Source: Promethearchaeota archaeon (GTDB lineage: Archaea > Asgardarchaeota > Lokiarchaeia > Sigyniarchaeales > SOKP01). Taken from it: a stretch of 20,612 nt of DNA. Below are positions 1-20,612 of this stretch, piece by piece (the first letter of the stretch is position 1; every line of letters begins with the position of its first letter). The translations under genes and the position numbers were made by a program. The stretch spans positions 1-20,612 of the forward strand of contig JAHLWP010000053.1 in NCBI GenBank assembly GCA_019057865.1, in the 5' to 3' direction. The notes under the pieces are model-generated. The model was not told the DNA's origin, searched no databases, and was given only the letters and a program-made list of their open reading frames with translations.

Positions 1-21
1 TGAAAAATAAATAATAAAATT

Positions 22-2007
22 GTGAAATCTATGAAAAAAGCAAAAATTTGGGAAGTATCATTAGTTTTATTCCCAATTATATTGGTTTTACCTATAAATA
101 TAATAACTATTCCTATAAAAATAACTGACATAGAAAATATAGGCTCAAATGAAGATTTAAATATTTCGACGGAAAGTGGTGGTGGATATTTTATGAATAC
201 TGATGCTTCTTACTCTTGGATTGAAATCCAAACTACAGGGAATCTTATGATGATTTCTACTTTTGATGATTATTCTGAAGAAATTTCATTTATTGCTAAT
301 GGATGGACTTTTACTTTTTATGAAACTTTTTATGATACTATTGAAGTTAGTTCTAATGGATGGATGAGTTTTACTGATTTAGGGGGTACTGGTTGGCTTT
401 GTAATTATATACCTAGTGCTGAAATTGAAAATTTCGACTGTGTTGCATTATTATGTGAGGATTTACTTCCAAGCTATTCTGGAAACATATATTACCAATT
501 CTTTGGTACTGGACCAAATAGATATTTAGTAATAGAATACAGCCAAATTTACACTTTTGGAGATGAATTAGTAGGAGATTTTGAAGTTATTTTCTATGAG
601 AATGGAACCATCGAATTTCAATACAAAATTATACATGATATTCAATGGTTTTACCCAATTGTTGGATTAGATCATGGTGATCTAACAAATTATAATAGAT
701 ACAACGCTAAATTACCATTAAATTCGAAAGCTATTGAATTTACCTTTAATGAAATGATTGAAATTGAATTGGGACTTAATTTTAATATAGAAGATTCTTT
801 CTCTTGGCTTGTGTTGGATGTTGATCATATCAAGATGGATCTAGCTTTTGACATTTCTTGGGAATCTGATTTTGGCTTGTATCCAAATATGTTGAATGGC
901 CAGAAAACTCAAATAAATATCTCATCAATCAACGAAAATTACACTCATTGGGAGATTAATTATAATACATGGGATTGGATTGGTAAAAATGATACATTTA
1001 GCTCTAGTTACGATGACAACGACAGCATATTATATCGCAAAGAACCTCTTAATTATACTATACCACATATTTTACCAAATCACTATCCATTCCTATTACC
1101 AAATTTTACATTATTGTACCTTAGTAGAGCTAATCTCGATAATTATTATGACAATATAGAGCAATATAATTTTGGCAATACATTTGTTGAAAGTTATTTT
1201 CGTATAAGCACGTATGAAGATGTTGTTCTTCAAGCTTTTTATTCATCTTCCGGGATATTAGAAGAACTCAAAGTTATATACGAATATGATGATTATGAAA
1301 ATTACATCGAAGAAATTATATTCTTAATGGTTAGATACTTTGAAGGACCAAAACCATTTTATGTGGGAGTAAATGAAGGCGAAATTTACGAATACGGAGT
1401 ATTTTATAGTGTAAAAAATGCACCGCCAGGATTTAGCCAAGAAACTTTTGAATATTTCCCTGATAGAATAAGATTTTCTGTTGATTTTATTGGTGGAGAG
1501 GACCCTGAATTGAATCGGGCTCTAGTAATTATAACATTATCAGGAAGAATAAATAACATTTGGACGGAAGAAATGGTATTTGAGAATTACCTTTATATGA
1601 ATACTGAAGATATAGAGGTTTTATTATATATGGGTCAATATATCGAATCGATTACTGTTAATTGGGAATCTTATGCATTAATAATTGAAAATTCTTATAA
1701 TAGGATAATGCCAGGTATGTATACTGTGACTCCCTTAGATGATGGTATAAAACTATCTACTGGAATATTTGGATATAACATGGAGGAAATTATCACTTAT
1801 AACTCCTCTATAGGAGTTCTAAATATTTTATCACAATATTATAATGGTAAAGAATTCCTTACATTCAGATTAAATGATTTTGATTACAAAATCAAAGAAG
1901 CGAAAGGAGCTATCCCAGGCGTAAATATTATTATCCTATCCTTTATTATATTAACGGGAATAATAAGTATTGCATGGCAAATCAGAAGAAAAATTACACT
2001 AAAATAA
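22..2007 (+). CDS. Secreted/membrane-anchored surface protein with C-terminal Loki-CTERM-like sorting signal
   Basis: 661-aa ORF. Basic N-terminus plus hydrophobic stretch (signal peptide/TM). Beta-rich extracellular domain (YDTIEVSSNGWMSF...FEVIFYENGTIEFQY, nidogen/NIDO-like by resemblance) and many N-x-S/T sequons. The C-terminus IPGVN + TM helix + basic tail (RRK) matches the IPG-TM-basic pattern of Loki-CTERM. The real start may be ATG at 31. Confidence 0.75.
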   Translation: MKSMKKAKIWEVSLVLFPIILVLPINIITIPIKITDIENIGSNEDLNISTESGGGYFMNTDASYSWIEIQTTGNLMMISTFDDYSEEISFIANGWTFTFYETFYDTIEVSSNGWMSFTDLGGTGWLCNYIPSAEIENFDCVALLCEDLLPSYSGNIYYQFFGTGPNRYLVIEYSQIYTFGDELVGDFEVIFYENGTIEFQYKIIHDIQWFYPIVGLDHGDLTNYNRYNAKLPLNSKAIEFTFNEMIEIELGLNFNIEDSFSWLVLDVDHIKMDLAFDISWESDFGLYPNMLNGQKTQINISSINENYTHWEINYNTWDWIGKNDTFSSSYDDNDSILYRKEPLNYTIPHILPNHYPFLLPNFTLLYLSRANLDNYYDNIEQYNFGNTFVESYFRISTYEDVVLQAFYSSSGILEELKVIYEYDDYENYIEEIIFLMVRYFEGPKPFYVGVNEGEIYEYGVFYSVKNAPPGFSQETFEYFPDRIRFSVDFIGGEDPELNRALVIITLSGRINNIWTEEMVFENYLYMNTEDIEVLLYMGQYIESITVNWESYALIIENSYNRIMPGMYTVTPLDDGIKLSTGIFGYNMEEIITYNSSIGVLNILSQYYNGKEFLTFRLNDFDYKIKEAKGAIPGVNIIILSFIILTGIISIAWQIRRKITLK

Positions 2008-2009
2008 AA

Positions 2010-2023
2010 TTTTTTTTCTTTTT
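2010..2023 (+). terminator. Archaeal oligo-T terminator candidate
   Basis: TTTTTTTTCTTTTT immediately after the stop codon at 2007. Confidence 0.5.
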
Positions 2024-2326
2024 AATTTAATTTAAATTCAAGTAGATTATATTCTTCACAAAATAAGAAATTTAAACTAAGCTAAAAGCTATATATGACT
2101 TTTATTTAATATATGAAAATAAATTAATCTGGAGTTAATTTAAAAAATAAATTTAGATCTGATTTAACTTAATGAAAATTTATATCATTAAAACTAATTT
2201 GAAAAGACATAATTTTTTATAGATATTATTTCTATATATTAATATTAATTATAATAACATTATAAACATTATAAACAATTAATTACATTAATTTATAAAT
2301 AAAACTAAAAAAAAGGGTGTCTAACA

Positions 2327-2814
2327 ATAAGTATTGATACAAAAAGTTTTGACAACATCCTCAGTAAGATAATAAAATCAGAAAGTGGGATTAAAAAGGT
2401 TATATTGGTCGATAGGACGGGACTCACAATTGCCAGTGTCTCGAAGTTTTCCTATTTCCCTGCTGATGTAGATGGTATTGGCGCAATTGCTAGTGCGGTT
2501 TTTTGTGCGAGCGAAGAGCAAGGGAAAAACCTAGAGCTTGGCGAATTAGACATTGTCACATCTGAGTTTAGCGGGGGAAAGATATTCGCGGCAAGCTGTG
2601 GACCAATGAGTTAAAAGGTTTCCTTTAAGCTCGGTTAAAAGGTGTGCTGACGCTTATATCTGATCCGGACATTAACATCGGTTTAATTCGCTTGATCCTA
2701 AAGCGTTCTGGAGATGAACTAAAAGAAATTTTGGACGAATTTCTTGCAGAAATTCCAGAGACGTTAGATAGTGGATTAGATTTATCAGACCTAGATGAGC
2801 TTACACCTGATTAA
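2327..2814 (+). CDS. Roadblock/LC7 (MglB/LAMTOR-like) domain protein, split: exon 1 2327-2606, exon 2 2639-2814; 151 aa if joined
   Basis: Joined translation: (I/M)SIDTKSFDNILSKIIKSESGIKKVILVDRTGLTIASVSKFSYFPADVDGIGAIASAVFCASEEQGKNLELGELDIVTSEFSGGKIFAASCGPKGVLTLISDPDINIGLIRLILKRSGDELKEILDEFLAEIPETLDSGLDLSDLDELTPD*. It has the Roadblock hallmarks (vilvDrtGltia; NIGLIRL helix) plus an acidic tail. The frame is open from the TAA at 2306, and the apparent start is ATA at 2327 behind AGGGTG. Confidence 0.88.
2607..2638 (+). other. Putative 32-nt bulge-helix-bulge-type (relaxed BHB/BHL) intron in a protein-coding gene
   Basis: Central 4-bp helix GACC(2601-2604)/GGUU(2633-2636), 3-nt bulge AAU (2605-2607), intron hairpin GAGUUAAAAGG-UUU-CCUUUAAGCUC (2608-2632; 10 of 11 positions paired), then AAA (2637-2639). 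Cutting after the 2nd nt of each bulge removes exactly 32 nt and restores the frame. Confidence 0.75.
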
Positions 2815-3010
2815 ATCCATTTTTTAGCATCTACTTTTTATTTACAAAAATATTAAGGTCAAAAATGGATCATACTTAGTAAGATCGCAAAAAATCTCAC
2901 AGTTTTACTTAACACTCCTTTCATCCCACAAAAGGCTACAAACATTTAAATTTAGGAATTGTTTGTAATTTACTTAAGGTTAAAAGACTATTCTAAAGTT
3001 TTGACTTAAA

Positions 3011-3433
3011 ATGGAAGAGTTATCATATCAGGTATGGATTAAAGGTTATGATTTGAAAGGAGAGAACGAAATAAAGAGTAATGTCCTTTTTTGTTCCAAA
3101 GATTGTTTTGAACTATTATTTGAATTAATCGAATTATTAAAAGGAGAAATGCGAGATTTTGAACGCAACGATAAAGTTAACAAATATGATACGGATTCCC
3201 TTATTAGGATTGTATCCAACAATTTTAGTTCTGAGGATATCGACGAATATGAGACTGCTGAAAGAGAGATCAGCAATCATCTAAATGAATTAAAAAACAA
3301 TATCTATAGATACACAAATTCTCCAAGAGAAATTACTGAAAAATTAATTTTAATTAGAAAAAAAAGAATTGAACTTTGGGAATTGATTTTTGATACTTAT
3401 AAAAAAAGAAAAAAGGATTTTATAAATCTGTAA
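3011..3433 (+). CDS. Hypothetical protein (140 aa, charged, helical)
   Basis: ATG-started ORF with composition typical of the window; no motif recognised. Confidence 0.6.
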   Translation: MEELSYQVWIKGYDLKGENEIKSNVLFCSKDCFELLFELIELLKGEMRDFERNDKVNKYDTDSLIRIVSNNFSSEDIDEYETAEREISNHLNELKNNIYRYTNSPREITEKLILIRKKRIELWELIFDTYKKRKKDFINL

Positions 3434-3576
3434 TTAGAATTACTATTATATTCAGTCCAATATATTTAAAGAAAAAGAGAAAAAATAAGAAGATAAATTG
3501 TTATTTTAAATTTTATAAAAATAAATTTTCTTTTTAAAGAACCAATATTTATTTCTATTAAAATACTAAATTTGAG

Positions 3577-3903
3577 GTGAAGTATATGGGAAAGACTAGA
3601 TATGTTTCGGTTTGGCGGAACAAGTGGATTACTTCACAAGCTGGTTCCATTGACGATTTTATTAAAACTTTCGAAGGTTTAGCACAAATGTTCAAGGAGT
3701 GGAAGGAAATGGGAATTACACTTAATCCCGACAGCGGTATTGGGGACGATTACGCAGAATTTTATACCGATGATATGGATATGGCAATTAAGGCGCAGTT
3801 TACTTTTTACAGCGGTGATGATAAGACTACAGAATATCTCGAAACCGACACAGGAGAGCAGGTAAAAGTACCCCCAGAAAAGTTAGAAAATCGTAAAATC
3901 TAA
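3577..3903 (+). CDS. Hypothetical acidic protein (108 aa; possibly starts at ATG 3586)
   Basis: ORF with GAGGTGA SD-like motif upstream of ATG 3586; motif-like segments WRNKW and GIGDDYA; function not recognised. Confidence 0.7.
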   Translation: MKYMGKTRYVSVWRNKWITSQAGSIDDFIKTFEGLAQMFKEWKEMGITLNPDSGIGDDYAEFYTDDMDMAIKAQFTFYSGDDKTTEYLETDTGEQVKVPPEKLENRKI

Positions 3904-3904
3904 G

Positions 3905-3985
3905 AAAAAAGATAAAAAAGTGACCCCTACCTGAAGAGTGAAAATATTGGATTGCAATTCTATCCTCGGTGACTGGTAGGAGTCA
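3905..3985 (-). terminator. Long stem-loop plus U-tracts downstream of the TFB-like gene, between convergent genes
   Basis: On the minus strand UGACUCCUACC (3985-3975) pairs with GGUAGGGGUCA (3931-3921), 11 bp with one G-U, followed by two U6 runs (3919-3905). Confidence 0.5.
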
Positions 3986-3990
3986 TGGTT

Positions 3991-5220
3991 TCAAGCCTCG
4001 CATAATGGAGGATCTTTACCTTTAAAAAAAACAAGATGTTCAATAGCAAATAATTCGCTTATCTGTGCCTCAGAACGCTTTATAGGTTCAAAAATCATTA
4101 GCGGATGGTGAATTTTCAACATCATTAAGACGGGATTATTCTGAACATCTCGCACAGCAAAAAAATAGTAATCAGTACCGTTGTGATGATTGAATACTTG
4201 GTTAGCATTACCGAGAAGGATTTGAACGATATTATTCTGAGTATCTTTTACCTTTTCTTTTGCTTCGAGTAGTCCTAATTCTCGCATAACTTCTTTTAAA
4301 AGGTCAGAAGATCGAACTAAGCTGACAAATCCATCAATATTTAATTGCTCAAAGATCCTTTTTTTCACCTGAAATTGAATGGTGCTCATTTTAATCCCAA
4401 GTCTTTTACAGATAGAGAATATATTAACAACTTTCTTGTAAGAACATAAAGCAGAAATAGATGTGACTAATCCTGCGATAACATCATCTTTCGTATTTTT
4501 AATTTGCTCCCAAAGCTTATGCATGATCTTTTTGGATTGGTAGAAGAAGGGCATTCCTAATTTGAACGATTCGGTAATTTCGAGTATTTTGTGGGTAATG
4601 TATTCTTGTCTATTTCTCTCCTGATATTCAGGGATAAATTTCAAAACTTGTAATGAGAAATCATTAAACTCTTTCTTTGAAATCTTGGAGACTTCTAATA
4701 ATTTTAATCGCCTAATACAGATATTTTCAAGCCTTAAAGTGTAGTAGAGTACAATTGGGACTAATTTTTCGATATTTCTATACTTTGTGCCAGGGCGTAA
4801 TTGTTTCCATATATCCTTAACCCTCTTAAATACAATTCTTTGATATGATCCGGGTAAATTCAAGCAATTAAATATCCGTCTTATCTCCATTTTGACTTTT
4901 TCTTGAATTGATTTAAACCTATCTTTTATTGAATGAATCAAGTTCAAATATTCAAGCTTCACAGAATTGGGAGATTTTTGCCGTTCTCCTTTGGTCCCTA
5001 TTTGAGTCGTTCCTAAGATGGCATATTGAAGGATATCGTCATTATAATGTCGATCATATTGTAGTTTTTGTATTTCTAAGACAATTCCACAATCTCCACA
5101 GACATAACCCTCAATAGTTTCTTGGATATTAGCAGAACTGCATAGATCACATGAAACCGAAGAGAAATGTGGGGAAATGGAACTTGAAATATTGTTATTA
5201 ATCACCATTTTTTTGATCAC
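3991..5220 (-). CDS. Divergent transcription initiation factor IIB (TFB/TFIIB)-like protein
   Basis: N-terminal Zn ribbon CDLC-x-YVCGDCGIVL. Cyclin-fold-like repeats (EIRRIFNCLNLP; RNIEKLVPIVLYYTLR; a second repeat ending ICKRLGIKMSTI, HTH-like). About 100-aa C-terminal extension. Too divergent to call the housekeeping tfb. Confidence 0.75.
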   Translation of the reverse strand: MIKKMVINNNISSSISPHFSSVSCDLCSSANIQETIEGYVCGDCGIVLEIQKLQYDRHYNDDILQYAILGTTQIGTKGERQKSPNSVKLEYLNLIHSIKDRFKSIQEKVKMEIRRIFNCLNLPGSYQRIVFKRVKDIWKQLRPGTKYRNIEKLVPIVLYYTLRLENICIRRLKLLEVSKISKKEFNDFSLQVLKFIPEYQERNRQEYITHKILEITESFKLGMPFFYQSKKIMHKLWEQIKNTKDDVIAGLVTSISALCSYKKVVNIFSICKRLGIKMSTIQFQVKKRIFEQLNIDGFVSLVRSSDLLKEVMRELGLLEAKEKVKDTQNNIVQILLGNANQVFNHHNGTDYYFFAVRDVQNNPVLMMLKIHHPLMIFEPIKRSEAQISELFAIEHLVFFKGKDPPLCEA

Positions 5221-5420
5221 TATTTTTATTACTAAGAAATAGTTGGGAAGGAGTTTGCTTTTTAAATGTTTCTTTTAAAAATTCAATATCTGAGAAGAAG
5301 CCCTCTTCTCAAGTTTTACAAGATTGGATTCTACAAAATTGTATAAGAATTCACTCGAGAAATTATTTTGGATAGCACTTAATTTCAATAACTTCTTGGA
5401 AAATTGAGTAAAGATCAATT

Positions 5421-5818
5421 ATGGTAAAAGGAGTTTTACTTTTAATATTAAAATTAACATTATATTATCGATTTTTAGAATTTGGCATAATAGATAAAAA
5501 TGGATATATAAAAATAAGAAATAATCTCCTTCACGGTGGTTTTGAGGCTTCTGTGAAATATGCCAAGATATTGAATAAGGATTTTATAGAAGGAGTTATT
5601 TTAGATATCGTTAATTTTGCCCATAAAGTCGATTTAAACGTAGTTGTTGAGTATCCTGATGATGAATTCCCTCAAATATATATGAAATGAGTTGTTTTCC
5701 TTATAATAAAGGGAATCCTATCTGTTACATAGGCAACTCTTGGAGGGATGAGATTCTAAACGAGTGGAAAAAGAAGGAATTACTAGTTAAAACGAATTTA
5801 ATTAGGAGGGCACCATAA
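5421..5818 (+). pseudogene. Probable degraded HEPN-like gene, frameshifted at an (AT)4 run
   Basis: ORF 5421-5690 contains RNNLLHG (R-x4-H, HEPN-like). A second frame 5687-5818 (MSCFPYNKGNPICYIGNSWRDEILNEWKKKELLVKTNLIRRAP*) joins it if 2 nt are removed from ATATATAT at 5676-5683. Alternatively these are two small ATGA-coupled genes. Confidence 0.35.
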
Positions 5819-5902
5819 CGGGAGGGAGACTAAATTATTTTGGAAAATGGGGAAAATAATTATATTTTTGTTGTGTTTATTATAGGATAAGACAAAAATT
5901 AA
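5802..5902 (+). repeat. Diverged ~100-bp upstream element, copy A
   Basis: Collinear with 13559-13660: TTAGGAGGG...ACGGG-GAGnGAGA...AATTATT...GGAAAA...TATTT...TTTATTATAGnnTAAGACAAAAAnTAA (last block 24/27 identical). Confidence 0.7.
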
Positions 5903-5912
5903 ATGATTAAAA

Positions 5913-6083
5913 ATGAGAATAGAAAATTTAATTTTTTTAGGAGCTGGAGCTTCACACTCAGAGGGTGCTTCAATTCAATCTAATTTATTTAGTGAAATTT
6001 TTATTACTCATGCTAATATAAATAATGTGAAAATAAATAAAATCAAAAAAAATATTCAAAATTTCTTTAAAGTATTTTTATAA
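5913..6083 (+). pseudogene. Truncated SIR2-like gene (N-terminal 56 aa only)
   Basis: Below the ORF-track cutoff. MRIENLIFLGAGASHSEGASIQSNLF... carries the sirtuin-fold NAD-binding loop (F-L-G-A-G-A-S-x3-G) and then stops at 6083 with no evident continuation. Confidence 0.6.
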
Positions 6084-6227
6084 AAAAGTGATTTCTATGT
6101 TAATTTATCCTAAGGACAAATATTACTATTATTTCGAGCATTAAAAAATAAAATATTTTAATCATGTATTAGTTATTAAAATTAATCCTATGATAATAGA
6201 AAAATCTAATTAAAATAGAGAAATTAA

Positions 6228-7190
6228 ATGTTTGTAAATAGCCTTAACATTAAAGAATTTAGGGGAATAAAGAGTTGTAAAGGACCAATAAAGTTTTCAA
6301 ATTTTACTGTTATAATTGGAAGAAATAACTCCGGAAAATCAACAATTTTAGAGGCACTATCATTATTACCACATCCAGAATTAAGAAATGTAATCGATGG
6401 GGCAAACAAAAATAGGTTTCTTGTACAGCTTCATCCTGGATCATATACAAGACTTCTATATCTTTATGCTGGTATTTCGATCCTAGAATATGATCTGAAA
6501 AATATCTTTATGAGGATTGAAATAGAAAAAAGTCTTTTTAAAACTTTTTTAGGTGGAAAAGAAGTAGAATCACTGAATTATGTAGCTAAAGCCCTTGGCA
6601 CTGAAATAAAATACTTAGATAGTTTTGTAATTTTTATTCCAGATACTGCAGATATTCTCAACAAACTAGAGAATAGATTGAAAGATCATAAAGAATTGCT
6701 AACGAAGAAAGGATTCAATATTAAGCTCGCAAACATACTTAATGAATTTGTTAATGATAAATATAGTGAAATTATTTTTGTAAATCCAATTATCTTAAGA
6801 AAAGTATATCTAAATAATAAAATAGCTTATATACGGCTTGCTGAACTAGGATCAGGTGCTGAAAAAGTGATAAAAATTATGGCTTTTTTGGAAGTGTTTT
6901 CCCCACAATTAGTGATAATTGATGATTTTGAAGCAAGACTTCATCCTAGCTTAGTTAAACTTTTTCTCAAATGGCTAAAGGAAAAAAATTGGCAAACTAT
7001 AATTTCAACTCATAGTATAGATGTATTATATTATTTGATAGATATAAATCCTAAAGATACGACTATTTTACAATTAAATAAATCAAATGAGGACATTTTA
7101 AGTCATAAAAGCTTACCATTAGAAGAACTTGAAGATATATTGAATGCAAATATAGATCCACGCTCACTAGTAGATAATCTTGGTTTATGA
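6228..7190 (+). CDS. ABC-type ATPase (AAA_15/AAA_21, OLD/AbiEii-like)
   Basis: IKEFRGI N-terminal motif, Walker A GRNNSGKS, signature-like LGSG, Walker B/D-loop IIDDFEARLHP, H-loop STHS. Confidence 0.9.
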   Translation: MFVNSLNIKEFRGIKSCKGPIKFSNFTVIIGRNNSGKSTILEALSLLPHPELRNVIDGANKNRFLVQLHPGSYTRLLYLYAGISILEYDLKNIFMRIEIEKSLFKTFLGGKEVESLNYVAKALGTEIKYLDSFVIFIPDTADILNKLENRLKDHKELLTKKGFNIKLANILNEFVNDKYSEIIFVNPIILRKVYLNNKIAYIRLAELGSGAEKVIKIMAFLEVFSPQLVIIDDFEARLHPSLVKLFLKWLKEKNWQTIISTHSIDVLYYLIDINPKDTTILQLNKSNEDILSHKSLPLEELEDILNANIDPRSLVDNLGL

Positions 7191-7842
7191 AAAAAGTGAT
7201 TGTATGAGATTAGTACAGGATCTTAAGGGACTTAATCCCAACTACATAATTATTACGGGTGATGGACGAAGAGAATTTAATGTACTAAGAGGATTGTCTG
7301 AGGTATATAATGGGCAAGATATAATTCTCTATTTTCCATTTTCTCCTCTTTTTAGAAAAACTGGTAAAAAAGCACTTGATTCTATAAAAATCCTGCCTGG
7401 TTATTATGGAATTAGCTCAATAATCTATATTGTTGATGGAGATACATTTAAAGATTCTTTTAATGATGAAATCCAAAATTATTTGATAAGCATTGGTATA
7501 GAGATTAAAAATTTTACTTCAATTCAAAATGCTTTATTAATTAATTGTAAATGTGGCAGTCATAATATTGTATTATATTGCATCATCTCTGGACCAAAAA
7601 CTTTTATCGAAGAGGAAATTGTAAAACTGCTAAATCTTAAATGGGGAGAGGAAATTGATCTTTCAGGAATAAGAGATCCTACTTGGAAAAAAAGAGTTAA
7701 AAAGCAAGTAAATCAATTATTAAAAGAAAAGAAGATAAAACTTGAATCTTTAATAAAAGAAACTGAGAAAGAAAAACTTGAAACCTCATTCCCAAATATA
7801 TGTGCCATCCTTAAAAAAATTGAAGAAGAACATCGATCATAA
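7180..7842 (+). CDS. ATPase partner, TOPRIM-like (DUF3226/DUF4435-like) protein
   Basis: Overlaps or abuts the ATPase stop. IIITGDGRRE and YIVDGD resemble the TOPRIM EG-x2-D/E and DxD motifs, and a later FIEEEI resembles the ExE motif of OLD-type TOPRIMs. Start is TTG 7180 or ATG 7204. Confidence 0.55.
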   Translation: MVYEKSDCMRLVQDLKGLNPNYIIITGDGRREFNVLRGLSEVYNGQDIILYFPFSPLFRKTGKKALDSIKILPGYYGISSIIYIVDGDTFKDSFNDEIQNYLISIGIEIKNFTSIQNALLINCKCGSHNIVLYCIISGPKTFIEEEIVKLLNLKWGEEIDLSGIRDPTWKKRVKKQVNQLLKEKKIKLESLIKETEKEKLETSFPNICAILKKIEEEHRS

Positions 7843-7848
7843 AAAGTT

Positions 7849-7889
7849 TCGAAGCTGTGTAGCAGGAGGGTCTGTCGAAGCTGTGTAGC
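7849..7889 (+). repeat. Perfect 15-bp direct repeat TCGAAGCTGTGTAGC x2 (period 26 bp)
   Basis: Copies at 7849-7863 and 7875-7889 with an 11-bp spacer AGGAGGGTCTG, in a locally GC-rich patch. Confidence 0.9.
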
Positions 7890-8034
7890 GAGGTGTATCG
7901 GCTCTGCGAAAAATATGAAAAGGTGAAGTTTTTCTATGTCGACAGAAATAATCCCTATATAGCCTAATGCGATACATTATGTAATGAGCGATTGGATGTT
8001 GAAGGTATTAAAACTTGAAAAAAATTATTAAAAG

Positions 8035-8358
8035 CTATTGATATTTTTCAGGAGTATTATTTGGTTTAGATATATTAAAATTAAGTCTCTCCAAATCATA
8101 AACATTTAGTCTTTTTTTTAGCTTTTTAACACTTTTTAATACTATTTGAGCTGATTTTTCAATGCTTTTAAAATTATTTACAAATTCATCAACATTTAAA
8201 TTACCGACATTATCTTTTAAATTATTCATATGTGAAAAAACAGATTCTCTTATAAATTCAGTTAAAGTATTGTTTCTGAATTCTGCAAAATTCTCAATAA
8301 TTTTCCTCTCTTTTTTCGTAAAGCGAACACCAATTACTTGATCTCGTTTTTCGGTCAT
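8035..8358 (-). CDS. Ribbon-helix-helix DNA-binding protein (MobC/DUF1778/CopG-like)
   Basis: N-terminal KRDQVIGVRFTKKERKIIENFAEFRNNTLTEFIRESV fits the RHH strand-helix-helix pattern; the C-terminus is helical. Confidence 0.75.
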   Translation of the reverse strand: MTEKRDQVIGVRFTKKERKIIENFAEFRNNTLTEFIRESVFSHMNNLKDNVGNLNVDEFVNNFKSIEKSAQIVLKSVKKLKKRLNVYDLERLNFNISKPNNTPEKYQ

Positions 8359-8560
8359 ATTTTAAGAAGAAATTAATAGAATTGAATAAACATTATTATC
8401 TTAGAGTATGATATTAATATTTCTTATTAATCATTTAATAAACTCCTTATGAACAGATTAATATAATATTTGTTTAATAAATTCTTTTATAAATTTAGCC
8501 ATCTAATTTTATTCTGATAAACTGTTTAACAAACCATAATAAAATGTTGAACAAAGAAAA

Positions 8561-9193
8561 ATGATGGGCTTAAAAGAAGATAATGAGGATTCAAGCAGGC
8601 AATTTATAACCATTAGAAATACTAATTGTAAAGAAGATTCAACTATTAGTAAAGTTGCTGTTATAGATCTTGAAACTACAGGTTTGGATCCAATAAATGA
8701 TTTAATTATTGAAATTGGAATTGTCGAATTAAATTTGAAAACATGTGAAACTAAAACCCTTTTTAATTCATTCATTAAAGAACCAACATTTGGAGAAAAA
8801 CATAGAGATTCATGGATTTTTAACAACTCAGATATAAATTTTGAAGATATACAAAATGCTCCACCGTTTGAAGAATTTAAAGAAATATTAAATAATATTT
8901 TTGATAATTATTCTACTACAGCTTATAATAAGTCATTTGATCTAGGTTTTTTAAAAGCACGAGGGATTAAAATCCAAAAAGAATTACCCTGTATAATGCG
9001 AACAGCAACAAATATATGTAAAATTCCATTTCCTAACGGAGGGAGAGGATATAAATGGCCAAAATGCCAAGAAGCATTGGATTTTTTCTTTCCGAAAAGT
9101 GAATACATTGAAAAACATAGAGCTGCTGATGATGCAGCACATGAAGCTAAAATTCTTTTTGAATTGTATAAACGTGGATATTTTCAACTCTAA
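8561..9193 (+). CDS. DEDDh 3'-5' exonuclease (DnaQ/Pol III epsilon-like)
   Basis: ExoI VIDLETTGLD, ExoII AYNKSFD, ExoIII HRAADDA. Confidence 0.93.
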   Translation: MMGLKEDNEDSSRQFITIRNTNCKEDSTISKVAVIDLETTGLDPINDLIIEIGIVELNLKTCETKTLFNSFIKEPTFGEKHRDSWIFNNSDINFEDIQNAPPFEEFKEILNNIFDNYSTTAYNKSFDLGFLKARGIKIQKELPCIMRTATNICKIPFPNGGRGYKWPKCQEALDFFFPKSEYIEKHRAADDAAHEAKILFELYKRGYFQL

Positions 9194-9218
9194 AAGCTTA
9201 GATGGATGCAATTTGAAA

Positions 9219-9470
9219 TTATAAACCACAACGAGCTCTAATTTCATTTTCTGTATAAACACGTTGACAATTATAACAAAAATATTCTCTATTTTCGTTT
9301 AGAACAAAAATATTACCGCAATCTGGACATTGAATTATTGCAAAATGATTTTTTAATGAATATTCTTTCGAATTTAATTTTTCTTGATTAAAGTTTTTAT
9401 CGTTAGTATTCATATTTATTTCTCTGTTATTAATTAAAAATCTTAGTAATCGAAAAAAACTTCTTTTCAC
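9219..9470 (-). CDS. Small zinc-ribbon protein (probable start ATG 9413)
   Basis: CPDCG-x-CYNC four-cysteine motif; C-terminal RARCGL. Confidence 0.65.
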   Translation of the reverse strand: MKRSFFRLLRFLINNREINMNTNDKNFNQEKLNSKEYSLKNHFAIIQCPDCGNIFVLNENREYFCYNCQRVYTENEIRARCGL

Positions 9471-9519
9471 TTTAAATTTTGGATTGAAATACTAATAAAA
9501 TTTTATTCATTTTCTCTCA

Positions 9520-12500
9520 TCAAGGCGTTATCTGAGATTCTTCTCCATTATACCATAATAGGTCTTTTCTCTCATAAATTTTTTGAATACAGAAAAATGC
9601 AATCTGTTTAATACGATCTATTTCAGAGAGAAGAAATTCTGAGATATAATCGATAGATCCTTCACTTCCTATAAATGCTAATAAGTTAAGTGCCCTAAAT
9701 ACGACTTGCTCATCCTCTCGATAAGCTTCTATAATTGAAATGATCTTGGATTCATCAATTCCAATTGGACGTGGTATAAGACCATTCAAAATACGCTCAT
9801 ATATGTAGGGATTACCATTCCTAGCTATTTCCTCAGCTATTTCGAGAATTTTTTTCACAAACGACTCATCATCAATAATTCCTGTTATGTTCAATAATAT
9901 ATACATTTGAGAAGAAAAATTTTCTGTATCTTCTTTTAATTTATCGATTATAAAATAAACTTTTTGTAAGGTATAATCTTTTGGCATTTTATTCAAAAAT
10001 TTGAGAAAATATAAGTTAAACTTACCAATGTTTGGTTCAGAAGCTAAATATTCATCAAGTAAAGCCTTTGCCTCCTCCATCAATCCAATTTGAACTAATT
10101 TTTCGATTAGGTTTAATAATAAAATTGGATTAAAAAAATCATCTGGCGATTTCAAACATTTTTCTTTTATATAAGATAATTTGGATATCATTTGGTCTTG
10201 GAGTTCATCAGATTTGATAGATAACTCAAAAAGTCTGACGAAATGATGAATTCCATAGAAAAATGCTATATTTAATAAATCTATTGTAAAGTATTTCCCA
10301 TAAATCTCAATAATCGCCTTTTGAATATACGGATTTGGATAGGAATGAAGATCCTTAACATATTTATATAACTTTTCTAAATCTAAATTAATGAGGTTGC
10401 TAGTGTCGCTTCCAAAAATATTTAAAATAATACCATAGACATTATCGTAGTTTCTTTTTTCCACATCAAGTTCAACTGAACTTGATTCTTCAGTTAATGC
10501 TCTAAGTTTTTTTACTTTTTCAAGAAGGGAAAAAATCAAGATAGCATCAATTTCGATTTTGGATTGAATTAAGATATTTGACAACAATATTTTGGTCATT
10601 ATTGGAGTTTCTGGGTCTCCGATTAATCTAATAAATTTCATGAGATCTTCTTCTTCCATTATTTCAGAAATAATTTCCTCAAGGTCTAATTCTAATAAAA
10701 TGTCATTTTTATCTTGATATAGTTTTATTAATCGGCTAATGAGAGAATTGTCATTATACTGGATAATTAACTTATTAATTGATTTCCGAATAGTGAAAAT
10801 TATCATGCTTTTAAATTTTGGATCTATTTCCTCTTTAACTTTCGGATTTTCAAATATCCTAAATATTCTTTCAAAGGATTCTTTTGTTAAACAATCTCTT
10901 TTAAGAATTTTTGAAAGAGCCATAATAATAGAATTAAGGAAAGAATCTCCTTGCCATTCGCTCTCTAACAAATTTATTAAAAAATTTTGAGTTTCTTGAT
11001 CATCAAAATTGGAAAGAGACAGAACTATAGCATCTTTATAAGAACCCATAAATCGATATGGGTGTGAAATAATATCAGTTTTTTCAAATTGTAATAGAAA
11101 CTCTTTTGCAGTTTCTGTTTTACATTCTCCTATTCTTAGTATTACCCATTCAACGACTTCTTGATTTTTGACTTCATTGATGATTTCCACTAAAAATTCT
11201 TCAGAATTTGGTAAAAAACTAATAAATTTCTCACATAAATTCAGTGATATTTGTCTAATATCAAAATAACCAGATTTTAATTTACTTAAAATATATTTTC
11301 TTATAAAGTTGATTTCTTCTTCCTGTAAAATGGGGCTCAATAAAATTGATTCTATATATAAAAATAAGTTATTATTTTTAACAAATTTTTGGAATTCTTT
11401 ATTCTCAACTTTCAAAAAACCCTGTATCAACAAGTCTTTAGAGTGATAAGATTTTAAAAGTTTATCATATGATATTTCCAAGTCGTTAGCATTGATTTTG
11501 TTAATTAATTGATAGGTAGCAAAATATTCCATCATTAAATAATGCCAAAACTCATACTCTGTATTGTATTTTACAAGAAAATTAAAACTTATTAAAAATT
11601 CTGTTATTGTTTGGATTGTAATTTCATCAGTTATTTCTAAAGGTTTTTCATAGGTATTTAAGAATTCTTTAACGAGATCAACATAATCTCTTTCTGAAAT
11701 TACTCTTTTGTTTTTTACAACAAATAAATTATAAGCTAGATTAGAAAGAATTGCTTTAATTAAATTAAAACCTATTTTAGAGACAAACTTTACATCAATA
11801 TGAGCTTTAAAATAATAATTCAAGAGATCTTCTAATATTGTATATCTAAATTCAGGCATTTTTCCTAGTTTGTCTATATACACTAATGTAAAATTAAGAA
11901 ATAGAGGACTTTGAATCAAATCAATCAAATTTAATTTTTCAATCAAATTACGAAACTCTATAAAATTTAGTTTTTTTAGATTTGAGTTAATATAATCTTC
12001 AATTTCGTCTAAGTGAGGTGGTTCCATGAGAATTTGAATATGTGTGTTTTCCAATTTCTGTAGATCAATTCCAGGTTTAGATATAATTACAAAACAATTA
12101 TTAGAATATAATTTCTCTATTTCTAATAAATGTCTAAAAAAGCTATTTTTGAACTCATGTTGAATCTCATCTAGCCCATCAAAAAATAAGAGAAATTGTC
12201 CATCATTTAACGAATAAGTTATTTCTCTTTCACTTAAATCCTCAAGATTAATTACTTTTTTAATCGAATTTTTAATAGTACTGGTCGAACCCCAAAATCG
12301 TAGTTCAACTTTTATTGGAATGATATGAGTTTTTTGATTGAGAGTTTCTCGAGAAAAAAGAGAAATTAAATAATTAATAAATTCACTTTTACCAATCCCT
12401 GAACCTCCCTTGAGAAAATATTTATCCCCATTCTTAAATCTTGATAATAATTCCTTAAATACTATTTTATTTTTATCAATTTTAAAATGAAAAAGTTCAT

Positions 12501-13128
12501 ATTCTGTCAAGCGAACTAAATTTTCTCCTAATACAGTTATGTTTCTACTCAAATGAGATTGTTTTTTTAAATATTCTAAATAATCAGTCAAGGGTAGGCT
12601 TACGGAGAATTCTCTTTGATCTGTTTTTATGATTTCGGCAATCCTGTAAGATACAGTTTTTCTTTGATTTTTCTCATGTAAAATTTTCTTGATATCATCA
12701 AATTTTTCATCAATTTCTTCTAAATTATGACAATCAATTATTATTTCTGCAAAATTATAGATTCTAAACTGAATACCGTTAGTAACCATAATTATATTTA
12801 CTTCATAAGCAGCACAGTAGGCTATTAATTGATTCTTATAATTGGAGACATCTTCTTCTGGATGTTTTGCATCGATAATAAAAAAAATTTTTCCTCGATC
12901 ATCAATTACCAAATAATCTGGTTTTCCCTCTGCTTTCAAATGCTCAATTGATAATTCCTTATCCCGATTAATCGGAAATTTTTTTATCACTTTATATAAT
13001 TCTTGAGGCATGATGTTATTTGGTTTATATCCCAAGAATTCGGTTAAGAAAGGCAAAATGAATTTTTGTTCAACAGAACTCTCATTGGTGTAATGAATTG
13101 TAGAAAATTTATTATAAACTCTTCCCAT
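9520..13128 (-). CDS. PD-(D/E)xK nuclease (HsdR-N-like) - NACHT/STAND NTPase - HEAT/ARM-like repeat protein
   Basis: N-terminus NESSVEQKFILPFL...PDYL...IIDAK...QLIAY...VTNG (HSDR_N-type nuclease). Walker A GGSGIGKS, Walker B LLFFDGLDE, SPLFL (STAND GxP-equivalent), winged-helix YEFWHYLMMEYF. About 600-aa alpha-helical repeat C-terminus. Confidence 0.85.
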   Translation of the reverse strand: MGRVYNKFSTIHYTNESSVEQKFILPFLTEFLGYKPNNIMPQELYKVIKKFPINRDKELSIEHLKAEGKPDYLVIDDRGKIFFIIDAKHPEEDVSNYKNQLIAYCAAYEVNIIMVTNGIQFRIYNFAEIIIDCHNLEEIDEKFDDIKKILHEKNQRKTVSYRIAEIIKTDQREFSVSLPLTDYLEYLKKQSHLSRNITVLGENLVRLTEYELFHFKIDKNKIVFKELLSRFKNGDKYFLKGGSGIGKSEFINYLISLFSRETLNQKTHIIPIKVELRFWGSTSTIKNSIKKVINLEDLSEREITYSLNDGQFLLFFDGLDEIQHEFKNSFFRHLLEIEKLYSNNCFVIISKPGIDLQKLENTHIQILMEPPHLDEIEDYINSNLKKLNFIEFRNLIEKLNLIDLIQSPLFLNFTLVYIDKLGKMPEFRYTILEDLLNYYFKAHIDVKFVSKIGFNLIKAILSNLAYNLFVVKNKRVISERDYVDLVKEFLNTYEKPLEITDEITIQTITEFLISFNFLVKYNTEYEFWHYLMMEYFATYQLINKINANDLEISYDKLLKSYHSKDLLIQGFLKVENKEFQKFVKNNNLFLYIESILLSPILQEEEINFIRKYILSKLKSGYFDIRQISLNLCEKFISFLPNSEEFLVEIINEVKNQEVVEWVILRIGECKTETAKEFLLQFEKTDIISHPYRFMGSYKDAIVLSLSNFDDQETQNFLINLLESEWQGDSFLNSIIMALSKILKRDCLTKESFERIFRIFENPKVKEEIDPKFKSMIIFTIRKSINKLIIQYNDNSLISRLIKLYQDKNDILLELDLEEIISEIMEEEDLMKFIRLIGDPETPIMTKILLSNILIQSKIEIDAILIFSLLEKVKKLRALTEESSSVELDVEKRNYDNVYGIILNIFGSDTSNLINLDLEKLYKYVKDLHSYPNPYIQKAIIEIYGKYFTIDLLNIAFFYGIHHFVRLFELSIKSDELQDQMISKLSYIKEKCLKSPDDFFNPILLLNLIEKLVQIGLMEEAKALLDEYLASEPNIGKFNLYFLKFLNKMPKDYTLQKVYFIIDKLKEDTENFSSQMYILLNITGIIDDESFVKKILEIAEEIARNGNPYIYERILNGLIPRPIGIDESKIISIIEAYREDEQVVFRALNLLAFIGSEGSIDYISEFLLSEIDRIKQIAFFCIQKIYERKDLLWYNGEESQITP

Positions 13129-13558
13129 CTCAATTGTATAAAATGCTATATTTTAAATTTATAATAATTCATTGATTTTCTTTATTATAATGGTATTCTT
13201 TCTTTATATTCTTTCGTGAAATAACCGCTATAATTTAAAAAAACTTATTCTTTACTTAATCAATAATATTTGAAAGTTATTGCCAAAAGTAATCCAATTG
13301 ACTACTACCTAAATTATTCTTAAATAAAACTCCGCTGTATTACTTTATATTATTTATTAATTTTTTGGTGTATACCCTATATTTTTTGCTATAAAATTCA
13401 TCGGTATACTTAGGATATTTTTTTTCAATATAGTAATTTGAATCATTAGGTAATAATCCCTTAATTCCTCGTTCCCATAATATAATTCCGATATTGTATT
13501 TTTTAGTTTATTACGATAACTATTTTCTCTATTTTTTAATCGAAAAGAATACAATTTT

Positions 13559-13660
13559 TTAGGAGGGGGCAACACGGGGGAGAGAGATAATAATTATTGT
13601 AGAGAAAAGGAAAAATGATATATTTCTATAGCATTTATTATAGATTAAGACAAAAAGTAA
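13559..13660 (+). repeat. Diverged ~100-bp upstream element, copy B
   Basis: See copy A (5802-5902); ends 16 nt before ATG 13677. Confidence 0.7.
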
Positions 13661-13676
13661 TATAGGAGATTATTTT

Positions 13677-14042
13677 ATGCCTGAAAATATCAAAGATCAA
13701 ATCCTTCTGAATAATGTGAAAAAGTTTATTAAGTATTACCTTGAGTATTTACAGAAAGAGGGTTTTACACAGTTTCAAGAAAAGCCTACTGTAGAAGTCT
13801 TCCCTAAGAGAAAAAATCTTGTTGGGCTTGCATTAATAGATGAGAAAAATAGAGATTTAAATTGTTTTTTTATTGATAATCCCCACCAAGCAGATGACTA
13901 TAGTTTCTGGGGGACTATAGTCTCTGGGGCAGCTTTAGTTTCTGGGGGACATTATAGCGGACCAAGGGTTTGGAAGAATAAAAATAATCCAGATATCACA
14001 TTAGGTGAATATTTAGAACTTGAGCAAAATGACTCCCAGTAA
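13677..14042 (+). CDS. Hypothetical protein (121 aa)
   Basis: ATG start with upstream AGGAG; no family recognised. Confidence 0.7.
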   Translation: MPENIKDQILLNNVKKFIKYYLEYLQKEGFTQFQEKPTVEVFPKRKNLVGLALIDEKNRDLNCFFIDNPHQADDYSFWGTIVSGAALVSGGHYSGPRVWKNKNNPDITLGEYLELEQNDSQ

Positions 14043-14206
14043 ATAGATATATTCTTTTTTTATCTAAGAATATTAATTTACTAAGAAAATTCAATAAAAA
14101 CATAATAAAAATTTAAATTAAGTTGCTTTTATATTTTAACTAAAGAATGAAAACTTCAGTTAGAATAAAACTAATTTTTTAATTATTCCTTCTTAAATCG
14201 GGAATT

Positions 14207-16960
14207 ATGAGACCTGAAGAAAGCGCGCGGAAAAAAATTGATCATTTATTAGAACAAGCGGGTTGGGTTGTTCAGGATTATAATCAAATTAATTTAGGAG
14301 CTTCTTTAGGAATCGCTGTAAGAGAATTCCCACTGGAGACTGGATTTGCTGATTATTTACTTTTTATTGACCGAAAGCTTGCGGGTGCTGTTGAAGCAAA
14401 ACCAGAAGGAACTACATTAAGTGGTGTGGAAATACAAACTGATAAATATCTGCATGGAGTTCCCGAAAATTATGCTAAAATTGGAGTACCACTCCCTTTT
14501 GGTTATGAAAGTACGGGAACTGAGACTTTTTTCAGAGATATGAGGGACCCAGATCATCGAAGTAGAAGGTTATTTTCATTTCACACCCCTGAAACTTTAT
14601 ATAAATGGGCTAAAAAATATGAAACTTTAAGAGCTAGACTTAGAGAATTGCCCACTCTTATTGAAGAAAGATTATGGGATCCTCAGATTAAAGCTATAAA
14701 GAATCTTGAAAAATCTCTAGCTCAAAATGAACCAAAATCATTAATCCAAATGGCAACCGGAAGTGGAAAAACTTTTACATCAGTGAGTTTTGTATATAGA
14801 CTAATTAAGTTTGCTAATGCGAAACGAGTTCTATTTCTTGTAGATAGGAATAATTTAGCAAGACAAACAAAAAGAGAATTCGAACAGTATAATACACCTG
14901 ATGATGGAAGAAAATTTACAGAACTTTACAATATCCAGCATCTAACCTCAAACGTGTTTGATCCCGTAAGTCGAGTCTGTATTACTACAATTCAACGACT
15001 TTATTCCATGTTAAAAAATGAACCTGAGATTGATGAAGAGCTTGAAGAAAAGTCTTTGTATGAAATAGCTCCTAAGGATGATAAGCCTAAAGAAATAAGC
15101 TATAATCCTAATATACCTATTGAAACATTTGATTTTATAATTACTGATGAGTGTCATCGTTCGATATATAACTTATGGCGTCAAGTTCTGGAATATTTTG
15201 ATGCTTTTATTATTGGATTAACCGCCACCCCCTCAAAACAGACTCTTGGATTCTTTAATCAAAATTTAGTAATGGAATATAGCCATGAAAGAGCTATAGC
15301 AGATGGAATTAATGTGGGTTATGACGTGTTCAGAATACAAACGGAAATCACAGAAAAAGGTAGTAGAATCGAAGCAGGATATTACATTGATAAAAGAGAC
15401 AAATTAACACGAAGCGTTAGATGGGAACAATTAGATGATGACTATGAATATGAAGCAAAACAATTAGATAGAGATGTTGTGGCAGTTGACCAAATAAGGA
15501 CAGTCATAAGAACATTTAAAGATAATTTGTTTACGCAAATTTTTCCGGGAAGAAATACTGTTCCTAAAACCATTATTTTTGCAAAAGATGATTCACATGC
15601 AGAAGACATTGTAAGAATTACACGAGAAATCTTTGGAAAAGGAAATAAATTTTGCGAAAAAATTACTTATAAAACCACTGGTGAAAAACCTGAAAATTTA
15701 ATTGCATTATTCCGAAACTCTTATAACCCTCGAATTGTTGTAACTGTAGATATGATTTCTACTGGTACAGATATTAAACCCGTAGAATGCCTTTTATTTA
15801 TGAGAAATGTTAAATCAAGAGTATATTTCGAACAAATGAAAGGTAGAGGAACTCGGGTTATATCCTCTACCGATTTACAAGCTGTTACTCCTAACGTAAA
15901 AAATAAAACCCATTTTGTAATTGTAGATGCTGTTGGAGTGTGTGAAAGCGATAAAACTGACTCAAGACCTCTCGAACGAAAACCAAGTGTTCCTTTTGAT
16001 AAATTACTACAACAAGTAGCTGTTGGTGTACGAGACGAAGATACAATTTTGACTCTTTCAAATCGTCTCGCAAGGCTAGATCGCACACTAGAATCAAATG
16101 ACCGAGAAAAAATTGAGGAAATTTCAGGAGGAATTACATTACAGGAAATGACTAATAATATATTTGATGCTCTCGATCCTGATATCATAAATGAAAGGGC
16201 AAAGGAAAAATTTCAAACTGAAACTCCTTCAGAAGAACAAAAAGAAGAAGTTTCGAATGAATTGAAAGAATCCGCATGTAAACCTTTTGATAATCCTAAT
16301 TTAAGAAATTTCTTAATTGAAATAAAGAAGAAAAATGAACAAGTGCTGGATAAAATAAGTAAAGATAAAACAATTTTTGCTAGCTGGGATCCTCAAGCTA
16401 AAGAGAAAGCTCAAACTCTTATAGATACATTTAAAAAATTTATTGAAGAGAATAAGGATGAAATTACTGCTCTACAAATTATTTTTAATCAGCCCTATGG
16501 AAAAAGACATCTTACTTACGAACAAATTAAGGAATTAAGTGAATCAATCGAAAAACCCCCTTACAATTTTACCACAGAACTTCTATGGCAAGCTTATGAA
16601 CAATTGGATAAATTAAAAGTAAGAAATGCTGGACCGCAAAAATTGTTAACAAATATAATATCAATCATTCGATTTACATTAGATGAAAGTGAAATTCTTG
16701 AACCTTATTATGAAACCATTAATAAGAATTTTAATGATTGGTTGAAAATTCAACAAAGTATGGAAAAAAGATTCACTTCTGAACAATTAGAATGGCTAAA
16801 TATGATAAAAGATCACATTACTAGTAGTCTAAAAATTGAAATGGATGATTTTGAATTAGCTCCTTTCTATGAAAGAGGCGGAAGATTTAAAGCCTATAGA
16901 TTGTTTGGGCAGGATTTAATAATAATTTTAGATGAACTCAATGAGGTCTTATCAACTTAA
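14207..16960 (+). CDS. hsdR: Type I restriction enzyme R subunit (EcoEI-like C-terminus)
   Basis: Nuclease motif ADYLLF...VEAK; helicase motifs MATGSGKT, DECHR, LTATP, TGTD, QMKGRGTR. Confidence 0.95.
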   Translation: MRPEESARKKIDHLLEQAGWVVQDYNQINLGASLGIAVREFPLETGFADYLLFIDRKLAGAVEAKPEGTTLSGVEIQTDKYLHGVPENYAKIGVPLPFGYESTGTETFFRDMRDPDHRSRRLFSFHTPETLYKWAKKYETLRARLRELPTLIEERLWDPQIKAIKNLEKSLAQNEPKSLIQMATGSGKTFTSVSFVYRLIKFANAKRVLFLVDRNNLARQTKREFEQYNTPDDGRKFTELYNIQHLTSNVFDPVSRVCITTIQRLYSMLKNEPEIDEELEEKSLYEIAPKDDKPKEISYNPNIPIETFDFIITDECHRSIYNLWRQVLEYFDAFIIGLTATPSKQTLGFFNQNLVMEYSHERAIADGINVGYDVFRIQTEITEKGSRIEAGYYIDKRDKLTRSVRWEQLDDDYEYEAKQLDRDVVAVDQIRTVIRTFKDNLFTQIFPGRNTVPKTIIFAKDDSHAEDIVRITREIFGKGNKFCEKITYKTTGEKPENLIALFRNSYNPRIVVTVDMISTGTDIKPVECLLFMRNVKSRVYFEQMKGRGTRVISSTDLQAVTPNVKNKTHFVIVDAVGVCESDKTDSRPLERKPSVPFDKLLQQVAVGVRDEDTILTLSNRLARLDRTLESNDREKIEEISGGITLQEMTNNIFDALDPDIINERAKEKFQTETPSEEQKEEVSNELKESACKPFDNPNLRNFLIEIKKKNEQVLDKISKDKTIFASWDPQAKEKAQTLIDTFKKFIEENKDEITALQIIFNQPYGKRHLTYEQIKELSESIEKPPYNFTTELLWQAYEQLDKLKVRNAGPQKLLTNIISIIRFTLDESEILEPYYETINKNFNDWLKIQQSMEKRFTSEQLEWLNMIKDHITSSLKIEMDDFELAPFYERGGRFKAYRLFGQDLIIILDELNEVLST

Positions 16961-18453
16961 TGATTGAAATTATCAATTCTAAATTACCGCATGGATGGAA
17001 TTTAGAAAGATTAAATAACACATTACAAAGATTTGAATCTGGGAAAAGACCAAAAGGTGGGGTTCAACATATTACAAGTGGTATACCAAGTATTGGAGCT
17101 GAGCATTTAACTTGGGATGGTGGTCTTGATTTTTCATCAATAAAATATGTACCAACTGATTTTTATGAGGATATGGTAAAAGGAATAATTCAGAAAGGAG
17201 ATGTGTTAATTGTTAAAGATGGTGCAACAATAGGAAAAGTTTCTATGGTTAGAAAAAATTTTCCTTATGAAAATGCTTGTATCAATGAGCATGTCTTTCT
17301 TCTTAGGGTAAATGAGAAATTAAATAATTATTTTCTTTTTTACTATTTATTTTCACATCTAGGACAAAACTTTATCAAAACTAATATAAAAGGAACCACT
17401 CATGGTGGTATTAATCTATCATTTTTCGAAAATGTTTTCATCCCATTTCCATCATTAGAAATACAAAATCAAATAGTAGAAAAGATTGAGGAATTGTTTA
17501 CAAAATTAGATTACGGTGTGAATTTATTTAAAACCATAAGAACTCAATTGAATCAATACAAACAATCTGTCTTAAAATCTGCTTTTGAGGGAAGTCTTAC
17601 AAAAAAATGGCGAGAGTTCAATAAGTATAAGTTAGAACATGCTTCGATACTTTTAGAAAAATTATCAAATGAAAAAATAGAAAATTCTCTTTCGAAATCT
17701 GAAAAAGATTATTTATCAAAACTTCCTGATGAATGGATATGGATCAAACTTAACAAAATTAGTGAAATTAATCCTACTTTACATATCAGTGACCTTGACG
17801 ATAACTGCGAATTTACTTATATCCCAATGAGATGTGTTGAAGAGGAAACTGGAAAGATTGACTTATCTGTGATAGAAAAGCTTTCTAAATTAAAGAAAGG
17901 TTATAAAAGATTTATTAATGGCGATATAATTTTTGCTCGAATTACACCGTGTATGGAAAATGGAAAAGTTGCAATCGCCTATAATTTAAAAGATGGAATA
18001 GGATTTGGTTCAACGGAATTTCATGTGATTAGGTTAAATGATGACCTACCAAGAAAATATTATTTCTATTATTTAATTCAAAAAAATATCAGAAAAGATG
18101 CTCAAAGGAATATGACTGGTACTGTTGGACATTTAAGGGTTCCAAGTAAATTTATGAAAGATATTTTTGTACCTTTTGCTCCTTTAATTGAACAAAAAAA
18201 AGTTATTGAAAAAATTGATCAGCATTTTATCTTTATCAATAAAGTAAAAGAAATCGTAAATCAAAACATTATAAAATCAAATAAATTACGTCAAAGTATT
18301 TTAAAATTCGCTTTTGAAGGAAAATTTATTTCTCAATTCCACCAAGATGACATTATACCAAACCTAAAAAATGAATTGGATAAGGAAATGACAAAAGAAA
18401 AAAAATTTAAAAAAGAATTAAAACAGAAAAATTTGAGTGAATATGTCAAATAA
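16960..18453 (+). CDS. hsdS: Type I R-M specificity subunit
   Basis: Two TRDs opened by LPHGW/LPDEW and closed by P-x-L-x-x-Q helices and LKSAFEG/LKFAFEG; TAATG coupling to hsdR. Confidence 0.95.
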   Translation: MIEIINSKLPHGWNLERLNNTLQRFESGKRPKGGVQHITSGIPSIGAEHLTWDGGLDFSSIKYVPTDFYEDMVKGIIQKGDVLIVKDGATIGKVSMVRKNFPYENACINEHVFLLRVNEKLNNYFLFYYLFSHLGQNFIKTNIKGTTHGGINLSFFENVFIPFPSLEIQNQIVEKIEELFTKLDYGVNLFKTIRTQLNQYKQSVLKSAFEGSLTKKWREFNKYKLEHASILLEKLSNEKIENSLSKSEKDYLSKLPDEWIWIKLNKISEINPTLHISDLDDNCEFTYIPMRCVEEETGKIDLSVIEKLSKLKKGYKRFINGDIIFARITPCMENGKVAIAYNLKDGIGFGSTEFHVIRLNDDLPRKYYFYYLIQKNIRKDAQRNMTGTVGHLRVPSKFMKDIFVPFAPLIEQKKVIEKIDQHFIFINKVKEIVNQNIIKSNKLRQSILKFAFEGKFISQFHQDDIIPNLKNELDKEMTKEKKFKKELKQKNLSEYVK

Positions 18454-19906
18454 AAGTTCTATTATTGTAGATAAAGTATGGAACTATTGCAATGTTTTAA
18501 GAGATGATGGAGTAAGTTATGGAGATTATGTTGAACAATTAACGTATCTAATATTTCTTAAAATGGCTGATGAACAAGCAAAACCTCCATTTAACAAATC
18601 TTCAATTATACCCCATGAATTAGATTGGCAAAGTCTACTTGAAAAAGATGGAGATGCATTAGAAATCCATTATCGGTACATTCTTGTGGAACTGGGCAAG
18701 CAAAAAGAACTACTTGGAATAATTTTTCGGAAAGCCCAAAATAGAATTCAAGATCCGGCTAAACTAAAACGTCTAATTATGCTAATAAATGAAGAGACTT
18801 GGATCGGATTGGATATTGATGTGAAAGGAGATATTTATGAAGGACTTTTACAGAAAAACGCAGAAGATATTAAAAGTGGAGCGGGACAATACTTTACTCC
18901 AAGATCTCTCATAAAAACTATGGTAGAAGTAATGCAGCCGAAACCTGGAATGAAGATATATGATCCAGCAAGTGGTACAGGAGGATTTCTATTAGCGGCC
19001 CACGATTATATTTCTAAAAAATATAACTTAGATAAAGAACAAAAACAAAATCTCAAATTTAATACATTTTTTGGTAAAGATATCGTTGATGGTGTTGCTA
19101 GACTTTGTGTTATGAATCTTTATCTCCATGGGATTGGTGGGGAAGCAAGTCCTATAGAAGTTGGTGATTCCCTTAGGGCTGATCCTGGAGATCGTTTTGA
19201 GTTGGTTTTAACTAACCCTCCATTTGGCAAAAAAAGTAGTATTACAATAATAAATAGTGAAGGAAAAGCAGCAACAGAAAAACTTGTATATGAACGTCCA
19301 GATTTTTGGGCAACTACCTCTAATAAACAATTAAATTTTCTTCAACACATTAAAACTGTAACAAAGATTAATGGAAAGGTAGCGATTGTAGTTCCTGATA
19401 ATGTTTTATTTGAGGCTGGTGCTGGAGAAACTGTGAGAAGGAAATTACTCCATGAATGTGATGTTCATACACTTTTAAGACTCCCAACGGGTATTTTTTA
19501 TGCATCAGGAGTAAAAGCTAATGTACTATTTTTTGATAGAAAAGGTGCAAGTGAAAAACCTTGGACAGAAAGACTGTGGATATATGATCTTCGGACAAAT
19601 AAACATTTTACTTTAAAGCAAAATCCTATGCAATTTGAGGACCTTCAAGATTTTATTAAGTGTTATAATCCTGAAAATCGTAGAGAAAGAAAAGAAACTG
19701 AGAGATTTAAAGATTTTACATATGAAGAAATTAGACAACGTGATAACTTCAATTTAGATATCTTTTGGCTTAAGGATGAGAGTCTTGAAGATTTTGAAAA
19801 TTTACCTGACCCAATAGTGCTCGCGAGAGAGATAATGGAAGATTTAGAGACAGCTTTAGATCAATTTAGTGATTTATATGAAGATTTAGAAGAAAAAGAA
19901 TTATAA
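18437..19906 (+). CDS. hsdM: Type I R-M N6-adenine methyltransferase subunit (probable start ATG 18443)
   Basis: GQYFTPR, SAM-binding DPASGTGGF, catalytic NPPF; overlaps the hsdS stop. Confidence 0.96.
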   Translation: MNMSNKSSIIVDKVWNYCNVLRDDGVSYGDYVEQLTYLIFLKMADEQAKPPFNKSSIIPHELDWQSLLEKDGDALEIHYRYILVELGKQKELLGIIFRKAQNRIQDPAKLKRLIMLINEETWIGLDIDVKGDIYEGLLQKNAEDIKSGAGQYFTPRSLIKTMVEVMQPKPGMKIYDPASGTGGFLLAAHDYISKKYNLDKEQKQNLKFNTFFGKDIVDGVARLCVMNLYLHGIGGEASPIEVGDSLRADPGDRFELVLTNPPFGKKSSITIINSEGKAATEKLVYERPDFWATTSNKQLNFLQHIKTVTKINGKVAIVVPDNVLFEAGAGETVRRKLLHECDVHTLLRLPTGIFYASGVKANVLFFDRKGASEKPWTERLWIYDLRTNKHFTLKQNPMQFEDLQDFIKCYNPENRRERKETERFKDFTYEEIRQRDNFNLDIFWLKDESLEDFENLPDPIVLAREIMEDLETALDQFSDLYEDLEEKEL

Positions 19907-19934
19907 TATTAATACAAATTCTAAATCTATTATT

Positions 19935-20537
19935 CTATTCATTTTTCTTAAATTTATTGGCTACATGCTGCATTTCATAAATAATTCTTAATAGCTCCAT
20001 GGTAAACATTAAAGTGGCTTTAGTTCGATTCTCATCCGGAGGAATCAATTCATGAGTTGATTGGTTTCCAATTTCTCTTATCAGATCCGCCCATTCTTTA
20101 ATAATTGGAGTTATGTAACCCTGTTCTTCAAGATAATCTAAATAACTAATAAAGGATTGACCTTCTTCAGCACCTTTATCTACACCGACGTGCATTAAAA
20201 TTTTACGGCATACTAGTTCACATGCGGTAAAAGCATTTATTGAAAAACAACATCGTGCTTCTTGATATGCAGCTTCAATTTCCTCTGGAAGACCTTCTAA
20301 TTTTTCCCCTGGTTTAGTACCAGGGATAATCTTGCCTTCAAACCATATAGATCCTTTTATACAAGAAGGACATATCATAAATTTTATAATTGGGTCATCT
20401 AATTTATTTTGAGCTCTAGAATATATATTTACAACTCTACCTGAAACATATCGATCACAATGGCCACACTTATAATCAAGTCTAGAGACTATACTAGTTC
20501 CACCGATACTATTAATCAAATTCTCGTCAATTGGCAT
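19935..20537 (-). CDS. Zn-ribbon + DUF4145 (HEPN) protein
   Basis: CGHC...CPSC N-terminus; YQEARCC...ACELVCRKIL and IREIGNQSTH (R-x2-GN-x3-H), typical of DUF4145. Confidence 0.85.
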   Translation of the reverse strand: MPIDENLINSIGGTSIVSRLDYKCGHCDRYVSGRVVNIYSRAQNKLDDPIIKFMICPSCIKGSIWFEGKIIPGTKPGEKLEGLPEEIEAAYQEARCCFSINAFTACELVCRKILMHVGVDKGAEEGQSFISYLDYLEEQGYITPIIKEWADLIREIGNQSTHELIPPDENRTKATLMFTMELLRIIYEMQHVANKFKKNE

Positions 20538-20612
20538 AGGAATTATTATATAAGTTAATTATATAAAATTAATATGGTATATAATTAAAAATTCAAATAA
20601 AAACATAAAGTT

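What the first reader, a model, noticed from the sequence alone, without database searches (positions are those of the whole stretch)
2601..2643. Candidate tRNA-endonuclease-spliced (BHB-type) mRNA intron in an Asgard Roadblock/LC7 gene
Seen: the Roadblock frame breaks at ...SCGP and resumes 32 nt later, in another frame, with KGVLTLISDPDINIGLIRL. The insert has stops in all three frames (TGA 2607, TAA 2612, TAA 2626), so neither readthrough nor a single frameshift can rescue it. The RNA folds as GACC-AAU-[GAGUUAAAAGG UUU CCUUUAAGCUC]-GGUU-AAA: a 4-bp helix, a 3-nt bulge, an intron stem and a second unpaired triplet. Established: archaeal splicing endonuclease (EndA) cuts after the second nucleotide of each 3-nt bulge and RtcB ligates; the well-documented mRNA case is crenarchaeal cbf5. 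Applying that rule cuts after 2606 and 2638, giving CCA A|AA GGT and a full 151-aa protein, so structure and protein fold independently predict the same junction. Inference: an mRNA intron in a eukaryotic-signature gene family of an Asgard archaeon, possibly a splicing-gated expression switch comparable to non-spliceosomal HAC1/XBP1 splicing. I know of no description for this gene but cannot check the literature. Caveats: the exon-exon helix is weak (relaxed BHL-like motif), and the gene also lacks an ATG start.
Basis: partly seen in the sequence, partly recalled or inferred. Interest (0 to 1): 0.93.

Follow-up and report, generated by a model that had tools for sequence, protein, structure and literature searches.

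The report
tRNA-type mini-intron in Asgard Roadblock gene
A 32-base insert that breaks a highly conserved Roadblock/LC7 gene of a Loki-type Asgard archaeon has the shape, cut sites and evolutionary behaviour of an intron removed by the tRNA-splicing enzyme; in the papers I could search, this kind of splicing inside a coding sequence is reported for only one archaeal gene (cbf5).

Summary
Window 2607-2638 is a 32-nt insert with stops in all three frames, and it splits the only orthologue of a conserved Roadblock/LC7 gene in this Promethearchaeota (Loki-type) genome.

Removing exactly these bases gives ...SCGPKGVLT..., which is the sequence of about 37 uninterrupted orthologues in the same genus. 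Eight distinct alleles carry an insert at this site: 4 species genomes and 4 metagenome contigs. In all of them:
- the insert is 31-32 nt;
- the geometry is the same: 4-nt helix strand, 3-nt bulge, hairpin, complementary 4-nt strand, 3 nt;
- 8 of 9 hairpin pairs show compensatory changes;
- exon 2 stays under strong purifying selection (pN/pS 0.04-0.17 at near-saturated pS).

The four genome alleles also have an exon-exon helix that intronless alleles lack. Three metagenome alleles carry a second intron in the same gene, with a perfect 4-bp helix.

The genome encodes two EndA paralogues and RtcB. Its single uS12 gene and three further genes carry the same kind of insert.

No RNA data were available, so splicing itself is inferred. 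The "expression switch" idea is untested.

Earlier notes of this scan report the same phenomenon on other Asgard DNA. I found no report of it in the papers I could search, beyond crenarchaeal cbf5.

The parts
2315..2319 (+). Shine-Dalgarno-like GGGTG upstream of the likely start
   Evidence: Read from the sequence. The same stretch appears as a conserved 'KRC/KGC' pseudo-translation (AAAGGTG) upstream of all orthologues. Its role is inferred.
2327..2606 (+). Exon 1 of the Roadblock/LC7 gene (likely near-cognate start ATA 2327; ends ...TGT GGA CCA A)
   Evidence: Pfam Robl_LC7 E 2e-8. It is 95-100% identical in protein to same-genus orthologues. ATA 2327 aligns with the ATG of orthologues L022, L026 and L028.
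2587..2597 (+). 5' strand of the exon-exon helix (h)
   Evidence: MFE fold. Duplex energy is -9.3 kcal/mol here and -12.2 to -15.7 in the three other genome alleles with the intron, against 0 to -5.6 in about 27 intronless alleles.
2601..2604 (+). Central helix H, 5' strand (GACC)
   Evidence: Pairs with GGUU 2633-2636. GACC is invariant in all 8 intron alleles.
2605..2607 (+). 5' three-nucleotide bulge AAU; predicted cut between 2606 and 2607
   Evidence: Unpaired in the MFE fold. In allele G022 the only cut positions that restore the conserved protein are after the second nucleotide of this bulge and of the 3' triplet.
2607..2638 (+). 32-nt BHB-type intron (stops in all three frames)
   Evidence: Absent from about 37 same-genus orthologues, whose sequence equals the predicted spliced product. 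Homologous 31-32-nt inserts lie at the same site in G022, G062, G077 and metagenome loci L121, L122, L124 and L125.
2608..2632 (+). Intron hairpin h' (5 bp, A.A mismatch, 5 bp, loop UUU)
   Evidence: Fold. 8 of 9 aligned stem pairs show changes on both sides across 8 alleles; 89.6% of cells are paired against at most 48% in slid controls.
2633..2636 (+). Central helix H, 3' strand (GGUU)
   Evidence: Other alleles have AGUU or GAUU, which gives one C.A mismatch in 6 of 8 alleles.
2637..2639 (+). 3' triplet AAA; predicted cut between 2638 and 2639. It lies in a 4x3 internal loop, so the 3' side of the motif is relaxed.
   Evidence: MFE fold. The cut position is fixed by the orthologue sequence.
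2639..2814 (+). Exon 2 (AA GGT GTG ... GAT TAA), the C-terminal 58 codons including the split Lys codon
   Evidence: Translation. The spliced protein is identical to that of G012 from ISIDTK to the end, although synonymous sites are near saturation.
2641..2652 (+). 3' strand of the exon-exon helix (h)

Best explanation
[quoted passage not shown] In the transcript, exon 1 and exon 2 pair to form an outer helix. GACC pairs with GGUU to form the 4-bp central helix, and the intron forms an 11-bp hairpin. The archaeal splicing endonuclease (here apparently an alpha/beta heteromer) cuts two nucleotides 3' of each central-helix strand, after 2606 and after 2638. RtcB joins the exons to ...CCA AAA GGT..., giving a 151-aa protein, and the 32-nt intron is released (probably as a circle). 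The motif is the relaxed HBh' form: the 5' bulge is canonical, and the 3' site sits in a small internal loop. Shown here: the structure, its conservation and covariation, the exact match of the predicted product to intronless orthologues, selection on exon 2, the presence of the enzymes, and the same device in other genes of this genome, including an essential one. Inferred: that cleavage and ligation actually occur, and that splicing is constitutive.
For: 1. Junction. About 37 of 41 same-genus orthologues are uninterrupted and read GGN CCN AAR GGN (SCGPKGVLT), which is the predicted spliced sequence.

2. Geometry in independent alleles. G022, G062, G077 and metagenome loci L121, L122, L124 and L125 carry 31-32-nt inserts at the same site. 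All have the layout GACC / 3 nt / hairpin / RRUU / 3 nt. In G022 the only frame-restoring cuts are two nucleotides 3' of each H strand.

3. Covariation. 8 of 9 hairpin pairs have changes on both sides. 89.6% of cells are paired against 35-48% in slid controls. The covariation score is 0.304 against 0.153 when shuffled (0 of 500 shuffles reach it).

4. Exon-exon helix. It is present only in intron-bearing genome alleles (-9.3 to -15.7 against 0 to -5.6 kcal/mol) and is built from the codons GCG and ACG, which the intronless alleles mostly do not use at these two positions.

5. Not a pseudogene. Exon 2 pN/pS is 0.04-0.17 at pS 0.5-0.87 among intron alleles. The spliced window protein is identical to that of G012 from ISIDTK to the end. 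It is the only orthologue in a 99.7%-complete genome.

6. Second intron. Alleles L121, L122 and L124 carry a second intron (31, 31 and 34 nt) at FCASE|EQGKN. It has a perfect 4-bp H, UCAG/CUGA or UCUG/CAGA (a compensatory change), and the same cut rule restores the protein.

7. Host competence. There are two EndA-domain genes, one with and one without the catalytic His, plus RtcB. Asgard EndA is reported as the (alpha-beta)2 type with the L1 loop that confers broad specificity (PMC5829648).

8. Same device elsewhere in this genome. The single uS12 gene has a 30-nt BHB insert with an in-frame TAA. Its Pfam profile runs 2-54 | 56-108 across the insert, and five relatives lack the insert. The same holds for an EF-2-like GTPase, an NAD-epimerase and a Zn-ADH.

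9. Not an assembly artefact.
Against: - There is no RNA-level evidence, so the spliced junction and the excised intron were not observed.
- The central helix is weak. It includes a G.U pair here, and 6 of 8 alleles have a C.A mismatch.
- The 3' cut site lies in a 4x3 internal loop, not a clean 3-nt bulge.
- The single-sequence fold z-score is only -2.38.
- The metagenome alleles were found with a pattern that required the exon-helix sequences. They therefore say nothing independent about that helix, and the frequency of the intron cannot be estimated from them.
- The four genome alleles are scattered on the gene tree (monophyly rejected, p-AU 0.03). The history therefore needs several losses or transfers.
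Confidence: 0.88

Rival explanations
1. Pseudogene: a 32-nt insertion inactivated the gene, and the two halves are decaying or tolerated remnants.
For: The insert shifts the frame and carries stops in all frames. Most relatives lack it. The gene has no ATG start. Gene fragments of this family exist elsewhere.
Against: Exon 2 has pN/pS of 0.04-0.17 at near-saturated synonymous divergence among eight insert-bearing alleles, with no further stops or frameshifts. The insert's hairpin is kept by compensatory changes. Synonymous sites of both exons are constrained to pair. It is the only orthologue in the genome. The same kind of insert sits in the single uS12 gene, which cannot be a pseudogene. Intact orthologues also lack ATG.
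Confidence: 0.03
2. Split gene: the two ORFs (2327-2614 and a restart near 2644) are translated separately and the halves assemble without RNA splicing.
For: A 56-aa ORF with a GTG start at 2644 exists, and AAGGTG lies just upstream of it.
Against: The GTG is simply the Val codon of the conserved KGVLT, and it is GTT or GTA in other intron alleles. The spacing from the SD-like motif is zero. This model does not explain the conserved BHB geometry, the exact frame-restoring cut rule, the exon-exon helix or the covarying hairpin. The break lies inside the Robl_LC7 domain.
Confidence: 0.03
3. Translational recoding: the ribosome bypasses about 32 nt (a hop of the T4 gene 60 type), or two frameshifts occur.
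For: A hairpin directly after a stop codon resembles bypass signals.
Against: There are no matching take-off and landing codons. Stops in all frames exclude simple frameshifting. The elements that are conserved are those of a BHB motif (H strands two nucleotides 5' of each boundary), and the same motif recurs in unrelated genes with different codons at the boundaries.
Confidence: 0.02
4. Regulated splicing switch: the intron is real, but its removal is conditional and gates production of full-length against truncated Roadblock, as in HAC1/XBP1.
For: Unspliced mRNA would give a defined 94-aa truncated product. [quoted passage not shown]
Against: About 90% of same-genus orthologues, including the closest ones, do without the intron and have the same protein. 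Similar introns sit in housekeeping genes such as uS12, where a switch is implausible. No regulatory element beyond the BHB is conserved.
Confidence: 0.08

Closest known systems
BHB intron in the cbf5 (pseudouridine synthase) pre-mRNA of Crenarchaeota (Watanabe 2002; Yoshinari 2006; Yokobori 2009, PMC2738675)
   Same: It is a short intron inside an archaeal coding sequence, flanked by a BHB-type motif, in a host with a hetero-oligomeric EndA. It is present in some lineages and lost in others, and its removal restores the conserved protein.
   Different: The gene is different (Roadblock/LC7), the phylum is different (Promethearchaeota), and the motif is relaxed on its 3' side. Splicing is shown experimentally for cbf5 but only inferred here. 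This genome has several such genes rather than one.
BHB introns of archaeal tRNA genes, very abundant in some Asgard lineages (PMC11291895; bioRxiv 10.64898/2026.10.13.758758)
   Same: The recognition motif, the enzymes (EndA, RtcB) and the small size are the same. Both show repeated gain and loss, with an unknown route of arrival.
   Different: The substrate here is an mRNA coding region, so the cut must preserve a reading frame, and the flanking helix is built from codons. The cited papers report tRNA introns only.
BHB intron in the 5' UTR of Haloferax volcanii HVO_1309 (PMC7714728)
   Same: An mRNA substrate of the archaeal splicing endonuclease, confirmed there by circRNA-seq and in vitro cleavage.
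   Different: It lies in an untranslated leader, not in the coding sequence, so it does not interrupt a protein.
HAC1/XBP1 unconventional cytoplasmic splicing (IRE1 plus tRNA ligase/RtcB)
   Same: Protein-enzyme, spliceosome-independent removal of a short intron from an mRNA. The cuts fall in small loops next to stems, ligation is by a tRNA-ligase-type enzyme, and the reading frame changes on splicing.
   Different: The endonuclease is IRE1, not EndA, and that splicing is stress-regulated. No sign of regulation is seen here.
BHB processing sites and introns in archaeal rRNA precursors
   Same: The same endonuclease motif is used outside tRNA.
   Different: That is non-coding RNA, with no reading frame to restore.

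Membership tests
Archaeal BHB (splicing-endonuclease) intron | Central 4-bp helix flanked by two 3-nt bulges on opposite strands (relaxed forms HBh'/hBH allowed for broad-specificity EndA) | tested here: met
   GACC/GGUU form a 4-bp helix with a clean 3-nt 5' bulge (AAU). The 3' site lies in a 4x3 internal loop, so this is the relaxed HBh' form and not the strict one. The layout is the same in 8 alleles, with a C.A mismatch in H in 6 of 8.
Archaeal BHB (splicing-endonuclease) intron | Cuts at symmetric positions (two nucleotides 3' of each central-helix strand) give the functional mature sequence | tested here: met
   The rule yields CCA AAA GGT, which is the sequence of the uninterrupted orthologues. 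In G022 these are the only possible frame-restoring cuts. The same rule restores uS12 with contiguous Pfam profile positions 54 | 55 | 56.
Archaeal BHB (splicing-endonuclease) intron | Structure maintained in evolution (covariation) | tested here: met
   8 of 9 intron-stem pairs are compensatory, and 0 of 500 shuffles reach the observed score. The exon helix is specific to intron-bearing alleles.
Archaeal BHB (splicing-endonuclease) intron | Host encodes splicing endonuclease and RtcB ligase | tested here: met
   There are two PF01974 genes (200 and 207 aa; only the first keeps the catalytic His by my reading) and one RtcB. I did not check the L1 specificity loop myself; it is reported for Asgard in PMC5829648.
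Archaeal BHB (splicing-endonuclease) intron | Spliced RNA and excised (circular) intron exist in vivo, or cleavage occurs in vitro | not testable with these tools
   No RNA run holding this stretch was listed. An experiment is needed.
cbf5 mRNA intron family (Crenarchaeota) | Located in the cbf5 gene at its conserved position | tested here: not met
   The host gene is Roadblock/LC7. This is an analogue in mechanism, not a member.
Roadblock/LC7 (PF03259) protein family | Match to the Pfam domain above the curated cut-off | tested here: met
   Exon 1 alone scores 34.3 bits against a cut-off of 23. The uninterrupted orthologue scores 39.9 bits over profile positions 7-90 of 91, plus MAPKK1_Int at 28.1 bits.

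The most novel reading that the evidence does not exclude
Removal of the Roadblock intron is conditional. For example, it could depend on EndA/RtcB activity or on co-transcriptional folding of the weak central helix. The cell would then switch between a truncated 94-aa product and the full 151-aa Roadblock protein. That would be an archaeal counterpart of HAC1/XBP1-type regulated mRNA splicing, acting on a eukaryotic-signature GTPase-regulator family.
Probability: 0.08. Interest if true: 0.9.

Novelty: new member of a known kind. Interest (0 to 1): 0.72.

Why it matters
In the papers I could search, splicing of an archaeal coding sequence by the tRNA-splicing endonuclease is reported for one gene only, cbf5 in Crenarchaeota. 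A 2020 study still calls it the single example besides a 5' UTR case (PMC7714728).

Here the same mechanism is strongly indicated in Promethearchaeota, the phylum closest to eukaryotes. It affects a eukaryotic-signature Roadblock/LC7 gene and, in the same genome, the only uS12 gene, an EF-2-like GTPase and two enzymes.

This has three consequences:
- Gene callers will mis-annotate such genes as truncated or as pseudogenes.
- Asgard cells would have to run protein-enzyme mRNA splicing alongside translation without a nucleus.
- These roughly 30-nt introns are gained and lost among close species. That gives a tractable system for asking how introns invade coding genes in the lineage from which eukaryotes arose.

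Tried and rejected
- **RNA evidence.** No RNA holder was listed for window 2300-2900. Only DNA contigs could be laid. Runs X2 and X3 laid nothing, and X1 and X4 look like one data set.
- **Motif-only genome census**. It required H with at least 3 bp, a 4-bp stem start and long ORFs on both sides. It gave 48,515 hits with an in-frame share of about 1/3, which is the null value. The scan cannot count introns. It served only to nominate candidates, which I then checked by Pfam.
- **False positive found.** One nominee (C50:1347) proved to be an ABC ATPase/permease gene pair.
- **Paralogue-spanning BLAST of candidate junctions**. It mostly returned inserts of multiples of 3 nt that are coding in the paralogue, so they are not introns.
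- **Long-flank MFE folds of the second intron**. They were dominated by other pairings. Folds of narrower stretches with the central helix forced to pair were used instead.
- **Chance and duplicate hits.** L126 from the metagenome pattern is a chance hit, and L123 duplicates G022.
- **Literature.** PMC3064391 (Tocchini-Valentini 2011) is not held. Searches for Asgard mRNA introns returned only tRNA-intron papers.
- **Explanations considered and rejected.** Assembly artefact, a repeat or mobile-element copy (the hairpin occurs once in the window), and a tRNA gene overlap (none in the window).

Full report
**Observation**

A frame opening at about 2312 encodes a Roadblock/LC7 domain (PF03259, E 2e-8, profile 7-83 of 91) and ends ...SCGPMS* at 2612-2614. 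A second frame reads KGVLTLISDPDINIGLIRL... to TAA 2812-2814.

Between them lie 32 nt with stops in all three frames (2607, 2612, 2626). RNAfold of 2585-2660 gives:
- an outer exon-exon helix (2587-2597 with 2641-2652);
- a 4-bp helix GACC/GGUU;
- a 3-nt bulge AAU;
- an 11-bp hairpin with one A.A mismatch;
- an AAAA/GUG internal loop on the 3' side.

The energy is -23.0 kcal/mol with z -2.38. The fold alone is only moderately unusual. A Logan contig at word depth 257 reproduces 2441-2900 exactly, so the insert is in the DNA.

**Orthologues**

The window is contig C56 of a 4.26-Mb, 99.7%-complete genome. Its relatives are named Promethearchaeota/Promethearchaeia MAGs, so the Asgard assignment is right.

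The genome has one orthologue of this gene, a 46%-identical uninterrupted paralogue (153 aa) and a 36-codon fragment. Of 54 genomes of the genus, 41 hold the orthologue, at 95-100% protein identity in exon 1.

Thirty-seven of these have an open frame of about 156 codons and read GGN CCN AAR GGN GTN (SCGPKGV). This is the product predicted by cutting after 2606 and 2638. The spliced window protein is identical to that of G012 from ISIDTK to the last residue. In an uninterrupted orthologue the Robl_LC7 match runs across the junction (residues 13-99).

**Other intron-bearing alleles**

Three more species (G022, G062, G077) are interrupted at the same codon. A pattern scan of metagenome contigs with the intron left unspecified found four further distinct alleles: L121, L122, L124 and L125.

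All eight have the layout GACC / 3 nt / hairpin (4-5 bp, one bulged or mismatched base, 5 bp, loop of 3-6) / RRUU / 3 nt / AGG. Intron lengths are 31 or 32 nt. In G022 the flanking bases differ, so only one pair of cuts restores CCA AAA GGA: two nucleotides 3' of GACC and two nucleotides 3' of AGUU. That is the symmetric BHB cleavage rule. The rule itself is established knowledge (the motif as described in PMC5829648 and PMC6379350). The exact position inside the bulge rests on my own knowledge and is corroborated here by the protein alignments.

**Covariation and selection**

On the 8-sequence alignment A1, the named structure has:
- 89.6% of cells paired, against 35-48% when the partner is slid by 1-3 columns;
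- 8 of 9 intron-stem pairs with changes on both sides;
- a covariation score of 0.304 against 0.153 in shuffles (0 of 500 reach it).

The central helix never covaries and has a C.A mismatch in 6 of 8 alleles, so it is weak.

The exon-exon duplex is -9.3 to -15.7 kcal/mol in the four genome alleles with the intron, and 0 to -5.6 in about 27 intronless ones. It is made by synonymous choices (GCG, TCA/TCG, TTG, ACG). The metagenome alleles cannot be counted for this point, because my search pattern required those exon bases.

Among intron-bearing alleles, exon 2 shows pN/pS of 0.04-0.17 at pS 0.5-0.87, with no extra stops. The coding capacity downstream of a frame-breaking insert has therefore been kept over long divergence.

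**A second intron in the same gene**

In L121, L122 and L124 the gene is interrupted again, at FCASE|EQGKN, by 31, 31 and 34 nt. There the central helix is a perfect 4 bp: UCAG/CUGA in L121 and UCUG/CAGA in L122 and L124, which is a compensatory change. The bulges are 3 nt. The same cut rule restores IASAVFCASEEQGKNLELGN in all three. The window lacks this intron.

**Host competence and other genes**

The genome has two genes with the EndA catalytic domain. By my reading of the ORFs, one keeps the Tyr-His-Lys pattern and the other lacks the His. This fits the (alpha-beta)2 enzyme with the L1 loop reported for Asgard, the type that accepts relaxed motifs (PMC5829648). RtcB is present.

My motif-only genome scan was uninformative as a census, but it nominated candidates that I tested with Pfam:

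| Gene | Insert | Evidence |
|---|---|---|
| uS12 (single copy) | 30 nt, in-frame TAA | Exon 1 matches profile 2-54 and exon 2 matches 56-108 of PF00164. Fold z -3.89. Five relatives lack the insert and read the predicted junction PGDGALNF. |
| EF-2-like GTPase | 30 nt | H UCAG/CUGA; GTP_EFTU profile 3-37 then 49-143. |
| NAD-epimerase | 34 nt | Profile 63-124 then 135-240. |
| Zn-ADH | 29 nt | Removal restores the GICGSDVH motif. |

An essential single-copy ribosomal protein gene with such an insert means this organism must splice mRNAs of this kind.

**History**

On a gene tree of 33 coding sequences, the four genome alleles with the intron fall in four places, and monophyly is rejected at p-AU 0.03. 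The introns are visibly homologous (for example GAATTAGAGA, GAATTAGGGA, GAATTGGAGT). The simplest account is therefore one old gain followed by several losses or allele exchange, as described for cbf5 (PMC2738675). This is inference from a 441-column gene tree, not a species tree.

**Comparison with what is known**

The searchable literature reports BHB introns in archaeal coding sequences only for cbf5. It also reports a 5' UTR intron in Haloferax (PMC7714728). For Asgard it reports very intron-rich tRNA genes (PMC11291895; 10.64898/2026.10.13.758758), with no mention of mRNA. I found no paper on a Roadblock intron.

Earlier notes of this scan report the same phenomenon in this genome (thiolase, cooS, dnaG and others) and in many other Asgard genomes, some with RNA support. 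I did not re-test those genes. My own checks found different genes of the same kind.

**Verdict**

This is a genuine BHB-type mRNA intron with high probability (0.88): a new member of a known kind. Pseudogene, split-gene and recoding explanations each fail to account for the conserved geometry, the covariation, the exon helix and the selection on exon 2. The regulatory-switch idea is neither supported nor excluded, and I consider it unlikely because most relatives lack the intron. Direct RNA or biochemical evidence is still missing.

Noticed in passing
L121:~460-500 (+), L122 and L124 (- strand), upstream of the main intron: A second BHB mini-intron (31, 31 and 34 nt) in the same Roadblock gene at FCASE|EQGKN. 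It has a perfect, covarying 4-bp central helix (UCAG/CUGA against UCUG/CAGA). It is absent from the window and from all species genomes searched.
   Followed up: yes
G000:C27:25030-25059 (- strand; locus L132): The only uS12 (ribosomal protein S12/S23) gene of this genome carries a 30-nt BHB insert with an in-frame TAA. The Pfam profile is contiguous across it, and five relatives lack it.
   Followed up: yes
G000:C82:40874-40903 (-), G000:C75:2669-2702 (+), G000:C60:11315-11343 (-); loci L131, L133, L130: Three more protein genes have 29-34-nt BHB-like inserts: an EF-2-like GTPase, an NAD-dependent epimerase and a Zn alcohol dehydrogenase (removal restores GICGSDVH). They were checked only by Pfam profile continuity, not in relatives.
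   Followed up: partly
window 2315-2335: The Roadblock gene has no ATG, GTG or TTG start. ATA 2327 lies 7 nt after a GGGTG Shine-Dalgarno-like motif and aligns with the ATG of some orthologues. Several uninterrupted orthologues (for example G012, G030, G016) also lack a canonical start, which suggests near-cognate initiation.
   Followed up: partly
L003 (G000:C53:50930-51037); L124 upstream of the gene; L125: Partial copies of this Roadblock gene occur elsewhere. One is a 36-codon 5' fragment in the same genome, whose first residues (IKISIDT) match those of the G012/G030 allele rather than the window's own (LTISIDT). A short internal fragment lies upstream of the L124 gene. In L125 the 3' part, including the intron, follows in frame behind a long unrelated ORF that I read, unchecked, as M20-peptidase-like. 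This could be rearrangement, recombination remnants or chimeric contigs.
   Followed up: no
window 6228-7842 and 8561-9193: An AAA_15/AAA_21 ATPase (320 aa) overlaps a 220-aa ORF with no Pfam match; this may be a defence-type gene pair. An RNase_T-family exonuclease lies nearby. The large ORFs 22-2007, 3011-3433, 3577-3903 and 3991-5220 (the last with an N-terminal CxxC...CxxC motif) have no Pfam match.
   Followed up: no
L011, L024, L031 (intronless orthologues): A few intronless alleles keep part of the exon-exon complementarity (GCGTCA... / ...TTGACGC or TTAACGC; -5.0 to -5.5 kcal/mol). This could be a trace of recent intron loss or a pre-existing site that favours intron gain.
   Followed up: no
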